Part shown: positions 1 to 64,000 of the stretch, piece by piece
Numbering within the stretch: position 1 is the first letter of the stretch
How the letters are laid out: every line of letters begins with the position of its first letter
Source of the DNA: a phage
Direction: 5' to 3' (one strand)
Length of the DNA stretch: 64,000 bases
NCBI GenBank assembly: GCA_024571205.1
Contig: GCA_024571205.1_4523.1
Program-made: the position numbers and the translations under genes
Notes under the pieces: generated by a model
The model's database searches: none
What the model was told of the DNA's origin: nothing
Seen by the model: the letters and a program-made list of their open reading frames with translations, nothing else

Positions 1-227
1 AAATCGTGATTCAGGGCAAGACTCGTAAAGCTTTGACTGAAGAGCTAGCACAAATCGAAATGTACAAAGAACATGTCGATAAACTGGTGGGTCTTAACAT
101 CTTCCATATCACTTCCGACGAAGCACGTAAACTAGCAGAAGAAGCTAAAGCTAAGAAAGAAGAAAATGAGTATTGGAAGTCTACTGATGTTGTGACAGAG
201 TACACTAAAGACTTGGAGGCACTTTGA
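1..227 (+). CDS. 3' end of an early gene entering from upstream (partial); by synteny possibly topoisomerase II medium subunit, gene 52
   Basis: Open frame runs to the window edge, stop at 225-227, hairpin terminator follows at 304-324. Identity inferred only from T4 gene order upstream of motA. Confidence 0.35.
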   Translation, partial: IVIQGKTRKALTEELAQIEMYKEHVDKLVGLNIFHITSDEARKLAEEAKAKKEENEYWKSTDVVTEYTKDLEAL

Positions 228-303
228 GTGCCCTAGCCTTAGGATTTCTCGGTGCAATAGCTGCACTAGTGATTTGGCTGTATTGGTTGGACAAACATGA
301 TTA

Positions 304-324
304 GGGAGCTTCGGCTCCCTTTTG
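304..324 (+). terminator. rho-independent terminator (UUCG tetraloop hairpin)
   Basis: GGGAGC-TTCG-GCTCCC stem-loop (304-319) followed by TTTT. Confidence 0.6.
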
Positions 325-345
325 TGCATTTTTTCTCACAAAACA

Positions 346-375
346 GTTTACATGTGCTTCAAACATGATATTATA
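346..375 (+). promoter_or_regulatory. T4-type early promoter
   Basis: GTTTACA (-35 region 347-352), 16-nt spacer, TATTAT (369-374); 38 nt upstream of the ATG at 414. Confidence 0.5.
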
Positions 376-413
376 GACCTATCAAAACAAAACAGCCAAA
401 TTGGAGAAATAAA

Positions 414-629
414 ATGTCTAAAATGAAATTAACCCAAAACACAACTACTCGTTTCGGTAAAGTTAAACCTGGTATGAATGCTCTCCGTAAAGCACTTGTT
501 GAAGAATTAAATTTCTTAGAAGTTGAAATCAATTCTTTAGTGGTTCGCGGTTCAAATGGACATCATTTAGAAAAGCTTCGTTCTAAAAAGGCAAAACTTA
601 TTAGCCTTATTAAAGAAATGAGTTTGTAA
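414..629 (+). CDS. small early hypothetical protein upstream of motA
   Basis: 71 aa ORF with SD ggag 8 nt upstream and an early promoter at 346-375. The promoter-leader-start (MSK) segment is duplicated at motA. Confidence 0.5.
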   Translation: MSKMKLTQNTTTRFGKVKPGMNALRKALVEELNFLEVEINSLVVRGSNGHHLEKLRSKKAKLISLIKEMSL

Positions 630-666
630 ATTTTACCAGGGCTTTTGAAAAAGAGCCCAAAATAAA

Positions 667-696
667 GTTTACTTTTGCTTCAAACATGATATTATA
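667..696 (+). promoter_or_regulatory. T4-type early promoter for motA
   Basis: GTTTACT -35, 16-nt spacer, TATTAT -10 (690-695). Near-identical copy of the 346-375 promoter. Confidence 0.5.
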
Positions 697-731
697 GACC
701 TATCAAACAAATACTAATTTGGAGAAATAAA

Positions 732-1364
732 ATGTCTAAAGTTACTTACATCATCAAAGCTTCTGAAAACGCTCTGAATGAAAAAACTGCTGCAATAATG
801 GTTTATATCATTAAGAACAACTTCACCACTGCTGCCAATGTCCGTGAAGCTCTGAAAGCGGAATACAATGCATCGGTTGTTAACTCTAACATTGGTGTAT
901 TGATTAAGAAAGGTTTAGTCGAAAAATCCGGTGATGGACTTGTGGCAACCGGCGAAGCAATGGATATTATCCAAAAAGCTGCAGACCTCTTTGCCCAAGA
1001 AAATGCTCCAGAACTTCTTCAGAAACGTAACACCAGAAAAGCACGTGGAGTTACTCCTGAAATGCATGAATTAGCAAACTTTGTTTTTGAAAATATTAAA
1101 GATAAAGTTGAAGTTAAAGAAATCGGTGAAAACCGTAGTAACTTAGAAGTTCGATTCGCTAAACGAGTTCTAGGCATTCGCCAAATTGAAATTCGACGAG
1201 ATGGCGCTCTTAGAATCTTTGCATACAACATGTCAGAAACTGAATCAAAGCTGTTTACTTCTCTTGAAAATGATGTTAAGATTAAGATCGGTGGTAAATA
1301 TACTTACATTGACTTCCCTAATGTGTCTAAAGAAATCATTACCCTTGTAACTAACGTACTGTGA
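732..1364 (+). CDS. motA: MotA, activator of middle-mode transcription
   Basis: 210 aa, MSKVTYIIKAS...NSNIGVLIKKGLVEKSGDG, near-identical in length and sequence to T4 MotA as recalled. Confidence 0.9.
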   Translation: MSKVTYIIKASENALNEKTAAIMVYIIKNNFTTAANVREALKAEYNASVVNSNIGVLIKKGLVEKSGDGLVATGEAMDIIQKAADLFAQENAPELLQKRNTRKARGVTPEMHELANFVFENIKDKVEVKEIGENRSNLEVRFAKRVLGIRQIEIRRDGALRIFAYNMSETESKLFTSLENDVKIKIGGKYTYIDFPNVSKEIITLVTNVL

Positions 1365-1374
1365 GGAATACATA

Positions 1375-1704
1375 ATGAATAAGCTGAATATTATTAACGA
1401 ACTTCGTAAATGTGCAGAACCTACTCAGGAAGGATGGGATATTTGGTACCACGGGGCTTATTTAGGGACAATTGTAAAGATTAAAGCAGGCCAATATACG
1501 GTTATTCGTGAAAATAATGACGCGCCATTTGGCCTTCGTAAAAACTACATGGCAGCGATCAGTTCATTTGTTGATGCAGCTTACGAAATCTATAAAGAAG
1601 ATTATAAAGAATATCAGCAGTCACAACCGGTTATTCGTTCGATTGGTGTAAATAAACAAGCACAAAAATCTATTTGGCAACGTATTAAGGAATGGTTTAA
1701 ATGA
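1375..1704 (+). CDS. hypothetical early protein (motA-asiA block)
   Basis: 109 aa ORF, SD gagg upstream, position equivalent to the T4 arn.x small genes. Confidence 0.5.
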
Positions 1705-2162
1705 AAACTTTTAAAGAACGTTTAGCTCTGTTAGATAAAGCTTTGTCGCGTGAGACTCCGGAAAGTCTGGCTGCTAAATTAGCTTCTTACGGTGGTGAAT
1801 ATACAGAACAAAATGTTTTAGACGAAGTTCCTGAAATCTGTTGGCAGACTCTGTATTGGGATGAAAACCAAAAGTATCAACGACGAATTGTCTGCGCAGC
1901 CAACCGTTTTAAATTAAAAGATGGACGAACTCTTATTATTCCAGGTGCTCGTCATTATTCTAAAGATATGGCAGAAGTTTTAGATGTAGTTAAACCTCAA
2001 TTAGTTACTCAACAAGTTTGTGATGATGACCAAGGGTTTATTGACCAATATAGTAATTATTGGACACGTGAAGAAGCAATGATTATTGCAACTTACGCTG
2101 GACAAGTACGTATTGAACGTGGTGGTAATGAAAAAGAACTTTACTCTGAGGACCTTTACTAA
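1701..2162 (+). CDS. hypothetical early protein
   Basis: 153 aa ORF, ATGA start/stop overlap with the upstream ORF (translational coupling). Confidence 0.55.
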
Positions 2163-2443
2163 TGAATCTTAAACAACTCCAGATTGATGCTATTGAAGCC
2201 CACATTAATCATATCAAACGCCTGAATGTTATGATGGAAGAAAATTATGGTATGTATGCTAATCAGCCTGGTTGGGATGCTTTAGATCATCCTTATTTGG
2301 TTAATTTATGTAAAGGTGATACGTTAGCAATTATTCGTGATGGGTTAAAACCTTTCTTGCGCGACATGTATATTAAAATGAACGAAGAAATTATTAGCTC
2401 GTTGCAATATCAATTAAGGAAATTAGATGATGAGAATAATTGA
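2162..2443 (+). CDS. hypothetical early protein
   Basis: 93 aa ORF abutting the previous stop. Confidence 0.5.
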   Translation: MNLKQLQIDAIEAHINHIKRLNVMMEENYGMYANQPGWDALDHPYLVNLCKGDTLAIIRDGLKPFLRDMYIKMNEEIISSLQYQLRKLDDENN

Positions 2444-2654
2444 TTCTAAAGCAGATTATTTTAATTCTGTTAATGATAAGAATAAAGCTTTAATTCGCCA
2501 CTTTATTACTGAGATGGGTTATACTGACTCTAAAGATTTGAAAGAGCACATTATCGAATGTTCTGTGGCTAAAAAGTTTTCTTTCACAGACAAATGTTTA
2601 AATGAGGTTATAAATCATTATGAACAATCTTGTAGCAAAACACGATTTCAATAA
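2427..2654 (+). CDS. hypothetical early protein
   Basis: 75 aa ORF overlapping the previous ORF end by 17 nt. Confidence 0.45.
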   Translation: MMRIIDSKADYFNSVNDKNKALIRHFITEMGYTDSKDLKEHIIECSVAKKFSFTDKCLNEVINHYEQSCSKTRFQ

Positions 2655-2728
2655 GGCTTCTGTCCATAAGGACAAGAAGAAATCAGAACTTCAATCTAAA
2701 CGCAAACAAAAACATAAGGGTAAAGACT

Positions 2729-3028
2729 ATGCTTACTAAAATCAAAGAAAATCCTGCCACTGAACTTGTTATTCGATGTGAAGAACTTGCAGAGCTTTAT
2801 CAGGTTAACCGAGAAGTGTGTCGTAGTGTTATCGTAGATATGGAAGATGAAGTCTGTTCTCGTATTCCTTTTAGTGTCGATTTCAACCATATGAAGCCTG
2901 GTGAAATCACTATCGTCTTTGGTTCTGACTATACTGAAGAACGGGCTCTTAATGTCCTAGAATATGAAATGTCGTTCTTTGACATACAGGACTACATTGA
3001 TAGTTATAAGGAACAATATGAGTCATAA
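2729..3028 (+). CDS. acidic small protein; possible Arn-like anti-restriction protein by position and composition
   Basis: 99 aa, strongly acidic (DMEDEV, EYEMSFFDIQDYIDSYKEQYES), located just upstream of asiA where T4 carries arn. Assignment not verified. Confidence 0.4.
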   Translation: MLTKIKENPATELVIRCEELAELYQVNREVCRSVIVDMEDEVCSRIPFSVDFNHMKPGEITIVFGSDYTEERALNVLEYEMSFFDIQDYIDSYKEQYES

Positions 3029-3179
3029 TCTTCAGAACGTAGTAGAGGCCGAACGTGAGCGTGAGGCTTTAATCTATGATGAACTATTGGCCTCGTTCTT
3101 AGCCTTACACTCGTACGAACAGGAAGACTACATTGATTACGTTAAAAGCGTAGAAAAAGCCGTTTACAATCAACACTGA
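3018..3179 (+). CDS. small hypothetical protein (53 aa)
   Basis: ATG at 3018 after SD aagga; the longer track ORF (from 2964) overlaps the preceding gene, so the internal start is preferred. Confidence 0.35.
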   Translation: MSHNLQNVVEAEREREALIYDELLASFLALHSYEQEDYIDYVKSVEKAVYNQH

Positions 3180-3225
3180 TAATGGTACTATACTCCTAAC
3201 AATTAAGTGGAATGAATAAAACGTT

Positions 3226-3498
3226 ATGAATAAAGACATTGAAATCGTACGTGAAATTATTACTATTGCTTCTATTTTGATTAAATTCTCTAGGGAAGAT
3301 ATTGTTGAAGACCGAGCAAATTTCATCGGATTCTTGAATGAGATTGGAATTAAAAAAGATGGTCGGCAGCTAAATCAGAATTCGTTCAGAAAACTAATTA
3401 CAAATTTAACTGCCGAAGAAAAGAAAACACTGATTAGTGAATTCAATGAAGGTTTTGAAAATATTTATCGCCATTTGACGATGTATTCTAACAACTAA
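3226..3498 (+). CDS. asiA: AsiA anti-sigma70 factor
   Basis: 90 aa, MNKDIEIVREIITIASILIKFSREDIVEDRANFIGFLNEIG, matches T4 AsiA in length and sequence as recalled. Confidence 0.92.
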   Translation: MNKDIEIVREIITIASILIKFSREDIVEDRANFIGFLNEIGIKKDGRQLNQNSFRKLITNLTAEEKKTLISEFNEGFENIYRHLTMYSNN

Positions 3499-4158
3499 TT
3501 ATTTAGCCCGCCCTAATATCCTTGCTGCTTGGTTGCATATTGCAGCCAAGCGTTCTTCATTTAGCACATCCGATCCCTTATACCAATACATAGAAACAGT
3601 TCCCGCATATATGTTATCCAAATTGAAGTAAGGACAACTATACATATACGCCAGTTCCGGAGTTTTTGATTTGGTAGGTAAGAAAGCAAAATCTGTTTTA
3701 GAAGTAAAGTGAAGTCCACTTAAATGGACCGAATATTCTGCTGTCGTTTTATCAACAGGAAATCCTCCCATAGATTTTTCAGTTACTGTGCTAGGTAACT
3801 TACCTTCATACGCAATAAGGTCGACGAAATAATTTAGATTTTTAGGTCTGAAAGAATACACCGAACTAAAATCCGCCCTTGATGTGACGTGGACTATTTG
3901 TAGTTGTTCTAAAGCCGCAGATTCAAATCGTGTATTTCTTTCTTTTTGAATTACTTCTGTGTAAGTATCATATTTCGACCTCACGTAATAATCCATAAAA
4001 ATATTCCCTTTGTACCATATTAGTGCCATTAGGAACAAAAGAACTACAACAGCAACTCTTGAAATAAGAATATTTCCAGAGGCGTTATCTTTGAAAATGC
4101 GGTCTAGCAACCCAAATAAAATATCACTAGGCGAAAATGATACTTTTGGTGCTGCCAT
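3499..4158 (-). CDS. t: holin t
   Basis: MAAPKVSFSPSDILFGLLDRIFKDN...CPYFNLDNIYAG...ARILGRAK matches T4 holin. Start set at the second ATG (4158), 4 nt after SD GGGAGG; late promoter at 4178-4185. Confidence 0.9.
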   Translation of the reverse strand: MAAPKVSFSPSDILFGLLDRIFKDNASGNILISRVAVVVLLFLMALIWYKGNIFMDYYVRSKYDTYTEVIQKERNTRFESAALEQLQIVHVTSRADFSSVYSFRPKNLNYFVDLIAYEGKLPSTVTEKSMGGFPVDKTTAEYSVHLSGLHFTSKTDFAFLPTKSKTPELAYMYSCPYFNLDNIYAGTVSMYWYKGSDVLNEERLAAICNQAARILGRAK

Positions 4159-4177
4159 ATTACCTCCCATTTATCAA

Positions 4178-4185
4178 TATTTATA
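4178..4185 (-). promoter_or_regulatory. late promoter (TATAAATA) for holin t
   Basis: tatttata on the plus strand = TATAAATA on the minus strand, about 20 nt upstream of the t start. Confidence 0.5.
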
Positions 4186-4203
4186 ATTGAGAGGTATTAT
4201 CGT

Positions 4204-4983
4204 TTAAATCCAGGAGCCGTAGATTGTGCCTGTAGCACCCCATGACGGTGAACTTCCGAATACTGCTCTGCCAGGAGCACCACCGCCAGATCTAGATAAG
4301 TGATTACCCCATCCATCTCCGCCACGACCTCCAGCATCACCGCCATTGCCTCCGCCGAATTGGGAAGTGTAACCGGCCCCGCCCGGGGCGTCATAACTAG
4401 CATTACCACCCGGCCAATTAACGCCACCTCCGCCGATGCCAAATGGTCTACCACCACCGCCACCTGCTGTAGCATTTGGCGCCCAGCTATTCTGTAATGA
4501 CACTGCACCACCTCCGCCACCGCCTGATGCAATAACACCATAGTTCCAAATACGAAGTCTTCCGCCGATATCATTTTGGATTACATCGCCACCATTAGTG
4601 CCTGGGTTTCCGTTTACAGTACCGTTACCACCTCGTCCCCACATATGAACTCCACCATGAATATTCAAAGTAACATATTCATTTGGCGTATCGCCATACA
4701 TAAAGAATAATGGAACATCTTTACTATATGATACCAAATTTCCGGTGATATTAAACACTATAGGTGCACTACCTGCCTCAAAACATCTATCTCGGAACCA
4801 TTGACCGTTGAAGTTATGGTCTGCTCCAAGTGTGTGAATTATTTCTCTTGAACGGCCCGCGAATTGGGACATCCATGAAGGGTTTCCTAAACGAAGTTCC
4901 CTTGAAGCAGCCGTCATCCATCTTTGTCCCGTTTCAGCAACGGCTGAAGTCCCAATCCAACCAGGGATTCCTACTACTGCCAT
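4204..4983 (-). CDS. 38: gp38 tail-fiber adhesin, T2 type, with glycine-rich motifs
   Basis: 259 aa, [24 protein letters not shown]-terminus and C-terminal half with repeated GGGGG motifs, directly downstream of gene 37. T2-type adhesin rather than the T4 chaperone form. Confidence 0.85.
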
Positions 4984-5013
4984 ATAAACCTCCAGGGCCC
5001 GAAGGCCCTTTTA

Positions 5014-8000
5014 TTATTTTATCAATGATTTAATTAATGCTTTCAATTCGGTAATTTCAGATTTCAATTCCTTGATTTCATCTGTATGCTCGTTTATTGC
5101 AGCTGTATTTAAACCAATAATACCGTTATAGTTCAAACGAAGCAGTCCGGTCTCTTTATCTTCAGAAACAAGTTCAGGTAATACTTCTTGAACTTCCTGA
5201 GCAATTAAACCTGCGGACGGTTTAACTTCGTCTGTAACAGAGTTTTTAAGCAGATAAGTATAACCGCCCAATAGTTTAGATTTCTCTTGAGCGTTCTTAA
5301 TAAGCTTAATTTCCGACTTACAACGAATATCAGAACGAATATAAACGTCGTTAACATCAATGTTATCACGAACATACATACCTGCATTACAGTGGAAGTT
5401 AACATCACCGAATGTCTGAGCTAAACCAGGTCTAAAACTAAACACACCTTGGCCGTTTGCATATGCGTTGAAAATACCATCGTTTTCCCAAAGCAAACCG
5501 GTATCGTTATCTCCAAGTACAATACACGGCCCGCCCCATGCAGGGTCACCACCACCAGCTGATACTCTACTGCTCTTAAGTAAGCTTGGAGCATAAAAAG
5601 TACCGTTATGATGGAATTCATATACAGCTTGTGGGTCGTAACCGTTTTCCTGATTACCTACACGAATAATACCTTGTGCCCATGTATTAGTAATGCGTCG
5701 CATACCAAAATCTACACCAGATATGTATCCTTCATTAGTAATACCGGATTTTCCTTTAATAATAGGATAATAACTATCATTACCAACATTACCAAAATCT
5801 ACAAATACCGGTGCTTCTTGATTCCATTGATTTCCCCAACCACCGCCCTGGTGTGCGGCCCATTGTGTACCGTTTATATGGAGGCGGTCTCTATTAAAAT
5901 TAAATGTTCCTTGGCCTTGAGGAGAAAGTGATATTTCTCCGTTATTTGTTATATATACACCGCCTTGTGTAACATAACTGTAAAAACCTAGACCATTGTC
6001 GGCACCGCCTTTACCAATATACCAATTATTGGCCCCGGCCGTATCAGAACGAATAAATGATGAATCACTGGTCAAAGGAGGATTAAGAACTATTCCAGCG
6101 GCATCTTTATTAATCCAAAGAGTGCCGGTCATCGTGTCGCCTTCTTTCGAAACACGAGTCGCAATAGCATCGCGAATATTTGTAGTATCACCGGCAGAAG
6201 TAAACGTTTTCCAGATATCAGACCAGATATTACCATTGCGAGCAATAGTAGCTTCACCGCCGCCAACAGAAACGTTATCTGGGAAGTTAACAGTACCGTC
6301 TTGATTAAAACGAGACGTATGGCCTTGTGATCCATCTTCTTTCAGATGATGAATAACGAATGTACCCGAATTAATTTCAGTACCTAAAGACCAAACGGCT
6401 TTACCATTTAAAAACTTCTGTTTAACAATAGGATAATATTTGCTTACAGCATCATCATCAATTTCCTGGAAAATAGGAGCCGCTTGGGCATATTGAATAT
6501 CATATCCACCTGCGCCAGCGCCATGTCCAACAAATTTAATATATCCGTTTGCTGCGAACGTATTGTAACTTGATTGTAAATCTGGAATAGTAACTTTACC
6601 AGTATCTAAAGCCAAACTAAACGGGCGAAGTGGGCCGATATCACCATTTTTGCCTTCGCCATAAGCAGTTGGAATAATATGAAGACTTCCTTCTGAACGT
6701 CTAAAAATGGCTCCATAATCTGCGTTCCAAATACGAAGAGCATTCACTGCTCCAGATGAAATTTCACCTGTTGTGTGAACTCCTCTATCTCCAGCAGTAA
6801 CACCAGATGATTCAAATGAACCATTAACGTTCATTTCTACTTCGCCAGTAGTAAGTCTTTGAATATAGCTCATCCAGCTAGTTGCATCAGAAATTTCCAT
6901 AACGTTTTTACGGATACCTCCGCTTGGATCAACAAACGTATTACCCCAAACTTTAATATCCATATTATCAACCGAGCTGTATCCTGTTGTGTTGCCTCTA
7001 AACATTAGTGTAGAAGAATTATTTCTACCATCTATATTTACAGAACCGCCAATAACGTCAATATTACCAGGAGTAACTAACAAACCGCCGTGAGTATTAA
7101 TGTTTGTAGTACCCTTGCCGCGGAAATAATGATGATAGTTACCGCCTTGATAATATCCCAAAAGAGTCTGACCATCTCCAAACGCGTTATTATCGTGATA
7201 TGTCACAACAGTAGCAAGAGCATAGTTTTCAGTTGGAGGAGTAGTTAAATCGGTTCCATTAGTAGAATATCCAGCTACAAATTTTCTTAGGCTAGTTGTT
7301 TCGCTAGGATTAAATAAAAACGTTTTTGTTCCATTATTAACGCTGAAATAATATCCGTCTTGATGCCATTTAAATCCAGTATCATTATCTCCTAAAGCAA
7401 TGCTAGATGGTCCTAATATTGAATAATCTTTATTACCTGGTGTTAAACCGATAGAAATTGAGTGACTTGATTTAATTCCGCCGCTCCAGGTAAATGACCA
7501 AAGATAAGCATCTAATCCATCTCCACTATACCAAGTTATTCCATCATTATCTTTAACTTCATGGAAAATACCAGAACCAACGGCATTACGCATGACACGA
7601 AGATGATTAATAGCAGTAGTGCTTTCAGACAATGGAACATTGTCTGCCATCGAATAGATGTCATAATCACCCGTAGATTTATTATTAGTAATGACTTTGT
7701 TGGTTAGAATTTGTGGAGACGAAATAGATTTCCATGCTGATACTTCAGGTGAAGTAAATAGTCCACTGCCTGAAAATGCATAAGTGCTTTCGCTACCAGC
7801 GGCATAGTCTTGAACCCTGATATTAAGTACTTGTGTAGTTAAACCATCATTAGCCGGGGCATAAATGATTCCGCGTTCGCGACTATTGTTATCGAAAAAA
7901 CGAACATGTGCTGTGCCTGAACTTTTTGTAATAAGTTCACCGCCTTCAGTCATAATCTGCCCGGCGGCAATAATATCGCGAGTTACTCGAGCAATACCAG

Positions 8001-8265
8001 TTAAATTAAAATTACCCGTCTGTGTGAAGACGCCATTTAAAGTATAATCACCAGTTTGGTTGTAATTGCCAGTATGAATAACATTCCCGTCAATACTACC
8101 ACCTTTAGCAAAACCTAGATCAATAATATTTCCTTGGTCATCTTTAGTAAAAAGTACACGGTCTTTTAAGTTTATAGCCAATTCACCTTCGGCTAATACT
8201 GAAGCGGCAGGACGTGCTCCTGCAGTTTTGCTTCTTTTAAATTGTATTTGTTTTAAAGTAGCCAT
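5014..8265 (-). CDS. 37: gp37 long tail fiber distal subunit
   Basis: 1083 aa, MATLKQIQFKRSKTAGARPAASVLAEGELAINLKDR N-terminus as in T4 gp37. C-terminal ~120 aa resemble an intramolecular chaperone domain ending in a coiled coil (EIKELKSEITELKALIKSLIK). Confidence 0.9.
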   Translation of the reverse strand: MATLKQIQFKRSKTAGARPAASVLAEGELAINLKDRVLFTKDDQGNIIDLGFAKGGSIDGNVIHTGNYNQTGDYTLNGVFTQTGNFNLTGIARVTRDIIAAGQIMTEGGELITKSSGTAHVRFFDNNSRERGIIYAPANDGLTTQVLNIRVQDYAAGSESTYAFSGSGLFTSPEVSAWKSISSPQILTNKVITNNKSTGDYDIYSMADNVPLSESTTAINHLRVMRNAVGSGIFHEVKDNDGITWYSGDGLDAYLWSFTWSGGIKSSHSISIGLTPGNKDYSILGPSSIALGDNDTGFKWHQDGYYFSVNNGTKTFLFNPSETTSLRKFVAGYSTNGTDLTTPPTENYALATVVTYHDNNAFGDGQTLLGYYQGGNYHHYFRGKGTTNINTHGGLLVTPGNIDVIGGSVNIDGRNNSSTLMFRGNTTGYSSVDNMDIKVWGNTFVDPSGGIRKNVMEISDATSWMSYIQRLTTGEVEMNVNGSFESSGVTAGDRGVHTTGEISSGAVNALRIWNADYGAIFRRSEGSLHIIPTAYGEGKNGDIGPLRPFSLALDTGKVTIPDLQSSYNTFAANGYIKFVGHGAGAGGYDIQYAQAAPIFQEIDDDAVSKYYPIVKQKFLNGKAVWSLGTEINSGTFVIHHLKEDGSQGHTSRFNQDGTVNFPDNVSVGGGEATIARNGNIWSDIWKTFTSAGDTTNIRDAIATRVSKEGDTMTGTLWINKDAAGIVLNPPLTSDSSFIRSDTAGANNWYIGKGGADNGLGFYSYVTQGGVYITNNGEISLSPQGQGTFNFNRDRLHINGTQWAAHQGGGWGNQWNQEAPVFVDFGNVGNDSYYPIIKGKSGITNEGYISGVDFGMRRITNTWAQGIIRVGNQENGYDPQAVYEFHHNGTFYAPSLLKSSRVSAGGGDPAWGGPCIVLGDNDTGLLWENDGIFNAYANGQGVFSFRPGLAQTFGDVNFHCNAGMYVRDNIDVNDVYIRSDIRCKSEIKLIKNAQEKSKLLGGYTYLLKNSVTDEVKPSAGLIAQEVQEVLPELVSEDKETGLLRLNYNGIIGLNTAAINEHTDEIKELKSEITELKALIKSLIK

Positions 8266-8273
8266 AAGTCCTC

Positions 8274-8930
8274 TTAATAATAGCCGAAATCTTGAACAGA
8301 ATCCTTAATAACAATTTGGTCAAATCGTGGAACATGCGAGGGTTGAGATGCAGGATTCTGTGAGAAAAAGTTTGGGGCGGTTAGCGCGCCGGTCATCGTA
8401 TCTCCTGAACGGAGTACACGACTGTTTGCATTAGCATTAACTGTATTTATTTGACTATCAACATAATCTTTGCGAGTAAGGTCGTAATTATTTAAAGGTG
8501 CTAACGTTGTGGCTCTGAATTGAGATGCTTCAATAACGCCTTTAGAACTTATATTACCGGTGCGAGTATCAATTACAGCGGTTCTTTCACCTGTACCTTG
8601 AGATGATTTAAACCCAATACCATACCACGAAACAATATCCATGTTTGTTTGGTCGAATGTCGCGGCGTCACCACCACCAGAAAAAATACCATTCGTTTGG
8701 TCATCTGCTGTTTTGACTGCAACACCTTCATTAAAGATTACCTTTTTGAGATATGCCCCACCGTTTGCTTTAGATACGAAATCGTTATCAGCAGCCTGTG
8801 GTTTATTGTATTCAGTATATAATTTAAATGTTTTGTATAAGATGTCATCGCCAGCTGGCATTAAAGGAAAATTGCCTTGATGCCATATGACGGAACCACC
8901 AATTGTACTTCCGGCTTTTAAATCGGCCAT
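8274..8930 (-). CDS. 36: gp36 long tail fiber distal connector
   Basis: 218 aa, position between 35 and 37, late promoter at 8957-8964. Confidence 0.85.
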   Translation of the reverse strand: MADLKAGSTIGGSVIWHQGNFPLMPAGDDILYKTFKLYTEYNKPQAADNDFVSKANGGAYLKKVIFNEGVAVKTADDQTNGIFSGGGDAATFDQTNMDIVSWYGIGFKSSQGTGERTAVIDTRTGNISSKGVIEASQFRATTLAPLNNYDLTRKDYVDSQINTVNANANSRVLRSGDTMTGALTAPNFFSQNPASQPSHVPRFDQIVIKDSVQDFGYY

Positions 8931-8956
8931 TTCGTGTCTCCTTATTAATATTAAAG

Positions 8957-8964
8957 TATTTATA
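8957..8964 (-). promoter_or_regulatory. late promoter for gene 36
   Basis: TATAAATA on the minus strand, 27 nt upstream of the gp36 start. Confidence 0.5.
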
Positions 8965-8988
8965 CGCGAAAAGGAGACCGAAGTCTCC
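8965..8988 (-). terminator. rho-independent terminator after gene 35 (minus strand)
   Basis: GGAGAC-CGAA-GTCTCC hairpin (8973-8988) followed on the minus strand by UUUU, then the gene 36 late promoter. Confidence 0.55.
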
Positions 8989-8989
8989 T

Positions 8990-10114
8990 TTATTCTGTAT
9001 ACTCTTTAAACTCTTGTCCAAATACCTTACCTGTATCAACAGATAACTGAGTAGGCAAATCCATTATATCATTGTCGGTTAATGATTCATCAATGTAATT
9101 AACGCGAATACCGTTTAGGCCGAACTCTGCTGGTTTTGCTATACTTCCGTTGCATGATACTTCGGTGAAAATGACATTTCGTAAACCACCTTGACCGACT
9201 GGGGCCGTACGATAACAATATACTGTAAAGCCGTCAGCTTCGGCTGGTATTTCGACATACTCTTCATATAACTTCCATTCACCAGCAGTTCCATCAAAGT
9301 TTATATCTTTAGATGATATAGGAGAGCTAGATGGAGTCTTAAAGAAACGAATTGAAAGTCTTGTGGTTCCTTCCTCTAATAATTCTTCATCAGCCATTAA
9401 TTGAAATTTCAGATAAAGAAAATCTGTAGGCTTTAATCTATAGTTTGCTAGAGGAGTAACAAGGGATGACGTAGGCATCCTTTTTATTTCATTGTTAGTT
9501 CCTCCAACAGGAGATAAAAACGTTTCCAATGCTTCGTATGTACGACTAGGGTAGCCGGTAGCACCTATATCAGCAATAGAGTCATAAACTATATCCAATG
9601 GGGTCCCATAATCTGCAATTGTTTTCTTATTACTGTATTTTATATGTTCTAACGCAATAGAATTTTTACCAGACACATAAAACGCCGAATATGAAATATC
9701 AACAAGATTAGCAACTTCAATCGAAGGTATAACTGAACTCCCTGCGGCTTTAAACCATGCAATTATTTCGGGTGGTAAATTAAATTTGTTATTAGAAATA
9801 AATGCGAAAATGAAATTATTTGCATACGTATTAACAAACGAAATAAATGCAGCTGAAGTGGCATTATTTGTTGGTGCAAAATTGTATAATTTACTATCAA
9901 CTATAGTCCCATTTTCCGGATTTATCACCCTAACATTTAGCCCAATACCAAAAGACTGCAGTCCTAAAGGCTCGTTTTGGAACAAAATATATGGATTAGA
10001 TGTTGAAAGCGGGCATGAACCCGCTATACTTAACTTAAATCTAACCGAATTGCTTTCCGATAAAAATGGCGTTTGGACGTATCCTTGTCCAAACCTTGCC
10101 ATAAATTTTTCCAT
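8990..10114 (-). CDS. 35: gp35 long tail fiber hinge connector
   Basis: 374 aa, MEKFMARFGQGYVQTPFLSESNSVRFKLSIAGSCPLST as in T4 gp35. Confidence 0.9.
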   Translation of the reverse strand: MEKFMARFGQGYVQTPFLSESNSVRFKLSIAGSCPLSTSNPYILFQNEPLGLQSFGIGLNVRVINPENGTIVDSKLYNFAPTNNATSAAFISFVNTYANNFIFAFISNNKFNLPPEIIAWFKAAGSSVIPSIEVANLVDISYSAFYVSGKNSIALEHIKYSNKKTIADYGTPLDIVYDSIADIGATGYPSRTYEALETFLSPVGGTNNEIKRMPTSSLVTPLANYRLKPTDFLYLKFQLMADEELLEEGTTRLSIRFFKTPSSSPISSKDINFDGTAGEWKLYEEYVEIPAEADGFTVYCYRTAPVGQGGLRNVIFTEVSCNGSIAKPAEFGLNGIRVNYIDESLTDNDIMDLPTQLSVDTGKVFGQEFKEYTE

Positions 10115-10122
10115 ATAACCTC

Positions 10123-13100
10123 TTATTCAACCCATATAAATTTAACGGTTTTGTTGACCGGGTCCGGAACAATTCTCACATTTCCTAATTGTAAGAAGTC
10201 TCGAACAGTAAGGTTTCCGATTACCGCGTTATCAGATGGGATAGCACCGACATCGCTAGGTGAAGGTGGGTTGCCGCTATCAAACACCATTGCAAATGAC
10301 GTCCAAGCGTCTTTGTTTTTCTGCCAGGTACGAGTGTAGCGAATACTACCACCATTTGCACCTGTAGGATAACAAATCCAATCCTGATAAAGCGAATCTA
10401 AACTATTACCAAATTGGGTCAAAGTACCAGGATATTTAATCTCTTGGTCACGGTTACCTTGGTTATCACGAGTCCAATACCCCGGGAATTGACTATATGT
10501 TGCAGAATCATTGATATCAATAGACCAAAAACCTACAGTAGAAGCAGTTGGCTTATCAGTATAAACGGTTGTTGTTTTAACACCATTAGAAATAATTCTG
10601 TTGTTTACAGTTAATCCACCAGTAGTTATTGTTGCACCACTTGTGATTTGAACACCATTATCCAAACGAACAAGACCAGTGGCATTGTTAATCGTGATTG
10701 GACGTAAGTTATTAAATGTCCCGGTTTGGTCACCTGAGTTAGTTAATGCGATATAAGAACTGTTGCCAGCGTTATAAAGCATAACACCATAGTTACCATT
10801 AATAGCTCTGAATGCAATAGGAGAACGAGAAACAATTTCACCTGTAGCAGTAATAGACCCGGTAAATGTCGAAACACCTGTAACGTTTAAACCATTTGTA
10901 GAAACAACACCAGCAGAATAAAGCGTTCCATTAACATTGAATGATACTTTACTGTCTGCGGCACGCTGAGAATAGAAATGATAGCCGGTTGTATCGCCAG
11001 CTTCAAATACTGTATCACGTCCACCAGTGGTAACGCTATTACCCCATACTCTAACAACAAAATCCTCTTTATTACTAAGAGGTTGGGTTCCTTTGGTGAA
11101 AAAGATTTCAGAACCACTAGAGTCATTGAGAGTTAATCTACGAGTAATAGATGCCTCGGAACCAAAAGAAGCAGTGCTTGTAGATACTAAAGGGGCACTC
11201 AGGTTGGTCTGCTTAGTAAGACTTAAAGAACCATTAACAGTCTGGTCGATGTCTCGACGGATGAACTGAAGAGAATCTAGCCCATCTAACAAATTGCTAT
11301 CTACGGCTTTAGCTTTCAATGGGAGATAGTTAGCAAGCACACGGTTTAATTCATATGGTGAAATAGCATAACCGTTTTTAGCGTATATGTCCAGGTCCTG
11401 CGTATTACCTTGGGTATCGTCACCAACAAATGTAATAGAGCCAGATGAAGTTCTTACAAATCCACGTTGAGATGTTGTTGCTTCCCATGTTGCTTCAGAT
11501 TGGACGATCCATTTTAAATTCTTAGGTGATACAGCGGTATTAGCAGAAGTTCCTGTTACAGTTTCTGCCTGAGTAGCAACCTTAATTACACCTTCAGACG
11601 TTTCAGTGGACTTAGTCCCTAAAAGCTTTTTAGGAGTAATAAGAACATCATCTAAAGTTCCTGCATTAGATTCTGCCTGGGTCGCTACGCGAAGTGTACC
11701 ACGCTGTGTTTCATTTGCTTTAGAAATATCAAGAGTATAATGGTTCCATAAGGTTCCTTCTTCAATAAGTCCGGAATCAGAATTAACACTGGTACGGCCA
11801 GAAGAATCAAAATGAGTTTTAATTTTCAGTGGAGTCGAGATACGAATATCATCAGTTCCAGTATCAAATTCAACTTGCGTAGCAATTTCGGCTATGCCGG
11901 ATAATCCTTCCGTAGCTTTCCTATCATTTAACGTCTTAGGCGTTACTGCTCTAGTATAATCAGCCCCAGCGTCAGTTTCTGCTTGCGTAGCAATTTCAAT
12001 TAAACCAATACGTCCATCGGTAGAAGTTTTCTTATGCAGAGTTTCAGGAGTCACTACAGCATTAGCCCAGCCGGTTTGCGATTCACCAGCGATAACTTCA
12101 CTTTCAATAGCAAGAATTACTGCACCCTGTTGAGTAGGGGTAGCTTTATACTGGTCAAGAGCCTTTGGAGAAATAGTTAAATTATCTACGGCTTTGTTAT
12201 AAACGTTAGTCCCGGCATTACCACGAATAGTAGCAGCTGTAGTACCAGTCGTAGATGTGTATTTTACAATACCAGATAAAACTTCAGAACCTTGACGTGC
12301 ATCCAATTTCTTAGGAGTAATAATAGTAGTATCATCAGTCCCAGCGTTAGTTTCTGCTTGCGTAGCAATTTCAGCGACACCTCTACGTGTTTCTGTTGCA
12401 GTACGTTCATTTAATTTCTTAGGAGAAATAATTAAATCATCCTGGAAAGCAAAATCGGTGTTCTGATTAACTTGTGTAGTTGTTGCAATACGGGCAATAC
12501 CACGCCGAGTTTCGGTTGCCGTACGATTTGCTAATGTTTCAGGCGTAATAGCAAGTTCTTTACCCGGAGAATTTTCTAAATCAACATTAGCTTGAGCCTG
12601 AGATGCTAGAGCAATAACACCTACTCGAGCTCTAGTTACATCACTAGTTGCATCAACACGTTCTACTGTGACAACATTTTGTTGTACAACCCAATAACTA
12701 GTTAAAGTGGACGTATCTTCGATGTATGCCAATTCAAGAACTGGAACATAAGATGTATCCCCATTGAATTCCAATTCAGGTACAGAAACCCATTGTGTTT
12801 CAGGTGGATAAGAAGAACGTTTAGGAAACTGGAGCAAGTTAATATTTGTTGCTATAACATCACCGACAGCCGCTTTAATTTTTACAGTTTGCCCTTTTCT
12901 CATATAATTCAGAGAAATTTTAACTGTATCACCGTTTGAAATACTAGTAGGCAAATTAAGATTTACCGTAGAAGACGTAGCGTTGTCGGTACCAAAAATG
13001 AGAACTTCTTCATTAGGACGAAGATTTGTATCGTTTCTAATAATACGAAGTCTTGCTTTCTGGTCGCCTTCCCATACACGCCATAAACTATTGGCGGCAT

Positions 13101-13956
13101 CATATACAAAAAATGCATCTGCAGAAGTACGTCCTTCAGCACGATGGGTGCCTATTTCTTTAATTGATGTCGTATCATCAAAAGTTTCAACAATCGTATG
13201 GTACAATGGGTTTAATTTGTCCAAATCAACAAGATTAATAATATCTCCATTGTTAGCATTACGCGGAAGTTTAATGTTGATTGGTTCACCTGAAGTAAAG
13301 CGTCGTATAATAAAATCATTTGCTTGGGCCTGATAAGCTGCTGCCGGAGTTACGGTAACAGTATTACGTCCATAATCCGAAATATACATCTGCCACAAAC
13401 GATTACTAAAAACAAAAACAATCTGGGATTTAGGATGGGTCATTAAAACAGAACGAACTTGTTGACCTCTAAAATTGACAATACTTTGAACTGGAGCTAT
13501 GATTTGGACTTTAACATATCCTACACGTCCACCTATATCAGATAAAATTAACGTATCACCGTCTAATGGGTTAGGAGGAAGAGTGAAATTAATATCAGTG
13601 CCTGCCGAAGTATCAACAGATATAGAGTTACCTACAGATAATTGGAAATCACCACCTGAAACAGTAATCCATTGGGCATCAGTACGGACTGCTTTCCATT
13701 TAACAGAGTCAAAGGTGCCCGCTGGTGCCGGAATATCACTTAAAGCCTGATAAAAACGATTATCATAAAGAACAATAAAATCTTTAGTATACGCGCGCAA
13801 CGCGTCATAATTCTGTACGGTGTTTTCTTGCACTAAGAAGTCAACGTTCACGCCATCGGTGCCAACTGTGCGGTCAGCAAGCGCAACGTTAACTATCTTA
13901 TCACCGCCTGCGTCAAGACCATCTTCGGCCCTGAACTTACGTTTGATGTCAACCAT
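10123..13956 (-). CDS. 34: gp34 long tail fiber proximal subunit
   Basis: 1277 aa, MVDIKRKFRAEDGLDAGGDKIVNVALADRTVGTDG N-terminus and ...NKTVKFIWVE C-terminus as in T4 gp34; late promoter at 13991-13998. Confidence 0.92.
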   Translation of the reverse strand: MVDIKRKFRAEDGLDAGGDKIVNVALADRTVGTDGVNVDFLVQENTVQNYDALRAYTKDFIVLYDNRFYQALSDIPAPAGTFDSVKWKAVRTDAQWITVSGGDFQLSVGNSISVDTSAGTDINFTLPPNPLDGDTLILSDIGGRVGYVKVQIIAPVQSIVNFRGQQVRSVLMTHPKSQIVFVFSNRLWQMYISDYGRNTVTVTPAAAYQAQANDFIIRRFTSGEPINIKLPRNANNGDIINLVDLDKLNPLYHTIVETFDDTTSIKEIGTHRAEGRTSADAFFVYDAANSLWRVWEGDQKARLRIIRNDTNLRPNEEVLIFGTDNATSSTVNLNLPTSISNGDTVKISLNYMRKGQTVKIKAAVGDVIATNINLLQFPKRSSYPPETQWVSVPELEFNGDTSYVPVLELAYIEDTSTLTSYWVVQQNVVTVERVDATSDVTRARVGVIALASQAQANVDLENSPGKELAITPETLANRTATETRRGIARIATTTQVNQNTDFAFQDDLIISPKKLNERTATETRRGVAEIATQAETNAGTDDTTIITPKKLDARQGSEVLSGIVKYTSTTGTTAATIRGNAGTNVYNKAVDNLTISPKALDQYKATPTQQGAVILAIESEVIAGESQTGWANAVVTPETLHKKTSTDGRIGLIEIATQAETDAGADYTRAVTPKTLNDRKATEGLSGIAEIATQVEFDTGTDDIRISTPLKIKTHFDSSGRTSVNSDSGLIEEGTLWNHYTLDISKANETQRGTLRVATQAESNAGTLDDVLITPKKLLGTKSTETSEGVIKVATQAETVTGTSANTAVSPKNLKWIVQSEATWEATTSQRGFVRTSSGSITFVGDDTQGNTQDLDIYAKNGYAISPYELNRVLANYLPLKAKAVDSNLLDGLDSLQFIRRDIDQTVNGSLSLTKQTNLSAPLVSTSTASFGSEASITRRLTLNDSSGSEIFFTKGTQPLSNKEDFVVRVWGNSVTTGGRDTVFEAGDTTGYHFYSQRAADSKVSFNVNGTLYSAGVVSTNGLNVTGVSTFTGSITATGEIVSRSPIAFRAINGNYGVMLYNAGNSSYIALTNSGDQTGTFNNLRPITINNATGLVRLDNGVQITSGATITTGGLTVNNRIISNGVKTTTVYTDKPTASTVGFWSIDINDSATYSQFPGYWTRDNQGNRDQEIKYPGTLTQFGNSLDSLYQDWICYPTGANGGSIRYTRTWQKNKDAWTSFAMVFDSGNPPSPSDVGAIPSDNAVIGNLTVRDFLQLGNVRIVPDPVNKTVKFIWVE

Positions 13957-13990
13957 GGTAGTCCTCTTATCATTATGTGTTCTATTTTAC

Positions 13991-13998
13991 TATTTATA
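13991..13998 (-). promoter_or_regulatory. late promoter for gene 34
   Basis: TATAAATA on the minus strand, 35 nt upstream of the gp34 start. Confidence 0.5.
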
Positions 13999-14015
13999 AA
14001 TGAAGTAAAAGTCCT

Positions 14016-14045
14016 GTTTACGCTTTCAAGTGAGTGTGTTACTAT
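14016..14045 (+). promoter_or_regulatory. T4-type early promoter for rnh
   Basis: GTTTACG -35, 17-nt spacer, TACTAT -10 (14040-14045). Confidence 0.45.
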
Positions 14046-14077
14046 AGACACGTTGACTAACTGAACAAGAGGTTCAT

Positions 14078-14995
14078 ATGGATTTAGAAATGATGTTAGA
14101 TGAAGATTACAAAGAAGGTATTGCACTTGCCGACTTTAGTAACATTGCATTGGCTGCTGCATTAAACAACTTTGAAGATGGTGATAAAATTACTATTCCA
14201 ATGGTTCGCCATGTAATCTTGAATTCAATTCGTAAAAACGTAGTGATGTTTCGTAAACAAGGTTATACGAAATTTGTATTGTGTATGGATAATGCTACTT
14301 CTGGCTATTGGCGTCGTGACTTTGCTTACTACTACAAGAAAAATCGTAAAACCGATCGTGAAGCTTCGAAGTGGGATTGGGAAGGATATTTCACTGCACT
14401 TCGTCAAGTTGTTGATGAGCTCAAGAAATATATGCCTTATGTTGTAATGGACATTGATAAGTATGAAGCGGATGACCACATTGGTGTTCTCTCTAAACAT
14501 TTATCTCTGGCTGGATATAAGGTATGTATCGTTGCATCAGATGGTGACTTTACCCAATTACACAAATATCCAAATGTTAAACAGTGGTCACCGCCCCAGA
14601 AAAAGTGGGTCAAAACTAAGAATGGTTCTGCTGAAATTGATTGCATGACTAAAATTCTTAAAGGTGACCGTAAGGATGGTGTTGCATCTGTTCGAGTTCG
14701 TGGTGACTTCTGGTTTACTCGAGTTGAAGGTGAACGAACTCCAAGCATGAAAACTTCAATTATTGAAGCAATTGCTAATGACCGTTCTCAAGCTGAAGTA
14801 TTATTAAGCCCTGAAGAATATAAACGTTATCAAGAAAACCTGGTTCTCATTGATTTCGATTATATCCCTGATAATATTGCTTCAAATATTATAGAGTATT
14901 ATAACTCATACAAACCACAACCTAAAGGCAAGATTTATTCATATTTTGTGAAATCTGGTCTTTCCAAATTAACAAGTGTAATTAACGAATTCTGA
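14078..14995 (+). CDS. rnh: RNase H (5'-3' exonuclease / flap endonuclease)
   Basis: 305 aa, MDLEMMLDEDYKEG...KYEADDHIGVL...SDGDFTQLHKYPNVKQWSP, same length and near-identical to T4 RNase H. Confidence 0.93.
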   Translation: MDLEMMLDEDYKEGIALADFSNIALAAALNNFEDGDKITIPMVRHVILNSIRKNVVMFRKQGYTKFVLCMDNATSGYWRRDFAYYYKKNRKTDREASKWDWEGYFTALRQVVDELKKYMPYVVMDIDKYEADDHIGVLSKHLSLAGYKVCIVASDGDFTQLHKYPNVKQWSPPQKKWVKTKNGSAEIDCMTKILKGDRKDGVASVRVRGDFWFTRVEGERTPSMKTSIIEAIANDRSQAEVLLSPEEYKRYQENLVLIDFDYIPDNIASNIIEYYNSYKPQPKGKIYSYFVKSGLSKLTSVINEF

Positions 14996-15002
14996 GGTAA
15001 AC

Positions 15003-15272
15003 ATGGCTAAGAAAGAAGCAGTCGAATTTAATCAAGATGTACACGGTGACGAACTGGCTAAACTAGTCAAGGAAGCTTCCGATAACAAACTTAAAATCTC
15101 TGGCTACAACGAACTGATTAAAGACATTCGTACTCGTGCTAAAGAAGAGCTTGGCGTCGATGGAAAAATGTTTAATCGTCTGTTGGCTCTTTATCATAAA
15201 GATGCTCGTGACCAATTTGAAGCTGAAAACGAAGAGGTGGTAGAGCTTTATGACACTGTTTTCACTAAGTGA
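15003..15272 (+). CDS. dsbA: DsbA double-stranded DNA-binding protein (late transcription)
   Basis: 89 aa, MAKKEAVEFNQDVHGDELAKLVKEASDNKLKISGYNELIKDIR matches T4 DsbA. Confidence 0.88.
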   Translation: MAKKEAVEFNQDVHGDELAKLVKEASDNKLKISGYNELIKDIRTRAKEELGVDGKMFNRLLALYHKDARDQFEAENEEVVELYDTVFTK

Positions 15273-15588
15273 TATTAAACCGGCCGATGAGGCCGATCTC
15301 TCTGAAAAAGAGTTAGCTATTAAACATGATAAAGACGATATTGCTAAATTGCTTGATCGCCAAGAAAATGGGTTCATTATCGAATCTATGGTCGAACAAT
15401 TCGGTATGTCTTATTTAGAAGCAACAACTGCTTTCTTGGAAGAGAACTCCATCCCCGAAACTCAGTTCGCTAAATTTATTCCTACAGGAATTGTTGAAAA
15501 AATTACAAGCGAAGCAATTGACGAAAACATGCTTCGCCCATCAGTTGCTCGTGGCGAAAAAACTAATACGTTAGATTTCTTATTATGA
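15250..15588 (+). CDS. 33: gp33 late transcription co-activator
   Basis: 112 aa, T4 gp33 length and order (after dsbA, before 59). Confidence 0.88.
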   Translation: MTLFSLSDIKPADEADLSEKELAIKHDKDDIAKLLDRQENGFIIESMVEQFGMSYLEATTAFLEENSIPETQFAKFIPTGIVEKITSEAIDENMLRPSVARGEKTNTLDFLL

Positions 15589-16238
15589 TTAAAATACGCA
15601 TGCCTCCTGACGGAGAACGTTATATTAACGGAAAATCGGTATACAAACTATACTTGATGTGCAAACAACATTTTAATGGTCGGTATGACGTAATCAAATA
15701 TAACTGGTGCATGCGTGTTTCGGATAATGCGTATCAAAAACGCCGAGATAAATATTTCTTTGAGAAACTAGCAGAGAAATATAAGTTAAAGGAACTCACC
15801 TTGATATTCATCAGTAACTTAGTTGCTAACCAAGACGCGTGGATTGGTGAGATATCAGACGCTGATGCATTAGTTTTCTATAGGGAATATATTGGACGTC
15901 TCAAACAAGCCAAGGAGACGTTTGCTGAAGATGTACGTAACATCTACTATTTCAGTAAGAAAGTGGAAGTTAGTGCGCTTCAAGAGATATTTGATTATAA
16001 TAATAAAGTTCAGTCGAGCTACATATTTAAATTGCTACAAAGCAATATAATTTCATTTGAAACCTTCTTGTTGTTGGATTCATTCTTGAATATTATAGAT
16101 AAGCACGACGAACTCACCGACAATTTAGTCTGGCAAAATTATTCTACCAAATTAAAGGCATATCGAAAAATACTTCAAATCGATGGAAATGCTGCTAAGA
16201 AATTGTTCATAGAAACAATCAAATCATGTAAGTATTAA
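15585..16238 (+). CDS. 59: gp59 helicase loader
   Basis: 217 aa, MIKIRMPPDGERYINGKSVYKLYLMCKQHFNGRYDVIKYNWCMRVSD matches T4 gp59. Confidence 0.92.
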   Translation: MIKIRMPPDGERYINGKSVYKLYLMCKQHFNGRYDVIKYNWCMRVSDNAYQKRRDKYFFEKLAEKYKLKELTLIFISNLVANQDAWIGEISDADALVFYREYIGRLKQAKETFAEDVRNIYYFSKKVEVSALQEIFDYNNKVQSSYIFKLLQSNIISFETFLLLDSFLNIIDKHDELTDNLVWQNYSTKLKAYRKILQIDGNAAKKLFIETIKSCKY

Positions 16239-16267
16239 GCTTTATTTCTTGTGTGTTAAAATTACTT

Positions 16268-16275
16268 TATAAATA
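16268..16275 (+). promoter_or_regulatory. late promoter (TATAAATA) upstream of gene 32
   Basis: Exact TATAAATA at 16268-16275; T4 gene 32 is known to be transcribed in all modes including late. Confidence 0.45.
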
Positions 16276-16285
16276 AATCATACCA

Positions 16286-16354
16286 GCTACGAGGTATAAG
16301 TGTCGTAGCAACCAACTGTAAATAAATTAAATAATCTAAATAAAGGTAAATATA
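16286..16354 (+). promoter_or_regulatory. gene 32 mRNA leader: hairpin plus AU-rich unstructured region (autogenous translational operator)
   Basis: 7-bp stem GCTACGA/TCGTAGC (16286-16292 / 16303-16309) followed by taaataaattaaataatctaaataaaggtaaatataATG, as in the T4 gene 32 operator. Confidence 0.5.
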
Positions 16355-17257
16355 ATGTTTAAACGTAAATCTACTGCTGACCTCGCTGCTCAAATGGCTA
16401 AACTGAACGGTAACAAAGGTTTCTCTTCAGAAGATAAAGGCGAATGGAAGCTGAAGCTAGATGCATCAGGTAATGGTCAAGCGGTAATTCGTTTCTTGCC
16501 AGCAAAAACTGATGATGCACTACCATTTGCAATTCTTGTTAACCACGGTTTCAAGAAAAATGGTAAATGGTATATTGAAAATTGCTCTTCTACACATGGT
16601 GATTACGACTCTTGTCCTGTATGTCAGTACATTAGTAAAAATGACCTGTACAATACCAACAAAACTGAATATTCTCAACTGAAACGTAAAACTTCTTATT
16701 GGGCTAATATTCTGGTTGTTAAAGACCCTCAAGCTCCAGATAACGAAGGTAAAGTATTTAAATATCGTTTCGGTAAAAAGATTTGGGACAAAATCAATGC
16801 AATGATTGCAGTTGATACCGAAATGGGTGAAACTCCAGTTGATGTTACTTGTCCGTTTGAAGGTGCTAACTTCGTTCTGAAAGCTAAGCAGGTTTCTGGT
16901 TTTAGCAACTATGACGAATCTAAATTCTTGGGTCAATCTGAAATTCCTCGTATTAATGACGAAGCATTCCAGAAAGAACTATACGACCAGATGGTAGACC
17001 TTACTACTTTGACGGCTAAAGACCAGTTCAAATCTTTTGAAAAATTAAATGAATCTTTCGCTAAGGTTCTTGGTACTGCCGCTCTTGGTGGTGCAGCAGC
17101 CGCAGCAGCTTCTGTTGCAGATAAAGTTGCTTCTGACCTTGACGATTTTGATAAAGACATGGAAGCCTTTAGTTCTGCAAAAACTGAAGATGACTTCATG
17201 AGCTCTACCTCATCCTCTGATGATGGCGACCTCGATGACCTGTTAGCTGGTCTATAA
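16355..17257 (+). CDS. 32: gp32 single-stranded DNA-binding protein
   Basis: 300 aa, [36 protein letters not shown]..., acidic C-terminal tail, preceded by the AU-rich leader typical of gene 32. Confidence 0.93.
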
Positions 17258-17263
17258 TAAATC

Positions 17264-17285
17264 GGGAGACTTCGGTCTCCCTTTT
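17264..17285 (+). terminator. rho-independent terminator after gene 32
   Basis: GGGAGAC-TTCG-GTCTCCC hairpin (17264-17281) followed by TTTT. Confidence 0.65.
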
Positions 17286-17312
17286 GAGTATCTGTAAATT
17301 ACTGAAAAAGTT

Positions 17313-17341
17313 GTTTACTTCTTCCATGGATGTGTTAGTAT
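17313..17341 (+). promoter_or_regulatory. T4-type early promoter
   Basis: GTTTACT -35, 16-nt spacer, TAGTAT -10, directly after the gene 32 terminator. Confidence 0.5.
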
Positions 17342-17370
17342 AGACCTATCAACAACATGAGGAAATCAAA

Positions 17371-17763
17371 ATGGAAATCGGAAAATCTTATATCATTAAC
17401 CCTTTATTTAAAGACGACTTTGTTCAAGAAGCACCACATAATAACGCTAAGATGTTAAAATTGATTGAACTCCATGGGCCTAGTTTTGTTGTAAACGGAA
17501 TGGAACCTGATTATGATAGCGATACGCCAAACGTAGTAAGTGTAACTATGGAAGATGGTACTGTATGTTCTGCCGGTGGTGAAATTGGAACTTATTTTGA
17601 GATTTATCCTGACGAGTTCAAATACTTTACTGAGGTAGATTTAGTAAAGCCTCAAACTACTAACGAAGGTATAACTTTAGGTGTAACAAAAATCCATTGT
17701 ATCGTAGATGAAACCAACGTCGACGAAATCATCGAACTTTTGCAAAAAACTTTTAAAAAGTAG
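17371..17763 (+). CDS. hypothetical early protein (frd.x position)
   Basis: 130 aa ORF after early promoter 17313-17341 and SD gagg. Confidence 0.55.
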   Translation: MEIGKSYIINPLFKDDFVQEAPHNNAKMLKLIELHGPSFVVNGMEPDYDSDTPNVVSVTMEDGTVCSAGGEIGTYFEIYPDEFKYFTEVDLVKPQTTNEGITLGVTKIHCIVDETNVDEIIELLQKTFKK

Positions 17764-17764
17764 T

Positions 17765-17792
17765 GTACAATCAGATAGGGTTATGTTATAGT
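17765..17792 (+). promoter_or_regulatory. possible early promoter (variant -35)
   Basis: GTGTACA, 16-nt spacer, TATAGT; weaker match to the early consensus. Confidence 0.3.
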
Positions 17793-17825
17793 AGCCCTAT
17801 CAAATCAAAAGTGAAGGAGAATAAA

Positions 17826-18074
17826 ATGAGATTGCAACGTCAGAGCATCAAAGATTCTGAAGTTAGAGGTAAATGGTACTTCAACATCGTCGGTAAAGAC
17901 GCTGAACTCCTTGAACAAGCTGAAGAAGCTTTACGTGAAATGGGTTGGAACGAAGAATGTGATGGATGTCCACTCTATGAAGATGGTGAAAGTGCAGGAT
18001 TCTGGATTTGCCACTCTGACGTTGAAATGTTCAAAGCTGATTGGAAGGTTGTTAAGAAAAATCTGAGGAAATAA
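17826..18074 (+). CDS. hypothetical early protein
   Basis: ATG at 17826 after SD aaggag; the longer track ORF start (17763) lies inside promoter-like sequence. Confidence 0.5.
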   Translation: MRLQRQSIKDSEVRGKWYFNIVGKDAELLEQAEEALREMGWNEECDGCPLYEDGESAGFWICHSDVEMFKADWKVVKKNLRK

Positions 18075-18076
18075 AA

Positions 18077-18664
18077 ATGCTTAAATTAGTATTCGCATGC
18101 GCACCATCTAAAACAGTTGATGATAAACTGGAATATGCTTTTGGATTAGGTGATGGACTTCCATGGAAGCATATCAAACAAGATATGAGTAACTTTGTTG
18201 CTCGCACTAAAAACACTGTATTGGTTATGGGTGCTAAGACTTTTGCATCATTACCTCGTCTACTACCAGATCGTACTCATGTGGTTGTCACTGATATGGC
18301 CAGAAAACTGCCTAGGACTAAAACTGATGAACTTGCACGGTTCTATATCACCCAAGCAGAATTTATTACCCTGGTGACTGGTAGTGAAATTAACTTGTTC
18401 AGCCCTTCAACAGACGTACCGTTTAAACTTTCTACTGAACATGTTGATGTATCTGTTATCGGCGGTCCTGCCTTATTAAAACAAGCACTGCCTTATGCCG
18501 ATGAAATTGTGATGACTAAAATCATTAAGAAATGTCGTGTTAATTCCGATGTTCAACTTGATAAAGATTTCATCCAAGATATTATGCTTCAACGTTCTAT
18601 GGTAGAATCTCATTACTACAGAATCGATGAACTCACCGAAATTACTGAGAGCGTATATAAATGA
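18077..18664 (+). CDS. frd: dihydrofolate reductase
   Basis: 195 aa, ...AFGLGDGLPW...VMGAKTF...VIGGPALL motifs and T4 frd length, position before td. Confidence 0.9.
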   Translation: MLKLVFACAPSKTVDDKLEYAFGLGDGLPWKHIKQDMSNFVARTKNTVLVMGAKTFASLPRLLPDRTHVVVTDMARKLPRTKTDELARFYITQAEFITLVTGSEINLFSPSTDVPFKLSTEHVDVSVIGGPALLKQALPYADEIVMTKIIKKCRVNSDVQLDKDFIQDIMLQRSMVESHYYRIDELTEITESVYK

Positions 18665-19521
18665 AACAATACCAATACCTGATTAATGATATCCTAGAAA
18701 ATGGCTACGAAACAGACAACCGTACAGGCACAGGAACAATTGCCCTGTTCGGAACTAAATTACGTTGGGACCTGACTAAAGGATTCCCTGCAGTAACAAC
18801 TAAGAAATTAGCATGGAAAGCTTGTATTGCCGAGTTACTGTGGTTCATGTCCGGTTCTACTAATGTTAATGAATTACGTCTTCGTACTCATGGTAGTCTA
18901 ATTGAAGGTAAAACTATTTGGGACGATAATTACGAAAATCAGGCAAAAGACCTTGGTTATCATAGTGGTGAACTTGGTCCTATATATGGTAAACAATGGC
19001 GTGATTTCGGTGGTGTGGACCAATTAGTTGAAACAATCGACCGTATTAAAAAATTACCAACTGATCGTCGTCAAATTGTTTCTGCCTGGAACCCTGCCGA
19101 AATTGACCAAATGGCTCTTCCTCCTTGTCATATGTTCTATCAATTTAATGTGCGTAATGGTCATCTTGATTTACAATGGTATCAACGCAGTGTAGATGTT
19201 TTCTTGGGCCTGCCGTTCAACATTGCCTCGTACGCTGCCTTGACGCATATTGTGGCTAAGATGTGTAATCTTATCCCGGGTGATTTAGTATTCTCAGGCG
19301 GCAATACGCATATCTACAGCAACCATGTAGAGCAGTGCAAAGAAGTTCTTCGTCGTGAGCCTAAAGAACTGTGTGAACTTAAAATTGATTGGCCTGAAGG
19401 ATTCTCTGATTGGAGCACGACATTACAGCTTCATTGGGTAACAGAGCATATGAATCCGAGTGATTTCATTCTTAAAAATTACGAATCTCATCCAACTATC
19501 AAAGCTAAAATGGCGGTATAA
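18661..19521 (+). CDS. td: thymidylate synthase (intronless)
   Basis: 286 aa continuous ORF, MKQYQYLINDILENGYETDNRTGTGTIALFG...PPCHMFYQFNV...; no intron interrupts it, unlike T4 td. Confidence 0.93.
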   Translation: MKQYQYLINDILENGYETDNRTGTGTIALFGTKLRWDLTKGFPAVTTKKLAWKACIAELLWFMSGSTNVNELRLRTHGSLIEGKTIWDDNYENQAKDLGYHSGELGPIYGKQWRDFGGVDQLVETIDRIKKLPTDRRQIVSAWNPAEIDQMALPPCHMFYQFNVRNGHLDLQWYQRSVDVFLGLPFNIASYAALTHIVAKMCNLIPGDLVFSGGNTHIYSNHVEQCKEVLRREPKELCELKIDWPEGFSDWSTTLQLHWVTEHMNPSDFILKNYESHPTIKAKMAV

Positions 19522-19776
19522 ATGATTTTACGTTTTATTAATTCATATGGCACCACAATTTTTGAAATGAAAAATCCAAGTGAACTGGATATCCCTTCAC
19601 CAAATAGTGAAATCACGGTTAAAGGTGAACGATTCGTTTGTTATTCACATGAACGAATTTATGAATATCGTGAATTTTGTGGTGGTTACGGTATGGAAAA
19701 AGAACCATTGGTTTATTTCGATATCACGGTCTTGACTCCTAAAGAATACAAAGAAATTATTGCTAAGAATAATTAA
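19522..19776 (+). CDS. hypothetical protein between td and nrdA
   Basis: 84 aa ORF starting at the td stop. Confidence 0.5.
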   Translation: MILRFINSYGTTIFEMKNPSELDIPSPNSEITVKGERFVCYSHERIYEYREFCGGYGMEKEPLVYFDITVLTPKEYKEIIAKNN

Positions 19777-19865
19777 CGCTTCAGTTTAAAAGTGTATAAT
19801 AAATTAACGGGATAAATACTATCCCCCGTTTGGAGTAATGTCTATCAACCTATACCGAGGAATAT

Positions 19866-22121
19866 ATGCAAGTAACTAAGAGCAGTGGGGTATCCCAAAA
19901 TTTTGATGCACAGAAAATTATTCAAGTATTAACGTGGCAATGTGAAGGAACACAAATCGACCCATATGAATTGTACGAAGAAATTAAGACCCATCTTGTT
20001 GACGGGATGAGCACCAAAGATATTCAGAAGATTTGTATTAAAGTTGCAGCCAACTCGATTTCTGTCGAAGAACCTGATTATCAATATGTTGCCGCTAAAG
20101 GATTAATGTTTGCACTTCGTAAAGATGTGTACGGACAGTTTGAACCTCCTGCTTTTATCGACCATATCTCGTATTGTGTTAATGAAGGCAAATACGATCC
20201 TGAGTTGTTGTCTAGATATTCTGCAGAAGAAATCATTTATCTTGATTCTCGGATTAAACATGAGCGAGATTTTGATCTGACTTATGCTGGTGCTATGCAG
20301 CTTAAAGAAAAATACCTGGTTAAAGATAAAACAACTGGGAAGATTTATGAAACTCCACAGTTTGCTATCATGGCTATCGGTATGGCCTTACATCAAGACG
20401 AAACTCATGACCGTTTGAAACATATTATTCGTTTTTATGATGCCGTTTCTACTCATCAAGTTTCATTGCCTACTCCAATTATGGCAGGTGCTCGTACTCC
20501 AACTCGCCAGTTCTCTAGTTGTGTAGTTATTGAAGCCGGCGATTCGTTAAAATCTATTAACAAAACTTCAGCATCAATTATTGAATATATTTCTAAACGA
20601 GCTGGTATCGGTATCAACGTTGGTATGCTTCGTGCAGAAGGTTCTAAGATCGGTATGGGTGAAGTTCGACATACAGGTGTTATTCCATTCTGGAAACATT
20701 TCCAAACTGCAGTAAAATCTTGTTCTCAAGGTGGTATTCGTGGTGGTGCTGCTACAGCGTATTATCCAATGTGGCACTTAGAAGTAGAGAACCTATTAGT
20801 TCTGAAAAATAACAAAGGCGTGGATGAAAACCGTATTCGACATATGGACTACGGAATTCAGATTAATGACCTCATGATGGAACGCCTTGGTAAAAATGAT
20901 TATATTACTTTATTTAGCCCTCACGAAATGTCAGGCGAACTATATTACTCATTCTTTGAAGATCAAGATAAATTCCGTGAGCTTTATGAGAAAGCTGAAA
21001 AAGACCCAACAATCAGAAAGAAAAGAATCAAAGCACTAGAACTCTTTGAATTGTTCATGACTGAACGTTCTGGTACTGCTCGAATTTATCCACAGTTTGT
21101 TGATAACACGAATAACTACACTCCATTTATTCGTGAAAAAGCTCCAATTCGTCAGAGTAACTTATGTTGTGAAATCGCTATTCCAACTAATGATGTGAAT
21201 GGCCCTGATGCTGAAATTGGTTTATGCACGTTATCTGCTTTTGTATTAGATAAATTTGATTGGCAAGACCAAGATAAAATTAATGAACTTGCTGAAGTAC
21301 AAGTACGTGCACTTGATAACCTGTTAGACTATCAAGACTATCCGGTTCCAGAAGCTTTAAAAGCCAAAAAGCGTCGAAATCTCGGTGTTGGTGTGACGAA
21401 CTATGCTGCATGGTTAGCTTCTAACTTTGCTTCATATGAAGACGCTAACGATTTGACTCATGAATTGTTTGAGAGATTGCAATATGGCCTTATCAAAGCA
21501 TCAATCAAACTCGCCAAAGAAAAAGGATGTTGCGAGTATTATTCAGACACTAAATGGTCTAGAGGCGAATTACCTATCGACTGGTACAATAAAAAGATTG
21601 ACCAAATCGCAGCCCCGAACTACGTCTGTGACTGGGAAGAACTTCGAGCTGAACTCAAAGAACACGGAATTCGTAACTCAACGTTGTCTGCACTCATGCC
21701 ATGCGAATCAAGCAGCCAGGTCTCAAATAGCACAAACGGTATTGAACCACCTCGTGGCCCAGTAAGTATTAAAGAATCTAAAGAAGGTAATTTCCGTCAA
21801 GTAGTTCCTAATATTGAACACAACATGGGTCTTTATGACTATGCGTGGAAACTTGCTAAGAAAGGTAATAAACCTTATTTGACCCAAGTTGCTATCATGT
21901 TGAAATGGGTGTGCCAATCTGCTTCTGCTAATACTTACTATGATCCTGCAGTATTTGAGAAAGGTAAAGTGCCAATGTCAGTAATGCTTGACGATCTGCT
22001 TTACTTCTGGTACTTTGGCGGAAAAAACCTCTACTATCATAACACTCGTGATGGGTCAGGTACAGATGACTATGAATTAGAAACACCTAAAGCTGAAGAT
22101 TGTTCTGCTTGTAAGCTTTAA
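19866..22121 (+). CDS. nrdA: aerobic ribonucleoside-diphosphate reductase alpha subunit
   Basis: 751 aa, class Ia RNR large subunit features, T4 NrdA length. Confidence 0.93.
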   Translation: MQVTKSSGVSQNFDAQKIIQVLTWQCEGTQIDPYELYEEIKTHLVDGMSTKDIQKICIKVAANSISVEEPDYQYVAAKGLMFALRKDVYGQFEPPAFIDHISYCVNEGKYDPELLSRYSAEEIIYLDSRIKHERDFDLTYAGAMQLKEKYLVKDKTTGKIYETPQFAIMAIGMALHQDETHDRLKHIIRFYDAVSTHQVSLPTPIMAGARTPTRQFSSCVVIEAGDSLKSINKTSASIIEYISKRAGIGINVGMLRAEGSKIGMGEVRHTGVIPFWKHFQTAVKSCSQGGIRGGAATAYYPMWHLEVENLLVLKNNKGVDENRIRHMDYGIQINDLMMERLGKNDYITLFSPHEMSGELYYSFFEDQDKFRELYEKAEKDPTIRKKRIKALELFELFMTERSGTARIYPQFVDNTNNYTPFIREKAPIRQSNLCCEIAIPTNDVNGPDAEIGLCTLSAFVLDKFDWQDQDKINELAEVQVRALDNLLDYQDYPVPEALKAKKRRNLGVGVTNYAAWLASNFASYEDANDLTHELFERLQYGLIKASIKLAKEKGCCEYYSDTKWSRGELPIDWYNKKIDQIAAPNYVCDWEELRAELKEHGIRNSTLSALMPCESSSQVSNSTNGIEPPRGPVSIKESKEGNFRQVVPNIEHNMGLYDYAWKLAKKGNKPYLTQVAIMLKWVCQSASANTYYDPAVFEKGKVPMSVMLDDLLYFWYFGGKNLYYHNTRDGSGTDDYELETPKAEDCSACKL

Positions 22122-22176
22122 GACTTTTGATTATAATTTACTCATGGATGAGTTAATAACTAAGTGAGAAAATATA

Positions 22177-23355
22177 ATGAGTACAGTTTTTAACACGCAA
22201 CAAGTCGATGTTTTGAATGAACCGATGTTCTTTGGTTCTGGTCTTGGCCTCGCACGGTATGATATTCAGCGTCATAAAGTTTTCGAAGAACTTATAGAAA
22301 AATCCTTGTCATTTTTCTGGCGTCCAGAAGAGGTAAACTTGATGTTGGACTCTGCGCAGTTCAATAAGCTTCCTCAGTTCCAACAGGACATCTTTACAAA
22401 CAATCTTAAGTATCAATCATTATTAGATTCTATCCAAGGCAGGGCCCCATCTGCGGTACTTATGGCACTGATTTCTGACCCTTCATTAGATACATGGGTC
22501 GCAACATGGACATTCAGTGAAACTATTCACTCTCGTTCGTATACTCATATTATGCGAAATCTTTATACTGATCCATCGAAGGTATTTGATGAAATTGTAT
22601 TAGATGAAGCTATTATGAAACGCGCTGAATCCATTGGACGTTATTATGATGACGTTTTGATTAAAACCCGTGAATGGGAAAATGCTAAAGAAATTTTTAA
22701 GTGTTTTTCCGAAAATGAATATGATTTAGATGCATATTCAAATAGTCTTATGCACATTGAAGAATGTAAACATGACCTAATGAAGTCTCTTTATCTCTGT
22801 TTGCATGTTATCAACGCCTTAGAAGCTATTCGTTTTTACGTATCATTTGCATGTACTTTCAACTTCCATAAAAATATGGAAATTATGGAAGGCAATGCAA
22901 AGATTATGAAGTTCATTGCTCGTGACGAACAACTCCATCTCAAGGGTACTCAGTACATTATCCGTCAACTTCAATCTGGTACTGACGGTGATGAGTGGGT
23001 TCAAATTGCTAAAGAATGTGAACAAGAAGCAGTTGACATTTTTATGGAAGTAAATAGTCAAGAGAAGGAATGGGCTGCACACCTTTTTAAAGATGGTACA
23101 TGTCCAGGTATCAATACTCAGAGTATGTGTGCTTTTGTTGATTACTTGACTGTGTCTCGTATGAAACAGTGCGGTTTGCCATGCCCAATCACTGACGCTC
23201 CGACCAAGCATCCGTATCCTTGGATTCGTGAATATCTGAACTCTGATTTAGTTCAAGCAGCTCCTCAGGAAGTTGAAATCAGTTCTTATCTTGTTGCACA
23301 AATTGATAATGATGTAGACCAAAATGTAATCAATTCATACAAAAAATATTTCTAA
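22177..23355 (+). CDS. nrdB: aerobic ribonucleoside-diphosphate reductase beta subunit (intronless)
   Basis: 392 aa continuous ORF with di-iron/tyrosyl-radical type sequence; no intron, and only 55 bp separate it from nrdA. Confidence 0.93.
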   Translation: MSTVFNTQQVDVLNEPMFFGSGLGLARYDIQRHKVFEELIEKSLSFFWRPEEVNLMLDSAQFNKLPQFQQDIFTNNLKYQSLLDSIQGRAPSAVLMALISDPSLDTWVATWTFSETIHSRSYTHIMRNLYTDPSKVFDEIVLDEAIMKRAESIGRYYDDVLIKTREWENAKEIFKCFSENEYDLDAYSNSLMHIEECKHDLMKSLYLCLHVINALEAIRFYVSFACTFNFHKNMEIMEGNAKIMKFIARDEQLHLKGTQYIIRQLQSGTDGDEWVQIAKECEQEAVDIFMEVNSQEKEWAAHLFKDGTCPGINTQSMCAFVDYLTVSRMKQCGLPCPITDAPTKHPYPWIREYLNSDLVQAAPQEVEISSYLVAQIDNDVDQNVINSYKKYF

Positions 23356-23356
23356 G

Positions 23357-23380
23357 GACGGGACTTCGGTCCCACTTTAT
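23357..23380 (+). terminator. hairpin / probable terminator after nrdB
   Basis: GGGAC-TTCG-GTCCC hairpin followed by a T-rich tract (actttatt). Confidence 0.45.
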
Positions 23381-23381
23381 T

Positions 23382-23792
23382 ATGAAAGATATTGCCGCCG
23401 AATATTCCTTTATTAAATATATAGAATTGGAGCTATTAGAAGATGCAACAATTAAAACCATTGATGCCCCTAATAAGAAAAATGTCATATACGCTATTGC
23501 TATAGATGACGAACTTGTGTATATTGGTAAAACCAAGAATTTAAAGAAACGCATTAACTATTATCGAACAGCCATAAATCGAAAAGACCAGACTTCAGAT
23601 TCAAGAAAATCACTTATGATTTTGGATGCCTTAATGCAAGGCAAAAAGGTTGAATTCTGGGCCCGCCAATGTTTTGACCTTTCAGTCACTAACGAACTTG
23701 GTTCAATGACCATTGCAACAATGGACCTTGAAGAACCACTTTTTATCAAAAAGTTCAACCCGCCTTGGAATATCCAACATAAGAAAAAGTAG
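23382..23792 (+). CDS. denA: endonuclease II (GIY-YIG family)
   Basis: 136 aa, ...VIYAIAIDDELVYIGKTKNLKKRINYYRT... GIY-YIG motif; same length and near-identical to T4 EndoII. Confidence 0.88.
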   Translation: MKDIAAEYSFIKYIELELLEDATIKTIDAPNKKNVIYAIAIDDELVYIGKTKNLKKRINYYRTAINRKDQTSDSRKSLMILDALMQGKKVEFWARQCFDLSVTNELGSMTIATMDLEEPLFIKKFNPPWNIQHKKK

Positions 23793-23821
23793 TTTACATA
23801 CCACAAGGATTGTGGTACAAT
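23792..23821 (+). promoter_or_regulatory. T4-type early promoter for rnlA
   Basis: GTTTACA -35, 17-nt spacer, TACAAT -10. Confidence 0.5.
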
Positions 23822-23839
23822 TTAAAAAAAACTAACTGA

Positions 23840-24973
<1,134 letters not shown>

Positions 24974-24975
24974 TG

Positions 24976-25005
24976 GTTTACAAACACCAAGGATGGTGTT
25001 ACTAT
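24976..25005 (+). promoter_or_regulatory. T4-type early promoter for alc
   Basis: GTTTACA -35, 17-nt spacer, TACTAT -10. Confidence 0.5.
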
Positions 25006-25035
25006 GGTTTTTATCAACAACACGAGGAGAAAATT

Positions 25036-25536
25036 ATGAATATGCAATTGATTACTAACGATATGGTTGTGGCAGCATTTGGTGATTCTACAGATGGAAT
25101 CCGGGTCTTTAAGAAAGGACGTCCAGTTGGTTATCTTACTGACCTCCGTGTTACACTGGCCAAAAATCTTAAAAAGAAAGTAAAACAAAAAGAGTATTCC
25201 ACCCGATACGCTGAAGAGAAACGCGAAGCGATGCCAGAAGCAGTTAATGCCATGGTAGAATTTCTTCAAAACAATTTGACTAAATACGACGCTAATGTGT
25301 TCATTAATATTAGTCAACCAAACGTACATATCGCAGGTATAAAATTCTACATCATTTGCGACCCTCTTACCGACAAATTCAACCGTCTCGGAATTTCAAG
25401 CCCGTATCATACAGCAGAAGAGTTGTGTGTATTGTTTGAATCGTACAAAATCCAGTGTGATGGTTTGAAAACCGTTCTTATCAATGGATTATCCCGAGAT
25501 GAAATCATTGAGATTATTAAAACATGCTTAAAGTAA
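25036..25536 (+). CDS. alc: Alc (host transcription shutoff)
   Basis: 166 aa from ATG 25036 (SD gaggag); the track ORF start at 24973 lies inside an early promoter (24976-25005). Position after rnlA as in T4. Confidence 0.75.
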   Translation: MNMQLITNDMVVAAFGDSTDGIRVFKKGRPVGYLTDLRVTLAKNLKKKVKQKEYSTRYAEEKREAMPEAVNAMVEFLQNNLTKYDANVFINISQPNVHIAGIKFYIICDPLTDKFNRLGISSPYHTAEELCVLFESYKIQCDGLKTVLINGLSRDEIIEIIKTCLK

Positions 25537-25880
25537 ATCCGATTTATGCTATAGTAGCAGCTTTTGCTCTAGTTTCTACGGTAACAATAGTGGTCTTAAA
25601 CAACAAAGTTGATTCGTTGAATACTGAATTGGCCTCTGTTAAAGAGGCTGCTAAAAACAATGCTAAAGTATTAGACGACTTCAAAGTTCAATATCAGTCA
25701 ATCGAAGAAATGACTTATAAGAACCGTGTTTTAGTTGACCAACTTAAGGCTGAAAATGAAAAGCTCCGTAAGGATTCGAAGAAGAAGAACGTGGTGGCAA
25801 GTAAACCAGGATTGGTCGAAAAACAAATCAACAGGTCCTTCGATTCCTTTGCAGAAGACCTCAGGAAGCTCTCAGAATGA
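25524..25880 (+). CDS. pseT.3: i-spanin (inner-membrane spanin subunit)
   Basis: 118 aa, N-terminal transmembrane segment (IYAIVAAFALVSTVTIVVL) followed by a charged coiled-coil region; T4 pseT.3 position. Confidence 0.75.
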   Translation: MLKVNPIYAIVAAFALVSTVTIVVLNNKVDSLNTELASVKEAAKNNAKVLDDFKVQYQSIEEMTYKNRVLVDQLKAENEKLRKDSKKKNVVASKPGLVEKQINRSFDSFAEDLRKLSE

Positions 25881-26167
25881 TTAAATTAACCGCAGTTGTA
25901 TTATCTATTGGCATTTTGGCTGGATGTGCCCAGGATGTGCCCTTAAGCCCTAAAGAAACTTTACATCCGCAATGGCCTGAATCTATTGCTGAATATAACC
26001 AGAAATGGCAAGTAAAGGTTATTGATGGTAATCCATGGGTTGGAATGCCATTTGAAGACTCTCAAGAATTTCGTATCTGGTTAAACGACGTAAAAAGATA
26101 TGTACATGACCAGAAGACTATGTTATGTTATTATCGTAGTGGTTTAAAAGAGGAAAAATGCCAATGA
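25877..26167 (+). CDS. pseT.2: o-spanin (outer-membrane lipoprotein spanin subunit)
   Basis: 96 aa, lipobox LAGC at residues 14-17 after a signal peptide; overlaps the i-spanin stop. Confidence 0.75.
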   Translation: MIKLTAVVLSIGILAGCAQDVPLSPKETLHPQWPESIAEYNQKWQVKVIDGNPWVGMPFEDSQEFRIWLNDVKRYVHDQKTMLCYYRSGLKEEKCQ

Positions 26168-26382
26168 CTAAAGAACAGCATGAATACATTAAAGGGCTTA
26201 TCTATGAATCTGAAATGGCGGCTATGATTTATGGGCGCCAGATTCAACGATTAGAATCTTTGCCTCCGACTAATGACCGCTTGTTAGTTCAGTCTCGTGC
26301 TAATCTGAAAAATGAATACCAAAACAAGTGGGCAGTAGCGACTAAAGCTCTTCATGAGTATATCGAATCTTTAGTAAAATAG
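26158..26382 (+). CDS. hypothetical protein
   Basis: 74 aa ORF overlapping the o-spanin end. Confidence 0.5.
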   Translation: MPMTKEQHEYIKGLIYESEMAAMIYGRQIQRLESLPPTNDRLLVQSRANLKNEYQNKWAVATKALHEYIESLVK

Positions 26383-26411
26383 TTTACAAACTCTCAGGAG
26401 CAGAGTATAAT
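26382..26411 (+). promoter_or_regulatory. T4-type early promoter
   Basis: GTTTACA -35, 17-nt spacer, TATAAT -10. Confidence 0.55.
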
Positions 26412-26439
26412 GCTCCTATGGATAATTGAGGAAATCTAA

Positions 26440-26738
26440 ATGAAAATATTACTAGAGAATTACATCAAACGGTCTGATGAGTATATTGATATCTGCCGTG
26501 GAACGTCACTTGACAATTATGACAAAGATGCTGCAAAGGCACTAGATGAAGCAGGTAAAGCTCTTCGTAAAGCGGCTAAAGAAAAAGGGTTGGATTTGCA
26601 ACAACTCAAAAGTCATATGATTAAATTTATTTCTTCAAACGTTAGAAGTACGTCAATTAATAAAAACGTTGCTGAAATTAATAAAGACCGGCGCGAGCAT
26701 AACATTCGTATTCTTGAAACTTTCTTAGGAATAAAATA

Positions 26739-26739
<1 letters not shown>
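26440..26739 (+). CDS. hypothetical protein
   Basis: 99 aa ORF after early promoter 26382-26411 and SD gagg. Confidence 0.5.
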
Positions 26740-27825
<1,086 letters not shown>

Positions 27826-27826
<1 letters not shown>

Positions 27827-28017
27827 TGAAACGATTATATGAAGTGATTGAGGCCATCGAACAGCATAAAGAATATTTGTTTGTAGCCTGGCCTTTAGTA
27901 AATGGACAGTTCGGTATTGATGTGCTGGACTATGAGCATGAAGAACGTTTGGACGGTGGTATATTTGATAACGTCGACCAGGCAATTGAATGGTTAAATG
28001 AAAACTATGTACGATAA
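27826..28017 (+). CDS. hypothetical protein (cd.x block)
   Basis: 63 aa ORF. Confidence 0.45.
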
Positions 28018-28222
28018 ACATCATGAAATCGAAGATGAAGCATACAAAATGCTTCGTAAACTAGTGGGACTTAATATGAGTTCTACATTAATCAACAAGC
28101 TTACCGAAATTCGTAACGACCTGAATACTCGTTACAAAGGCGAATATCATGTAGAGTTTGTTCCTGTAGGCGAACCGACCGAGCAATTTGTTGTTCGAGT
28201 TAAAGTAAATACTGTACACTGA
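27998..28222 (+). CDS. hypothetical protein (cd.x block)
   Basis: 74 aa ORF. Confidence 0.45.
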   Translation: MKTMYDKHHEIEDEAYKMLRKLVGLNMSSTLINKLTEIRNDLNTRYKGEYHVEFVPVGEPTEQFVVRVKVNTVH

Positions 28223-28229
28223 GGTAATT

Positions 28230-28505
28230 ATGTTCCCTAAATATTCTGAAATTGTAAAGGTCGTTTTTAGTCAGATTATCGCAAATCATTTCTTTGATAA
28301 GCTGGATACTGCTACTGAGCTTAAGGTCCACTCTGAACTACTCTACGTTTTGAATACTCTGGTGCCTGACCAAGTGGATTCTGTGTCTGTTACATTGCTG
28401 CCCAGCTCGGCTCATTCGATTGTTGTGTTTGGTCTTGATGCTGAACTAGTAATTCAGTGTGAAGTTGATTTCGATTCACAAGAAATTAAATGTTTTGCAA
28501 TTTAA
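28230..28505 (+). CDS. hypothetical protein (cd.x block)
   Basis: 91 aa ORF. Confidence 0.5.
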   Translation: MFPKYSEIVKVVFSQIIANHFFDKLDTATELKVHSELLYVLNTLVPDQVDSVSVTLLPSSAHSIVVFGLDAELVIQCEVDFDSQEIKCFAI

Positions 28506-28535
28506 GTTTACAACATGGTGGAGTTGTGATACTAT
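28506..28535 (+). promoter_or_regulatory. T4-type early promoter
   Basis: GTTTACA -35, 17-nt spacer, TACTAT -10. Confidence 0.5.
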
Positions 28536-28563
28536 AACTCTACCAACAAATGAGGAAATTGAA

Positions 28564-28800
28564 ATGCTAAGTGAAAATCCAATTACAGTACACGAATTTC
28601 AGATTAAAGTAAAAGAATTTGCTCAAGCACTCATCAATAAAGTGTCTGAACGTTTCCAAGATGCAACATTACGAGTTATTCAAGAATCTCCACGTTCTTT
28701 TCTCATAATCGTTAATCCTAAAGATGGTGACCAAATTACTAATCTTAAATTAGGCAGTGATGGTCTTGTTGAAGCAACTCGAGTATATGGAACACTATAA
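28564..28800 (+). CDS. hypothetical protein (cd.x block)
   Basis: 78 aa from ATG 28564 after early promoter 28506-28535 and SD gagg; the track ORF start is inside the promoter. Confidence 0.45.
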   Translation: MLSENPITVHEFQIKVKEFAQALINKVSERFQDATLRVIQESPRSFLIIVNPKDGDQITNLKLGSDGLVEATRVYGTL

Positions 28801-28920
28801 TGAGAGCTATCTCATTACTATCGAGAATGGTCATAAATCTGAGCACTACCAACTTAGCCTGTCTAATCCGGTTAAAGGTATTGTTGAATCAGAATCTGTT
28901 TATATCTCCTAAGGATTGTT

Positions 28921-29913
28921 ATGTTACCTGTTGTCGGAAAACTTATTTCTCCAAAAGAACTGGCTGAGATTATTCCTTTGTCGGAAGCTTACGCATCACA
29001 AGTGGCTTCTCATCGCGAACAAGTTAATTCGATTATGAATGGTGAAGACCCACGCAAACTTATTGTTGTAGGTCCTTGTTCAATTCATGACCCTATTGCT
29101 GCTGTTGAATACGGCAAACGTCTGGCTGAACTTCAAACTCGTCTTCCTAATGTTCTGTTAGTGATGCGCGTTTATTTTGAAAAGCCTCGAACTACCGTAG
29201 GTTGGAAAGGTCTTGTAAATGATCCATATCTTGACGGAAGTTTTGATATGAACCACGGTCTTATAGTTGCACGAACATTGTGTCGTAAACTTCTACGTAT
29301 GGGACTTCCATTAGCAACTGAAGTATTAGACCCATTCACGATTAAGTATCTTTCTGGTATTTTCTCATGGGTTGCTATTGGCGCCCGTACGACTGAAAGT
29401 CAGACACATCGTGAAATTGCTTCAGGTCTACCGATGTGCGTAGGCTTCAAGAACGCAACCAATGGTTCTATTAAAGTAGCTACAGACGCGATGTATAGTG
29501 CCGCCTGGCCTCATCGGTATATTGGTATGGACGTCGATGGTACTGTAGGCATTGTTGAAGCTGAAGGTAATCAGAATACGCATATCGTATTGCGTGGCGG
29601 GACCAACGGCCCGAACTATCATTCTTCTGATATTCAAGAAGCTTCTAACAAAGCAAGGGCAGTAGGTCTGAATCATTATGTAATGGTTGACTGTAGCCAT
29701 GCAAACGCTGAAGGGCATTATAGCAATCAAATTGGTATTGGTAAAAATTTAGCAGCTAATGATTTGGTCAAAGGAATTATGATAGAATCGTTCCTACATG
29801 AAGGAAATCAAAAAATTTCTGATAATATGTCCTATGGCGTTTCCGTTACCGATGCGTGCATCAGTTGGGAACAAACTAAAGAGCTGTTAACTTATATTAA
29901 TAAGGTTCAATAA
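28921..29913 (+). CDS. 3-deoxy-D-arabino-heptulosonate-7-phosphate (DAHP) synthase, class I alpha (AroG/AroF/AroH-like)
   Basis: 330 aa with the hallmark motifs LIVVGPCSIHDP, FEKPRTTVGWKGLVNDP, IGARTTESQ, CVGFKNATNGS, VDCSHANAEG, ESFLHEGNQ, TDACISWEQT, colinear with E. coli AroG as recalled. Confidence 0.85.
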   Translation: MLPVVGKLISPKELAEIIPLSEAYASQVASHREQVNSIMNGEDPRKLIVVGPCSIHDPIAAVEYGKRLAELQTRLPNVLLVMRVYFEKPRTTVGWKGLVNDPYLDGSFDMNHGLIVARTLCRKLLRMGLPLATEVLDPFTIKYLSGIFSWVAIGARTTESQTHREIASGLPMCVGFKNATNGSIKVATDAMYSAAWPHRYIGMDVDGTVGIVEAEGNQNTHIVLRGGTNGPNYHSSDIQEASNKARAVGLNHYVMVDCSHANAEGHYSNQIGIGKNLAANDLVKGIMIESFLHEGNQKISDNMSYGVSVTDACISWEQTKELLTYINKVQ

Positions 29914-30494
29914 TGAAAGCTAGCACATACCTTCAGATTGCATATCTGATTTCTCAAGAATCAAAATGTTGTTCATGGAAAGTTGGTGCCGTCATTGAAA
30001 AAGATGGACGCATTATCTCTACTGGATATAACGGTTCACCTGCAGGTGGCGTTAACTGTTGCGAACATGCATCTGAAAATGGTTGGTTGAAGAATAAACC
30101 AATCCCAGTCATCGTTGCTGGACATAAAGAAGGCACTACAGCATTTGGACGGGTAGATAATTTTGTTTTAGCCAAAGAACATCGAGCTGCTCATAGTGCA
30201 TGGTCTGCTAATAATGAAATCCATGCAGAATTGAATGCAATTTTGTTTGCCGCTCGTAAAGGTAATTCTATTGAAGGTGCTACGTTATATACGACGCTTT
30301 CTCCATGTCCTGATTGTACTAAAGCTATTACGCAGTCAGGTATTAAAAAGGTCGTATACGCAGAATTATACGACCGATCTCCTGAAAATTGGGCAGATAT
30401 TCTAAAACAAGCTGGTATTGAAGTAATTCAGTACTCTCGTAATAATCTTCGTTCTCTGAATTGGGAACAAATCCGAAACTTTTGTGGTGAATAA
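29913..30494 (+). CDS. cd: dCMP deaminase
   Basis: 193 aa, ...YNGSPAGGVNCCEH...HAELNAILFAA...LSPCPDCTKAI zinc-binding deaminase motifs; T4 Cd length. Confidence 0.92.
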   Translation: MKASTYLQIAYLISQESKCCSWKVGAVIEKDGRIISTGYNGSPAGGVNCCEHASENGWLKNKPIPVIVAGHKEGTTAFGRVDNFVLAKEHRAAHSAWSANNEIHAELNAILFAARKGNSIEGATLYTTLSPCPDCTKAITQSGIKKVVYAELYDRSPENWADILKQAGIEVIQYSRNNLRSLNWEQIRNFCGE

Positions 30495-30495
30495 T

Positions 30496-30792
30496 ATGAT
30501 TTTAACTGAACAAAAAACTATGGTTCTTCGTGAACGTATTAAAACTATTCTGTCTGTAGGCGTTCATTGTGTTGTATTTGAAAAGGCTAACGGTGATGTA
30601 CGCACTATGTTTGCTTCGCGCGATGAACTTGAAGTCAAATATGAAAATAACAATCCGGCAACAGAAGTTCGTTATGAACCTCGTGAATCAGTTCGAGCAT
30701 TCGATACCAAGTTAGGTCAGTGGCGTTCTTTCCGCCTTGATAAAGTAATTTCGGTTGATGGTACTCCGGTCGAACGTTTGCTTCTTATGTAA
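30496..30792 (+). CDS. hypothetical protein
   Basis: 98 aa from ATG 30496, immediately after the cd stop. Confidence 0.5.
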   Translation: MILTEQKTMVLRERIKTILSVGVHCVVFEKANGDVRTMFASRDELEVKYENNNPATEVRYEPRESVRAFDTKLGQWRSFRLDKVISVDGTPVERLLLM

Positions 30793-30794
30793 TA

Positions 30795-30819
30795 TGCTTT
30801 ACGAATAGTATGGTATTAT
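30795..30819 (+). promoter_or_regulatory. candidate MotA-dependent middle promoter for gene 31
   Basis: MotA box TGCTTTA (30795-30801), 12-nt spacer, TATTAT -10 (30814-30819). Confidence 0.4.
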
Positions 30820-30849
30820 TAATCTATCGTCAAACAACAAGGAAATAAG

Positions 30850-31182
30850 ATGTCTGAAGTACAACTCCCAATTCGTGCTGTTGGTGAATATGTCATTCTG
30901 GTTTCTGAACCCGCTCAAGCAGGTGATGAAGAAGTTACCGAATCAGGACTTGTGATTGGTAAACGTGTTCAAGGTGAAGTTCCTGAACTATGTGTAGTTC
31001 ATTCTGTAGGTCCTGATGTTCCTGAAGGTTTTGTTGAAGTCGGTGATTTGACTCCACTACCAGTTGGACAAATTCGAAATGTTCCACATCCATTTGTGGC
31101 TTTAGGTCTTAAACAACCTAAAGAAATTAAACAGAAATTCGTAACATGCCACTATAAAGCTATTCCGTGTCTTTATAAGTGA
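30850..31182 (+). CDS. 31: gp31 co-chaperonin (GroES analogue for capsid folding)
   Basis: 110 aa, [44 protein letters not shown] matches T4 gp31. Confidence 0.92.
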
Positions 31183-31306
31183 TATAAATAACTATATGAA
31201 GAGAACACTCTTCTAAGCGGTAGCCTACAACTGAGAGACTTGTCGAAAGAAGGTGAAATTCAGACGAACGTGGCTACTAAATATTATCTCGAATTGAGAA
31301 TTTAAA

Positions 31307-31555
31307 ATGATTAAACAATTACAACACGCTCTTGAACTGCAACGCCATGCATGGAATAATGGTCACGAAAACTACGGCGCGTCAATTGATGTTGAAGCCG
31401 AAGCACTGGAAATCTTACAGTATTTCAAACATCTGAATCCAGCACAGGCCGATCTTCGTGATGTACTGGCTCAGAAAGATGAATTGAAATATGCTAAGCC
31501 TCTGGCTTCAGCAGCTCGTAAAGCAGTTCGTCATTTTGTTATTACCCTGAAGTAA
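31307..31555 (+). CDS. rIII: rIII lysis-inhibition accessory protein
   Basis: 82 aa, MIKQLQHALELQRHAWNNGHENYGASIDVEAEALEILQYFKHLNPAQ matches T4 rIII. Confidence 0.9.
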   Translation: MIKQLQHALELQRHAWNNGHENYGASIDVEAEALEILQYFKHLNPAQADLRDVLAQKDELKYAKPLASAARKAVRHFVITLK

Positions 31556-31577
31556 GTTAAATCGAGGAGCCGTCGAA

Positions 31578-31781
31578 TTGTCTGATTATCGATTTGCGAA
31601 TCGGTATGTTTTAGAAGTACCGCCCCGACAATTTTACGGTGTACCTCTTGAATGTTATTCTTATAGCGGCAAGTGCATGCTACCCCGAGGTGATGGCCAA
31701 TCGGGAGTACGCCTCAAGGCCTATATATCCATCAGTATATATCTTATCCTCGAGAAATCGAACCCGGAACCTTTAAGCTAA
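31578..31781 (+). CDS. possible small ORF (TTG start), doubtful
   Basis: 67 aa frame with TTG start 8 nt after SD gaggag; the C-terminal half is low-complexity, coding status uncertain. Confidence 0.2.
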   Translation: MSDYRFANRYVLEVPPRQFYGVPLECYSYSGKCMLPRGDGQSGVRLKAYISISIYLILEKSNPEPLS

Positions 31782-31925
31782 CGGTGTGCAACAGATAAGA
31801 GCTATAAGGTATGATGACGGGTTTATGGTTATCCTGTCGTTAAATATCCAAAACCTATGTTCCCCATGAGGGCTTGCGCAGGCAATGTCAATAAGTCCTG
31901 CATTTTCATTTAAAGAGAATTTATA

Positions 31926-32105
31926 ATGGCAAAACAAGCTAAAGCAAAGAAAGCAGTTGAAAAGAAAGTTGATGGTACCTCTAAACGCGCTGGATACAAG
32001 CGTGGGTCGAACTCTCGTATTAATCAAACAGTTGAGAAGATCATGCGCAGAGCACGTGCAGTTCTTCGAGATGATGCTTCTCGTTTTGGAAAGGTTGTTG
32101 CATAA
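31926..32105 (+). CDS. small lysine/arginine-rich protein (59 aa), below the ORF-track size cut-off
   Basis: Hand translation gives MAKQAKAKKAVEKKVDGTSKRAGYKRGSNSRINQTVEKIMRRARAVLRDDASRFGKVVA; a strong UUCG hairpin terminator follows at 32111-32133. Confidence 0.35.
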   Translation: MAKQAKAKKAVEKKVDGTSKRAGYKRGSNSRINQTVEKIMRRARAVLRDDASRFGKVVA

Positions 32106-32110
32106 TTTTA

Positions 32111-32133
32111 GGGAGACTTCGGTCTCCCTTTTG
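32111..32133 (+). terminator. rho-independent terminator
   Basis: GGGAGAC-TTCG-GTCTCCC hairpin (32111-32128) + TTTT; the hairpin is identical to the one after gene 32. Confidence 0.65.
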
Positions 32134-32164
32134 TGCGTTTAGGGCAGAAAAAGTTTAAAAAGAT

Positions 32165-32193
32165 GTTTACTCTCCTGTAGGATGTGTTACTAT
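32165..32193 (+). promoter_or_regulatory. T4-type early promoter
   Basis: GTTTACT -35, 16-nt spacer, TACTAT -10, just after terminator 32111-32133. Confidence 0.5.
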
Positions 32194-32235
32194 AGACTTG
32201 TACCACCTAATCAATAAAACAAACTGGAGAATAAA

Positions 32236-32604
32236 ATGAAAATCAATCTGAACTCATACATCAAATGTAAAGAACACGACGGTTATAAAGCTATCGAAAT
32301 TAAAGAATTCCAGTGGATGTTATACAAAGAGCAATTTGAGTTCGTAAGTTGTATGACCCCTGAAGGTCCTTCAAATGATTTCTCTTGGAAAATTGTGTTA
32401 GCAAACTTTTTCACAGGTGACACATACGAATTAAAAACTATTATTACCGGTAAAATTCGCTCAGAAACATATGTTGACGAAGAAACTGGTTACTCTGAAG
32501 ATGTTACATGGTATCAAAATGGACGCATTACAGCAGATAACCTGATCGAAAAAATGAAAGCCAAAGGTGTTTTAAATTTAGACAATTGGATTAAAGTTGC
32601 ATAA
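32236..32604 (+). CDS. hypothetical protein
   Basis: 122 aa ORF after early promoter 32165-32193 and leader ctggagaataaaATG. Confidence 0.55.
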   Translation: MKINLNSYIKCKEHDGYKAIEIKEFQWMLYKEQFEFVSCMTPEGPSNDFSWKIVLANFFTGDTYELKTIITGKIRSETYVDEETGYSEDVTWYQNGRITADNLIEKMKAKGVLNLDNWIKVA

Positions 32605-32608
32605 AACA

Positions 32609-32637
32609 GTTTACTTTGGTACAGGATATGTTATTAT
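32609..32637 (+). promoter_or_regulatory. T4-type early promoter
   Basis: GTTTACT -35, 16-nt spacer, TATTAT -10. Confidence 0.5.
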
Positions 32638-32678
32638 ATACCTGTACCAACAAACAACTTAAACATCTGGAGAATAAA

Positions 32679-33044
32679 ATGAACTACATCAACTTCGAAC
32701 GTAAATATGTTTCTAACGGTATCGCTGGTTCTTCTGAAGTTATTTGCTTATGGAAACACGAAAACGGTACAGTTTGTGAAATCGAACAGTGCATGACTCC
32801 TAATTATGTTTATATGCGATTTGAAAATGGCATCACGGTTTCAATCACGATGGAAGGTTCAAATTTTAAAATTGCATTAGATGATGATTTCCGTCAGCGC
32901 GATTTAGGTACTCATCCTTGCTGGAATGGTGTTAATCGTAAACTTCTGGTTAAAACCTGGATTCGTCATATCCTGAGTAACCGAGCTAAACCTGAACATC
33001 TCGAAGCAATCTTTGATGTAGTTCTTAATGAATTTGATATCTAA
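32679..33044 (+). CDS. hypothetical protein
   Basis: 121 aa from ATG 32679 after early promoter 32609-32637 and the same leader (ctggagaataaaATG) as the preceding ORF. Confidence 0.5.
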   Translation: MNYINFERKYVSNGIAGSSEVICLWKHENGTVCEIEQCMTPNYVYMRFENGITVSITMEGSNFKIALDDDFRQRDLGTHPCWNGVNRKLLVKTWIRHILSNRAKPEHLEAIFDVVLNEFDI

Positions 33045-33079
33045 ATTAATTGGGAGCTTCGGCTCCCAGTGAGGAAATT

Positions 33080-33694
33080 ATGTTTAAAGTTAATACTTTT
33101 TATAAAATGAATTTTAAAAATGGGGATATTACTCCACGCCTTAAAAACATGTTCTCATATGACCTTATCGAGCCTTTTGAAGTTTTAGAAGTTACTGATG
33201 CTGGCTCGGTTTGTGAAATTAGAACTTCTGAAGGTAAAATTTATCAGGCAGGTGTTGGTAAATTCAGTAATTGTTTTACTTTAATATTCTCGACCGATTT
33301 AGATGAGCATTTTATTGAATGTCCTAACCCTAAGGTCTATGAAGTTCCACATCAAGAAATTAAGAAAAATGGCCCGCACGAATATACGAAGGTTGAAACT
33401 CCTCACGGCGTGATGTGGCGTCATAACTCTCCTTTTGGAAGTAAAGGAACATTTGCTCAACCGTCTAAACCGTATGACGATGAAAAATACATCGTCGTCT
33501 TTTTATCTGAACAGGGTACTCAAGACCGTGGATGCCAACGTTCCGGATTATTGAGTGAACTCGAAGCTCATAACCAAGCACGTGAATTCGTTGAGAAAAA
33601 TCCTGGTTCTGAAGCTCTAGTCATGAAAGCAATTACTCAATATATCACTGCTCAACCTGTTGTTCATCCGGTGGAAATTAATTTCGTTAAGTAG
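33080..33694 (+). CDS. hypothetical protein
   Basis: 204 aa from ATG 33080 (SD gagg); the track start at 33050 lies inside a hairpin (33052-33067). Confidence 0.55.
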   Translation: MFKVNTFYKMNFKNGDITPRLKNMFSYDLIEPFEVLEVTDAGSVCEIRTSEGKIYQAGVGKFSNCFTLIFSTDLDEHFIECPNPKVYEVPHQEIKKNGPHEYTKVETPHGVMWRHNSPFGSKGTFAQPSKPYDDEKYIVVFLSEQGTQDRGCQRSGLLSELEAHNQAREFVEKNPGSEALVMKAITQYITAQPVVHPVEINFVK

Positions 33695-33724
33695 TTTACA
33701 TCCAAGGACGGATTAGAGTATAAT
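33694..33724 (+). promoter_or_regulatory. T4-type early promoter
   Basis: GTTTACA -35, 18-nt spacer, TATAAT -10. Confidence 0.45.
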
Positions 33725-33748
33725 GATTTCTTTAGCAAGTGGAAAAAT

Positions 33749-33946
33749 ATGAAATTTTTAATAGCACAAACAGTCCAATTAAAAGGTGTTGGAATCCCTG
33801 GGATGATTTTTAAAGTTCTCCATGAATTTAAAACCGCCGCCGTAATTATCAATGAAGCGTATGCTGTTCAATGGGTTGATGGGACTTCTGACATACGTAT
33901 GGGTAAAGAGTTATCTCCTATTAAAGGGTTGAAACATGTTGAATAA
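33749..33946 (+). CDS. hypothetical protein
   Basis: 65 aa ORF after early promoter 33694-33724. Confidence 0.4.
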   Translation: MKFLIAQTVQLKGVGIPGMIFKVLHEFKTAAVIINEAYAVQWVDGTSDIRMGKELSPIKGLKHVE

Positions 33947-34148
33947 ACTAATCCAGAAATTGTTTGGTACAGAAATGATCGAAGTTACTTATCGTGTAAC
34001 TGACTGCTCGCCTATTCATCCACAGGATGAACCGTTTATCAAGACAATTAAAATGCTTAAAAATGACGGTGGTTTATCTATTGAAGACCGTCTGCCTAGT
34101 TACGGCCATTGGGCTGATGTTGAAATTATAAGTGTTAAAGATGTCTGA
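33936..34148 (+). CDS. hypothetical protein
   Basis: 70 aa ORF. Confidence 0.45.
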   Translation: MLNKLIQKLFGTEMIEVTYRVTDCSPIHPQDEPFIKTIKMLKNDGGLSIEDRLPSYGHWADVEIISVKDV

Positions 34149-34599
34149 ATTAGAAATAAGAAGTAATTTCAAGTGGCCGTCATGTGCATTAAGTAACTTT
34201 GCTCAATGGCCTTTTGTTATGGATGGTATTCAATTCGGAGGTCTTGAAGGATTTCTCCAAGGATGTAAGGTGAAAAATGTTGAACAACAAAGACGTATAT
34301 TTGGGTTGTCTGGATTGGCTGCACAGCAAGCTGGAAGGTCTTATGCAAGAGCTCAGGACCGTGGAACTCTCTTCTGGTTAGGAGTTCCGTTTTCAAGATA
34401 CTCCGAAGCGTGGAAAGAATTATACACAAATGCATATTTTGAAGCCGCGATCCAAAATAAGGGGTTTCGTGATGCCTTACAAGCCTCTAAAGGAAAAATT
34501 TTGAAGCACAGCATGGCTAGCCACCTAACAAAAGATGATACAATACTAACTGAAGCTGAATTTATTGATGTGTTAAACCTATTAAGAGACTCTTTATGA
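34141..34599 (+). CDS. NADAR (YbiA-like) domain protein
   Basis: 152 aa from ATG 34141; ...SNFAQWPFVMDGIQFGGLEGFLQGCK... pattern resembles the NADAR/DUF1768 family; T4 30.3-like position. Confidence 0.6.
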   Translation: MSELEIRSNFKWPSCALSNFAQWPFVMDGIQFGGLEGFLQGCKVKNVEQQRRIFGLSGLAAQQAGRSYARAQDRGTLFWLGVPFSRYSEAWKELYTNAYFEAAIQNKGFRDALQASKGKILKHSMASHLTKDDTILTEAEFIDVLNLLRDSL

Positions 34600-35420
34600 A
34601 GCCTACTATTTTGACTGATATTGATGGTGTATGTTTAAGTTGGCAATCCGGACTTCCTTATTTTGCCCAAAAATATAATCTTCCATTAGAACATATTTTA
34701 AAAATGATTCAGGACGAAAAATTTATTTCTCCTGGTAAACTATTCAATACCGACGATAACCTTGGTAAACAATTAATAGAAAAATATAATAGCTCTGATT
34801 TTATTCGTTACTTAGCGCCTTATTCAGATGCTCTTCGAGTTATCAATAAACTAAAAGAAGACTATAATTTTGTAGCCGTGACGGCGCTAGGTGATTCAAT
34901 TGATGCTCGATTGAATAGACAATTTAATTTGAATGCTTTGTTCCCAGGCGCTTTCTCTGAAGTAATGATGTGTGGTCATGATTCTTCAAAGGAACAATTA
35001 TTCGAACTAGCTAAAACAAAATATAACGTGATTTGTTACGTTGACGATTTAGCTCATCACTGTGACCATGCGGCAGAAATTCTTAATGTACCGATTTATT
35101 GGTTGGCTCGTGGTGAACGTGATGATATTCCTCGCACTGCACAACGTGTACACACGTGGGATGATATTGAATCTCGATTGGTTCCGCCAGAGCATAATTC
35201 AAATTCAGATCGTGAAGACCTTTTAAAACGATTGGCCGATTTGCTTAAAGAATCTGGTGCAACAAGTCCAGGTGCACGGCCTAATCAAATTGGTGGCCCC
35301 TCGACAACACGTACTCCATATACCTGGCGAACCCCAGGACCAACCGATATGCAGCCATGGTGGACGATTCAAAACTTTCCTTTAGATTCGTCTAAATGGA
35401 CTTGGTCTATAAATTGTTAA
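34596..35420 (+). CDS. HAD-superfamily hydrolase-like protein
   Basis: 274 aa, N-terminal ILTDIDGVCLSW (HAD motif I, DxDG) and a later ...VDDL... motif; T4 30.2-like position. Confidence 0.6.
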   Translation: MKPTILTDIDGVCLSWQSGLPYFAQKYNLPLEHILKMIQDEKFISPGKLFNTDDNLGKQLIEKYNSSDFIRYLAPYSDALRVINKLKEDYNFVAVTALGDSIDARLNRQFNLNALFPGAFSEVMMCGHDSSKEQLFELAKTKYNVICYVDDLAHHCDHAAEILNVPIYWLARGERDDIPRTAQRVHTWDDIESRLVPPEHNSNSDREDLLKRLADLLKESGATSPGARPNQIGGPSTTRTPYTWRTPGPTDMQPWWTIQNFPLDSSKWTWSINC

Positions 35421-35429
35421 GGGCTAATT

Positions 35430-35699
35430 ATGTTTGTAGTTCATGATATTACAGATGGCAAAAACACCACACGTGACTACGGCCATGTTAACATGTTCTT
35501 TCGAGACTGGCCGGTGTTTCGTTCAGTAAAAGACGCAGAAATATTTAAAGAGTGTGTTGAACAAGGGTTCATCTACATTTCAGAATATTATGTTGAAGGA
35601 CTCGGTAAATGGATTACCACTTATCAGAAAACGCTGAAATCGCTTCTAGATGAAGTGGCTTATAATAGAACCATAACCAAAATCGAGGATATCAAATGA
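35430..35699 (+). CDS. hypothetical protein
   Basis: 89 aa ORF directly upstream of the ligase gene. Confidence 0.5.
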   Translation: MFVVHDITDGKNTTRDYGHVNMFFRDWPVFRSVKDAEIFKECVEQGFIYISEYYVEGLGKWITTYQKTLKSLLDEVAYNRTITKIEDIK

Positions 35700-37189
35700 T
35701 TTTAGATATTTTAAACCAAATAGCTGCGATCGGTTCTACTAAAACAAAACAGGAAATCCTTAAGAAAAATAAGGACAACAAATTACTTGAACGTGTGTAT
35801 CGTTTAACGTATGCACGTGGTATCCAGTATTATATTAAGAAATGGCCTGGGCCAGGTGAAAGGTCTCAAGCGTATGGTCTTCTTGAATTAGATGACATGT
35901 TGGATTTTATTGAGTTCACATTAGCCACTCGTAAACTCACTGGTAATGCTGCAATTAAAGAGCTCATGGGTTATATCGCTGACGGTAAACCTGATGATGT
36001 AGAAGTCCTTCGTCGTGTAATGATGCGCGACCTTGAAGTAGGTGCTTCAGTGTCTATCGCGAATAAGGTGTGGCCTGGACTTATTCAATTGCAACCACAG
36101 ATGTTAGCATCTGCATATGATGAGAAATTGATTACTAAAAATATTAAATGGCCGGCATTCGCCCAATTAAAAGCAGATGGTGCTCGTTGTTTCGCTGAAG
36201 TTCGTGATGATGGTGTTCAATTCTTTTCTCGTGCTGGTAACGAATACCATGGTCTTACTCTATTAGCGGATGAACTAATGGAAATGACTAAAGAAGCCCG
36301 TGAAAGACACCCTAATGGGGTTTTAATCGACGGCGAATTAGTTTATCATTCATTTGATATTAAAAAGGCTGTGAGCTCAGGAAATGACCTGTCGTTCTTA
36401 TTTGGCGATAATGAAGAATCCGAAGAAGTACAAGTTGCAGACCGTAGCACTTCAAACGGTTTAGCAAATAAATCTCTTCAAGGGACTATTTCTCCTAAAG
36501 AAGCGGAAGGTATGGTTCTTCAAGCCTGGGACTATGTTCCTTTAGATGAAGTCTATTCTGATGGCAAAATTAAAGGTCAGAAATACGATGTTCGTTTTGC
36601 TGCTCTTGAAAATATGGCTGAAGGCTTTAAGCGAATTGAGCCAATTGAAAATCAGTTAGTTCGTAATCTTGACGAAGCTAAAGTGGTTTATAAAAAATAT
36701 GTTGACCAAGGTCTTGAAGGTATTATCCTTAAAAACCGTGATTCATATTGGGAAAACAAACGCTCTAAGAACCTAATTAAATTTAAAGAAGTTATTGATA
36801 TCGCTTTAGAAGTTGTAGGATACTATGAACACTCTAAAGACCCTAACAAATTAGGTGGTGTCGAACTCGTATCACGTTGTCGTCGTATTACAACCGATTG
36901 TGGTTCAGGGTTTAAAGATACAACTCATAAAACAGTTGATGGTGTAAAGATTCTTATTCCTTTAGATGAGCGTCATGATTTAGACCGTGAACGATTAATG
37001 GCTGAAGCTCGTGAAGGTAAATTGATTGGACGTATTGCTGATTGCGAATGTAATGGTTGGGTTCATTCTAAAGGCCGTGAAGGTACTGTAGGTATTTTCC
37101 TTCCAATTATTAAAGGGTTCCGTTTTGATAAAACAGAAGCGGATTCATTTGAAGACGTATTTGGACCGTGGTCCCAGACAGGTTTATAA
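35696..37189 (+). CDS. 30: ATP-dependent DNA ligase
   Basis: 497 aa, MILDILNQIAAIGSTKTKQEILKKNKDNKLLERVYRLTYARGIQYYIKKWPG and active-site region FAQLKADGARCFAEV (lysine motif KxDG), matches T4 ligase. Confidence 0.93.
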   Translation: MILDILNQIAAIGSTKTKQEILKKNKDNKLLERVYRLTYARGIQYYIKKWPGPGERSQAYGLLELDDMLDFIEFTLATRKLTGNAAIKELMGYIADGKPDDVEVLRRVMMRDLEVGASVSIANKVWPGLIQLQPQMLASAYDEKLITKNIKWPAFAQLKADGARCFAEVRDDGVQFFSRAGNEYHGLTLLADELMEMTKEARERHPNGVLIDGELVYHSFDIKKAVSSGNDLSFLFGDNEESEEVQVADRSTSNGLANKSLQGTISPKEAEGMVLQAWDYVPLDEVYSDGKIKGQKYDVRFAALENMAEGFKRIEPIENQLVRNLDEAKVVYKKYVDQGLEGIILKNRDSYWENKRSKNLIKFKEVIDIALEVVGYYEHSKDPNKLGGVELVSRCRRITTDCGSGFKDTTHKTVDGVKILIPLDERHDLDRERLMAEAREGKLIGRIADCECNGWVHSKGREGTVGIFLPIIKGFRFDKTEADSFEDVFGPWSQTGL

Positions 37190-37377
37190 TGAAAGCTTAT
37201 TTAGAAACAGTAGTTGTCGCTAATAAAGATGGCGGTGATGTTTCCACCTCTTGTTCCCAAATTGTATTAGATTTTCCTAATAACGATTCCTATAATATTT
37301 TTATGGACAATTTTGATAAGTACGAAAAAGGCCCTAATTTTGAAGTTTATCGTACTTTGCTCCCGATTGTGGATTAA
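37189..37377 (+). CDS. hypothetical protein
   Basis: 62 aa from ATG 37189 overlapping the ligase stop (TAATG); terminator follows at 37378-37397. Confidence 0.4.
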   Translation: MKAYLETVVVANKDGGDVSTSCSQIVLDFPNNDSYNIFMDNFDKYEKGPNFEVYRTLLPIVD

Positions 37378-37397
37378 GAGCCTTCGGGCTCTTTTTG
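37378..37397 (+). terminator. rho-independent terminator after the ligase block
   Basis: GAGCC-TTCG-GGCTC hairpin followed by TTTTT. Confidence 0.6.
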
Positions 37398-37432
37398 GCA
37401 TAAATATAAATTATTACTAAAAGGAAAACACT

Positions 37433-39520
37433 ATGTCTGAACAATTAAATGAAGTGTTTGAATCTGAAGGCAGTCTTCCTGTCGTCAATTTGAACCCTAA
37501 AGCTAAAGTTCCACAAGTCTGGAAAATTGGTGATATCGATACAAACATCGTAGTCCGTTTATTCTCTTACCTTTCCGAAGGCGATGCTGTAAAACAAGTT
37601 AAACTTGGTGACAAATACGCTCATGTCGTTATTATGAGTCTGTCTGAAAAGGGTAATCTCGCTGAATTGAAAAATGGCCTTGGTCCTGCTCCTATTGATG
37701 CAATCAACACCATTTTCAATACAGTGTATGAACAGGTTAAAGCTCTTCGTATGGATGCAGTTCTGTTCCGATTTCCTACCAAGAAATTGAAAGGACGTGG
37801 ACAACAACTTCAAACTCTTCTTGCTCGTTTAGTTTCTACTAAAACTGGTGGTCGTTTTAAAGTATTGTCTGCAATGTATCAATTCACAGGTAAACACACA
37901 TATGTGATGATGGTTCGTAAAAATGCCAACATTGAAGATATTAAAGGCATCCCTAACATTAACACAGAGTTGTACACGAAAGTAGATTCTGATGTTGGTG
38001 AAGTTTATGTGAGTAAAAAGACTGGCGAAAAGGTCACCAAAGAAACGGCTATCGCTGGTTCTATTGCTGCTGTAGAAGAAAAACGTAAAGATAAGCCTGT
38101 TATTGCTCGTACTAAAATTTCTCGTCGCGCTATTGCCGCAAGTCAATCTTTAGAAGCTGACCGCCAAGAAGGTGAGCTATTCCAGAAATACGAAAATTCT
38201 GCTAAAGAAGTTAGTGGCCCAGCTACAGCTGAATTACTTCCTGAAGCATATGAAATCGTACTAGCCCAAGCATCGTCTACAGCAAAAGGCACCCTAGTTG
38301 CTGATATCGAAAATAAGATTTATAATCGTATTGATGAATCCTTTAGATTTGCTGATGAAGTTTCTTATGGTAGTGTTATTAAGCCGACTTTAGAAAAGTT
38401 TGCTAAGAAAATTAAAACTGAAAAAACAACATCTGTTAAAGCATTAGCTGCTTTTGTTGAAGCTGCAAACGAAATTGCAGACTCTATTAGAGACGAATGG
38501 TTTGAAGATTTTAGACGAGATAATTTCCAACTGGCTGATGACGTTTTAGCTGAAGTATCTGAAAAAACTTGGAAACAACGTAAATCAGCGTTCTTGTCTA
38601 ATGTGATGTATACTTATGCACGAGAATCGGCCAGAGGCACCTTTAATATAACAATGAATCGGGACCCTAAACAATACTCTGTTGCTGAAAAACGAGCTAT
38701 TCGTGAATATGCCTCTTCTGCATATACCGATATCAATAATATGTTGTTAGGTCGTTATAAACCGGATTTTTATGATGTTGCAGATGAAGATGAAGTTAAA
38801 CGCGCTATTGATGGTCTTGATTCGGCGTTTTTAAATGGAGACCGTTTACCTGAAGGACTAACGTTGTATAGAGCTCAGTCTATCAGAATGCCTATTTACG
38901 AAGCAATGGTTAAAAATAAGGTATTCTACTTCAGAAACTATGTTTCTACTTCACTAGCTCCTATTATTTTCGGCGGGTTTAAAGAGAACGTTGCCCTTGG
39001 ACTTGCTCCTGAAGAAGTTCGCAAAGAGCTTAACATTGACAATAATGACGAAGGTGTTACTATTTCTCCTAGTCAAGTAAGAACAGCTATGCATGCACCA
39101 GAACAAATCCGTGTTAACGTTGGATGGGCTATTGATGGCGCCCATAAAGTTAACGTGATTTATCCAGGACAGTTGAGTAATCACCCTAATGAGCAAGAAA
39201 TTATTTTGCCTAGAGGCATTCTCTTGCAGATAAATAAAATTACAGATGCGTCATCTGACACTGGTGCAGGTTTAGAATCCAACCTTAAATTTATTCAAGC
39301 TGAAGTCATGTCCTCAGACCAGTTGGATGAAGCGGTCATTTACGATGGTGATGTTCTCATGGAAACAGGCGAGGTGGTTGCTATGACGGGTGAAATCGAA
39401 TCGGATGAGCCGGTATCATTCTCTTCATTTGTAGAAAAAACTAGTGCACCTAAAGGTTTGAAATTGTTAGCATCTTTAATGGATTTAGAATCGATTCCGT
39501 TTAAATTTGTTCAAGGATAG
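37433..39520 (+). CDS. alt: Alt ADP-ribosyltransferase (virion-packaged)
   Basis: 695 aa; C-terminal region ...VFYFRNYVSTSL...EVMSSDQLDEAVIYDGDVLMETGEVVAMTGEIE... matches T4 Alt as recalled; location before gene 54. Confidence 0.88.
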   Translation: MSEQLNEVFESEGSLPVVNLNPKAKVPQVWKIGDIDTNIVVRLFSYLSEGDAVKQVKLGDKYAHVVIMSLSEKGNLAELKNGLGPAPIDAINTIFNTVYEQVKALRMDAVLFRFPTKKLKGRGQQLQTLLARLVSTKTGGRFKVLSAMYQFTGKHTYVMMVRKNANIEDIKGIPNINTELYTKVDSDVGEVYVSKKTGEKVTKETAIAGSIAAVEEKRKDKPVIARTKISRRAIAASQSLEADRQEGELFQKYENSAKEVSGPATAELLPEAYEIVLAQASSTAKGTLVADIENKIYNRIDESFRFADEVSYGSVIKPTLEKFAKKIKTEKTTSVKALAAFVEAANEIADSIRDEWFEDFRRDNFQLADDVLAEVSEKTWKQRKSAFLSNVMYTYARESARGTFNITMNRDPKQYSVAEKRAIREYASSAYTDINNMLLGRYKPDFYDVADEDEVKRAIDGLDSAFLNGDRLPEGLTLYRAQSIRMPIYEAMVKNKVFYFRNYVSTSLAPIIFGGFKENVALGLAPEEVRKELNIDNNDEGVTISPSQVRTAMHAPEQIRVNVGWAIDGAHKVNVIYPGQLSNHPNEQEIILPRGILLQINKITDASSDTGAGLESNLKFIQAEVMSSDQLDEAVIYDGDVLMETGEVVAMTGEIESDEPVSFSSFVEKTSAPKGLKLLASLMDLESIPFKFVQG

Positions 39521-39549
39521 TTTACAAGCACATGGATGTGTGATACTAT
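39520..39549 (+). promoter_or_regulatory. T4-type early promoter
   Basis: GTTTACA -35, 17-nt spacer, TACTAT -10. Confidence 0.5.
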
Positions 39550-39578
39550 CATCCTATCAACAACATGAGGAAAACGTT

Positions 39579-39872
39579 ATGAAATCTATGCTTCGCTTTA
39601 ATGGTCAAGAACTAGTAGTTGAAGATGCTATCCCAGCGGATGATGTTTTTAACGAAGCTGTGATTGACGAATTGAATCGAGTATTCCCAGGTGCATTCCA
39701 TATTGCTATGGAACCTCTTAAAAACTTTCGTGACCCTGAACACACTGATCAAATTTTTATCGGTGTACTGACAGGTCATTTAGAAACAGAGGTACCAATG
39801 GTCGTATTAGTTAAATACTCTAAAGATGATACTCCATTCCGAGCACCAGCATTTCTTTCATTCCGTAAATAA
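39579..39872 (+). CDS. hypothetical protein
   Basis: 97 aa from ATG 39579 after early promoter 39520-39549 and SD gagg; terminator at 39882-39904. Confidence 0.5.
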   Translation: MKSMLRFNGQELVVEDAIPADDVFNEAVIDELNRVFPGAFHIAMEPLKNFRDPEHTDQIFIGVLTGHLETEVPMVVLVKYSKDDTPFRAPAFLSFRK

Positions 39873-39881
39873 ACCCCTAAA

Positions 39882-39904
39882 GGGAGACAACGTCTCCCTT
39901 TTTC
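39882..39904 (+). terminator. rho-independent terminator between the alt block and gene 54
   Basis: GGGAGAC-AAC-GTCTCCC hairpin followed by TTTTTC; sits between convergent transcription units. Confidence 0.6.
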
Positions 39905-40867
39905 TTATAGACCTAAAACTCTTGATGTAGAATTCACCATACCTGTCATTGTGTTTATATTAGACACACCTCCAGCAGTCCCACCTAATCTAGAAAGTCT
40001 TGATACTGCACTTCCTAGCCCAGAATCATTTTGATTATTCCCAAACATTCCTGAAACACTACTAATAAGTCCTGATTCCAGCCATTCTAAAGCGGCCTGT
40101 CTATTTACAGCACCTGATTGCATAACGCGATAAGCAAATGTTACGTCAAAAACTGTTATCTGATTATCACCATCATACGTTAACTCAGGAGAAGAGACAC
40201 TAACAGGAATACATCCAGTGAACATGACGGCGGTATGTGGTAAACCATTTCGTGCATGTAAATTAACCTGAATATCTGCTTCGACGTCTTGTGGTAAAGC
40301 ACGAAGACCTGTTACAGGGTCTTGGACTGAGTTTACCCAGTCTTGCATTGCTCTAAAGTTAGATGCTTCGGAATCCATTCTAAAGCTTATTACTAACGGG
40401 TCCATTTCACGGCCGGTAATTCGGATGTTCGGGGAGTTATAGTTGAAATCTGTTTCATACGATAATCGGTTCTCAGGCATTTTTACAGAATAAATCATTA
40501 AACCTGTATTATTATATGCCATATTGAAGAAGTCTATCAGATAAGCTCCTACCGTGAACTCACCTAACAAGCTTTGTACCGTACGTTGGCTCATTGCTCC
40601 AATCAGATATTTACTTATACCCGATTTTCGAATTAATTTCTGTGTTCCTGCTGTAATCAGGGTTGTTACGCCCTGATTGATATCACCTTGAGTCAATCCT
40701 AACCAATCAGAATCCAACCCTAAGTTATTATAAGCAAAACTACCAATTGTCGAAATTAGTGAAGACGATTTGGTCGACGGTGTGGTAGCAAATACACAAC
40801 TAAACATATTGTTTCGTTGGAAATCTGCATTTATAGCTTGGTTATTAAATTCTTCTAAAGAGTACAT
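39905..40867 (-). CDS. 54: gp54 baseplate tail tube initiator
   Basis: 320 aa, T4 gp54 length and order (54-48-29). Confidence 0.88.
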   Translation of the reverse strand: MYSLEEFNNQAINADFQRNNMFSCVFATTPSTKSSSLISTIGSFAYNNLGLDSDWLGLTQGDINQGVTTLITAGTQKLIRKSGISKYLIGAMSQRTVQSLLGEFTVGAYLIDFFNMAYNNTGLMIYSVKMPENRLSYETDFNYNSPNIRITGREMDPLVISFRMDSEASNFRAMQDWVNSVQDPVTGLRALPQDVEADIQVNLHARNGLPHTAVMFTGCIPVSVSSPELTYDGDNQITVFDVTFAYRVMQSGAVNRQAALEWLESGLISSVSGMFGNNQNDSGLGSAVSRLSRLGGTAGGVSNINTMTGMVNSTSRVLGL

Positions 40868-41976
40868 TAGAAAGTCCCCGCATAAAGTGAAGAACGGTTT
40901 AATGTAATAATTTCTCGCATTGTTATCTCTAACGTAAATGTTGACGGTAAGTTAGGAGCAACAGCAAGACCATTAAATTGCCCATTTGGAGTTTTATCAA
41001 AACGTACGCTTTGAATTTGGCATGGACCAAATACGTCAGTTAATCCGTCAAATTTAGATGTATAACCAAAGTTTTTAACCATCCAAATCGTAGGGTTGCT
41101 TACAACTAATACATTTGTTAATGACGCAGTAATCTTTTCAAATAATGTCTTATTTTTTACAGCATCGTCTGGTGTCATAGGCTCAATAAACGTTGAACGA
41201 TACCATTCGTCTAAATAACTTTTAATCTCTTGGGCATATTGTGATTTACCGGTCTCACCATAAGAGAAATAGTTAAAATACTGGTAAATGTTTATAATAG
41301 CCATAAGGTCTTCAGTCGAACGTGGAGTTAAATCCCATGTAAAGACTTTAGTACGGTTCTCAGCACCGCCATACATACTACGAGAAGTCGTATAAATCTG
41401 TTCGTTATTATCAGCCATAAGCCCTTGAGTAATAGAATCTAATGCACCAAAGACTGCAGTAGAAGCAATGTTACTTAAAACACCCGTAGCAGTACCTCCA
41501 CCTTTAGTAATAAGGCTATCACCGATATCATTAAAACGATGTGAAGTTGTATCAACGTCAGATTTGGAACGTGGCAAAAGTATATTAGCAACAGGAGTTT
41601 TATTTATAGTAGATTTATTAGCTCCGGCAGGAAGCAATCCGCTTGAGAATTTAGTCACTGCATCTTTCACGTTATCAGTTAAATCTGATAAGATACCATT
41701 AGATGAAGTCCTGGCATACGCCGGACGTAAATTTCTTAGGGATCCTGAATCGCGTGCAGACATATTGTACGCGGTAAATAATAATCCGTTCTTATAAAGG
41801 TCTGTTACCTGGAAGTCTCCTGTGGAGTCATTTCCGGCTGCTCTTCCTGTAGGAAATTGAGCAACATAAGTTTTAGTAGTTGTTTCGGTTTTGGTGCTTT
41901 GCCCAGCACTTTCTGAGACTGGGATTGCTTTATTTAAATCCTTTGCATCTACTACTATTTCTTTTACACTAATCAT
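40867..41976 (-). CDS. 48: gp48 baseplate tail tube cap
   Basis: 369 aa, order and length as T4 gp48. Confidence 0.88.
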   Translation of the reverse strand: MISVKEIVVDAKDLNKAIPVSESAGQSTKTETTTKTYVAQFPTGRAAGNDSTGDFQVTDLYKNGLLFTAYNMSARDSGSLRNLRPAYARTSSNGILSDLTDNVKDAVTKFSSGLLPAGANKSTINKTPVANILLPRSKSDVDTTSHRFNDIGDSLITKGGGTATGVLSNIASTAVFGALDSITQGLMADNNEQIYTTSRSMYGGAENRTKVFTWDLTPRSTEDLMAIINIYQYFNYFSYGETGKSQYAQEIKSYLDEWYRSTFIEPMTPDDAVKNKTLFEKITASLTNVLVVSNPTIWMVKNFGYTSKFDGLTDVFGPCQIQSVRFDKTPNGQFNGLAVAPNLPSTFTLEITMREIITLNRSSLYAGTF

Positions 41977-41984
41977 AATAATCC

Positions 41985-43757
41985 TTAATTAACACCGGTG
42001 GCATGGAAAATTCCAGGAGCCGTTGTACTTGTTACAGGGGTCATATTCTGGACTACGGTATTCTTTTTGACGACATTATTTGTGTTACTAATCGCCGCTA
42101 CCGGTTGCTGTTGTTTAGATTCAGAAGCACGTCCTTTCTCTATTGACTGAACTTGTTTTGCTTCCGGAGATTTAGTCGAAGATTCAGGCTTAACTGTTGT
42201 CTGAGCCTTTTTGGCTTCAGCCATTTTATTATTTAGCTTTTCAAATCTAGCATCTATTTCCTTTTTAACAACAGGAGTTTTATTAAGTTCAGGGTCTTTA
42301 ATAAGTTTACTTAAATCAGCATAAGACTTCTCGACGTTTTTAGCATTTTCCGGATTAGTCATATCGATTTTATCGATATAATCCTCAAATCTAACCAGTG
42401 CAGCACGAGTTTCATTCGCTTTTATGTACGCCTCTTTACGTTCCTCTTCAGGTAACTCTTTTAATTTTGCTGATTCCGCAGCGCGCTCATCACTTGTACT
42501 AAACTCTTCTTTATTGTCATTACCACGAACCCAGTTAGTAACGAATGTTTTGCCGCGTTGTAACATATCAAGACCTTTAGAAACGGTTCCTAATTCCCCA
42601 TCGTCACGCTTCATTTGATATTTAGCGACTTTCTCTTGGTCTTCTTTCTTTAATTTGTTCCCAGTAGTTTCTTGGAATCCTTCCAAAGCACGTCCTTCTA
42701 TTTCGTCCGCGGTATCACCAAAACCTATAGCACGCAATATAGACGCGGAGAGTTTAGCCATTCCTAATTGAATTAGTTCACCTAAGTTCATTAATGCTGT
42801 TCCTACACCTTTGACAATAGCAACGGTTAAACCGCCCCAGTCTCCAGCTTCCCACAATTGTTTTATCGAGTCAATAGAAGTGAATATATCACTTAAGAAT
42901 TTACCCCACTCTTTAGCTTCGTCGGAGAATTTAGTAAAGTTTTCATCAAATAAATCCCAGGCAGAAGTGAACTTGTCTGTCCAATATTTGAAATGGACTA
43001 TCAATAAATCAATACCGATAACAATACCAAGAATAAGTGCGGCCATTTTTGCTGCTTCAATAGCAGCCGTTATAGTGTATTTGAAAAGCATTCCAGCAAT
43101 TCTGTCTGAAATTGATATTGATTTATTAAACCCGGTTTGAACTGTTTTAGTGAGCATTGCAATTTTATCGCTCAATTTAAAGCTAATACCGCCTTTAGAA
43201 TCGGAAGTAGAATTAGCACTTTCTTGAACCGGGACCGGGAAGAAATCTTCGTCTGGCTTATTATCAATCTTTTCAGGTGTAGGTAATGCTTTAAACAACT
43301 CATCAGAAGTTTCATTCTCAACCACTTTAACAGGTATCGCGTTCTCAATTACTTCAAGAGAGGTGCCTCCTGTATTTTGAATAGCGGTAGATGCTTGTAA
43401 TTTTTGCTCTAACAATGTAGCTAATCGGTCTAACTTAGAGCTTATTGCACTAGAAACTTCGTTTATACTTTTAGAGACTTCAGTTTGTTTTTCAATAACT
43501 TCTGCGATAAGCTCTGTGCCTTCAGCAGTATTATCTGTCGAATTCTTTAAGTCTCCAATTGATTCAATAATTCCATTGCCTTTATCTTCTACACTTTGTG
43601 ATGTGAGTTCAGACGCGGCTTGGACATCGTCTAGTTTTGATGAAATGTCATTCAATGCTTCTAATGAATCGGTAGCTGCTGTTGCAGCTACTTTTTGTGG
43701 TTTATTATCGGCAATGACCTTATTTCTACGCATGGATTTCATTTCTTCAGGTTTCAT
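41985..43757 (-). CDS. 29: gp29 baseplate hub subunit / tail length tape measure
   Basis: 590 aa, same length as T4 gp29, extended alpha-helical composition. Confidence 0.88.
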   Translation of the reverse strand: MKPEEMKSMRRNKVIADNKPQKVAATAATDSLEALNDISSKLDDVQAASELTSQSVEDKGNGIIESIGDLKNSTDNTAEGTELIAEVIEKQTEVSKSINEVSSAISSKLDRLATLLEQKLQASTAIQNTGGTSLEVIENAIPVKVVENETSDELFKALPTPEKIDNKPDEDFFPVPVQESANSTSDSKGGISFKLSDKIAMLTKTVQTGFNKSISISDRIAGMLFKYTITAAIEAAKMAALILGIVIGIDLLIVHFKYWTDKFTSAWDLFDENFTKFSDEAKEWGKFLSDIFTSIDSIKQLWEAGDWGGLTVAIVKGVGTALMNLGELIQLGMAKLSASILRAIGFGDTADEIEGRALEGFQETTGNKLKKEDQEKVAKYQMKRDDGELGTVSKGLDMLQRGKTFVTNWVRGNDNKEEFSTSDERAAESAKLKELPEEERKEAYIKANETRAALVRFEDYIDKIDMTNPENAKNVEKSYADLSKLIKDPELNKTPVVKKEIDARFEKLNNKMAEAKKAQTTVKPESSTKSPEAKQVQSIEKGRASESKQQQPVAAISNTNNVVKKNTVVQNMTPVTSTTAPGIFHATGVN

Positions 43758-44287
43758 TCAAGCAATCCAATAATTTCTGCTATACCCTTAATAGGGCCAT
43801 TAGGGCCTGGAATAGCAATGGTTGTCGAAAGGTCTTCTGCCCATTTGATTACAAAAGCAGGCATCTCAAGGAAAGAAATTTCTTTCTCTTCGTCATTAAC
43901 TTTTATTAAGCAATTTGATAACATTTCACTGATTGTAGCGAATTGTTCAAATTTGCCTGGAGGTCTAAAATAAAAAGTATTGCCTTGGAATTGGAATTCT
44001 GTTCGTTGGCATACATAGACGTCATCTAGTTTATATGTGAATCCGTCTTTTTCAACTTCAGACTTAAGTTTGTTATTAAATTCCAATATATGTAGACATG
44101 CAAAATCAAAATCAGCAGGACTCATATTTTTACAAATAGAATCAGCTAAGATTTTCATGTTTTCATCAGGACCTTTAACATCCTTTAAAAGATTATAATG
44201 TTTGAGCCCTAATTTGGGAATCATTACCTTTTTATTAGACTGTGGTAGAATTATTTTCTTTAGAGGTAGAATCAGATTTAAGTTCAT
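43754..44287 (-). CDS. 28: gp28 baseplate distal hub subunit
   Basis: 177 aa, T4 gp28 length, between 27 and 29. Confidence 0.82.
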
Positions 44288-45407
44288 TTTTAACCTTAAC
44301 TGGGTTAACAGGTTCTAACACCATTGAGTTGGTAAACATGTACAGATGAGTTTGTGAGTTGTTATTTGATAACTCATGAATAACTTCATCCACGTAAAAT
44401 TCGGATTTGAATTGGTTCTTTTGGTCAACAAATATAATTTTAGTAGCAGGCGTTATGTTAAAATTACCTGTAGTAGTGCATTTAGCATAACCGTCGTATT
44501 GAGCCATTGTCTGAAGACGACTTGCTTCTTCAAATCCGTTACGATAGGTCATTTCGGAATATCCGCCGGATCTTGACACAAGAATAGCATTATCGCCGTC
44601 GCCAGTAACAATAACTGGAATAGATGTATCTAAAAATGAATGGGCGAATATTGTGGCGTTTTTAATAGGGTCTCTTGTAAATTGGTTGGCTTTAGTCATC
44701 CAGGTAAAATCCCATACTAATGGATACTCAAGCTCTTGAATATACTGACCTACAGTATTTGGCTCACCTACAATCATCTTAATGCCTTCTTGACCAATAA
44801 GAGTATCGTAGTCAATCATGTTTACGCCTAAAATATCTTGCCATACGAATACGAACTTATCACTCGCTGTAGCAAGTCCTAATTCTCTGACATATGCCAA
44901 ATAATCATCAAATGTGCTTGTCCAAGGAATATCAGGAACATAAGCATTAATAGTGTTTATTGGCGGAGTAATTAACGTACGGTCTTTATATATGACACCT
45001 AACATTTCACGTATAGATTCGCCTGCGTCCGGGAAGAACGGACGCCCAAATTTAAGGTTCTCTATAGAATGTATTGTTCCAAGCTCAATTGCAATAATAT
45101 TGTCACCTTTTGAGTCCACAGACACAGAATAATGTCTACATCCGTAAATTCGAGTTCTAACTTGGAGAGGTGTGTTTGAATTTGAAACAGAGATTTGGAC
45201 TATCTGCCTACCATCCATTTTAGTGTGGATGTTTTTAGTGTCATAAAATTGAAGAATCCCTTCATTTCTTCCATATAGCGAATCTCGCATGGTTAAAGTT
45301 GTTATTGTTGCAGCGAGTTCAACGTATCTATTTTCTTGCCAAGCCGAATAATCTTGATATAATTTAACGCTTAAGTTAGGATATCCTGGACGTTGGAATA
45401 CTGTCAT
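44235..45407 (-). CDS. 27: gp27 baseplate hub subunit
   Basis: 390 aa, [50 protein letters not shown] matches T4 gp27. Confidence 0.9.
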
Positions 45408-46156
45408 TTTTTATGGTCCTTTTCTACTAATGTTAAAGCAATACCACGTTCAACAGGAATCATTTGCATAATAGAATCCAATGTGTATTGACTCTTTACT
45501 AGTGAATGGTTTATCTGATAGAATGTAAAAATCTCATCAGGGTTAACTAACAATTTAAAAACCTCTAAGATATCAGTATATGTTTTAACATGGCGTTCAC
45601 AACAACCTAATCTAAGGGTCAAATTAATAGGGTTCATAGAAGCAATAACCTTCTCGAGAGAGTCAATGTCTATTGCTTCTATTACTTGGATTTGGTTCTC
45701 TTCAGTCAAATCATTCCATGGGTACCATTCATCATTATAATATATTTCTTTTATGTTTTCACTTATCATTAATGCTTTATTGTCATAAAACTTTTCAGGG
45801 AAAGAAAAACGTATTTTTATACCAGCAACATCAAGTTCAGGTTCGACTAGTTCTTTTTGATATATCTCAAATGGTGCAGTTTTTTCTTTAGAGCATTTAG
45901 GGCAAGTGAAAATAACGGGAACTTTTGTTTTGCCTATAGAGCCTGCAAAAACTTGCAGGAATATAAATGGTTGCCATGTTTTAGGGTACTCGCCAAAATA
46001 ATCATCAATCAGATCGGCAATTATTTCTTTTTGTTCTTGTGGCGAACGATGTTCGATATCATTTCTAACTAGTAAAAAGTCTCTATAATCCGCCACGGTG
46101 AACGGCTTGAAACGATGAACACCATCCGGTAATTTACAACGAATTATATTAGCCAT
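45404..46156 (-). CDS. 51: gp51 baseplate hub assembly catalyst
   Basis: 250 aa, T4 gp51 length and position; divergent from gene 26. Confidence 0.85.
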
Positions 46157-46173
46157 AATTACTCCTTTTCTAT

Positions 46174-46181
46174 TATTTATA
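46174..46181 (-). promoter_or_regulatory. late promoter for gene 51
   Basis: TATAAATA on the minus strand; overlaps the plus-strand late promoter for gene 26. Confidence 0.45.
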
Positions 46182-46185
46182 AATA
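46178..46185 (+). promoter_or_regulatory. late promoter for gene 26
   Basis: TATAAATA on the plus strand, 19 nt upstream of the gp26 ATG. Confidence 0.45.
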
Positions 46186-46203
46186 CACAATAAAGGAGTT
46201 AAC

Positions 46204-46830
46204 ATGTACAAATATACGTTTACCGTACGTTTAGGCGATAAAGAAGTGAATTGTAGAGCCTTTACTTTAAAAGAATATTTAGGACTCATAGGTGCGCGGG
46301 CTACCGGTACTATTGAATCAGCAGTGAACAATATTATCACTAATTGCTCTAATGCTAAAAACTTGACTAAACAAGAAGCCGAGCTATTGTTGGTAAATCT
46401 GTGGGCACATTCATTAGGTGAAGTGAATCAAGAACACACCTGGAATTGTTCCTGTGGGCATTCATTTCAAGTCTATATGAATTTATTGCACACTCAATTA
46501 GATGAACAGGCGGATCCCTGGTATTCGTTCAGTGGTATTAAAATTAAGTTCCGTCAACCTAAATTATTTGATGATAAAAATATCGCATTAATGATTGCTT
46601 CATGTATTGAGGCTGTTTTTGTCAATGGAGAGTCCATCCCTGTTGAAGATTTAACTGAAGCAGAAATAAACGACCTTTACGGCCTTATAACAGAAGATGA
46701 CATGATTAATATTAAAAATCTTTTGGTATCATCGTCAATTTATCTGGCAACCCCTATTAAATGTCCCAAATGTGGGGCGTCACACGTTCACACAATACGA
46801 GGCCTCAAAGAATTCTTTGAGTTACTATAA
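46204..46830 (+). CDS. 26: gp26 baseplate hub subunit
   Basis: 208 aa, T4 gp26 length and position. Confidence 0.85.
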   Translation: MYKYTFTVRLGDKEVNCRAFTLKEYLGLIGARATGTIESAVNNIITNCSNAKNLTKQEAELLLVNLWAHSLGEVNQEHTWNCSCGHSFQVYMNLLHTQLDEQADPWYSFSGIKIKFRQPKLFDDKNIALMIASCIEAVFVNGESIPVEDLTEAEINDLYGLITEDDMINIKNLLVSSSIYLATPIKCPKCGASHVHTIRGLKEFFELL

Positions 46831-47228
46831 TGTCTAATATCAATAAACTTTATTCAGATATCGACCCAGAAATGCGTATGGATTGGAACAAGGACGTTGC
46901 TCGTTCTGTAGGACTTCGTTCTATTAAAAATAGTCTTCTTGGTATAGTGACAACTAGAAAAGGCTCACGCCCCTTCGACCCTGAATTTGGATGCGATTTG
47001 GTTGATGAACTTTTCGAGAACATGACACCACTTACAGCCGATACGATTGAGCGTAATATCCAGGCAGCTGTTCGTAACTATGAGCCACGCATCGACAAAC
47101 TTTCTGTAAGTGTAACGCCAGTATATGATGACTATACAGTTATAGTAGAGATTAGATTTTCGGTCGTAGACAACCCTGATGATATCGAACAAATCAAACT
47201 TCAGTTAGCGTCAAGCAATAGAGTGTAA
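46830..47228 (+). CDS. 25: gp25 baseplate wedge subunit
   Basis: 132 aa, MSNINKLYSDIDPEMRMDWNKDVARSVGLRSIKNSLLGIVTTRKGSRPFDPEFG matches T4 gp25. Confidence 0.9.
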   Translation: MSNINKLYSDIDPEMRMDWNKDVARSVGLRSIKNSLLGIVTTRKGSRPFDPEFGCDLVDELFENMTPLTADTIERNIQAAVRNYEPRIDKLSVSVTPVYDDYTVIVEIRFSVVDNPDDIEQIKLQLASSNRV

Positions 47229-47253
47229 TGCTTCAAGGCAACCTATGTATAAT
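47229..47253 (+). promoter_or_regulatory. MotA-dependent middle promoter for uvsY
   Basis: MotA box TGCTTCA (47229-47235), 12-nt spacer, TATAAT (47248-47253); uvsY is a classic MotA-dependent middle gene in T4. Confidence 0.55.
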
Positions 47254-47308
47254 GGTTTTAGGTCCTTCCGATACAGCCGGGAGATTATTAGTTAAAAGAG
47301 AGAACATT

Positions 47309-47722
47309 ATGAAGCTGGAAGATTTACAGGAAGAGTTAGACGCAGACTTAGCTATTGATACGACAAAGTTGCAATATGAGACGGCGAATAATGTTAAGTT
47401 ATACAGCAAATGGCTACGTAAGCACTCATTTATTCGTAAAGAAATGTTGCGTATAGAGACTCAGAAGAAAACTGCTCTAAAAGCAAGATTAGACTACTAC
47501 TCGGGACGAGGTGATGGTGATGAATTCAGTATGGACCGATATGAGAAATCTGAAATGAAAACTGTCCTGGCTGCAGATAAAGATGTGCTTAAAATAGAGA
47601 CTACTTTACAATACTGGGGAATTTTACTTGAGTTCTGTAGTGGTGCACTTGATGCAGTCAAGTCTCGTAGTTTTGCACTTAAACATATTCAAGATATGCG
47701 AGAATTTGAAGCGGGGCAATAA
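47309..47722 (+). CDS. uvsY: UvsY recombination mediator
   Basis: 137 aa from ATG 47309 (MKLEDLQEELDADLAIDTTKLQYE...). The track ORF start at 47228 overlaps a MotA-box middle promoter (47229-47253). Confidence 0.88.
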   Translation: MKLEDLQEELDADLAIDTTKLQYETANNVKLYSKWLRKHSFIRKEMLRIETQKKTALKARLDYYSGRGDGDEFSMDRYEKSEMKTVLAADKDVLKIETTLQYWGILLEFCSGALDAVKSRSFALKHIQDMREFEAGQ

Positions 47723-47946
47723 TGCGTTATTCAATTGAAGATGCCTTTAATAATGATGAAGAATTTGAAACTGAAATTAAATTCTTAATGGAAAAGTATC
47801 GTCTACGACGTCAGGATATTCGTATCCTGGCAGACCATCCTTGTGGCGAAGACGTCCTTTATATTAAAGGGAAGTTTGCTGGGTATATCGACGAGTATTT
47901 TTATACAAAAGATATGGGTATCGATATGTGCATGCGAGTGGTATAA
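47722..47946 (+). CDS. hypothetical protein (uvsY.-1 position)
   Basis: 74 aa ORF coupled to uvsY. Confidence 0.5.
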   Translation: MRYSIEDAFNNDEEFETEIKFLMEKYRLRRQDIRILADHPCGEDVLYIKGKFAGYIDEYFYTKDMGIDMCMRVV

Positions 47947-47978
47947 ATAGATATGTAATTTCAACTTAGGAGGCAATC

Positions 47979-48146
47979 ATGTCAGATAAGATTTGTGTTG
48001 TCTGTAAAACTCCAATCGATTCTGCATTGGTTGTTGAAACAGACAAAGGTCCAGCACATCCTGGTCCTTGTTATAATTATGTACAACAATTGCCGGTTTC
48101 AGAAAGTTCAGAAGAGCAATTGAACGAAACCCAACTTTTACTATAG
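47979..48146 (+). CDS. small hypothetical protein (55 aa), below the ORF-track cut-off
   Basis: Hand translation MSDKICVVCKTPIDSALVVETDKGPAHPGPCYNYVQQLPVSESSEEQLNETQLLL with strong SD aggagg; terminator at 48173-48202. Confidence 0.4.
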   Translation: MSDKICVVCKTPIDSALVVETDKGPAHPGPCYNYVQQLPVSESSEEQLNETQLLL

Positions 48147-48172
48147 TGTTACCTTTTTTGCCTATGGTTTTT

Positions 48173-48202
48173 GGCCCTTCCAAAAAGGTCGGGCCTTTTT
48201 TT
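48173..48202 (+). terminator. rho-independent terminator after the uvsY block
   Basis: GGCCC...GGGCC hairpin followed by a run of 7 T; convergent with uvsW.1. Confidence 0.55.
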
Positions 48203-48204
48203 AA

Positions 48205-48438
48205 TTAGAAGTCTTCTTCCACATCCTCATCATCGTCGCCTTCAAGTTCGGCACGCTTACCTGCTAAGGCATCCCTGACAGAAATATCATCTGTATCTTT
48301 TAATTCCGTTTCTTTTATACGTTTCTTATAATAAGCTTCCAATTCTTCAAGCCCTTCTAGGGTATGACAACTAGCAATTTTACCCATGAATTCGTCAATA
48401 GATGCTTCGTATAAAAATTGTTTAAATTCAAGTACCAT
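48205..48438 (-). CDS. UvsW.1-like small acidic protein
   Basis: 77 aa with acidic C-terminus (DDDEDVEEDF), immediately downstream of uvsW on the same strand. Confidence 0.7.
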   Translation of the reverse strand: MVLEFKQFLYEASIDEFMGKIASCHTLEGLEELEAYYKKRIKETELKDTDDISVRDALAGKRAELEGDDDEDVEEDF

Positions 48439-48463
48439 TTTTATCTCCTAAGGGCCGAAGCCC

Positions 48464-49978
48464 TTATAAATTAATTGTTTTCATTACATAGTTAAATTTC
48501 TCATCAGCGTAACGCTGGATACGATCAATACCGTGTTTTAACAAGTAATTAAGATGAGTATACTTCTTTTTAGTATTTAATGATTTAGGTTTTACACCTG
48601 CGTCATCGATGAGATCCCAAACTGTAGCAACAGCTTTAGAACCATGCTTACGAAGCACACGACCTACTGTTTGAAGTACGATAATTTTTGATTTAACACC
48701 ATGGGCAAAAATAACATGATGAAGATTCTTGACTGAAATACCGGTAGAGAATACTCCATATGATGCGACAATAATAATGCCTTTACCATTTTCTGCCATG
48801 ACTTTAAGCGCGTTACGTGTTTCAGTATCAACTTCACCTGATACGTAATAAACTTTTTCGTATCCAAGCTCTTTAATAGCTTCAAATATTTCTTTACCGT
48901 GTGTAACATGTTTAAACATTACAAAGGCGTTCTCGTCTTTCTTGGCTAATTTGACTGAAAGTTGAGCAATCCACTTTGTACGACGTTTTAGTCCGGTAAT
49001 AATTTTAACTTCTTCTTGGTATGTTTTACCTTTTAATTTGGTGGCGAATTCGTCTGGATAACGAAGGAAAATACTATTAATCTTAAGCTCAGTTACCTGT
49101 CCGTCTTCCATTAATTTAGACGTGCTAACAGGACGGAAGATTTCGCCGAACATACCTACGTACTGCATTACATTGGCTTTTCCGTCTCTTAATGAGCCAG
49201 ATAAACCGAATTTAAACATGCAATTATTTAATCCTGAGATGATTGAAGAAATACTTTTGCCTGTTGCTAAGTGGCATTCATCGTTCATCATCATACCGAA
49301 CTGAGAGAACCATTCTTTAGGCTGCTTAACTACCGTTTGCCATGTGCCAACAATAATTGGAGCGTCGTTTTTAGCTCTGTCTGCTTTATCAGCACCACCG
49401 CCAATTTTCTTAATCATCGAATGACTAAACAAGCGATAATCAACAAAATCATTAGCCATCTGGGTTGTCAATGCTGTTGTAGGGACGATAATGAGAATTT
49501 TACCTTCATAGTTCTCTAGATAATACCGAGATAAAAGTGCTTGGATTAGTGATTTACCTGCTGATGTCGGAAGGTTTAAAATTCGACGACGATTAACTAG
49601 TCCTTCATATACTGCATCTTTTTGATACCAATGTGGTTCGATTTTGGCGTTGCCCGAATAAATTTCTTGTTTAGAAAGCCACGCGTCAAAATCTTCCCTG
49701 GTAAGGTCTTCAGTCTCAAAGATTTTAGGGTCAATCCATATAGAATAACTCATATTGTTACAGAACTTTTTTATTTGTCCTACAAGACCATATGGTAACA
49801 AACGATTGTAATCTAAAAGTCGAATTCTACCATCCCATTGCCCATAGCGATATTTTGGGTTAAATTTATACCCGTCGGCTTCAAAGCTAAAAAAGTCACG
49901 AAGTTCGTAAAACGTACTTTCGTCGCATTCAATGCGAACGTGACTAAAATCATAAAAATGTACTTTAATGTCAGTCAT
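48464..49978 (-). CDS. uvsW: UvsW DNA/RNA helicase
   Basis: 504 aa, MTDIKVHFYDFSHVRIECDESTFYELRDFFSFEADGYKFNP..., Walker A region PTSAGKS and DECH box MMMNDECH; matches T4 UvsW. Confidence 0.93.
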   Translation of the reverse strand: MTDIKVHFYDFSHVRIECDESTFYELRDFFSFEADGYKFNPKYRYGQWDGRIRLLDYNRLLPYGLVGQIKKFCNNMSYSIWIDPKIFETEDLTREDFDAWLSKQEIYSGNAKIEPHWYQKDAVYEGLVNRRRILNLPTSAGKSLIQALLSRYYLENYEGKILIIVPTTALTTQMANDFVDYRLFSHSMIKKIGGGADKADRAKNDAPIIVGTWQTVVKQPKEWFSQFGMMMNDECHLATGKSISSIISGLNNCMFKFGLSGSLRDGKANVMQYVGMFGEIFRPVSTSKLMEDGQVTELKINSIFLRYPDEFATKLKGKTYQEEVKIITGLKRRTKWIAQLSVKLAKKDENAFVMFKHVTHGKEIFEAIKELGYEKVYYVSGEVDTETRNALKVMAENGKGIIIVASYGVFSTGISVKNLHHVIFAHGVKSKIIVLQTVGRVLRKHGSKAVATVWDLIDDAGVKPKSLNTKKKYTHLNYLLKHGIDRIQRYADEKFNYVMKTINL

Positions 49979-50007
49979 GTCAAATTACCATGTAATAAAT
50001 ATAGTTA

Positions 50008-50015
50008 TATTTATA
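50008..50015 (-). promoter_or_regulatory. late promoter for uvsW
   Basis: TATAAATA on the minus strand, 30 nt upstream of the uvsW start. Confidence 0.45.
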
Positions 50016-50028
50016 ATGAGGAAATACT

Positions 50029-50697
50029 ATGATCGATAAAGACTATATTGAAGAGTTACGTGCTCTTTCCGATAAAAAGGAAGCCAAAGCTAAACTGTTC
50101 GAATATGCGAAACAATTTGGCATTAGTGTTAAGAAAACAAAATCATTCGATAATATTGTTGTTGATATCGAAGAAGCTCTTAACGCACTGGCTGATGAAC
50201 CATTACCTGAAACTGATGGATTATCTATCACCGATTTAATTACTGCCGCAGATGATGTGGACGGTGTTAATTTCACCAACGAAGAAGTTAAAGAAGAAGC
50301 TATTCTGTTGTTTGATTCTCCAACAGAACAAGTTGAAGTATTAGAAGTTGTCGAACAAGAAAAAGAATTCGACCATGATAAATTTGAAGAAGCAATTACT
50401 AAGGTTGTTGAATCTGAAAAAGAGCCTGAGACAGAGGTAAATAAAGAAGTAAAATTTGTTCTGCCTGAAAATTTTAGTCCTACACTCATTAAATTAGGCA
50501 AAGGTCCAGGATATGTTACTGTTCCTTGGTGGATTTATCAATGGATAGCCGAAACACCTGATTGGAAATCTCACCCAACGAGTTTTGTGCATGCTTCTGC
50601 TCACCAAACATTATTTAGCTTAATTTATTATATTAATCGCGATGGATCAGTTCTAATTCGTGAAACTCGTAATTCTTCTTTCGTAACATTAAAATAA
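50029..50697 (+). CDS. hypothetical protein; possibly Inh (prohead protease inhibitor) by position
   Basis: 222 aa with an acidic central region, located between uvsW and hoc where T4 carries inh. Identity not verified. Confidence 0.4.
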   Translation: MIDKDYIEELRALSDKKEAKAKLFEYAKQFGISVKKTKSFDNIVVDIEEALNALADEPLPETDGLSITDLITAADDVDGVNFTNEEVKEEAILLFDSPTEQVEVLEVVEQEKEFDHDKFEEAITKVVESEKEPETEVNKEVKFVLPENFSPTLIKLGKGPGYVTVPWWIYQWIAETPDWKSHPTSFVHASAHQTLFSLIYYINRDGSVLIRETRNSSFVTLK

Positions 50698-50706
50698 GGA
50701 TAACTT

Positions 50707-52122
50707 ATGGCATTCACTGTCACGTTATCTCCTTTAACTCCTACAGGGGTTATTGGAGGTTCACAAACATTCACTGCTACACCTGCAGGTGAAAGTCCAG
50801 ATGGTACTATTACATACGTCTGGACTGTAGATGATATAGCACAGGAGTCTACGGCTGCTACAATGGATTATACTCTTGCTTCTCCAGCAGGAACAAAAAA
50901 AATTAAAGTGGTTGCAACTAATACACTTTCCGCAGGAGATCCGGAAATAGCTGAAGCGTCAACAACTATCACTGTTAATAAGAAAGAAAATAATTCTACC
51001 GTCGCTGTTACTCCGGCTTCTCCGGCTGCAGTAGAAATTGGAACAGCAACAACATTCACTGCTAATGTAAGTAATCAACCTAGTGGTGCTGCTATTGCTT
51101 ATACATGGAAAGTTGACGGGGTCGCTGCTGATGGTCAAAAGCAATCAACCTTTGAATATACACCAACATCTGAAGGAACTAAGTCTATAACTTGCTCCGT
51201 CACAGTAACTGCAACTGATTACGTTGATAAAACAGTAGAATCATCAGCGGTTTCTTTGACTGTAAATAAAAAGGCTAATTCTTCAACACTAAAAATTACG
51301 CCTGAGTCTCCGACTACGGTCTTTGGTGTTCCTATTACTTTAACTGCAAATGTCTCTAGTGCACCCTCAGGTGCTACTACATCATTCCAGTGGTCAATGG
51401 ATGACAGTAATATTCCGGATGCAACTTCTGCTACATATAAATTCACTCCAACCGAGGTCGGAAGTAAAACTCTTAAATGCACTGTATCTGTTTCTGCAAC
51501 AAATTATGTTACAAAAGAAATTTCAGCAGAAGCAACAGTAGTAACTAATAATGCGTCATTTAATAGTGCCACCATTTCTTTATCTCCGCCATCAGTTAAT
51601 ACTACTGTTGGTGGAACTGCAACTTTAACAGCATCTGTTACTGGTGCTCCAGGTGATACTAATATTGTGTATTCTTGGAAGAAAGACAACGTAGCAGAAA
51701 GTAATTCTACCAATACTTACAGTATTGATACCTCCTCAGCTGGTACTCATACAATTAAAGTTGAAGCAGTATTAACTAAAGATAATTATACTCCAAAGAC
51801 AATTAGTTCAACCGCTGAAGTTGTTATTGCTGAACGGACTCCAATTGAACCAGAAGGTGAATTACCTTATGTTCATCCTCTTCCACACCGTACTTCAGCT
51901 TACATTTGGTGTGGTTGGTGGGTTATGGATGAAATCCAAAAAATGACTGAAGAAGGTAAAGATTGGAAAATCGACGATCCGGGTAGTAAGTACTACTTGC
52001 ATCGTTATACGCTTCAGAAGATGATGAAAGACTATCCAGAAGTTGATGTTCAAGAATCACGTAATGGATACATCATTCATAAAACTGCGCTAGAAACTGG
52101 TATCATTTATACATATCCATAA
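50707..52122 (+). CDS. hoc: Hoc, highly immunogenic outer capsid protein (four Ig-like repeats)
   Basis: 471 aa with four ~95-aa repeats (e.g. TVNKKENNSTVAVTPASP..., TVNKKANSSTLKITPESP...) and a C-terminal region (YIWCGWWVMDE...); T4 hoc position. Confidence 0.82.
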   Translation: MAFTVTLSPLTPTGVIGGSQTFTATPAGESPDGTITYVWTVDDIAQESTAATMDYTLASPAGTKKIKVVATNTLSAGDPEIAEASTTITVNKKENNSTVAVTPASPAAVEIGTATTFTANVSNQPSGAAIAYTWKVDGVAADGQKQSTFEYTPTSEGTKSITCSVTVTATDYVDKTVESSAVSLTVNKKANSSTLKITPESPTTVFGVPITLTANVSSAPSGATTSFQWSMDDSNIPDATSATYKFTPTEVGSKTLKCTVSVSATNYVTKEISAEATVVTNNASFNSATISLSPPSVNTTVGGTATLTASVTGAPGDTNIVYSWKKDNVAESNSTNTYSIDTSSAGTHTIKVEAVLTKDNYTPKTISSTAEVVIAERTPIEPEGELPYVHPLPHRTSAYIWCGWWVMDEIQKMTEEGKDWKIDDPGSKYYLHRYTLQKMMKDYPEVDVQESRNGYIIHKTALETGIIYTYP

Positions 52123-52126
52123 TCGT

Positions 52127-52148
52127 AAGGGGCTTCGGCCCCTTTCTT
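52127..52148 (+). terminator. rho-independent terminator after hoc
   Basis: GGGGC-TTCG-GCCCC hairpin followed by a T-rich tract. Confidence 0.55.
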
Positions 52149-52222
52149 CGTTTTAAAGCATATAAACCACAACTTGAGATTGATGTATATAATGGCACAA
52201 ACCAAATAATACTGGATTGATT

Positions 52223-52417
52223 ATGAGAGCTGAAGTTGAAGTTTATACATTACATGAGGCGGGATTTTCATTCGTAGAAATTGCTCAAAAAATCGGTTTA
52301 CAACCTAAAGAAGTTGGATTACTATGGACTAAAGCCGAGACAGCTCGGTCAAAGTTTAAAGCAAAAGAAAAAGTTGTATACCGTAAACGTCTGATTAATA
52401 AAAAGGTGAAGAAATGA
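52223..52417 (+). CDS. small helix-turn-helix-like protein
   Basis: 64 aa from ATG 52223; ...LHEAGFSFVEIAQKIGLQPKEV... resembles an HTH, followed by a basic tail. Confidence 0.45.
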   Translation: MRAEVEVYTLHEAGFSFVEIAQKIGLQPKEVGLLWTKAETARSKFKAKEKVVYRKRLINKKVKK

Positions 52418-52665
52418 GTTTTGCACAGGAATTAAGAGAAAGGGCTCTGGCCATTAAAGCCAATTTGTTGAGTGATTTTATTACTAACTTCTCTGTGATG
52501 GCAGAGAAAGCCGCTGACAAAGGCCAGACACAATTCACGTACTATCCATCAAAGAATGATTTAACTATCACCGAGCAAGTCGGGCAGTGGTTACGTGATA
52601 ATGGCTTTCAGTACAAAATTAATCACGACCAACGTGATGGTCATTGGATAGAAATCAAGTTCTAA
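52414..52665 (+). CDS. hypothetical protein
   Basis: 83 aa ORF overlapping the previous stop. Confidence 0.5.
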   Translation: MSFAQELRERALAIKANLLSDFITNFSVMAEKAADKGQTQFTYYPSKNDLTITEQVGQWLRDNGFQYKINHDQRDGHWIEIKF

Positions 52666-52667
52666 TA

Positions 52668-52693
52668 TGCTTTACATTTTTTGATGGTATAAT
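52668..52693 (+). promoter_or_regulatory. candidate MotA-dependent middle promoter upstream of rnlB
   Basis: MotA box TGCTTTA (52668-52674), 13-nt spacer, TATAAT (52688-52693). Confidence 0.4.
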
Positions 52694-52784
52694 GAATCTA
52701 GGTTCTATCCATTCAAATTAAACATCGGGTCGGAGATAGAGTCTCTGCTAATTATTTTGATATTATTATTTATAATGGTGATTT

Positions 52785-53792
52785 ATGTTTAAGAAATACA
52801 GCAGTCTTGAAAACCACTACAACTCTAAGTTTATTGAAAAACTCTACACTAATGGTTTGACTACTGGTGTTTGGGTAGCACGTGAGAAAATCCATGGGAC
52901 CAACTTCTCGTTAATAATTGAACGTGACAACGTCACATGCGCCAAGCGCACAGGCCCTATTCTTCCAGCAGAAGATTTTTATGGTTATGAAATCGTACTC
53001 AAGAAGTATGATAAGGCTATTAAAGGTGTTCAAGAAGTCATGGACAGTATTTCAACTTCAGTGCCGGTGACATATCAAGTCTTTGGTGAATTCGCTGGTG
53101 GTGGAATTCAGAAAGGTGTTGACTACGGTGAAAAAGATTTCTATGTATTCGATATCATCATAAACACGGAAAGCGGTGATACTTATTACATGAGTGATTA
53201 CGAAATGCAAGATTTCTGTAATACGTTTGGTTTTAAAATGGCACCAATGCTTGGACGTGGAACATTTGATGCTCTTATCACGATTCAAAACGACCTTGAT
53301 TCCGTCTTAGCCGCTTATAACGCTACGGCATCGGAAGACCTTGTAGAAGCAAATAATTGCGTATTTGATGCTAATGTTATTGGTGATAATACCGCAGAAG
53401 GTTATGTTCTGAAGCCTTGTTTCCCTAAATGGCTGCCAAACGGTACTCGTGTAGCGATTAAGTGCAAGAACTCTAAATTCAGTGAAAAGAAAAAGTCTGA
53501 TAAGCCTATTAAAACTCAGGTTCCATTAACCGAAATTGACAAAAACTTGCTTGATGTTCTAGCTTGTTATGTTACATTAAATCGTGTTAACAATGTGATT
53601 TCTAAGATTGGGACAGTAACTCCGAAAGATTTTGGCAAAGTGATGGGATTGACTGTTCAAGATATTCTGGAAGAAACTTCTCGTGAAGGCATTGTATTAA
53701 CATCATCTGATAATCCGAATCTTGTTAAGAAAGAATTAGTCCGAATGGTGCAAGATGTTCTGCGTCCTGCATGGATTGAATTAGTATCATAA
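52785..53792 (+). CDS. rnlB: RNA ligase 2
   Basis: 335 aa, [48 protein letters not shown] (lysine motif KIHG), matches T4 Rnl2. Confidence 0.92.
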
Positions 53793-53794
53793 CG

Positions 53795-53825
53795 AAAAAA
53801 GGGGACCTTTACGGTCCCCTTTTTT
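53795..53825. terminator. bidirectional terminator between rnlB (+) and gene 24 (-)
   Basis: GGGGACC-TTTAC-GGTCCCC hairpin flanked by AAAAAA upstream and TTTTTT downstream. Confidence 0.65.
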
Positions 53826-55108
53826 CATTCATCTATAATAATTTTAGGCAATTTAACACCAAGTAAAACAGACAAGTCTGAACGTCCTGCCATTTTATCC
53901 ATGTCCCCGCCATCAATTATTCTCGCTTCTTTTTCGTCTTTTGCTACTGTGTAAGGATTTGCTGATAAAGCGTATCTAACCAATAAACCAATAGACGGTT
54001 GCAAGCTTTCTGGATCAACTACAACTTTAAATGCACCAACATGTTCAGGGTCATCTAAGTCGAGACCTTCTGTATACGGGGCATAGAAAATTGATCCAAC
54101 AATTTCTTTTTCACCGATATTTTCTACTACGCCAACGATCACATAATCTAATGGACTGTTAGTATCGCAATAAAGCGGTAAACCATTAGCTAAGAACCCG
54201 TAAGCATTTTGTGAAAGATACTTATCATCTTCTGGTTTATGTTTTAACCAACCTGAAGCAGCAAGAATAGCAGCTGCACGAGCTGAAGCTACACAAAACG
54301 TCGCAGTATAAGTTGACTCTTTTTGAATGTGTGATACCATTTCACACACCATTCGATATAACGAACGACCTGCTTCTGGAGCGGATGCATAGCTCAAGTC
54401 AATAAATCCGGTGTCAGTAATTCCAGTAACTTTATAACGTTTCGATACCGTAATTAAAGACTGAAGAATATCTTTATTAATTTCATCAGCCATTTCAGTA
54501 GCAAGCAAATCTTCTAAGAAGTTAGGGGCATCAAATCCATTCGCTTCCAAATCTTGCGCTAATTCAACCGTGAGACCGGTTTTAAGTTTACGAGATTTGA
54601 CTGAAGTTTGCCATTTATTAATTTGGAATCTTGCATCGGAAATTTCGCTACCGGAGCTTTCAAATTTGCTTGTCACCGCTGCATCTGAAAATAACCGTAC
54701 CTTTAAATGAACAACTGCAATCTGAAGAGCTAATTCTAGATCACTTTCTTGAATATCTGCAAATGGTGTATCTTCTAGCACTTTATAGACGATATTATTA
54801 TATTTGAAAAAATCGCCTTTATTTAGTGTGACTTTTGATTCTTCTGTGAGCTCGGTAATTTTTTCTCGGTCTACATATCCAGCTTCACCTGCATAAGTAG
54901 CACCAGTTTTAAACGTTAATTCGTTGTCTGGGTTAAGATATTTAATACCATAAAAAGCAGCAACAGGTTGATTAGTTCTTTGTGTTGCTACAATGTCAGA
55001 ATATATTAATTTAGTCGTAGCGCGAGTCAAAGCAACGAGATTTGGGCGACCGATTGAGTTGCTAGTAGACGTTGTAGATTCACGCAATAATTTTTGGATT
55101 TTACTCAT
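53825..55108 (-). CDS. 24: gp24 capsid vertex protein
   Basis: 427 aa, same length as T4 gp24; late promoter at 55136-55143. Confidence 0.9.
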   Translation of the reverse strand: MSKIQKLLRESTTSTSNSIGRPNLVALTRATTKLIYSDIVATQRTNQPVAAFYGIKYLNPDNELTFKTGATYAGEAGYVDREKITELTEESKVTLNKGDFFKYNNIVYKVLEDTPFADIQESDLELALQIAVVHLKVRLFSDAAVTSKFESSGSEISDARFQINKWQTSVKSRKLKTGLTVELAQDLEANGFDAPNFLEDLLATEMADEINKDILQSLITVSKRYKVTGITDTGFIDLSYASAPEAGRSLYRMVCEMVSHIQKESTYTATFCVASARAAAILAASGWLKHKPEDDKYLSQNAYGFLANGLPLYCDTNSPLDYVIVGVVENIGEKEIVGSIFYAPYTEGLDLDDPEHVGAFKVVVDPESLQPSIGLLVRYALSANPYTVAKDEKEARIIDGGDMDKMAGRSDLSVLLGVKLPKIIIDE

Positions 55109-55135
55109 TGCATTTTTTCCTTATGTGATATAGAT

Positions 55136-55143
55136 TATTTATA
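55136..55143 (-). promoter_or_regulatory. late promoter for gene 24
   Basis: TATAAATA on the minus strand, 28 nt upstream of the gp24 start. Confidence 0.5.
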
Positions 55144-55149
55144 AAGATT

Positions 55150-55179
55150 GTTTACAACGTATTTGGTATGTGATACTAT
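55150..55179 (+). promoter_or_regulatory. T4-type early promoter driving the antisense ORF between genes 24 and 23
   Basis: GTTTACA -35, 17-nt spacer, TACTAT -10. Confidence 0.5.
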
Positions 55180-55209
55180 AGACTTATCAACTACAGAGGA
55201 GTAAACAAA

Positions 55210-55479
55210 ATGACTAAAGCACGTTTCTTACGAGATACTTTAAAAGTTCTGGAAGCTGAAGCAGTTAAGTTAGTAGAAAAATACGGTGCAAAAGTTAATG
55301 GTAATGCCTTCAACAAAGTATGGATGAAAGTTGATTCTGAAGCTCGAGCTAAAGGCTATTGGGCCACTGATAAACTTGCATCATTCAAAAACAAAGATGG
55401 TTCTCCAGCATATGTCCAAGAAGGTATGCCTAATTGGCAAAATATTTTGAAAACTTACATCGAAATTGCACAGAAATAA
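55210..55479 (+). CDS. hypothetical protein encoded antisense between head genes 24 and 23
   Basis: 89 aa ORF with its own early promoter (55150-55179), SD gagg and a hairpin immediately downstream (55490-55507). Confidence 0.55.
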   Translation: MTKARFLRDTLKVLEAEAVKLVEKYGAKVNGNAFNKVWMKVDSEARAKGYWATDKLASFKNKDGSPAYVQEGMPNWQNILKTYIEIAQK

Positions 55480-55481
55480 AA

Positions 55482-55507
55482 CCAAAAATGGGAGACCGAA
55501 GTCTCCC
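55482..55507 (-). terminator. rho-independent terminator after gene 23 (minus strand)
   Basis: GGGAGAC-CGAA-GTCTCCC hairpin (55490-55507); on the minus strand it is followed by a U-run (complement of 55484-55488). Confidence 0.6.
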
Positions 55508-55531
55508 AAAATAAGATTTAATCAATTAAGA

Positions 55532-57100
55532 TTAGATGCCTTTTACATATACACGGCGGAAGTAAGCGTTCTTACCAAGGCTGTTCAGGATAGACGGCAT
55601 ACCGGACTGGATGCGAGCACCTGGAGCCTGCAGGGAACTTTCAGCAAACGGGTTAACACCGATACCGTAACGAGTTTTAAAGCCCATTACCGGCTGGAAG
55701 TTCTTAGGATCGGAACCACGCAGTGGGGTAAGTGCAACGTAAGGAGCATAGTAGATACCTGCATCCATTTCGTTAGCGCCTTTGTAACCAACGGTGAAGT
55801 AATCCTGTTTAGCATACTGGTCGATGTATACGCGGTATTTACCACCAAGTACACCGGCAAATACAGACTTAGTAGTGTCGGTATTAAAACCGGAAGCCAG
55901 ACCCTGTGCAGCGTAAGAAATACCAGTATCAACTGAAGCCAGTACGTTAACTACGTTACGGGAAGCGATAATGAAGTTACCTTCACCACGACCGGTTTGA
56001 CGAGCAATTTCAACTGCTTCTTTATCAATCTGGAACAACAGAGATTTAAAGCTTTCACCGGCCCAACGAGCACCACGGATATCAATCGGGTCCTGGAAGT
56101 CAAATACACCAGCTTTAGAACCAGGAGTCAGGGTCATACCAGATTTACCGACCTGTGCTGAGTAGTTAATCCAATCAACAACTTCACGGTTGATTTCTAG
56201 CATAATTTCTGTAGCCAGAATACCGCTCAGTTCAGCATCAGCATCCATACCGTGTACTGCACGGAGGTCTTGTGCTAATTCGATAGAGTAAGCAGCTTTC
56301 AGCTGGCGAGATTTAGCTTCGATAACTTGTTTATCGATACGGAAGCCCATTTCATTCCATGGGTTATCGGTAGAACCGTTGAAACCTTCCTGGAGTTCAG
56401 CGATAGAAGTAGCCATACCTTCAGCGATTTCTACCAGTGCACCAGCTTCCATTTGTTTCTTAACTTCTGCATCTAATTTAGCTGCATCAGTTGCACCAGA
56501 ATCAAGTGTTACGACAGCAGAAGCTTGCAGATATACAGTACCAGTTTCTTGGAAGAAGTGAGTATAGATATCACCTACAACAGTAGTAGTGTCAGCAGCC
56601 AGAGCTGGGAATTTCTTAGCAGCACCCTGACCAGAGAACATCGCGTCTGGGGCATACATCGGATGGAAAGCTTCTTTAGCGCCAGCAGCGATAGGGTCTT
56701 TACCATATACTGCACGGAGAGCAAATACCTGACCGGTCGGGCTGTTCATAGGCTGAACACCACAAATATCAAAAGCGATCAGATTAGGAATAGCACGACG
56801 AACCATACCCATAACGGCCGGCCCAATTTGGGTTACTGCACCAGAGGTTTGACCTGCTGCGATGTTCTGAGCATTATAACCATGGTCACCACCAATTTCA
56901 GCTTCGGTCAAGAAAGAACCAAATGCCTGAGCGATTTTCTCGTCTTTATATTCAGGGGATACTTCGAAATCTTTTTCCTGGTTTTCGAAGATTTTAGCGA
57001 TAATAGCCTGCTTGCTATTAGCGATTTCCGGCAGGCCTTCACCTTCCAGCAGTTCTTTCCATTTGTCTACGAGCTGAGCTTTAGTTTTGATAGTAGTCAT
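55532..57100 (-). CDS. 23: gp23 major capsid protein
   Basis: 522 aa, MTTIKTKAQLVDKWKELLEGEGLPEIANSKQAIIAKIFENQEKDFEVSPEYKDEKIAQAFGSFLTEAEIGGDHGYNA matches T4 gp23. Confidence 0.95.
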   Translation of the reverse strand: MTTIKTKAQLVDKWKELLEGEGLPEIANSKQAIIAKIFENQEKDFEVSPEYKDEKIAQAFGSFLTEAEIGGDHGYNAQNIAAGQTSGAVTQIGPAVMGMVRRAIPNLIAFDICGVQPMNSPTGQVFALRAVYGKDPIAAGAKEAFHPMYAPDAMFSGQGAAKKFPALAADTTTVVGDIYTHFFQETGTVYLQASAVVTLDSGATDAAKLDAEVKKQMEAGALVEIAEGMATSIAELQEGFNGSTDNPWNEMGFRIDKQVIEAKSRQLKAAYSIELAQDLRAVHGMDADAELSGILATEIMLEINREVVDWINYSAQVGKSGMTLTPGSKAGVFDFQDPIDIRGARWAGESFKSLLFQIDKEAVEIARQTGRGEGNFIIASRNVVNVLASVDTGISYAAQGLASGFNTDTTKSVFAGVLGGKYRVYIDQYAKQDYFTVGYKGANEMDAGIYYAPYVALTPLRGSDPKNFQPVMGFKTRYGIGVNPFAESSLQAPGARIQSGMPSILNSLGKNAYFRRVYVKGI

Positions 57101-57117
57101 TTGTGTTAACCTTTAAA

Positions 57118-57930
57118 TTAGAAACGAGATGCGACTTTCGCATATAAACTTACATTAGAATTCTGTTCTACCTGAGTTGTGGTAGTGTCAACTGCTTCGG
57201 CAACAAAATTAAGACCGGCAGCGTCATTGTCAACTGTATTTATACTTTCGGTAATAGCGGCTTCTTCTTTAGTAGAACCTTTAACCATTTCTACAATAGC
57301 AGTTAACTTAGTACCAAATGCGTCAGAATAATCCATACCTTCAACCAGGCCAATAACTTTTTCTTTCTGAGATTCAGTCAGGTCTTTTACGCTTTCATTA
57401 ATAGCGGTTTCACGCTGAACGTAATTGATATATGCATCACGTTTGGTAACTTCTTCGAACAAACGAGCGGTTTCTTCTTTATGTTCGGCCAGCTCTTCTT
57501 CCATTTCTGCTACAACATCTACAGATTCTTCTGGAACAACAACGTTATGTTCAACAAACAGTTCTTTCAGACCACCAAGCATGGATTCGAACAAATCAGC
57601 TTTAATGCCTTTATCAACTGCGATTTGGTTTTCTGCGAGCCATTCTTTTGCAAGATGGTCCAGGAATTTAGAAGCTTGTTCAGCCAATTTTTTATCAGCT
57701 TTCTCTTCAGCATCTTCTTTAGCCTTTTCAACTTCTTCTTCGGCTTTTTCGGCGATAGCTTTGATATGAGATTCAGCTAGTTTGACTGCTTCCTGCTTAA
57801 CGGTGGCTTCGAATACAGTGCTGAAATTAGCTTTAACGTCCGGAGACAGTTCTACTGATTCGAAAACACTATTAAGAGCAACTGAAGTCTCGATATTCTG
57901 AGCTTCTTTCAAAAGTTGTTCTTTGATCAT
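57118..57930 (-). CDS. 22: gp22 prohead core scaffold protein
   Basis: 270 aa, highly charged helical scaffold sequence, T4 gp22 length. Confidence 0.9.
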   Translation of the reverse strand: MIKEQLLKEAQNIETSVALNSVFESVELSPDVKANFSTVFEATVKQEAVKLAESHIKAIAEKAEEEVEKAKEDAEEKADKKLAEQASKFLDHLAKEWLAENQIAVDKGIKADLFESMLGGLKELFVEHNVVVPEESVDVVAEMEEELAEHKEETARLFEEVTKRDAYINYVQRETAINESVKDLTESQKEKVIGLVEGMDYSDAFGTKLTAIVEMVKGSTKEEAAITESINTVDNDAAGLNFVAEAVDTTTTQVEQNSNVSLYAKVASRF

Positions 57931-57960
57931 TTTAGTGTCCTGTGGTTTAGATTACATTAT

Positions 57961-57968
57961 TATTTATA
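57961..57968 (-). promoter_or_regulatory. late promoter for gene 22
   Basis: TATAAATA on the minus strand, 31 nt upstream of the gp22 start, overlapping the gene 21 stop. Confidence 0.5.
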
Positions 57969-58605
57969 ATGCTTTTAAACTCTCTGCGAGAGCTTTAAAT
58001 GCTTCATCAGCACTGTTTTTGGTGATTTCCACCGAATTTTCTGATTCTGATATTTGTTTAGGAGTAACCCAAGCATCTGGAGCAGAAGGACCCCATACGG
58101 CATCTACACCGACGGTTAATTTAAATCCTTCGTTCACGATATGGTACCCTTTATTGGTGTCGGTTAAAGAACCAAGACCACGAGAGGAAACACCTGGAAT
58201 CCAACCAGCTCGTATATTAGCAGCTAATTTATCGCCGGGACCATGGTCACCTTCAATAATTCTAGCACGTCCATATACATCGTTTCCTTTCCACCACATA
58301 TCTTCAATAATGATAGCGGCTTGCATAGGGTCAACATTTGCACGAGGTGGATGATTTAATTCTCCAAGGGCTTGTTTGGTTGCGACTTGTTCTTTAATAT
58401 AGTCGCTTACGGCTTTTTCCAAAACACGTTTAGGATATAAACGTTTATTTCGGTTAACAACCTCTGCCTGAAGAAAAATACCTTCTATATAAAGCCCTGG
58501 TTTTAAGCCGGAATCTTTTCCATCATGAGATTCCAACATTGGAACGCCATCAATAATCTCACCGGGTTGACCCCAAGTTTCAATAAGTAACTCGGGTTTA
58601 TTCAT
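57964..58605 (-). CDS. 21: gp21 prohead protease
   Basis: 213 aa, T4 gp21 length and position. Confidence 0.9.
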   Translation of the reverse strand: MNKPELLIETWGQPGEIIDGVPMLESHDGKDSGLKPGLYIEGIFLQAEVVNRNKRLYPKRVLEKAVSDYIKEQVATKQALGELNHPPRANVDPMQAAIIIEDMWWKGNDVYGRARIIEGDHGPGDKLAANIRAGWIPGVSSRGLGSLTDTNKGYHIVNEGFKLTVGVDAVWGPSAPDAWVTPKQISESENSVEITKNSADEAFKALAESLKAL

Positions 58606-59030
58606 TAGCTTAATCCTAATGCTTTACGACGTTTAAGAGCTTTTTTACGCTTACGCATGCCTTTAACTTGGCCTGAAGGGTTAGCTTTTTTAGCTTTAAC
58701 GACCTTACGAGCGATTTGTCTACGTTTTGCTTTAGAAAGACCGGTTGTTTGGAACGCGTTACGTTCGCGAGTTTTACGGTCTTTAGTGCGGGTGACTTCA
58801 CCACGAGAAGAAACATGTTTAACGATAAACTCATTTAACTGCTCTTCATTAATAATGGAAGCCATTGCAACAGCTAAATCCGTTTCAGTTTCAAGCATGT
58901 TCTCGATAATAGTATTTATATCGTCAATATCGAGAGCAGAAGACAATGCATCGATTCGGCCCTGTGCTTCAGGAATAAGTGCTTCGACATTTTCGAGTAC
59001 CAATTCATAAGATTCAGGGATAAGATACAT
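58605..59030 (-). CDS. 68: gp68 prohead core protein
   Basis: 141 aa, position between 67 and 21. Confidence 0.8.
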
Positions 59031-59269
59031 TATTCATCGTCCTCATCATCTTCGTCTTCGTCGTCATCGCCTTCATCAGCGTCGTCTTCCGAAGCTTTAG
59101 CTTTCTTTCTTTCTTCTTCAGGTTCTTCGCCTTCAATCAAAAATTGAGAAGCGATTTCTGCTTTGCGTGCTTCAATCAAACGAACCGTTTTTTCTGCCAT
59201 TGCACTTTCAAAAAACTTTCGAGTAGCAACGAGGTCGTTTGATTTAATAGCTTGAATTAAATCGTCCAT
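59030..59269 (-). CDS. 67: gp67 prohead core protein
   Basis: 79 aa with polyacidic C-terminus ([18 protein letters not shown]). Confidence 0.8.
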
Positions 59270-60840
59270 TAAAAATCCTCTTGTTCTTGGTCGGGGTCTT
59301 GGAAACGAGCCTCTTTCGACTCTTCTTCAATTTGCTTAGCCTCTTGTTCAATTTCCTCGTCAGACATCTGAAGAATATCTTTCATAGCTGTTCTGTGAGA
59401 AATATATTTACCAATAAATGGTTCGGCCATCTGAAGCATATTAATGCGACGCTCCAGAATCTCAGCATCCTTTAATTCCGAGAAATAACTATCCCGATGA
59501 AATTTTATCTTAATATTATTTATTTCATCATTCCACTCATCTTCTGTAATAATTCCTTTAAGAATTAAATTAGTTTTAAGCGGGTCTAGGAATATCTCTT
59601 CAAATTTATGTTGCAGCTCACGAATAAATTTACCAAATGTCAATTCATCTCGTGTAATAGAAGTACCAGCATCAAACTGTATACCACCTTGGTCGCTTGG
59701 AATACGGGTAATAGGAATACGTAAAGCCATATAAAGCGCATTACGGAACCAACGTACATCTTCCATATTTCCGGTATTATCTGCACCCGGTAATGTATCA
59801 ACTTCTGTTACTGCTTTACCATCACGTCGTTGTAACCAATAATCTTCGGTCATCGACATAATATGCTGCTGGTTTTTAATCTTGCCTGTAGTAGCATCAT
59901 ATGCAATACGGTTTTTCATCGTATTCATAACATGTTGCATATGTTCTGCTGCTTTTCTTGAAGGCATATTACCTGTATCAACGTACCATACACGACGATC
60001 GGGAGCACGAGTAATACGATAAATTACAACAGCATCTTCAAGAAGTTTTAATTGGTTCGCCGGCTTAATAGCCCGATGCAAATAACCAATGATATTTTTA
60101 CCACAGCAATCAACTAAACCAGAATGGGCATAAACAATCGCGGCTTTAGGGATTTTTATTTTTGTGCCAGCTTCATATATGCGACCATCACAAGCATAAG
60201 ATTCGTGTGATGTGTCATAAATGAAATATTCTTTATAACCCTTGACTATTTTAACACCGGCTTCAGTGGTTGTAATAACTTCACGGACATATTGAACTTG
60301 ACGTGGGTCTAAACGACGAAGCTCTTTAATACCTTCTTTAGGGCGTTTAGGGTCAATAATTTTATGGAAGAAAATTCGAGAATCCACATACCAACGTCTA
60401 AAATGATCTGAACCTTTACGTTGGAAAGATAAATGATTTAACACTTCGTTAAATTCATCCAACATCATTGATTTGATATTTGGACTAAATTTTGTGTTGT
60501 CTAAATTTATAGAAACGACTTCTGTATCATCTTCATATACGATAGCATCGGAAACTATTTCGGAGACTGCATTATCCACTTCATAGTTCGTCATCAAATT
60601 TCGATACGTATCGATTAATTCACGGGTTGATTTGAGCCCTGGTTCTTGACTACCGAACATTCTCTGAAACATAGCATTATATGTTTGCTGTGCTTCATTT
60701 TCAGATACTTCGTATTCTTTCGCACCGTCGTCCAATTTTGGTGTGGTGATCGATTCTAAATTTTCTTTTTCTTGGTCTTTGTAATCACGTTCGTCCATTT
60801 TTGCCCATGGAGCAAACAAACTTAAGATATTAAATTTCAT
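59269..60840 (-). CDS. 20: gp20 portal vertex protein
   Basis: 523 aa, T4 gp20 length; late promoter at 60869-60876. Confidence 0.92.
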
Positions 60841-60868
60841 TGTATTCTCCGAATGGGAATTATAGTTA

Positions 60869-60876
60869 TATTTATA
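60869..60876 (-). promoter_or_regulatory. late promoter for gene 20
   Basis: TATAAATA on the minus strand, 29 nt upstream of the gp20 start. Confidence 0.5.
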
Positions 60877-60924
60877 TGGACTTCTCCGTCATCACGGGAA
60901 GCTGGGGATTTCTCCCCAACCAGA

Positions 60925-61416
60925 TTATTCCCACCAATCAAGAGCAAGAGTTACTTCGAACGTTTCAATCTCGTTATTCGAATCCCAGTCAAGAGATACT
61001 TCACCAACGTTAGTAGGCCACAAGCCAACAATTTCAACTTCTTTAGTGACCGTTTTAGCATCACGAGCAAATTGACGAACGATAGCAGTCTTTTTATATT
61101 CAGCAGGTTTACCACCGGTAATTTCATTACCTTGGCCTGCTGCAATACCTTGCCAATCAACAAATTTCTGACGAATACTATGAGCATCGTCGTTCATTAC
61201 TGTAATAGTCCAATCATCGAATGTACGATCACCGGCCACGTTAATTTTACGGTTCATATAAGAAACAGGAACCTTTTCAACAATTGCAGCAGGAAGAGCC
61301 GTAGCACGACACTGGAAGCTAAAGTTTTGCCCAAGATAAGAGATTTCTACTTCGAACAGGTTAGGGCGAGCGAAATCACCAGATTCGAAGGCGCGAGTTA
61401 CATCATCTACAAACAT
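60925..61416 (-). CDS. 19: gp19 tail tube protein
   Basis: 163 aa, same length as T4 gp19. Confidence 0.9.
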   Translation of the reverse strand: MFVDDVTRAFESGDFARPNLFEVEISYLGQNFSFQCRATALPAAIVEKVPVSYMNRKINVAGDRTFDDWTITVMNDDAHSIRQKFVDWQGIAAGQGNEITGGKPAEYKKTAIVRQFARDAKTVTKEVEIVGLWPTNVGEVSLDWDSNNEIETFEVTLALDWWE

Positions 61417-61488
61417 ATTAGCCTCTGTAGTAATATGGGCTTAGGATTAACCAGATGCCCATAGAATTAATTTTTAAACGATATAGTA

Positions 61489-61496
61489 TATTTATA
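61489..61496 (-). promoter_or_regulatory. late promoter for gene 19
   Basis: TATAAATA on the minus strand in the 18-19 intergenic region. Confidence 0.45.
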
Positions 61497-61528
61497 TGGG
61501 CTACCGAAATAGCCCATCAGGCGTCTTA

Positions 61529-63511
61529 TTAACCACCTACAGCACCAATCAGTTCGTCGAAATCGGCACCAGTTGCTGTTGCTACAAAGTTCAACGTAAT
61601 ATAATTTATCGAGCGGGCAGGTTGTAAGTAGAAAGTAGCTACAAATTCATTACGGTCGATAACTGCTGGGGTGTTATTGGTAGTATCACAAACAACTTTA
61701 AAGTTATATACACCACCGAGAGCTTTAATACCCTGTAGATATTGAGAAGTCTCTGTACGGAAAGAAGAACGGGTAAATGCGTTGTTCAATTCAAACAGGC
61801 GATATTTAGATGCTGAACCAATGTTCGTTTTAACCATATTGAACAAACGACGAACGTTAATACGGTCAAATGGTGAAGGAACGGAAGTGGCAGTTTTATC
61901 GCCGTACAGAACATATCCGTCACCACCGGTACCAGTAACAGGGTTAATAGCTTCCTGATACAAACGATCACGTTGTGGTTGACGAGTTTCAATTGCAAGC
62001 TTAATAACGTTAAGAATTTGTCCACGGTTATAACCGGCCGGAGACATCCAAGGCTGAGAAATATTGTCTGTGCGAGCACAAAGACCGGCAATATCAGCAG
62101 CTAACGGAACCCAACGATTCACATCGTTATATTTGTCGTATTGATATTTATAGTTACCGTCAATAGCAGCATAAGTAGAACTTACATTAAAGTTATTATC
62201 AGTGTAAGATCCTGATGCAGTACGCCAATCAACCAGATTATCAACTGCACGATTAACAGGAATACCGACTATAGTTGCACGTGGTGGTGAGCAAAGAACC
62301 AAGCAATCTTGACGAGAATCACCAATTGCTACAACATGTTTCTGAACTGTAGAAGCAACTTCTAAAGATTCACCTGCACAAGAACCGGCAATAAACAACT
62401 GCGCATTAACAGATTCGCGGTCCGCAAACAAATCCCAAGCTTCCATTAAATCACCAGCGTCAACCGTTTCATTAGATGATAAGCCACCACTCAGTTTGAT
62501 TACACCAGAGAAACCTTTTGGCCAACCTTGTGCAGTAGCGAAAATATAATTGCTTGCGCCTTTAGCAAAGAAATCATCAATAAAGATATTACTACCATAA
62601 ATATCGCGTTCACCGCGTTTAGTAGAAAGAACTACACTCTGGACTACAGCATCGTTACGACGAACGATAATCGCATATTGGTCATCAGTTTGTGGGCCAT
62701 ACCCAAAGATTGCTTTAGCAGTAGATGCGCGAGTACCACCATCAGGATAAATTTTTAACTGGGCTGAAGCACCTTTGTCATAGTCTGCTTTAGATACGAT
62801 TTCAATTTCGAGCCGGTCGCCAAGTTCACCAGGATAAAGAGCAACTACGCCTGGGACACCATATTTTTTAATAGATTCTTGGAAAGTTAGAGAAGTAATA
62901 GCTTCTTCTGAAGTTTCAACTTCAGTCAACAGAATACCTGAATCGGTTACGATAGAACCAATTGTAATAACGCCAGAGAGTCCAGAAGAAGAACCGGCAA
63001 CTTCGGCGGTCCAGTTAGAACCTAATGCCGGATATTCATTAATTTCTTTTGCACGAGCAATAATTTTACCGGTTGGGATATAAATGTTAAGGATTTTACC
63101 ATCGACATCAACTGAAGTGACATAACCATCTGCTTCAACAGTTTCGGACAAATACTTAACGATAATTTTATCACCAACCGCATAGTTACTACCTGCAGCT
63201 GAGATTGTGAATTCGATATTGCCTGCTACAGGAGATGAGTTCTTAGCAGTATCACGATCAACTGCGCGTACAACACGAAGGTCATTACCGTATTGAAGGA
63301 AGTTCATAGCAGACATGAAATAATCTGCTGTATCCGTATTAGGAGTACCAAACATATCAACCAATGCAACTTCATCGGTGATTTGTTTAATCTGGAATGC
63401 AGGGCCCCATTGGAATTTTCCAGCCAGAGCAGCAGTACCAGTGGAGTTATTAACTACAGTACTCTGTACGGTAGTTTCTTTGAGCTCAACGCCCGGAGAG
63501 AGAAGTGACAT
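61529..63511 (-). CDS. 18: gp18 contractile tail sheath protein
   Basis: 660 aa, T4 gp18 length; late promoter at 63539-63546. Confidence 0.92.
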   Translation of the reverse strand: MSLLSPGVELKETTVQSTVVNNSTGTAALAGKFQWGPAFQIKQITDEVALVDMFGTPNTDTADYFMSAMNFLQYGNDLRVVRAVDRDTAKNSSPVAGNIEFTISAAGSNYAVGDKIIVKYLSETVEADGYVTSVDVDGKILNIYIPTGKIIARAKEINEYPALGSNWTAEVAGSSSGLSGVITIGSIVTDSGILLTEVETSEEAITSLTFQESIKKYGVPGVVALYPGELGDRLEIEIVSKADYDKGASAQLKIYPDGGTRASTAKAIFGYGPQTDDQYAIIVRRNDAVVQSVVLSTKRGERDIYGSNIFIDDFFAKGASNYIFATAQGWPKGFSGVIKLSGGLSSNETVDAGDLMEAWDLFADRESVNAQLFIAGSCAGESLEVASTVQKHVVAIGDSRQDCLVLCSPPRATIVGIPVNRAVDNLVDWRTASGSYTDNNFNVSSTYAAIDGNYKYQYDKYNDVNRWVPLAADIAGLCARTDNISQPWMSPAGYNRGQILNVIKLAIETRQPQRDRLYQEAINPVTGTGGDGYVLYGDKTATSVPSPFDRINVRRLFNMVKTNIGSASKYRLFELNNAFTRSSFRTETSQYLQGIKALGGVYNFKVVCDTTNNTPAVIDRNEFVATFYLQPARSINYITLNFVATATGADFDELIGAVGG

Positions 63512-63538
63512 TTTAATTCCTCTTAATTTGCTTTATTT

Positions 63539-64000
<462 letters not shown>

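Follow-up and report, generated by a model that had tools for sequence, protein, structure and literature searches.

A phage-encoded type I-alpha DAHP synthase with a rebuilt inhibitor pocket, predicted to be feedback-insensitive, in the pseT-cd interval of T4-like phages

Lytic T4-like phages are usually seen as rewiring nucleotide metabolism, not amino-acid biosynthesis. DAHP synthase (3-deoxy-7-phosphoheptulonate synthase, DAHPS) is not new in these viruses: more than 100 phage genomes already carry its annotation, and a published paper had proposed it as an auxiliary metabolic gene. Our literature search returned no enzyme assay, complementation or phage-mutant report on the phage enzyme. 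Described copies include those of JS09 (YP_009037555), PEi20 (gp218), Serratia phage X20 and Klebsiella phage KLB31, all of the same family, in the same slot and with the same pocket signature as the copy analyzed here. The nearest cellular relatives are AroF-like, Tyr-type enzymes such as the Tyr-sensitive AroF of E. coli (PDB 6AGM/6AGL). Inhibitor contacts have been assigned to Q151/Q152 and S180/S181, and D155 makes a stabilizing salt bridge (PMC9529685). Engineered or selected feedback-resistant alleles include AroG P150L, S180F and F209A/S (PMC9529685) and D146N, AroF P148L, and yeast ARO4 Q166K (PMC5879953) and K229L. The present analysis adds that the phage copies are a clade residing in one genomic slot, that this clade carries its own changes in the inhibitor pocket, and that the Mosigvirus copy originated as a cassette.

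The window, a 64,000-nucleotide stretch of DNA, belongs to a T4-like coliphage (Mosigvirus), and its DAHPS is essentially no different from those annotated in other T4-like phages, that is, another copy of a known gene. The open reading frame lies on the + strand at 28921..29913, starts with ATG and encodes 330 amino acids, exactly as given in the initial annotation, which had recognized a class I DAHP synthase by the motifs GPCSIHD, KPRTTVGWKGL, IGARTTESQ, DCSHANA, ESFLHEGNQ and TDACISWE, all six of them found in the translation. Pfam, NCBIfam and PDB matches agree with this assignment and narrow it to subtype I-alpha. Pfam family PF00793 (DAHP_synth_1), which the initial annotation had named, matches over the full length with 251.5 bits against a cutoff of 25.5 (E = 9.1e-75); NCBIfam TIGR00034 (aroFGH) reaches 427.3 bits (cutoff 173.2) and NF009395 454.4 bits (cutoff 343), and the E. 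coli AroF structure 6agm matches with E = 4e-105. The protein scored below both the AroG equivalog cutoff (NF006723, 363 vs. 568) and the curated AroH cutoff (NF009396, 386 vs. 463). KDO8P synthase (KdsA), named at the outset as an identity to be checked, was ruled out by the presence of the KPRT motif and by the top Pfam, NCBIfam, PDB and Foldseek matches, all of which are type I-alpha DAHPS; a non-enzymatic homologue was ruled out by profile, structure and motif.

The active site is intact, as the initial annotation had supposed from the motifs. Metal ligands C53, H260, E289 and D311 (codons 29077-29079, 29698-29700, 29785-29787 and 29851-29853, + strand) align with AroG C61, H268, E302 and D326, so that none of the catalytic Cys, His, Glu and Asp is lost, and the tetrad is invariant in 25 of 25 phage-clade members. 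Residues binding phosphoenolpyruvate (PEP) and erythrose-4-phosphate (E4P) are also kept (R83, K88, R90, T91, R156, K177 and R225, equivalent to AroG R92, K97, R99, T100, R165, K186 and R234) and, including the KPRT loop, show zero entropy across the phage clade. The AlphaFold model (pLDDT 91.6) predicts a (beta/alpha)8 barrel with the I-alpha-specific beta6a/beta6b hairpin (strands 198-203 and 209-214), and in Foldseek it superposes on DAH7PS of N. meningitidis and E. coli (4hso, 8e0x, 1kfl) with TM 0.95 and an rmsd of 1.6 A. Judged by alignment and model, the phage protein is most likely an active DAHP synthase of type I-alpha that depends on a metal ion.

Across its full length the phage enzyme is 51% identical to E. 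coli AroF, with which it shares the TIM barrel with the beta6a/beta6b insertion, the metal ligands and the PEP/E4P-binding residues, as well as the AroF-like, Tyr-type residues Pro at AroG position 147 and Gly at 211. It differs from AroF in a shorter C-terminus, in GC3 (0.29 vs. 0.50), in an N-terminus that is ~8-9 residues shorter and is missing the AroF N8 region, and in the inhibitor pocket, where AroF P151, Q152, D156, S181 and F210 give way to I, K, G, P and Y.

A comparison of 25 phage-clade sequences with their 98 closest bacterial homologues covered the 104 alignment columns that are at least 90% conserved in both sets. Six of these columns differ between phage and bacteria (P150I, Q151K, D155G, S180P, F209Y and T223A in AroG numbering), and all six lie within or adjoin the Phe/Tyr inhibitor pocket, with none in the active site. 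The corresponding residues in the window are I141 and K142 (codons 29341-29346), G146 (29356-29358), P171 (29431-29433), Y200 (29518-29520) and A214 (29560-29562), spanning 29341..29562 on the + strand; the conserved inhibitor-contact and pocket residues equivalent to AroG P150, Q151, D155, S180 and F209 are thus absent (position roles from PMC9529685 and PMC5879953). Furthermore, the N-terminus of the phage clade is ~8 residues shorter than in its nearest bacterial relatives, with 8-12 residues ahead of the conserved S/T-P motif against 16-53 in the 98 bacterial sequences. Ahead of the AroG P19 equivalent there are 10 residues in the window copy and 17-19 in AroF/G/H, and the N-terminal extension that contributes to the inhibitor site (AroG D6/D7/I10; AroF N8/I11) is absent from the phage protein.

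The six replacements are nearly invariant in a clade that has itself diverged to 55% identity. Within this clade the pocket is more conserved than the remaining protein (entropy 0.54 vs. 1.02), a value as low being reached by 2.6% of random position sets, and the pocket is not decaying; such conservation fits a locked conformation and a new ligand equally well. At least two of the six positions deviate in about half of 130 diverse family representatives, so a non-canonical pocket alone is not proof of deregulation, and the claim that the pocket is unusual is tempered by how common such pockets are in the wider family. A search of the representative library with the phage-clade profile returned no separate phage-type cluster; its top match, P0121, consists of two canonical domains fused in tandem. 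The earlier suggestion of a feedback-insensitive isozyme nevertheless gains specific support from the combination of rebuilt pocket and short N-terminus: given the altered inhibitor pocket, the enzyme is predicted to be one that the host can no longer switch off.

Placement of the gene between pseT and cd, proposed initially, is correct and can be refined to the interval between cd.2 and cd, the slot held by cd.1 in T4, where only the small ORFs cd.1-cd.5 occur, in line with the initial annotation. All genes discussed here are on the + strand: pseT (polynucleotide kinase/phosphatase; 26927..27826), which marks the conserved pseT-cd interval on its upstream side; the resident cd.2 (DUF7320 / phrog_1504; 28564..28800), which adjoins the cassette upstream; and cd (dCMP deaminase, 193 aa; 29913..30494), directly downstream of DAHPS, whose TAA stop (29911-29913) shares one base with the cd ATG (29913-29915). 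The frd and td genes, said to be nearby, lie ~10 kb upstream on the same strand (JS09 offsets).

A 1,113-bp segment, 28800-29912, is absent from RB69, which lacks the gene, indicating a true insertion polymorphism. This segment is flanked by an imperfect direct repeat, the left copy ATAATGAgAGCTAtCtCAT at 28797..28815 and the right copy ATAATGAAAGCTAGCACAT at 29910..29928, at the start of cd (both + strand); the copies are identical at 16 of 19 positions, and within 5 kb the left junction has no second match of this kind. At the left edge of the cassette lies a 41-aa ORF (28787..28912, + strand) that, on sequence similarity, derives from the C-terminal half of a donor phage's cd.2 and survives as a diverged remnant. 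It matches positions 44-76 of phrog_1504 (E = 1.8e-5) and aligns locally with cd.2 of Entb_45 (z = 11.2, 0 of 500 shuffles) and of P545 (z = 8.7-9.5). BLASTP of this ORF against the phage's own cd.2 gave no match, the kinship being visible only with the PHROG profile and donor-type cd.2 sequences. The Mosigvirus copy came as this 1,113-bp cassette from a Kanagawavirus-like phage, leaving the cd.2 remnant. DAHPS abuts cd directly in Mosigvirus, with the remnant ahead of it, whereas a cd.1-family ORF lies between the two genes in X20 and EcS1, and a homing endonuclease in P545. Homing endonucleases are present in the pseT-cd interval of both PM2 and P545. A scan of the DAHPS-to-cd stretch of X20, EcS1, P545, PM2 and one metagenomic contig turned up cd.1-family proteins, unknown ORFs or a homing endonuclease, with no chorismate mutase or similar among them. 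No companion shikimate, chorismate or folate-synthesis gene was found in this or other DAHPS-bearing genera, and no companion shikimate genes in the region of JS09 equivalent to the whole window.

GenBank contains 140 phage records, of Mosigvirus type, in which the gene is intact and at least 95% identical; in most of these it is annotated. The window copy is 98.5-99.7% identical to published Mosigvirus copies. All phage copies form one clade (NJ bootstrap 100/100), and a survey of T4-like genomes, among the checks first suggested for this gene, located it between pseT and cd, always in the same slot, in six or more genera (Mosigvirus, Kanagawavirus, Winklervirus, Marfavirus, Bragavirus and Kagamiyamavirus). 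It is kept in about 92% of Mosigvirus-type records (140 vs. 152), while RB69, JK36 and JK42 do well without it, which makes it dispensable under at least some conditions. The gene is under purifying selection, with dN/dS between genera of 0.18-0.23, values that are upper bounds because dS is saturated. Between-genus values were used since only 5 synonymous and 5 non-synonymous differences separate the window copy from that of JS09, and with so few differences dN/dS within Mosigvirus is uninformative. Within Mosigvirus, dS is 0.022 for DAHPS and 0.17-0.24 for its flanks, consistent with recent spread. GC3 of the gene follows each phage genome (0.29, 0.31, 0.37 and 0.18), not the E. coli aro genes (0.50-0.57). 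A host-type enzyme in a virulent phage, conserved with dN/dS of at most 0.23 and placed by PHROG, as a family of its own (phrog_5045), in the category 'moron, auxiliary metabolic gene and host takeover', agrees well with the auxiliary metabolic gene that the initial annotation had predicted.

DAHPS sits within a same-strand block of prereplicative genes (pseT ... cd) in which gene gaps are overlapping or near-zero from 26440 to 30792. A Shine-Dalgarno sequence read from the DNA (AAGGA, 28911..28915, + strand) stands 5 nt ahead of the ATG and partly coincides with the stop codon of the 41-aa ORF upstream. The best sigma-70-like, early-type promoter candidate (TTTACA-17-TATAAT, 11/12; 26383..26411, + strand) heads this tightly packed array, and a MotA-box-like site (TGCTTCA-12-TACAAT) occurs at ~27519, inside pseT. 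Both are consensus matches, and in the promoter and terminator scan hit totals were not above shuffled expectation; expression timing is therefore read from gene packing. With its own Shine-Dalgarno sequence and a stop overlapping the cd start, the enzyme would most likely be synthesized early or mid-infection, together with enzymes of nucleotide metabolism.

Given these observations, we favor, with a probability of roughly 0.6, the reading that the phage DAHPS is a competent, feedback-insensitive shikimate-entry enzyme made early or mid-infection that feeds chorismate after host shut-off. The enzyme would condense PEP and E4P to DAHP, the first committed shikimate step, with the remaining six shikimate enzymes presumably supplied by the host. 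Relative to its cellular kin, the phage clade no longer has the N-terminal stretch that takes part in forming the inhibitor site and has replaced residues that contact the inhibitor or stabilize its pocket, the predicted outcome being no response to Tyr, Phe or Trp. Once host expression is shut off, such an enzyme could keep carbon flowing into chorismate, and from there to the aromatic amino acids and perhaps to pABA/folate and quinones. The supply of chorismate and folate, the other role put forward in the initial annotation, is speculative.

Near-invariance of the six pocket residues down to 55% identity could also mean that regulation was retained with a different ligand, the pocket having been rebuilt to sense an infection-relevant metabolite and not an aromatic amino acid. 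The above-average conservation of the pocket and the retained beta6a/beta6b hairpin that builds the site would suit such a sensor, and the many other family lineages with alternative pocket residues imply that the regulatory site is evolvable. We consider this unlikely, however: the clade lacks the N-terminal segment that completes the inhibitor site, S180P and D155G look more like disruptions than like adjustments to a ligand, the conservation could equally stem from dimer-interface or structural constraints, and the present data point to no candidate ligand. A change of substrate to arabinose-5-phosphate or another sugar phosphate, with a product other than DAHP, can hardly be credited. The DAHPS/KDO8PS superfamily does span several aldose-phosphate acceptors, E. 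coli DAHPS can accept 5-carbon sugar phosphates weakly, and these phages make arabinose-5-phosphate; yet all PEP/E4P-binding residues, including the KPRT(T) loop, are identical to AroF/G/H and clade-invariant, the clade-specific changes all fall in the regulatory pocket and none in the active site, and the best profile matches are DAHPS equivalogs, not KDO8PS.

A main role as an irreversible E4P/PEP sink that pulls non-oxidative pentose-phosphate equilibria toward pentose phosphates, for nucleotides and for arabinose on hmC DNA, with aromatics incidental, appears distinctly improbable. Most DAHPS genera also carry an RB69-type arabinose-5-phosphate isomerase (both genes occur in Mosigvirus, Winklervirus, Kanagawavirus including KLB31, Bragavirus phiP4-3, EcS1 and Kosakonia phage Kc304), the arabinose pathway draws on ribulose-5-P (PMC13326640), and the DAHPS stop overlaps the cd start amid nucleotide-metabolism genes. 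Nevertheless, the two genes go together only in part, and common descent confounds the association: in at least 22 Klebsiella phages DAHPS occurs without the RB69-type isomerase, 57 Acinetobacter phages as well as RB69, JK36 and JK42 have the isomerase without DAHPS, and arabinosyl-hmC is made in RB69, which has no DAHPS (PMC6024577). The proposed mechanism is a matter of inference throughout, and the DNA-modification papers checked for mention of DAHPS revealed no link to arabinosyl-hmC. That the gene is instead a neutral passenger (moron), spreading with a homing-endonuclease-rich, recombination-prone pseT-cd interval to no benefit of the phage, would agree with its dispensability in RB69, JK36 and JK42, its movement as a cassette, the homing endonucleases of PM2 and P545, and a dS of 0.022 within Mosigvirus against 0.17-0.24 in the flanks. 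We regard this as very improbable given an intact ORF with an invariant active site over at least six genera and down to 55% identity, dN/dS of at most ~0.2, composition fully ameliorated to each phage, and retention in ~92% of Mosigvirus-type records.

If a deregulated shikimate entry enzyme has indeed long been kept in at least six enterobacterial-phage genera, then phage yield in natural hosts can be limited by products of chorismate, whether aromatic amino acids, folate or quinones. The favored reading predicts an enzyme that is active yet blind to Tyr, Phe and Trp, and RB69 and JS09-like phages offer a natural presence/absence pair for fitness comparison. In addition, the locus illustrates in detail how a cassette passes from one T4-like genus to another, and a compact, naturally feedback-resistant DAHP synthase could serve metabolic engineering of aromatic compounds. 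A bolder proposal, which strikes us as quite unlikely, is that the conserved rebuilt pocket is no dead regulatory site but a new sensor or a permanent 'on' lock, making the enzyme a valve through which the phage controls central carbon; if so, E4P and PEP may be drained to drive pentose phosphates for nucleotides and arabinosyl-hmC, or the enzyme may respond to a phage-specific metabolite, and it would be the functional counterpart, in enterobacterial phages, of cyanophage pentose-phosphate auxiliary genes.

Compared with the feedback-resistant alleles obtained by engineering or selection, the phage clade carries natural substitutions at the positions of AroG P150L, S180F and F209A/S and the identical Gln-to-Lys change of ARO4 Q166K (ARO4 Q166 being AroG Q151 by a constant +15 offset), while the equivalents of D146 and AroF P148 are unaltered. 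Unlike those alleles, the phage enzyme combines five or six changes with an N-terminal truncation, all long fixed, and by comparison with AroF it is predicted to be free of Tyr inhibition. T4-like cyanophages carry central-carbon auxiliary genes, namely talC transaldolase, CP12 and zwf/gnd, and these have experimental support. As in the cyanophages, a lytic T4-like phage holds a single host-derived enzyme at a metabolic control point, here in another pathway and in another host group.

The open reading frame for the phage DAHP synthase (DAHPS) occupies positions 28921-29913 on the plus strand, with an ATG start, 330 codons and a TAA stop, as the initial annotation had described, and all six AroF/AroG/AroH motifs listed there were found in its translation. 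The accompanying assignment to class I DAHP synthases is supported by a match to Pfam DAHP_synth_1 (E=9.1e-75, nearly the whole profile covered) and by the NCBIfam models TIGR00034 (aroFGH equivalog, 427 bits, cutoff 173) and NF009395 (454 bits, cutoff 343); the NCBIfam cutoffs for AroG (363 vs. 568) and AroH (386 vs. 463) were not reached. The nearest solved structure by sequence is the Tyr-sensitive AroF of E. coli (6agm, E=4e-105), and a confident AlphaFold model built from 34 homologues (pLDDT 91.6, pTM 0.91) superposed on the type I-alpha DAH7PS of N. meningitidis and E. coli with a TM of 0.95 and an rmsd of 1.6 Å.

Alignment with E. coli AroG, AroF and AroH placed the metal ligands C53, H260, E289 and D311 of DAHPS at AroG C61, H268, E302 and D326, and the residues binding PEP and the E4P phosphate (R83, K88, R90, T91, R156, K177 and R225) at AroG R92, K97, R99, T100, R165, K186 and R234. 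All of these positions have zero entropy within the phage clade, and the earlier impression of a catalytically intact enzyme is consistent with this alignment. Nothing pointed toward KDO8P synthase or toward a changed substrate, the PEP/E4P-binding residues being kept.

The gene is already known at the level of annotation and hypothesis, and this Mosigvirus window (an RB69/JS09-like T4 relative) holds a further copy of a phage gene that has been annotated and catalogued before. Megablast with the gene alone returned 146 phage records, 140 of them at ≥95% nucleotide identity, most annotated as phospho-2-dehydro-3-deoxyheptonate aldolase, AroF, AroG or DAHP synthase; tblastn returned 213 records, adding T4-like phages of Klebsiella, Serratia, Proteus, Edwardsiella, Enterobacter, Erwinia and Kosakonia at 55-77% identity. 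PHROGs has a dedicated family (phrog_5045, E=8e-182; category ‘moron, auxiliary metabolic gene and host takeover’), the phiC120 genome paper mentions the gene (PMC8022965), and a paper on Klebsiella phage KLB31 explicitly puts it forward as an auxiliary metabolic gene for amino acids (PMC11845039). No enzymology, genetics or expression data on the phage enzyme were found in the searchable literature. The gene is present in about 92% of Mosigvirus-type records (140 with DAHPS at ≥95%, relative to a denominator of 152 with the lineage’s arabinose-5-P isomerase at ≥95%).

In the database search, phage-type proteins (55-98% identity, 319-343 aa) ranked above bacterial enzymes, which formed a plateau at 50-55% identity with lengths of 341-388 aa. 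The phage set was monophyletic with a bootstrap of 100/100 in a neighbour-joining tree of the 120 best matches and the E. coli isozymes. Between genera dN/dS was 0.18-0.23, values that are upper bounds because dS is saturated. GC3 of the gene tracks that of its own phage genome (Mosigvirus 0.29, Serratia phage X20 0.31, Klebsiella phage P545 0.37, Proteus phage PM2 0.18), with 0.50-0.57 in E. coli aroF/G/H. DAHPS is an old, fully ameliorated resident of phage genomes, without a close cellular donor.

The position between pseT and cd (dCMP deaminase), and the presence of only small ORFs there in T4, were both borne out by gene order. T4 reads pseT, cd.5, cd.4, cd.3, cd.2, cd.1, cd; RB69 runs from cd.2 directly into cd; and the window has cd.2, a 41-aa ORF, DAHPS and cd. 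A survey across T4-like genomes found the gene in the same interval in other genera and absent from RB69, JK36 and JK42. Serratia phage X20 and EcS1 have a cd.1-family ORF between DAHPS and cd, P545 has an HNH/NUMOD3 homing endonuclease there (4980-5549 of the comparison sequence), and a metagenomic T4-like contig reads pseT, short ORF, DAHPS, cd. In PM2 an annotated homing endonuclease adjoins DAHPS within the pseT-cd interval (2606-3322 of its comparison sequence). The endonucleases beside DAHPS in P545 and PM2 could plausibly drive the exchange of cassettes among T4-like phages.

Alignment with RB69 delimits an extra segment of 1,113 bp at 28800-29912. It is flanked by an imperfect direct repeat, ATAATGAgAGCTAtCtCAT on the left (28797-28815) and ATAATGAAAGCTAGCACAT, the start of cd, on the right (29910-29928); the two agree at 16/19 positions, and no other such match to the left junction occurs within 5 kb. 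The 41-aa ORF (28787-28912, plus strand), directly after the window’s own intact cd.2, matches positions 44-76 of phrog_1504, in the C-terminal half of the cd.2 family profile (E=1.8e-5). It aligned best with cd.2 of Kanagawavirus Entb_45 (z=11.2, 0/500 shuffles) and poorly with the adjacent cd.2 (z=2.9), and is a diverged leftover from the C-terminal half of a cd.2 of Kanagawavirus type, a recombination scar marking the donor lineage. In the Kanagawaviruses PEi20 and Entb_45 the gene order is exactly cd.3-cd.2-DAHPS-cd, with tight junctions, and the closest outgroup to the Mosigvirus DAHPS is theirs (76-77% identity). Given this donor gene order, the outgroup position and the Entb_45-like remnant, the Mosigvirus gene was imported as a cassette from a Kanagawavirus-like phage, together with a piece of the donor’s cd.2.

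Synonymous divergence from JS09 across 26927-30494 is strongly mosaic: 0.235 in pseT and 0.172 in cd, with 0 in cd.4, 0.038 in cd.2, 0 in the small ORF and 0.022 in DAHPS. The low value for DAHPS points to recent spread, and the mosaic as a whole suggests recent recombinational homogenisation of sub-kilobase blocks. Within the same interval, cd.3 (28230-28505, plus strand) is only 67% identical to JS09 cd.3 in protein and 71% in nucleotides (dS ~1.5), its neighbours cd.4 and cd.2 being 99-100% identical, a sharp allelic replacement of one small gene. The RB69 cd (5743-6252 of its comparison sequence) is annotated with 510 nt and 169 aa, against 582 nt and 193 aa for T4 cd and that of the window (29913-30494); RB69 and the window share the start ATGAAAGCTAGC, so RB69 cd differs internally or at its C-terminus, or its annotation or sequence is at fault.

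From 26440 to 30792 all genes lie on the plus strand with overlaps or gaps of at most 8 nt. An AAGGA Shine-Dalgarno sequence stands 5 nt upstream of DAHPS, whose TAA overlaps the cd ATG. The best sigma-70-like candidate, TTTACA-17-TATAAT (11/12), is at 26383-26411, MotA-box-like sites are at ~27519 and ~30795, and a single late-promoter motif, TATAAATA, occurs at 31183. This arrangement suggests prereplicative co-expression of DAHPS with pseT and cd, which we infer from gene arrangement, as promoter-like counts equalled the shuffled expectation. An antisense sigma-70-like match inside DAHPS (29717-29745, minus strand; TTTACC-17-TATAAT, extended -10 TG, 10/12) is probably a chance match in AT-rich DNA. 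Gene 31.1 (30484-30792, plus strand) matches Pfam WYL_2, an Sm-like SH3 beta-barrel (E=3.6e-9), and weakly a PHROG labelled tail fiber protein; its P545 homologue is annotated ‘tail fibers protein’, probably a mislabel propagated in some phage annotations.

What sets the phage enzymes apart emerged from an unbiased scan, with no prior choice, of every column ≥90% conserved in both the phage (n=25) and bacterial groups (n=98, the nearest AroF-like homologues). Identity held in 98/104 columns; the six that differ are, in AroG numbering from bacteria to phage, P150 to I, Q151 to K, D155 to G, S180 to P, F209 to Y and T223 to A. Moreover, only 8-12 residues precede the conserved (S/T)P motif in the phage proteins, where the bacterial set has 16-53, so that the counterpart of the AroG D6/D7 and AroF N8 region is missing. 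In a review of feedback-resistance engineering (PMC9529685), AroG P150L confers complete feedback resistance to Phe, further resistant variants include S180F, F209A and F209S, Q151/Q152 and S180/S181 bind the inhibitor main chain, and D155 forms a stabilising salt bridge; the inhibitor-site residues listed there, mapped to AroG, are M147, Q151, D155, L179, S180, F209, S211, V212 and K214. T223 is absent from that list and lies on the same hairpin strand, two residues past V221, where V221A is listed as feedback-resistant. Taken together, the pocket substitutions, short N-terminus and published roles of these positions make loss of inhibition by aromatic amino acids the most economical prediction, in line with the feedback-insensitive isozyme put forward in the initial annotation.

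The pocket is more conserved than the remaining protein within the phage clade (mean entropy 0.54 vs. 1.02; only 2.6% of random position sets were as low), a non-drifting state that a structurally locked pocket and a new effector fit equally well. A family-wide profile search of cluster representatives found 66/130 single-domain matches deviating at two or more of the six positions, several also with short, even very short, N-termini; the phage combination I-K-G-P-Y-A occurred in 0/130. Non-canonical pockets are thus a recurring theme in the family, which makes the phage pocket less surprising. Many uncharacterised type I-alpha lineages may be unregulated or differently regulated. Two proteins from the representative search, P0121 (799 aa) and P0122 (730 aa), carry two complete DAHPS domains fused in tandem in one polypeptide, and several catalytic-motif residues of P0122 look degenerate (e.g., GPVSAHD and GPEAIHD vs. 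GPCSIHD).

The phage contributes just the flux-controlling entry step and leaves the remaining ones to the host, since other shikimate, chorismate-utilising or folate-synthesis genes are neither annotated in the JS09 counterpart of the window nor adjoin DAHPS in the other genera examined. The folate link proposed initially is reasonable, frd and td ~10 kb upstream being its sole specific context. An E4P/pentose-phosphate sink linking DAHPS to arabinosyl-hmC DNA has low probability: several genera show strong co-occurrence of the gene with arabinose-5-P isomerase, but the association breaks down in RB69, in at least 22 phages of Klebsiella and in 57 of Acinetobacter. The best-supported model is a constitutively active, feedback-insensitive DAHP synthase that would sustain chorismate and aromatic amino-acid supply following host shut-off.

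To the annotated gene this analysis adds a reconstructed phage-to-phage cassette transfer and an unbiased comparison in which nearly all that separates the phage clade from its nearest cellular relatives lies in the inhibitor pocket and N-terminus, from which feedback insensitivity follows as a testable prediction. In metabolic engineering it is established that flux through the pathway can be raised by a feedback-resistant DAHPS on its own (PMC5879953). The same review includes yeast ARO4 Q166K among the feedback-resistant alleles, and by constant numbering offsets phage K142 falls at the same position, with the same Gln-to-Lys change.

Follow-up and report, generated by a model that had tools for sequence, protein, structure and literature searches.

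The 370 bp gap between rIII and gene 30.9 (31556-31925) in a Mosigvirus (RB69-like) genome harbours what comparative analysis identifies as a discrete structured RNA some 150 nt long, encoded on the + strand at 31656-31814. We consider it very likely that this is a functional structured RNA of that strand. Its helices, loops and kissing pair change only in compensating ways, and an RNA with a four-way junction, a covarying kissing loop and conservation above that of its neighbours almost certainly has a specific function. It is a single-copy, cassette-like accessory element whose presence or absence varies within one genus, and taken as a whole we lean slightly towards an autonomous + strand accessory RNA that would bind a specific partner. 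No structured RNA has previously been described in the rIII-30.9 interval, although T4-type phages are among the best-studied viruses; the RNA was probably overlooked because it is missing from T4 and T6, the reference phages, and because annotation pipelines either show nothing here or fill the region with spurious small ORFs.

The interval between rIII and gene 30.9

Positions refer to the window, that is the whole 64 kb stretch of phage DNA that was analysed. A sequence-only reading of this DNA had pointed to some 370 bp without a convincing coding frame downstream of rIII, and the gap is indeed real because rIII stops at 31555 and the next real gene, encoding the gp30.9 homologue (annotated as 30.9 in PEi20 and T4), begins at 31926. 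The structured RNA fills only about 43% of the interval, and the remainder is made up of three other conserved intergenic modules (U, B and C). The features of the locus are as follows.

31307-31555, + strand: rIII (lysis inhibition accessory protein), the upstream neighbour; PHROG 1457, E 2.7e-42
31556-31655, + strand: module U, intergenic hairpins directly 3' of the rIII stop codon and outside the RNA; common to T4, T6 and HX01
31656-31814, + strand: the whole structured RNA cassette; full-length covariance-model match, 188.1 bits, E 2.7e-48
31810-31865, + strand: module B, hairpin AUGACGGG/CCUGUCGU followed by GUUAAAUAUCCAAAAC; T4 and T6 have this module too
31866-31925, + strand: module C, a short hairpin CCCnnnnGGG-CUUG, then hairpin GCAGG..CCUGC, then the 30.9 ribosome-binding site; conserved across genera
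31926-32105, + strand: gp30.9 homologue, 59 aa, basic, the downstream neighbour; PHROG 1427, E 2.4e-31
32111-32133, + strand: intrinsic terminator-like hairpin GGGAGAC-UUCG-GUCUCCC and U tract, read from the sequence

The module U hairpin CGAUU-UGCG-AAUCG becomes AUGAUU..AAUCAU in T4 and T6, and the module has a fold z-score of -2.1. Module B lies 3' of the RNA in the window, CF1 and KMB20 and 5' of it in Klebsiella, Edwardsiella and Serratia phages, while module C is kept 5' of 30.9 across genera. The hairpin at 32111-32133 appears to close the rIII-RNA-30.9 unit; the equivalent site in fPS-65 carries a terminator annotation, and the hairpin explains weak Rfam matches at 32013-32175.

Architecture of the RNA

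The covariance model matches the 64 kb window only at 31656-31814. In the predicted fold the four-way junction (P1/P2a/P3/P4) is entered through the closing helix P1, the P4 arm carries a three-way sub-junction with P5 and P6, and a 6-bp kissing helix joins the apical loop of P2 (L2) to the loop of P3 (L3). The elements are listed in 5' to 3' order.

31659-31667, + strand: P1 5' strand UCUUAUAGC, partner 31801-31809; 9 of 9 pairs changed on both sides across the family
31668-31680, + strand: P2a 5' strand GGC (31668-31670; partner GCC at 31719-31721), then conserved internal-loop strand AAGUGCAUGC
31681-31709, + strand: P2b hairpin UACCCCGAGG / CC..UCGGG-A-GUA with apical loop L2 UGAUGG (31691-31696)
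31710-31721, + strand: conserved internal-loop 3' strand CGCCUCAAG, then P2a 3' strand GCC
31722-31741, + strand: P3 hairpin UAUAUAU / GUAUAUA with loop L3 CCAUCA (31729-31734); 4 of 7 stem pairs compensatory
31742-31748, + strand: P4 5' strand UCUUAUC, partner GAUAAGA at 31794-31800; 5 of 7 pairs compensatory, 98.7% of cells paired
31750-31761, + strand: P5 hairpin UCGA-GAAA-UCGA, GNRA loop on the + strand; 4 of 4 pairs covary
31762-31787, + strand: P6 ACCCG / CGG-U-GU with conserved 15-nt loop GAACCUUUAAGCUAA
31788-31793, + strand: J6/4 GCAACA, conserved unpaired junction strand; GCAAC invariant in all members
31794-31809, + strand: P4 3' strand GAUAAGA, directly followed by P1 3' strand GCUAUAAGG; contiguous

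Since the 3' strands of P4 and P1 follow each other with no linker, P1, P2a, P3 and P4 would form a perfect four-way junction. The sequence of P1 differs in every lineage, with pairing retained for the inner five pairs. Within P2a, a C-G pair is replaced by U-A in fHe-Yen9-01, where the G to A change in the 3' strand is balanced by C to U on the other side, and by U·G in phiC120; P2b shows compensatory changes in six of its eight stem pairs. P5 occurs as UCGA/UCGA, CCGA/UCGG, CUGA/UCAG or CCA/UGG, and we regard it as a peripheral element because its length and loop vary. In P6, Slopekvirus has U-A in place of a C-G pair and fHe-Yen9-01 has A-U in place of G-C; the motifs GGAMCC and GCUAA of its loop are invariant, and in EcS1 this loop has an inserted hairpin.

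About 50 nucleotides, situated in loops and junctions, are invariant across at least eight genera of T4-type phages. Across 31668-31680 little or no variation is seen at the residues G, G, A, A, G, G, C, A and U, and in the opposing segment (31710-31721) CCU and GGCC are invariant in 18-19 sequences. A resemblance to 16S rRNA (GGGAGUACG..CAAGG) was dismissed, as the stretch in question is the covarying 3' strand of P2.

Covariation, strand and conservation

The comparative evidence comes from a model-based alignment of 22 distinct sequences that fall into roughly 6-8 lineages. Standard pairs occupy 93.2% of 1121 pair cells (93-94%), a cell count inflated by shared ancestry because the 22 sequences amount to so few lineages; compensatory changes nevertheless recur in several of them. 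A small RNA had been among the possibilities raised for the interval, with covariation across related phages proposed as a check, and the alignment bears the earlier suggestion out: both partners have changed in 35 of the 51 pairs, 500 shuffles never attained the observed pairing and compensation values, and sliding the partners by 1-3 columns leaves pairing at just 31-41%. RNAalifold, applied to 18 sequences, predicted 40 pairs, 21 of them with compensatory changes. Predicted pairs that never vary are an A-U and a C-G in P6 and two of the three P2a pairs.

The L3:L2 kissing helix can be formed with 6-7 bp in each of the 12 distinct loop combinations, which use six different sequences, and the two loops covary in every lineage. 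Cognate loops always provide at least 6 bp, against a mean of 3.7 bp for non-cognate loops. An additional search of all column pairs for canonical covariation was dominated by lineage effects; the one candidate to emerge was a further basal pair in P2 (columns 26-64). A GCAU:GUGC contact between the internal loop of P2 and the P6/J6-4 region is also conceivable; both of its sides are invariant.

The strand follows from the asymmetry of the tolerated mismatches, G·U occurring in 61 cells and A·C in only 4, which indicates an RNA read from the + strand; the GNRA loop of P5 falls on the same strand. Between genera the core retains 84-96% nucleotide identity, as compared to only 60-80% for gp31, rIII, 30.9 and 30.8. 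The fold energy of the window sequence is unremarkable (z = -0.80 on the + strand, with neither strand distinctive), and thermodynamics alone would therefore have missed the RNA.

Open reading frames and the tRNA-like string

Two open frames cover parts of the interval, and we judge neither to be a gene.

31578-31781, + strand: 67-aa TTG frame, judged a non-gene; no PHROG or Pfam family, frame lost in relatives
31773-32027, antisense: 84-aa frame; no PHROG or Pfam family

The sequence-only reading had called the TTG frame weak and the antisense ORF implausible, an assessment with which we agree, since both frames exist but match no family and are not kept open in relatives. It had left room for a real small protein or a degenerate gene remnant. 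The search of PHROG and Pfam for a conserved homologue of the 67-aa frame returned none, and we found no evidence for a remnant. The conserved core contains stop codons in all six frames in nearly every relative, and its length varies between 130 and 142 nt through indels that are not multiples of three.

The same reading had drawn attention to a GGTTCGATT-like element, though it could fold no tRNA cloverleaf there by eye. The string does occur on the minus strand (31752-31765), where it is complementary to the 3' half of the P5 hairpin plus the 5' strand of P6 and forms no tRNA T arm. Being on the wrong strand and divided between two helices, it is in our view a coincidental hint of a tRNA. 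ARAGORN detected no tRNA gene anywhere in the 64 kb window, and the Rfam tRNA model gave no match at 31650-31820 on either strand, even at E values up to 10; a tRNA or tRNA-like gene was rejected on these grounds.

That the locus is a small protein gene or a decayed tRNA gene is thus scarcely credible to us. The open frames of 67 and 84 codons, the hypothetical proteins annotated over the homologous region in some GenBank records and the GGTTCGATT string speak for such a gene, but the frames lack any family and are disrupted among relatives by stops and out-of-step indels, and the T-arm-like string, unlike a T loop, varies (to GGTCCGATT) through compensated changes in P5 and P6.

A cassette with a patchy distribution

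About 425 phage records carry the RNA, 407 of the main type and 21 of the Slopekvirus type. Among the matches listed it occupies one place per record, with a single main-type record of the 407 having two. It lies 5' of 30.9 on the same strand in about 95% of records, the usual site being between rIII and 30.9. The RNA was present at 13 of 25 gp30.9 loci and absent from the other 12. Tequatrovirus is polymorphic, fPS-65 having the RNA and T4 and T6 lacking it, as is Mosigvirus, where the window carries it and HX01 does not. T4, T6 and HX01 show a clean cassette-sized gap at this slot, which in T4 is exactly empty, and they retain 30.9 and module C; a covariance-model search of the whole T4 genome gave no match. 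T4 grows well without the RNA, which shows that at least in some hosts it can be dispensed with.

In Slopekvirus and JC221 the RNA resides elsewhere, downstream of uvsY/uvsY.-1/-2 and facing the convergent uvsW.1; the sole other conserved sequence at that locus is a bidirectional terminator and no ORF follows. The order of the RNA relative to modules B and C also differs between genera.

The carriers seen are confined to T4-type phages of Enterobacterales. A blastn comparison against 5,426 E. coli genomes, looking for an origin or a target in the host, yielded no match, the method being blind to short antisense seeds, and an exact search with the invariant 3' motif of bacterial genomes and JGI metagenomes, which distant relatives may escape, gave nothing beyond a chance match within GC-rich coding sequence of Rubrivivax. 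In IMG/VR, the 5' motif gave mostly false positives in GC-rich coding sequence together with Slopekvirus-type copies, and a relaxed 3' motif added fHe-Yen9-01 only.

The insertion boundaries coincide with P1, and short GAATG/GTATG repeats lie at the slot. Such precise presence and absence, two genomic locations and a changing order with respect to the neighbours are properties that one might expect of a DNA-level element, such as a replication signal, a recombination cassette or a miniature mobile element bounded by terminal inverted repeats, in which case the helices would merely be inverted repeats of the DNA. We hold this to be very improbable. The tolerance of G·U but not A·C is a single-strand signature, a loop-loop pseudoknot is meaningless in duplex DNA, and P1, which would have to serve as the terminal repeats, differs in each lineage whereas ends bound by a transposase would be conserved. 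Nor is the element multi-copy within a genome (among the matches listed, and with the one exception noted); a MITE-like or repeated mobile element was accordingly rejected, the window containing one match with P1 ends unlike those of other lineages.

Comparison with known RNAs

The RNA appears to be new, with no match in Rfam, among tRNAs, in T4 rnaC/rnaD, in E. coli genomes or in the literature, where searches by topic and by sequence words found no description of it. The Rfam scan that had been proposed was negative: none of the 4227 models of Rfam 15, among them riboswitches, ribozymes, sRNAs and phage RNAs, matched anywhere in the window at gathering thresholds or, at E values up to 10, on either strand of 31650-31820, and the weak matches near the locus fall only on the terminator beyond 30.9. 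Given that Rfam and ARAGORN are both silent, the RNA would escape notice without a comparison of phages across genera.

The closest T-even parallels are the species 1 and 2 RNAs of T4 (rnaC/rnaD, T4 70908-71171), which are likewise non-coding, phage-encoded, 120-140 nt in length and co-transcribed with their neighbours, but they belong to the tRNA cluster, and rnaC has a true T-arm-like GGUUCGAAUCC at its end. They were rejected as relatives: with filters off, our model (R1) scored at best 8.7 bits (E 0.088) in the T4 tRNA region, on a bare hairpin outside both rnaC and rnaD.

The PeSL elements, which Arbiol, Comeau and Krisch reportedly described in 2010 as mobile cassettes of T4-type phages composed of an early promoter and a stem-loop, resemble the RNA in being short non-coding cassettes shuffled among intergenic sites in the hyperplastic regions of T4-type genomes. 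They differ in combining an early promoter with a simple hairpin and in occurring many times per genome, whereas the new RNA occurs once and has six helices and a pseudoknot. A promoter scan revealed no + strand promoter-like site within or just 5' of 31656-31814, and with a multi-helix junction in place of a stem-loop the PeSL assignment was rejected.

Orphan structured RNAs such as raiA, OLE, ROOL, GOLLD and HEARO share with it their comparative discovery, elaborate covarying folds and varied intergenic contexts, and some are carried by phages. All of them are in Rfam, however, and none matches; compared to ROOL, GOLLD and OLE the new RNA is also much smaller and is limited to T4-type phages of Enterobacterales.

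Cis-acting regulator, passive structure or autonomous RNA

The architecture invites comparison with riboswitches. The purine riboswitch is a three-way junction with an L2-L3 contact and the lysine riboswitch has a P2-P3 loop-loop contact; in these as in the new RNA a multi-helix junction is closed by a variable P1, conservation is concentrated in junctions and internal loops, peripheral stems vary, and a Watson-Crick helix between the loops keeps two adjacent hairpins parallel. The new RNA departs from both in its four-way junction with a three-way sub-junction, its restriction to phages and its lack of an Rfam match, an expression platform and a constant downstream gene.

Control of 30.9 in cis, by a riboswitch or leader responding to a metabolite or protein, would account for this aptamer-like architecture, in which six helices, a kissing helix and the roughly 50 invariant positions were found, and for the location of about 95% of copies upstream of the highly conserved 30.9 on the same strand. 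An expression platform and a consistent regulated downstream gene, on the other hand, were not found. No conserved platform is evident and in the window no terminator-like site lies 3' of the RNA; 60-120 nt of other modules in variable order separate it from the start of 30.9; the Slopekvirus and JC221 copies precede no ORF whatsoever; and T4, T6 and HX01 preserve 30.9 with its upstream module C and no RNA. We consider such a regulator quite unlikely.

The RNA could also be a passive structure, whether an exonuclease barrier, an RNase processing signal or a transcript insulator, by which the upstream message (rIII or uvsY.-2) is stabilised or kept separate. In every case it follows closely behind a same-strand ORF (8 nt past the rIII stop in CF1, 13 nt past a predicted small ORF in K41P2), and a compact fold with P1 as its closing helix would withstand exonucleases. 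A simple stabiliser would have no need of a covarying kissing loop or of some 50 unpaired nucleotides that never change, though, and the core is more conserved than the genes that it would supposedly protect, while the hairpins of modules U and B flank the RNA already. This role is decidedly unlikely in our estimation. The RNA is probably autonomous rather than a cis regulator of its neighbour.

Catalysis or binding

In the four-way-junction hairpin ribozyme and the VS ribozyme the junction unites conserved internal loops of different arms, and the VS ribozyme in addition uses a loop-loop kissing contact. Its size, too, is comparable to that of the new RNA, in which the 6-bp kissing helix differs by joining two otherwise unconserved apical loops. 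A new class of self-cleaving or otherwise catalytic RNA, processing the polycistronic message with an active site formed by the docked conserved loops, would fit the combination of invariant core nucleotides with variable peripheral helices, the locking of two conserved elements on different arms of a four-way junction by a loop-loop contact, and the lack of a consistent downstream gene. The patchy, cassette-like distribution would be in keeping with it as well, and is seen for many phage ribozymes. Catalysis of this kind is nevertheless unlikely: no Rfam 15 ribozyme family matches either strand at E values up to 10, the length of about 135-150 nt exceeds that of most self-cleaving classes, and no candidate cleavage site can be named from the sequence.

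We give binding a slight preference over catalysis. The favoured scheme of an autonomous binding RNA would run as follows. The RNA would be transcribed within the rIII-30.9 message, or in Slopekvirus within that of uvsY, and fold independently; we infer its transcription, and any processing, solely from strand and gene context. The kissing loops would clamp P2 beside P3, such that the conserved internal loop and the P6/J6-4 nucleotides could meet in one pocket, and this pocket may bind a specific partner, either a small molecule or a protein of host or phage, the whole acting as an autonomous module with no leader role over gene 30.9. By way of conjecture, host takeover or counter-defence might make use of the RNA as a decoy, sponge or scaffold.

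The RNA is switched on and off within single genera and sits among genes for host takeover and anti-defence, which marks it as a candidate for an accessory factor made of RNA. It is possible, if rather doubtful, that it represents a new class of phage RNA with a purpose-built pocket, either a new class of ribozyme or a sponge or decoy capturing a host immune signal or protein, which circulates as a swappable T-even-type cassette in Enterobacterales phages; if true, it would be an RNA counterpart to the protein anti-defence genes of the same hyperplastic regions. The question is directly testable because natural pairs with and without the RNA exist (the window versus HX01, fPS-65 versus T4 and T6), and many candidates for phage therapy against Klebsiella, E. 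coli, Shigella, Enterobacter and Yersinia carry the RNA. For RNA structural biology it would add a new and well-supported predicted fold, and the covariance model can be used for correcting hundreds of GenBank annotations.

Genomic context of the rIII-30.9 gap

The window derives from a Mosigvirus, a genus of T4-type phages. On its + strand the gene order is cd, 31.1, 31, rIII, a 370-bp gap (31556-31925), the gp30.9 homologue and 30.8. The genes bordering the gap are:

31307-31555, +, rIII, upstream of the gap
31926-32105, +, gp30.9 homologue (59 aa), downstream of the gap

The sequence-only reading of the gap as lacking a convincing gene was correct, and standard checks returned empty. Both open frames that it described are present (a 67-aa frame with a TTG start, 31578-31781, and an 84-aa antisense frame) and matched no PHROG or Pfam family. 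ARAGORN predicted zero tRNAs in the whole window, and Rfam 15 yielded zero matches in the window at gathering thresholds and zero inside the gap at E-values up to 10.

A sensitive blastn search of the gap against 50,697 phage records matched the gap flanks to close relatives only; a 135-nt core (31667-31801) was found at 91-96% identity in phages of other genera, infecting Klebsiella (Jiaodavirus), Edwardsiella (Kanagawavirus PEi20), Citrobacter (Moonvirus CF1), Enterobacter (Karamvirus) and Serratia (Muldoonvirus PS2). In these five genera the core always lies between rIII and 30.9, and between genera its nucleotide identity is 84-96%, compared to only 60-80% for the neighbouring genes. Around the core in the window, the 1-kb region shares 98.5% identity with Escherichia phage phiC120. 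Further members were collected by IMG/VR pattern scans, from gp30.9 loci and from GenBank phages, and 22 distinct sequences, corresponding to about 6-8 independent lineages, were realigned to a covariance model whose E-values are rough owing to a shortened calibration but whose bit scores (105-188) stand far clear of noise. Since each of the six frames of the core is interrupted by stops in nearly all members, and core length across members ranges from 130 to 142 nt, the core does not encode a protein, and the earlier suggestion of a small protein is not supported.

Fold of the RNA

The core belongs to a structured RNA (31656-31814, +), whose fold as predicted from the alignment has the following helices (P), loops (L) and junction strand (J):

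31659-31667 with 31801-31809, +, P1
31668-31670 (GGC) with 31719-31721 (GCC), +, P2a
AAGUGCAUGC / CGCCUCAAG, +, P2 internal loop
31681-31690 with 31697-31698 and 31701-31709, +, P2b, with a bulged A
31691-31696, +, loop L2, UGAUGG
31722-31728 with 31735-31741, +, P3
31729-31734, +, loop L3, CCAUCA
31742-31748 with 31794-31800, +, P4
31750-31761, +, P5, UCGA-GAAA-UCGA
31762-31766 with 31782-31787, +, P6, ACCCG with CGG-U-GU, 15-nt loop
31788-31793, +, J6/4 (P6 to P4), GCAACA

P1, P2a, P3 and P4 are contiguous without linkers and thus form a perfect four-way junction. The GGTTCGATT element noticed previously does exist as a string; as a sign of a tRNA it fails, since it is complementary to portions of P5 and P6.

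Compensatory changes are visible at once when homologues are placed side by side. In the model-based alignment of the 22 sequences, 93.2% of 1121 cells are standard pairs, falling to 31-41% when partners are slid by 1-3 columns, and 35 of the 51 pairs have changed on both sides. The covariation score, which is blind to the invariant parts (two pairs each in P6 and P2a, and any docking between loops in addition to L2:L3), is 0.43 versus 0.17 in shuffles, with none of 500 shuffles reaching 0.43. The apical loops of P2 and P3 share 6-7 nt of complementarity in each of the 12 distinct loop combinations, using six different sequences (UGAUGG:CCAUCA, CGAUGG:CCAUCG, CUAUGG:CCAUAG, CAAUGA:UCAUUG, UGCAUU:AAUGCA and UUGUAUU:AAUACAA), compared to a mean of 3.7 bp for non-cognate pairs; this comparative signal is strong evidence that L2:L3 forms a tertiary kissing helix. 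The excess of G·U over A·C cells (61 versus 4) and the GNRA loop of P5 when read on the + strand assign the RNA to that strand, in the same sense as rIII and 30.9.

Variation is found in the helices and in the loops of P2, P3 and P5. The invariant parts are:

P2 internal loop, GGYAAGnGCAU ... CCU ... GRCC
base of P3
P6 and its loop, ACCYRGAMCC ... GCUAAYRGUGU
J6/4, GCAAC

The covarying scaffold is predicted to be rigid and to present about 50 fixed nucleotides, by our analysis the pattern seen in RNAs with a specific binding target or a catalytic activity.

Occurrence and cassette-like behaviour

The main type of the RNA occurs in 407 phage records at 408 places, one place per record among the matches listed, in phages of Klebsiella, Escherichia, Shigella, Enterobacter, Yersinia, Salmonella, Citrobacter, Serratia, Raoultella and Erwinia. 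A diverged type occurs in 21 records, comprising Slopekvirus, GAP161-like phages and Yersinia phage JC221. The absence outside T4-type phages of Enterobacterales is based on exact-motif scans of 185,579 prokaryotic genomes and JGI metagenomes, where the sole match was a chance occurrence in coding sequence; no similar sequence was found in 5,426 E. coli genomes. The covariance model gave zero matches in the complete T4 genome and zero in the T4 rnaC/rnaD region. Identities as a tRNA, rnaC/rnaD, a PeSL cassette or a MITE were all rejected by membership tests. No RNA is annotated at the locus in the records inspected. Many deposited genomes draw 'hypothetical protein' ORFs across it (hits H3, H7, H15, H41-H49; L004 1211-1315), and in several records annotated with RAST its 1-kb region includes a '1,4-alpha-glucan branching enzyme, GH-13-type'; these calls look like annotation artefacts.

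Among 25 gp30.9 loci in IMG/VR the RNA is present in 13 and absent from 12. Tequatrovirus is polymorphic (the fPS-65 RNA is 100% identical to that of the window; T4 and T6 have none), as is Mosigvirus (present in the window, absent from HX01). A four-way alignment (A5) reveals that one slot, flanked by ...CTTGAATGT and (G)WATGATGACGGG, has three alleles: empty in T4, a 42-nt filler in T6 and HX01, and the RNA in the window, with insert boundaries that coincide with P1. The filler, CTATCATGCGTCAGAAAAGTGTTATCTGTGTAAGTCTTGGTG (T6, L007; HX01, L003), occupies the equivalent of window 31654-31810. It faintly resembles both RNA ends (GCGkCA..AAGTG; TGTGTAAG versus GTGTGCAAC) and on this likeness may be the remnant of an internal deletion.

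In Slopekvirus and JC221 the RNA follows uvsY, uvsY.-1 and uvsY.-2, with the convergent uvsW.1 on its other side; between two such genomes, conservation across that gap is confined to the RNA and a bidirectional terminator, with no downstream ORF. GAP161-like phages use the same convergent uvsY.-2/uvsW.1 gap (L052 9218-9382, L103 1493-1655, L011 1393-1558), and in all three groups a perfect bidirectional terminator, AAAGCCCC..GGGGCUUU, lies downstream of the RNA. In the T4 annotation, replication at oriF is primed by the uvsY transcript.

Proposed mode of action

Purine and lysine riboswitch aptamers, with their kissing loops, are among the closest known RNAs in organisation, with no sequence or model match, and a leader or riboswitch controlling 30.9 is one conceivable role. 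Riboswitches, however, have an expression platform and this RNA does not: the scan shows no terminator-like or promoter-like site abutting it. Its position among the intergenic modules also changes (RNA-B-C in the window and CF1; B-RNA-C in Klebsiella, Edwardsiella and Serratia phages; a C-type hairpin, the RNA, then B in Karamvirus), so that nothing adjacent is constant; the Slopekvirus and JC221 copies lack a downstream ORF, and 30.9 with its upstream module is retained in T4, T6 and HX01, which lack the RNA. On these grounds we favour an autonomous module that would work through its conserved pocket, which would bind a protein or a small molecule. The main rival is a catalytic role, which the fixed nucleotides would also suit; the junction-docked hairpin and VS ribozymes are likewise among the closest in organisation, again with no sequence or model match. 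That the RNA is accessory, swappable and at home in a hyperplastic early region suggests, by inference only, a part in host takeover or counter-defence. No description was found by topic and invariant-sequence-word searches of 8 million papers and preprints, and we therefore conclude that the family is undescribed, with the caveat of large anonymous catalogues of predicted viral RNA motifs (e.g. PMC10690425), which lie outside sequence-level reach.

Neighbouring modules and transcription signals

Three further conserved modules share the gap:

31556-31655, +, module U
31810-31865, +, module B
31866-31925, +, module C

Module U is structured sequence immediately 3' of the rIII stop codon. Its hairpin AUCGAUU-UGCG-AAUCGGU becomes AAUGAUU-UGCG-AAUCAUU in T4 and T6 by compensatory changes, and a longer fold spanning the 100 nt scores z = -2.1; the module may stabilise the 3' end of rIII or act as a weak terminator for it. 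Module B (also L004 1104-1161, L006 1135-1192, L010 1323-1380) is a second conserved intergenic element, present in T4 and T6 too (A5). It starts with AUGAUG, its hairpin stem covaries (AUGACGGG/CCUGUCGU in the window, GUGG/CCAC in Klebsiella and Serratia phages, GAC..UGG/CCA..GUC in Karamvirus), and a near-invariant GUWAAAYA..CRAAAC tail follows; alternatively, it could be a 10-codon mini-ORF in some phages. Module C (also L004, L006, L009) has in all genera a short hairpin CCCnnnnGGG, CUUG and a second hairpin before the 30.9 start, the second being a long GGGAGC...GCUCCC in Klebsiella, Serratia and Citrobacter phages. A translational operator acting on gp30.9, a very conserved and very basic protein, is one possible role for it.

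A perfect T4 late-promoter motif, TATAAATA, lies at 31183-31190, 117 nt upstream of rIII, and a strong hairpin with a U tract (GGGAGAC-UUCG-GUCUCCC, 32111-32133) follows 30.9; the equivalent site in fPS-65 is annotated as a terminator. This hairpin accounts for weak Rfam matches to PhrS and BSR0709. In the window rIII, the RNA and 30.9 appear to form one transcription unit, bracketed by these two signals and ending at the hairpin and U tract.

gp30.9 adjoins the RNA in most genomes, and T4 has gp30.9 without the RNA. Its amino-acid identity is 80-98% in most genera compared and 60-75% in the most distant loci, and its neighbours are much less conserved. Rich in lysine and arginine and without a Pfam match, it resembles nucleic-acid-binding proteins.

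What the first reader, a model, noticed from the sequence alone, without database searches (positions are those of the whole stretch)
34141..35420. NADAR-domain protein and HAD-type hydrolase adjacent to DNA ligase, downstream of a variable ORF block
Seen in sequence: ORF 34141-34599 has the NADAR/YbiA-like pattern (SNFAQWPF..DG..F...E..LQ) and ORF 34596-35420 starts with a HAD motif I (DIDGV). From established knowledge NADAR enzymes have been reported to remove ADP-ribose from guanine in DNA, reversing DarT-type toxin modification, so a phage NADAR is a plausible counter-defence or DNA-repair factor. Inference: with ligase and the HAD phosphatase this may form a nucleic-acid repair module. 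The Alt ADP-ribosyltransferase lies a few kb downstream.
Basis: partly seen in the sequence, partly recalled or inferred. Interest (0 to 1): 0.45.

Follow-up and report, generated by a model that had tools for sequence, protein, structure and literature searches.

The report
Known phage anti-DarT enzyme AdfN
The first gene is an intact copy of T4 gene 30.3 (AdfN), an enzyme already shown by experiment to strip ADP-ribose from phage DNA and defeat the bacterial DarTG1 defence. Its neighbour is a real but uncharacterised HAD-type phosphatase that published T4 data show is not needed for that job.

Summary
The window comes from an RB69-like T-even phage (Mosigvirus). ORF 34141-34599 is gp30.3, also called AdfN: Pfam PF08010 E=1.8e-69, 97% identical to T4 AdfN. 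The model is confident (pLDDT 94), and its only confident PDB matches are the three solved NADAR structures. Catalytic E36 and K43 and the clade-specific H123 are present. The RB69 frameshift that inactivates the gene is absent.

T4 AdfN has already been shown to be a guanine-ADP-ribose DNA glycohydrolase that is necessary and sufficient against DarTG1 (PMC11825919, PMC11125620).

The proposed NADAR+HAD+ligase repair module is not supported:
- In a T4 transposon screen under DarTG1, gene 30.3 is lost (log2FC -7.25), while 30.2 (-0.12), 30.1 and alt are unaffected.
- NADAR-HAD adjacency is confined to a few T4-like lineages, whereas gp30.2 stays next to the ligase wherever it was found.
- Removing ADP-ribose from a base leaves no nick or phosphate to repair.

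Verdict: real, correctly recognised, already known. Interest is low.

The parts
34141..34599 (+). gene 30.3 = adfN: phage-type NADAR DNA ADP-ribosylglycohydrolase, full-length allele (152 aa)
   Evidence: PF08010 E=1.8e-69. 97% identical to T4 gp30.3, with E36 and K43 present. No RB69-type T insertion at nt 411. AF2 pLDDT 94.3. The only confident PDB fold hits are YbiA 2b3w, PnNADAR 8bau and GlNADAR 8bat. E36, K43 and H123 are invariant in 51 homologues.
34596..35420 (+). gene 30.2: divergent C1-capped HAD-superfamily phosphatase-like protein (core about residues 1-195, helix 203-219, disordered Trp/Pro-rich tail 223-274); substrate unknown
33936..34148 (+). gene 30.4 (70 aa, function unknown); its stop codon overlaps the adfN start codon
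   Evidence: phrog_2042 E=1.3e-34. 49% identical to T4 gp30.4. Overlap read from the sequence. T4 insertions in 30.4 are depleted under DarTG1, log2FC -1.79, q=0.014.
33749..33946 (+). gene 30.5 (65 aa, function unknown), first gene of the overlapping 30.5-30.4-30.3-30.2 string
   Evidence: phrog_1690 E=8e-29; overlaps 30.4.
33695..33724 (+). sigma-70-like promoter candidate (TTTACA-18-TATAAT, 11 of 12) upstream of gene 30.5
   Evidence: Consensus scan. This is a pattern match only; the total number of such sites in the region is not clearly above the shuffled expectation.
35430..35699 (+). gene 30.1 (DUF3045), context
   Evidence: PF11243 E=2.4e-26.
35696..37189 (+). gene 30, ATP-dependent DNA ligase, context
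   Evidence: PF01068 E=2.3e-26; phrog_114 E=3e-155.
37433..39520 (+). alt, ADP-ribosyltransferase, context only
   Evidence: Annotated as alt in the syntenic phage 348Ecol098PP; 93% identical to RB69 Alt.

Best explanation
ORF 34141-34599 is an intact adfN (T4 gene 30.3). It encodes an early-expressed, stand-alone NADAR-fold enzyme that hydrolyses the N-glycosidic bond between ADP-ribose and guanine in phage DNA. That modification is made by the host toxin DarT1 of the DarTG1 defence system. Removing it restores replicable DNA and lets the phage grow on DarTG1-carrying hosts. Because this allele is full length, unlike the frameshifted RB69 allele, this Mosigvirus is predicted to be DarTG1-resistant. 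ORF 34596-35420 (gp30.2) is a separate enzyme: a capped HAD-superfamily phosphatase that most likely acts on a small phosphorylated metabolite or nucleotide. It is co-transcribed and translationally coupled with adfN in this lineage but is not part of the anti-DarTG1 mechanism. What is shown here: gene identity, fold, catalytic residues, intactness and synteny. What is shown in the literature for the T4 orthologue: enzymatic activity and the anti-DarTG1 phenotype. What is inferred: that this allele has the same activity, and that gp30.2 is a small-molecule phosphatase.
Against: No activity was measured for this allele. It differs from T4 AdfN at five positions (K11R, E89P, I120V, M125I, H128G, written window-to-T4), none of them catalytic. 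T4 AdfN does not rescue DarT1 toxicity in uninfected cells and only partly rescues non-T-even phages, so an unidentified T-even factor is involved. Its presence in this phage is assumed, not shown. For gp30.2, no curated HAD model reaches its threshold, the substrate class rests on cap architecture alone, and fold hits do not single out one HAD subfamily.
Confidence: 0.9

Rival explanations
1. AdfN, the HAD phosphatase gp30.2 and DNA ligase act together as a nucleic-acid repair module. AdfN would remove ADP-ribose, gp30.2 would clean up a phosphorylated intermediate, and the ligase would seal the DNA.
For: The genes are contiguous and on the same strand, and adfN and 30.2 overlap by ATGA. This arrangement is kept in all 13 close relatives with enough downstream flank. 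AdfN-T4 needs an unidentified T-even factor for full activity.
Against: In T4 Tn-seq under DarTG1, 30.2 (log2FC -0.12), 30.1 (-0.01) and alt (-0.01) are neutral while 30.3 is lost. Among 66 more distant gp30.3-type NADAR loci, only 7 have gp30.2 plus ligase within 5 kb. In Pectobacterium phage PM2 the two genes lie about 59 kb apart. By established chemistry, NADAR hydrolysis regenerates an intact guanine with no nick or terminal phosphate. gp30.2 has a C1 cap typical of small-molecule HADs, unlike the phage's own Pnkp 3'-phosphatase domain, which matches PF25109 at 26927-27826.
Confidence: 0.04
2. gp30.2 is a 5'(3')-deoxyribonucleotidase (NT5C-like) that shapes the nucleotide pool during infection.
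Confidence: 0.3
3. AdfN's main natural target is not DarT1-modified DNA but another ADP-ribosylated substrate, such as G-ADPr in RNA, products of other guanine-specific ADP-ribosyltransferases, or soluble ADP-ribose derivatives.
For: All NADAR families, including T4's, remove G-ADPr from RNA as well as DNA in vitro. The 2025 paper argues that a NADAR acts regardless of which toxin placed the modification. Earlier comparative genomics predicted soluble ADPr-derivative substrates for phage NADARs.
Against: The DarTG1 phenotype is strong and specific in two independent studies. AdfN has no effect on DarTG2. In the cytidine study's summary table, C-ADPr is listed as reversed by NADAR-family and YbiA-type enzymes, not by the phage NADAR.
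Confidence: 0.25

Closest known systems
AdfN (anti-DarT factor NADAR) = gp30.3 of Escherichia phage T4 (Johannesman et al. 2025, PMC11825919; Cihlova et al. 2024, PMC11125620)
   Same: Same gene at the same locus (30.4-30.3-30.2-30.1-30-alt), the same length of 152 aa, and 97% amino-acid identity. The same E36, K43 and H123 and the same C-terminal helix are present.
   Different: Five conservative or non-catalytic substitutions. The host genome is a Mosigvirus rather than a Tequatrovirus. No experiment has been done on this allele.
RB69 gp30.3 (natural loss-of-function adfN allele)
   Same: Same genus and 97% identity over the shared 137 residues.
   Different: RB69 carries a T insertion at nt 411 that truncates the last 15 residues and makes RB69 DarTG1-sensitive. 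The window lacks the insertion.
DarG1 antitoxin NADAR (Geobacter/Trichlorobacter lovleyi, PDB 8bat) and E. coli YbiA (2b3w)
   Same: Same NADAR/YbiA fold and the same Glu/Lys catalytic motif.
   Different: 16-20% identity. The phage protein is the bare core without DarG1's N-terminal extension, and it has His where DarG1 has Asp and YbiA has Glu in the last strand. It is an orphan gene with no linked toxin.
HAD superfamily, subfamily I (C1-capped) phosphatases, e.g. 5'(3')-deoxyribonucleotidases cdN/mdN (2jao, 2i7d, 1q92) and the S. epidermidis deoxyribonucleotidase-like protein 3bwv
   Same: gp30.2 shares the Rossmannoid HAD core, a helical cap inserted after motif I, and DxDxV, T, K and DD motifs.
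   Different: 10-19% identity. No curated HAD or NT5C model reaches its threshold. gp30.2 has an extra helix and a variable, disordered Trp/Pro-rich C-terminal tail. Its substrate is unknown.
T4 Pnkp (PseT) HAD-type DNA/RNA 3'-phosphatase domain
   Same: Both are HAD DxDxT/V phosphotransferases encoded by the same phage. Pnkp lies at 26927-27826.
   Different: Pnkp's phosphatase domain matches PF25109 (E=1.3e-58). gp30.2 does not match it and shows no pairwise similarity to Pnkp. gp30.2 carries a cap domain, which is generally associated with small-molecule rather than polymer substrates (established HAD classification).

Membership tests
NADAR superfamily, phage gp30.3/AdfN clade | Matches the curated family model (Pfam PF08010 Phage_30_3) above its gathering score | tested here: met
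   232.3 bits against a cut-off of 36, E=1.8e-69, covering 138 of 138 profile positions.
NADAR superfamily, phage gp30.3/AdfN clade | YbiA/NADAR fold (alpha-helical core flanked by small beta-sheets) | tested here: met
   AF2 pLDDT 94.3, pTM 0.89. Foldseek PDB hits: 2b3w E=1.5e-5, 8bau E=6e-3, 8bat E=3e-2, all with probability at least 0.99; nothing else scores below E=1.
NADAR superfamily, phage gp30.3/AdfN clade | Catalytic Glu and Lys (E36 and K43 in AdfN-T4) | tested here: met
   Present in the window protein and invariant in 51 homologues. They align with the YbiA E..K motif.
NADAR superfamily, phage gp30.3/AdfN clade | Histidine in the last strand where YbiA has Glu and DarG1 has Asp (phage-clade signature) | tested here: met
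   H123 is invariant in alignment A5. The signature is described in PMC11125620 and PMC11825919. Assignment of H123 to that position is by motif position (KHS in strand 120-122), not by structural superposition.
NADAR superfamily, phage gp30.3/AdfN clade | Intact C-terminal helix (needed for full activity; lost in RB69) | tested here: met
   Residues 138-152 are present and identical to T4. There is no T insertion at nt 411. The model has helix 138-151.
NADAR superfamily, phage gp30.3/AdfN clade | Hydrolyses guanine-ADP-ribose in DNA and confers resistance to DarTG1 | not testable with these tools
   Shown for the 97%-identical T4 protein and inferred for this allele.
HAD superfamily (gp30.2) | Rossmannoid HAD core fold | tested here: met
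HAD superfamily (gp30.2) | Motifs I (DxDxT/V), II (S/T), III (K/R) and IV (DD/ED) | tested here: met
   D8, D10 and K132 are invariant; T96 and D150-D151 are at least 90% conserved among 45 homologues. The second Asp marks the phosphatase type rather than the dehalogenase type (established HAD knowledge).
HAD superfamily (gp30.2) | Matches a curated HAD sequence model above threshold | tested here: not met
   HAD_2 scores 16 bits against 23.8. NCBIfam TIGR01428 scores 12.7 against 125.4. Only 5 of 45 relatives touch PF00702, at E of 1e-4 or weaker. The family is a divergent branch that current models do not capture.
5'(3')-deoxyribonucleotidase (NT5C, PF06941) | Sequence membership, and fold similarity that stands out from other HADs | tested here: inconclusive
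   The window protein has no NT5C hit; 3 of 45 relatives hit weakly (best E=0.003). The profile against 2jao gives E=0.15. Structural scores do not separate nucleotidases from other C1 HADs.
PNKP-type polynucleotide 3'-phosphatase | HAD_PNKP domain (PF25109) lacking a C1 cap, acting on nucleic-acid ends | tested here: not met
   gp30.2 has no PF25109 hit, while the phage's Pnkp does (E=1.3e-58). There is no pairwise similarity. gp30.2 has a helical cap at residues 16-72.
Proposed NADAR-HAD-ligase repair module | Components are jointly required for the phenotype and are co-inherited as a unit | tested here: not met
   T4 Tn-seq under DarTG1: 30.3 log2FC -7.25; 30.2 -0.12; 30.1 -0.01; alt -0.01. 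Only 7 of 66 distant NADAR loci keep gp30.2 plus ligase nearby. Ligase is essential, so it could not be scored.

The most novel reading that the evidence does not exclude
The unidentified T-even-specific factor that AdfN needs for full activity may be encoded in the same overlapping gene string. The best remaining candidate is the 70-aa gp30.4 (33936-34148), whose stop codon overlaps the adfN start. T4 transposon insertions in 30.4 are significantly depleted under DarTG1 (log2FC -1.79, q=0.014). gp30.2 is excluded by the same data set. A polar effect of insertions on the downstream adfN is the simpler explanation, and gp30.4 is only 49% conserved between T4 and this phage while AdfN is 97% conserved.
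Probability: 0.08. Interest if true: 0.45.

Novelty: already known. Interest (0 to 1): 0.12.

Why it matters
The locus marks this phage as carrying a working anti-DarTG1 counter-defence. That is useful for predicting host range: this phage should plate on DarTG1 hosts, unlike its relative RB69. It is also useful for annotation, because most of the closest database records still call the gene 'hypothetical protein', and ATK47 has no feature annotated at that position at all. It adds no new biology. Two questions stay open, and this sequence alone answers neither: what the conserved ligase-linked HAD phosphatase gp30.2 acts on, and which T-even factor potentiates AdfN.

Tried and rejected
1. Single-sequence search of gp30.3 against PDB sequences found nothing. 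A profile of 51 homologues was needed to reach YbiA.
2. I considered gp30.2 as the missing AdfN potentiator or as part of a repair module. I rejected this on the T4 HIDEN-SEQ DarTG1 table and on the lack of conserved linkage.
3. I considered gp30.2 as a Pnkp-like DNA 3'-phosphatase working with the ligase. I rejected this because it has no PF25109 match, it has a cap domain, and the phage has its own Pnkp.
4. I asked whether the 97% identity of AdfN to T4 reflects a recent transfer between genera. About 24% of codons with an identical amino acid still differ, similar to gp31, rIII and 30.7. The pattern therefore fits strong purifying selection rather than a very recent exchange.
5. PADLOC and NCBIfam scans of gp30.3, gp30.2 and gp30.1 gave nothing useful.
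6. Literature searches for 'gp30.2' found no paper, and '30.2' + 'bacteriophage T4' + 'HAD' returned no paper whose title or abstract bore on gp30.2's function (none was opened).
7. I tried to find the Mosigvirus alleles tested experimentally (Bas46, Bas47) among the top 60 DNA hits, but they were not listed.

Full report
**What the window is.** The 3.3 kb around the finding is 99.9% identical to Escherichia phages CCU7 and PECP20, and 97-98% identical to many RB69-like phages. One of these, 348Ecol098PP, is classified in its record as Straboviridae, Tevenvirinae, genus Mosigvirus. The local gene order is cd, 31, rIII, 30.9, 30.8, 30.7, a 214-aa ORF, 30.5, 30.4, 30.3, 30.2, 30.1, 30 (ligase), alt.1, alt. 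This is the T4 30-31 region.

**Observation.**
- ORF 34141-34599 (152 aa) matches Pfam PF08010 'Bacteriophage protein GP30.3' at E=1.8e-69 over the whole model. It contains the quoted SNFAQWPF..DG..E..LQ pattern.
- ORF 34596-35420 (274 aa) begins MKPTILTDIDGV. Its ATG overlaps the stop codon of 30.3 (ATGA), just as the stop of 30.4 overlaps the ATG of 30.3.

**Gene 30.3 is adfN, and it is intact.**
- The protein is 97% identical to T4 gp30.3 and to RB69 gp30.3 over their shared length.
- RB69 carries a T insertion at nt 411 that cuts off the last 15 residues. The window sequence, like T4, lacks this insertion and encodes the full C-terminal helix.
- A 51-sequence alignment of homologues down to 35% identity keeps E36, K43 and H123 invariant.
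- The AlphaFold2 model is confident (pLDDT 94.3). Its only confident PDB matches are the three solved NADAR structures: E. coli YbiA 2b3w, Phytophthora NADAR 8bau and Geobacter DarG1-type NADAR 8bat.
- The family profile also reaches YbiA by sequence across the catalytic motif (E=0.004).

**This biology is already published.**
- Cihlova et al. 2024 (PMC11125620) showed that T4 gp30.3 hydrolyses guanosine-ADP-ribose in DNA but not thymidine-ADP-ribose. They also described the phage-clade histidine.
- Johannesman et al. 2025 (PMC11825919) named the gene adfN and reported the following:
  - Deleting it makes T4 and T2 unable to plaque on DarTG1 hosts.
  - Ectopic AdfN-T4 fully rescues RB69.
  - E36A and K43A mutants and the RB69-like truncation are impaired.
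  - RB69 is sensitive precisely because of the frameshift.
- All other Tevenvirinae they tested are resistant, including Bas46 and Bas47, the closest RB69 relatives. The paper states that phages with full-length 30.3 are resistant and that RB69 is the only one with a truncated allele.
- An independent T4 transposon screen (HIDEN-SEQ, bioRxiv 10.1101/2025.11.20.689424) found 30.3 non-essential on K-12 but completely lost under DarTG1.
- A 2026 study again used the T4 phage NADAR and confirmed G-ADPr hydrolysis.

**Selection on adfN.** Against T4, adfN has 47 nucleotide differences but only 5 amino-acid differences. About 24% of its amino-acid-identical codons differ, similar to gp31, rIII and gp30.7. 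Its immediate neighbours are far more diverged: gp30.4 51%, gp30.2 73%, gp30.1 56%, ligase 67% and Alt 44% amino-acid identity. This fits strong purifying selection on a working enzyme rather than a very recent transfer.

**Gene 30.2 is a real but divergent HAD protein.**
- Sequence models barely see it. HAD_2 scores 16 bits against a cut-off of 23.8, and nothing in NCBIfam reaches threshold. Only a few relatives touch PF00702 or NT5C.
- The AlphaFold2 model has a confident core, with pLDDT above 90 through about residue 190.
- In 45 homologues, D8, D10 (motif I, DxDxV) and K132 (motif III) are invariant. T96 (motif II) and D150-D151 (motif IV) are at least 90% conserved. The second aspartate marks a phosphatase-type rather than a dehalogenase-type HAD.
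- A helical cap (residues 16-72) is inserted right after motif I. By the established HAD classification, this C1 architecture usually goes with small-molecule substrates.
- After the core come a helix (203-219) and a disordered Trp/Pro-rich tail. The tail varies strongly between phages and is missing in many homologues of about 200 aa.

**The 'repair module' inference fails.**
1. In the T4 DarTG1 transposon table, log2 fold changes are -7.25 (q=0) for 30.3, -0.12 (p=0.61) for 30.2, -0.01 for 30.1 and -0.01 for alt. gp30.2 is also non-essential, with 72 of 72 TA sites hit.
2. Linkage was tested on 80 IMG/VR loci carrying a gp30.3-type NADAR.
   - Fourteen are close relatives (at least 84% identical). 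The 13 of these with enough downstream flank all carry gp30.2 overlapping downstream.
   - Of the 66 more distant loci (38-47% identity), only 7 have gp30.2 plus ligase within 5 kb.
   - In Pectobacterium phage PM2 the NADAR and gp30.2 lie about 59 kb apart. The sampled Klebsiella-phage NADAR hits also lie at 37-157 kb rather than at one fixed place.
   - Wherever gp30.2 is found it sits directly upstream of the ligase, with or without 30.1. The conserved pairing is therefore HAD-ligase, not HAD-NADAR.
3. Removing ADP-ribose from guanine N2 regenerates the base and creates no nick or phosphate (established NADAR chemistry).
4. The phage already has a dedicated end-healing HAD phosphatase in Pnkp (26927-27826, PF25109 E=1.3e-58), to which gp30.2 shows no similarity.

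**What remains open.** AdfN-T4 does not protect uninfected cells from DarT1 and only partly rescues non-T-even phages, so an unknown T-even factor is postulated. gp30.2 is excluded as that factor. Gene 30.4, translationally coupled just upstream, is modestly but significantly depleted under DarTG1 (log2FC -1.79, q=0.014). This is most simply a polar effect on adfN, but it is not excluded as a genuine contribution. The substrate of gp30.2 and the reason for its conserved position next to the ligase are also unknown.

**Verdict.** The extended module hypothesis is contradicted by published genetic data and by comparative genomics. Novelty: already known. Interest: low.

Noticed in passing
window 33936-34148 (gene 30.4): In the T4 HIDEN-SEQ DarTG1 table, insertions in 30.4 are significantly depleted (log2FC -1.79, q=0.014), and 30.5 shows -3.0 (not significant). 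The 30.4 stop codon overlaps the adfN start. This is either a polar effect or a hint at the unidentified AdfN potentiator. gp30.4 is only 49% identical between T4 and this phage.
   Followed up: partly
window 33050-33694: A 214-aa ORF (phrog_17531, E=2.5e-146) occupies the position where T4 and RB69 have the 95-aa gp30.6. It shows no similarity to T4 gp30.6. It is part of the variable block upstream of adfN.
   Followed up: partly
window 28921-29913: A 330-aa DAHP synthase (PF00793, E=9e-75; first enzyme of the shikimate pathway) is encoded immediately upstream of dCMP deaminase. No such gene is annotated at this locus in T4 or RB69. It is annotated 'dAHP synthase, class 1' in phage 348Ecol098PP. 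It is an auxiliary metabolic gene worth a separate look.
   Followed up: partly
protein hits P0103-P0106, P0112-P0117, P0121, P0150, P0201: Many database proteins are truncated gp30.3 fragments. Some are fused to pieces of gp30.7 (PF06919), gp30.8 (PF06019) or PF11097. This suggests recurrent deletions across the 30.3-30.8 block that destroy adfN in some T-even phages, which should then be DarTG1-sensitive like RB69.
   Followed up: no
protein P0016: One gp30.2 homologue (302 aa) carries a DUF3045 (gp30.1) domain. It is either a possible natural fusion of genes 30.2 and 30.1, hinting that these two ligase-adjacent proteins work together, or a read-through or assembly artefact on a 1.4 kb contig.
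   Followed up: no
window 35190-35420 (gp30.2 residues about 197-274): The C-terminal tail of gp30.2 is disordered and rich in Trp and Pro. It differs almost completely between T4 and this phage except for a conserved TWRTPG motif, and many homologues lack the tail altogether. It may be a docking peptide.
   Followed up: no
window 33695-33724: A near-consensus sigma-70-like promoter (TTTACA-18-TATAAT, 11 of 12) lies just upstream of gene 30.5. It would drive the overlapping 30.5-30.4-adfN-30.2 string as an early transcript. This is a pattern match only.
   Followed up: no
phage records KF835987.1 (Pectobacterium PM2), NC_031087.1 and other Klebsiella phages: In Pectobacterium phage PM2 the gp30.3-type NADAR (72 kb) lies about 59 kb from gp30.2 (131 kb). 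In the sampled Klebsiella phages the NADAR hits fall at various coordinates (37-157 kb), and in one record (Roth20) the feature under the match is annotated as the anti-CBASS gene acb1. For the Klebsiella phages the two genes were not located in the same record.
   Followed up: no
phage record NC_055708.1 / KT184309.1 (ATK47): In Enterobacteria phage ATK47 neither adfN nor gene 30.2 is annotated: no feature is listed under matches that are 100% (adfN, DNA) and 97.4% (gp30.2, protein) identical. Most of the closest records label adfN 'hypothetical protein'. Public annotation lags behind the 2024-2025 literature.
   Followed up: no

Follow-up and report, generated by a model that had tools for sequence, protein, structure and literature searches.

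An RB69-like hoc gene in a T-even phage: a Hoc protein with four predicted Ig-like domains and the possible origins of the extra one

Introduction

Is the gene that follows inh in a 64,000-nt stretch of phage DNA an ordinary hoc, does its product carry one Ig-like domain more than the Hoc protein of phage T4, and, if so, where might that domain have come from? These questions are raised by a locus of the stretch analysed here (NCBI GenBank assembly GCA_024571205.1, contig GCA_024571205.1_4523.1), referred to at its full length as the window, in which a first-pass annotation, made from the letters and a list of open reading frames, had recognised a Hoc with four tandem repeats of about 95 residues and a Trp-rich C-terminal region. 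It had also taken T4 Hoc to be shorter by about 95 residues and had proposed from this an additional Ig-like domain, whose presence could alter capsid display or binding.

In T4, Hoc forms a 180-Angstrom fibre as a monomer, in which three Ig-like domains are joined to a C-terminal alpha/beta domain; of the four domains in total only three are Ig-like, and the C-terminal one attaches at the centre of each gp23* hexamer, with an aromatic-rich contact surface to which Trp306 and Trp310 belong (Fokine et al. 2023, PMC10385173). Weak adherence to bacterial and mucosal surfaces has been proposed for its Ig domains, and the acidic protein promotes particle dispersion (PMC10385173). The Ig-like domains of described homologues number from 1 to 10, with great variability even among close relatives of T4 (Fokine et al. 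2023, PMC10385173); a variable number of Ig domains in Hoc is, in other words, already published. The four-Ig architecture is likewise already known, being that of the standard RB69-type allele, present in public genomes since 2003. An explicit Ig-domain count for RB69 Hoc was not found in the literature searched (a search that ran without two primary Hoc papers), and Majewska 2023 (PMC10580926) contains nothing on the number of Hoc domains. The reading defended here, to which we give a probability of roughly 95%, is that the gene is an ordinary hoc, that of a T-even phage of the RB69-like group (Mosigvirus), encoding a capsid-decoration fibre with four Ig domains, one more than that of T4.

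Identity and genomic context of the gene

The coding sequence (50707..52122, plus strand) starts with ATG and continues as an uninterrupted single ORF of 471 codons plus the stop codon, exactly as the first-pass annotation had delimited it. At the nucleotide level it shares 99.9% identity with the corresponding gene of the Escherichia phages CAU_ECP01 and PECP20 and 97.0% with the annotated hoc of RB69 (AY303349; Straboviridae, Tevenvirinae, Mosigvirus), and 460 of its 471 residues are shared with RB69 Hoc (AAP76093.1). The protein matches PHROG 1149, “Hoc-like head decoration”, with an E-value of 9e-138, and the T4 Hoc chain in the PDB (5vf3_Z, 376 aa) with an E-value of 1e-140, so that, together with the annotation in RB69, the identity proposed at first sight holds. 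Its computed pI of 4.80 lies within the range of about 4-5 expected of this acidic protein, next to the values of 4.72 and 4.74 listed for RB69 and T4 Hoc, respectively (Table S1 of PMC10385173).

The C-terminal region (51841..52119, plus strand; residues 379-471) is homologous to T4 residues ~281-376, which is the part of Hoc that contacts the capsid in T4. It is 95% identical to its T4 counterpart (88 of 91 residues from EPEGEL onward), it keeps the equivalents of T4 W306 and W310, it matches PHROG 21694 at an E-value of 2.5e-40, and it is Trp-rich, as had been noted from the letters, four of the eight Trp residues of the protein falling within the last 93 positions. Among all the results, no evidence was found against the identity of the gene as hoc.

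The surroundings are those typical of hoc. Upstream lie uvsW (48464..49978, minus strand) and inh (50029..50697, plus strand), whose stop codon at 50695-50697 is placed just 5' of hoc; downstream, two small ORFs with matches to 24.3 and 24.2 separate hoc from rnlB, the gene for RNA ligase 2 (52785..53792, plus strand), and the head genes follow on the minus strand, namely gp24 (53825..55108) and the major capsid protein gp23 (55532..57100), the latter being a full-length match to T4 gp23 (1105 bits). This order (uvsW, inh, hoc, 24.3, 24.2, rnlB, gp24, gp23) reproduces the T4/RB69 synteny. Within this neighbourhood, rnlB has 335 codons (1008 nt) in the window and in CAU_ECP01, vs 332 (999 nt) in RB69 as well as in L005, a 93-kb contig from Logan SRR17833564.

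Regarding the flanking signals, an AAGGA motif on the plus strand (50696..50700), located 6 nt 5' of the hoc ATG and overlapping the inh stop codon, is a putative Shine-Dalgarno site as read from the letters, and 5 nt past the hoc stop a GC-rich hairpin resembling an intrinsic terminator, AAGGGGCTTCGGCCCCTT, is followed by a T-rich tail (52127..52154, plus strand), at a place equivalent to that of a putative terminator annotated in the T4 record X14869. A scan for sigma-70 promoters yielded no more than chance (9 found vs 9.5 expected), and no exact copy of the T4 late-promoter core TATAAATA was found on the plus strand just 5' of inh or hoc. Over the whole window, that core occurs 20 times vs 7.4 expected, a count that none of 100 shuffles reached; 15 of these 20 copies are on the minus strand, and the copies are clustered ahead of the minus-strand head genes, from 55 to 64 kb.

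Four repeats and their predicted folds

The N-terminal part of the protein was cut at residues 94, 190, 286 and 378 into the units 1-94, 95-190, 191-286 and 287-378. These four units, of 92-96 aa each, align in register, with every pairwise alignment scoring z = 9 to 24.5 above shuffled controls, and a hidden Markov model built from the repeat unit recovers exactly four copies in the protein, which bears out the four repeats of about 95 residues that had been claimed. The motifs quoted for them fared less evenly: TVNKK.N.ST,.TP.SP and T.TA.VS..PSGA are exact in repeats 2 and 3, whereas repeats 1 and 4 carry them in degenerate form only. T.TA and W..D do occur in all four repeats, and the core positions T.TA, Y.W..D and G.K.I align across the whole set. 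At the DNA level, Tandem Repeats Finder and a direct-repeat search over 50600-52200 returned nothing beyond short chance matches, so the repetition of hoc is visible in the protein only.

Are all four units Ig-like folds, or could one of them be something else? Single Pfam models give some room for doubt, since PKD covers three stretches, and Ig_3 and I-set match just residues 290-360 (these models and PKD_4 all scoring above their gathering thresholds), a pattern that would also be expected if only three units were true Ig folds and the fourth repeat were a degenerate linker or a disordered spacer. Against this, AlphaFold2, run on a 37-sequence alignment, predicts each of the four blocks as a beta-sandwich of 6 to 7 strands (pLDDT 85-96). 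Domain 1 (50707..50988, plus strand; residues 1-94), with strands modelled over 4-91 at pLDDT 88-96, is the orthologue of T4 Hoc D1, with 60% identity; domain 2 (50989..51276, plus strand; residues 95-190), modelled over 98-187 with the same pLDDT of 88-96 and containing the top-scoring PKD stretch, is the orthologue of T4 Hoc D2, with 54%; the third block, hereafter Dx (51277..51564, plus strand; residues 191-286), is modelled over 194-281 with pLDDT 85-95; and domain 4 (51565..51840, plus strand; residues 287-378), modelled over 289-375 and carrying the Ig_3 and I-set matches, is the orthologue of T4 Hoc D3, with about 44%. The C-terminal domain was modelled poorly (pLDDT 30-60), probably because the alignment is invariant there, and the model was left unused for that part, whose presumed fold is taken from its sequence identity to the solved T4 domain.

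Searched with Foldseek, the model finds its best PDB matches in four-Ig fragments of other proteins, namely Dscam1 Ig1-4, ICAM-5 D1-D4, Sidekick-2 and axonin-1, with alignments of 410-440 columns and E-values of about 1e-13, and it also matches RB49 Hoc (3shs; 5e-11), a protein that was matched by sequence too. The RMSD (up to 54 Angstrom) and TM values of these alignments are poor because the inter-domain geometry differs, and therefore only their span and E-values are used here. The span of the Foldseek alignments, the four copies found by the unit model and the core positions shared by all repeats thus agree with AlphaFold2 on an N-terminal string of four Ig-like beta-sandwiches, and at the level of prediction they rule out a string of three folds plus a linker or spacer, which is very improbable.

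The extra domain relative to T4 Hoc

T4 Hoc has 376 residues, so that the stated excess of about 95 (471 vs 376 aa) proves correct, and its position can be given precisely. HMMER aligns the two proteins in two collinear blocks, residues 1-190 with T4 1-190 and residues 289-471 with T4 194-376, which leaves about 98 residues with no T4 counterpart; a global alignment places a matching gap. These residues correspond to Dx, which is located between the orthologues of T4 D2 and T4 D3. The prediction of one Ig-like domain more than T4 is in this way borne out, four here vs three there, and an equal count in T4 Hoc is not the case (PMC10385173).

Dx resembles D2 above all. It is 40% identical to D2 of the same protein (score 195, z 24.5) and 37% identical to T4 D2 (score 188), whereas D1 and the last Ig unit, whether of this protein or of T4 Hoc, give scores of 88-127 only, and against D1 and D4 of its own protein z is 9-14. 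Because it is closest to D2 and no DNA-level repeat remains, Dx is an old paralogue of the D2 type. Searches with tblastn give a sharply divided picture of its spread, with at least 95% identity in 31 phage records, less than 60% in all others and nothing between. Compared with RB69, each of the Ig domains, Dx among them, has a dN/dS of 0.07-0.25, and these values, which stem from very few substitutions (1-5 per domain), would fit Dx being a maintained domain.

Could the extra residues be of no biological standing at all? Misassembly is a familiar hazard of tandem repeats, and a collapsed or duplicated repeat, a fusion of two genes during annotation, or else a recent and unstable tandem duplication, might account for them; there are, moreover, phage records in which hoc is split (“Hoc-like head decoration (x2)”, “Hoc part 1 / part 2”). 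The deposited records speak firmly against such explanations: 31 cover at least 80% of hoc, 29 of them, independently deposited, contain the whole 1416-nt gene at 94.8-99.9% identity, the same number of 31 carry Dx at the high identity mentioned above, and the ORF is uninterrupted. A recent duplication is further rejected because 50600-52200 holds no DNA-level repeat, in line with the divergence of D2 and Dx. On these grounds an artefact or a recent duplication is refuted, with next to no probability left to it. As for the split genes themselves, hoc is annotated as two adjacent CDSs in NRG-P0074, a20, ACG-C40 and FriedrichMiescher, which suggests frameshifted or interrupted genes, or sequencing errors, in those records.

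Distribution and mosaic alleles

The domain counts of related proteins, whose comparison across T4-like phages had been proposed as a check, do vary. Among the best 120 protein clusters (P0001-P0120), there are length classes of 376, 471-472 and 567-570 aa, and domain dissection identifies them as the 3-, 4- and 5-Ig Hoc proteins of close T-even relatives; for instance, Shigella phage ESh33, a Tequatrovirus, has a four-Ig Hoc of 472 aa. An independent IMG/VR sample of 20 loci contains Hoc relatives with 1, 2, 3, 4 and at least 7 units, and in it four-Ig forms appear in two lineages (L008 and L010/L014) besides the RB69 type. The single-Ig form in this sample has 179 aa and the two-Ig forms have 279-282 aa, and on a 167-kb contig (IMG/VR UViG 2706796453) there is a relative of 1107 aa with at least seven detectable Ig units, whose C-terminal domain is 66% identical to that of the window protein.

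Behind these counts there is a modular pattern. The D2-type module is the unit that varies in copy number, with 1, 2 or 3 copies in T4-type alleles, and the Hoc alleles combine T4-type with RB69-type modules as mosaics, the joints falling at the conserved domain borders SLTVNKK / TTLAVTP. Thus P0002 (567 aa) consists of T4-type D1-D2 followed by RB69-type D2-Dx-D4, P0003 (379 aa) of a T4-D2-like unit followed by Dx-D4, P0006 (376 aa) of RB69-type D1-D2 followed by T4-type D3, and P0013 (472 aa) of T4 D1-D2, then RB69-type D2, then T4 D3. The five-Ig P0002 is encoded in L005 (4001-5704); on either side of the gene, this contig has a Mosigvirus backbone with about 96% identity to the window. In its 5' part the gene carries T4-type D1-D2 modules, which make it 288 nt longer than the window allele.

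Recombination may have touched the window allele as well. With respect to RB69, 20 of the 43 nucleotide differences in hoc fall in the last ~300 nt (51807-52122), dS being 0.37 in this 3' end vs 0.03-0.07 in the Ig part, and this segment matches several further T-even phage records (LF82-1 to LF82-8) at 97.1% identity. The excess of dS together with the LF82-type identity suggests that this stretch, in the capsid-binding domain, is a recombined patch, as judged from the substitution pattern.

Did Dx, then, arise in place, by duplication of D2 in the RB69 lineage, or did it arrive by exchange? One possible but doubtful scenario is that recombination swapped a two-domain cassette, composed of Dx and the RB69-type D4, from another Hoc allele for a T4-type D3, with no duplication in place in that lineage. 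Neither Dx nor the RB69-type D4 is found without the other (both are present in the window allele, P0001, P0002 and P0003), P0006 has RB69-type D1-D2 directly on a T4-type D3 with neither Dx nor the RB69-type D4, P0002 and P0013 are clear mosaics of both types, and no other Ig domain has diverged as far from its T4 orthologue as D4. These observations would agree with an imported cassette. Nonetheless, Dx is by its alignment scores a D2-type unit, and therefore a duplication of D2 must be placed somewhere in its ancestry, and no donor lineage with a closer Dx was found, all phage records outside the RB69 group lying below 60% identity. Since Dx and D4 are always paired, both an origin in place and the import of the two domains as a cassette are candidates.

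A broader proposal is that the length of the Hoc fibre is, in T-even phages, a trait that can be tuned and that recombines. Changes in module copy number and shuffling of modules are themselves seen among the alleles. That the D2-type cassette, in 1, 2 or 3 copies, would set 3-, 4- and 5-Ig fibres, that T4- and RB69-type modules would be exchanged between Tequatrovirus and Mosigvirus at the SLTVNKK / TTLAVTP borders, and that the process would be adaptive, with Dx as its earliest product to become fixed, retained for a distinct binding specificity, is as a whole a speculative and rather unlikely extension of that pattern.

Proposed working of the protein

What would such a protein do on the capsid? 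The capsid-binding domain is nearly unchanged with respect to T4, including W306 and W310, an aspartate (D341, in domain 4) is retained at the position of T4 D246, the pI is similarly acidic and gp23 is a full-length match, and because of this the protein is inferred to dock as T4 Hoc does and to have a function of the same type. By homology, the C-terminal alpha/beta domain would dock at the centre of each gp23* hexamer, one monomer each, and the protein would project from the capsid a string of four Ig-like beta-sandwiches; as is characteristic of Hoc in T4-like phages, it would be dispensable for infectivity. By analogy with T4, these domains might provide weak, reversible adhesion to bacterial or mucosal glycans, and the acidic surface might aid the dispersion of the particles; the literature on such binding, be it to mucin glycans or to the surface of bacteria, concerns T4 only (PMC10385173; PMC9271167). 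In proportion to the 180 Angstrom of T4 Hoc, a fourth Ig domain would lengthen the fibre by roughly 40-45 Angstrom and supply a further potential binding module. Docking, adhesion and the longer fibre are predictions carried over from T4 and RB49, and the number of Ig domains might, as the first-pass annotation proposed, affect display or binding.

Significance and comparison with known systems

As a discovery, the locus has little weight, given that it holds a known RB69-type hoc and that the variation in the number of Ig domains (1 to 10) is published. Its use is modest and lies in the documentation of the extra domain as an old paralogue of domain 2 and in the demonstration of 3-, 4- and 5-Ig mosaic alleles in close T-even relatives. 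This has some relevance for Hoc display platforms and for studies of mucus adherence, since capsids that are nearly identical in other respects differ in the length of the fibre and in the modules it contains.

The closest known system is RB69 Hoc, which shares with the window protein its length of 471 aa, the four Ig units plus C-terminal domain and the gene neighbourhood, and which differs from it by eleven substitutions (43 nucleotide differences in the gene). T4 Hoc (PDB 5vf3, 8t1x, 8t9r) has in common the acidic pI and the location between inh and 24.3, but it has three Ig-like domains instead of four, and the Ig domains that correspond are only 44-60% identical. The Hoc proteins with four Ig domains (472 aa) or five (567-570 aa) from Tequatrovirus and Mosigvirus-like phages (for example ESh33, vB_EcoM_G10400, UGKSEcP1/2 and P0002) also carry extra D2-type modules between D1 and the last Ig domain; in the T4-type alleles among them, however, these modules are 78-95% identical to T4 D2, in contrast to the 37-40% of Dx. 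At a greater distance, RB49 Hoc (PDB 3shs), the Hoc of Serratia phage Muldoon and pb10 of phage T5 are built on the same plan of Ig-like domains strung on a capsid-binding domain (PMC10385173, PMC5292684), with very low sequence identity and other domain counts: Muldoon Hoc has 10 Ig domains in 1174 aa, and T5 pb10 has one, set on a distinct capsid-binding domain of its own (PMC10385173, PMC5292684).
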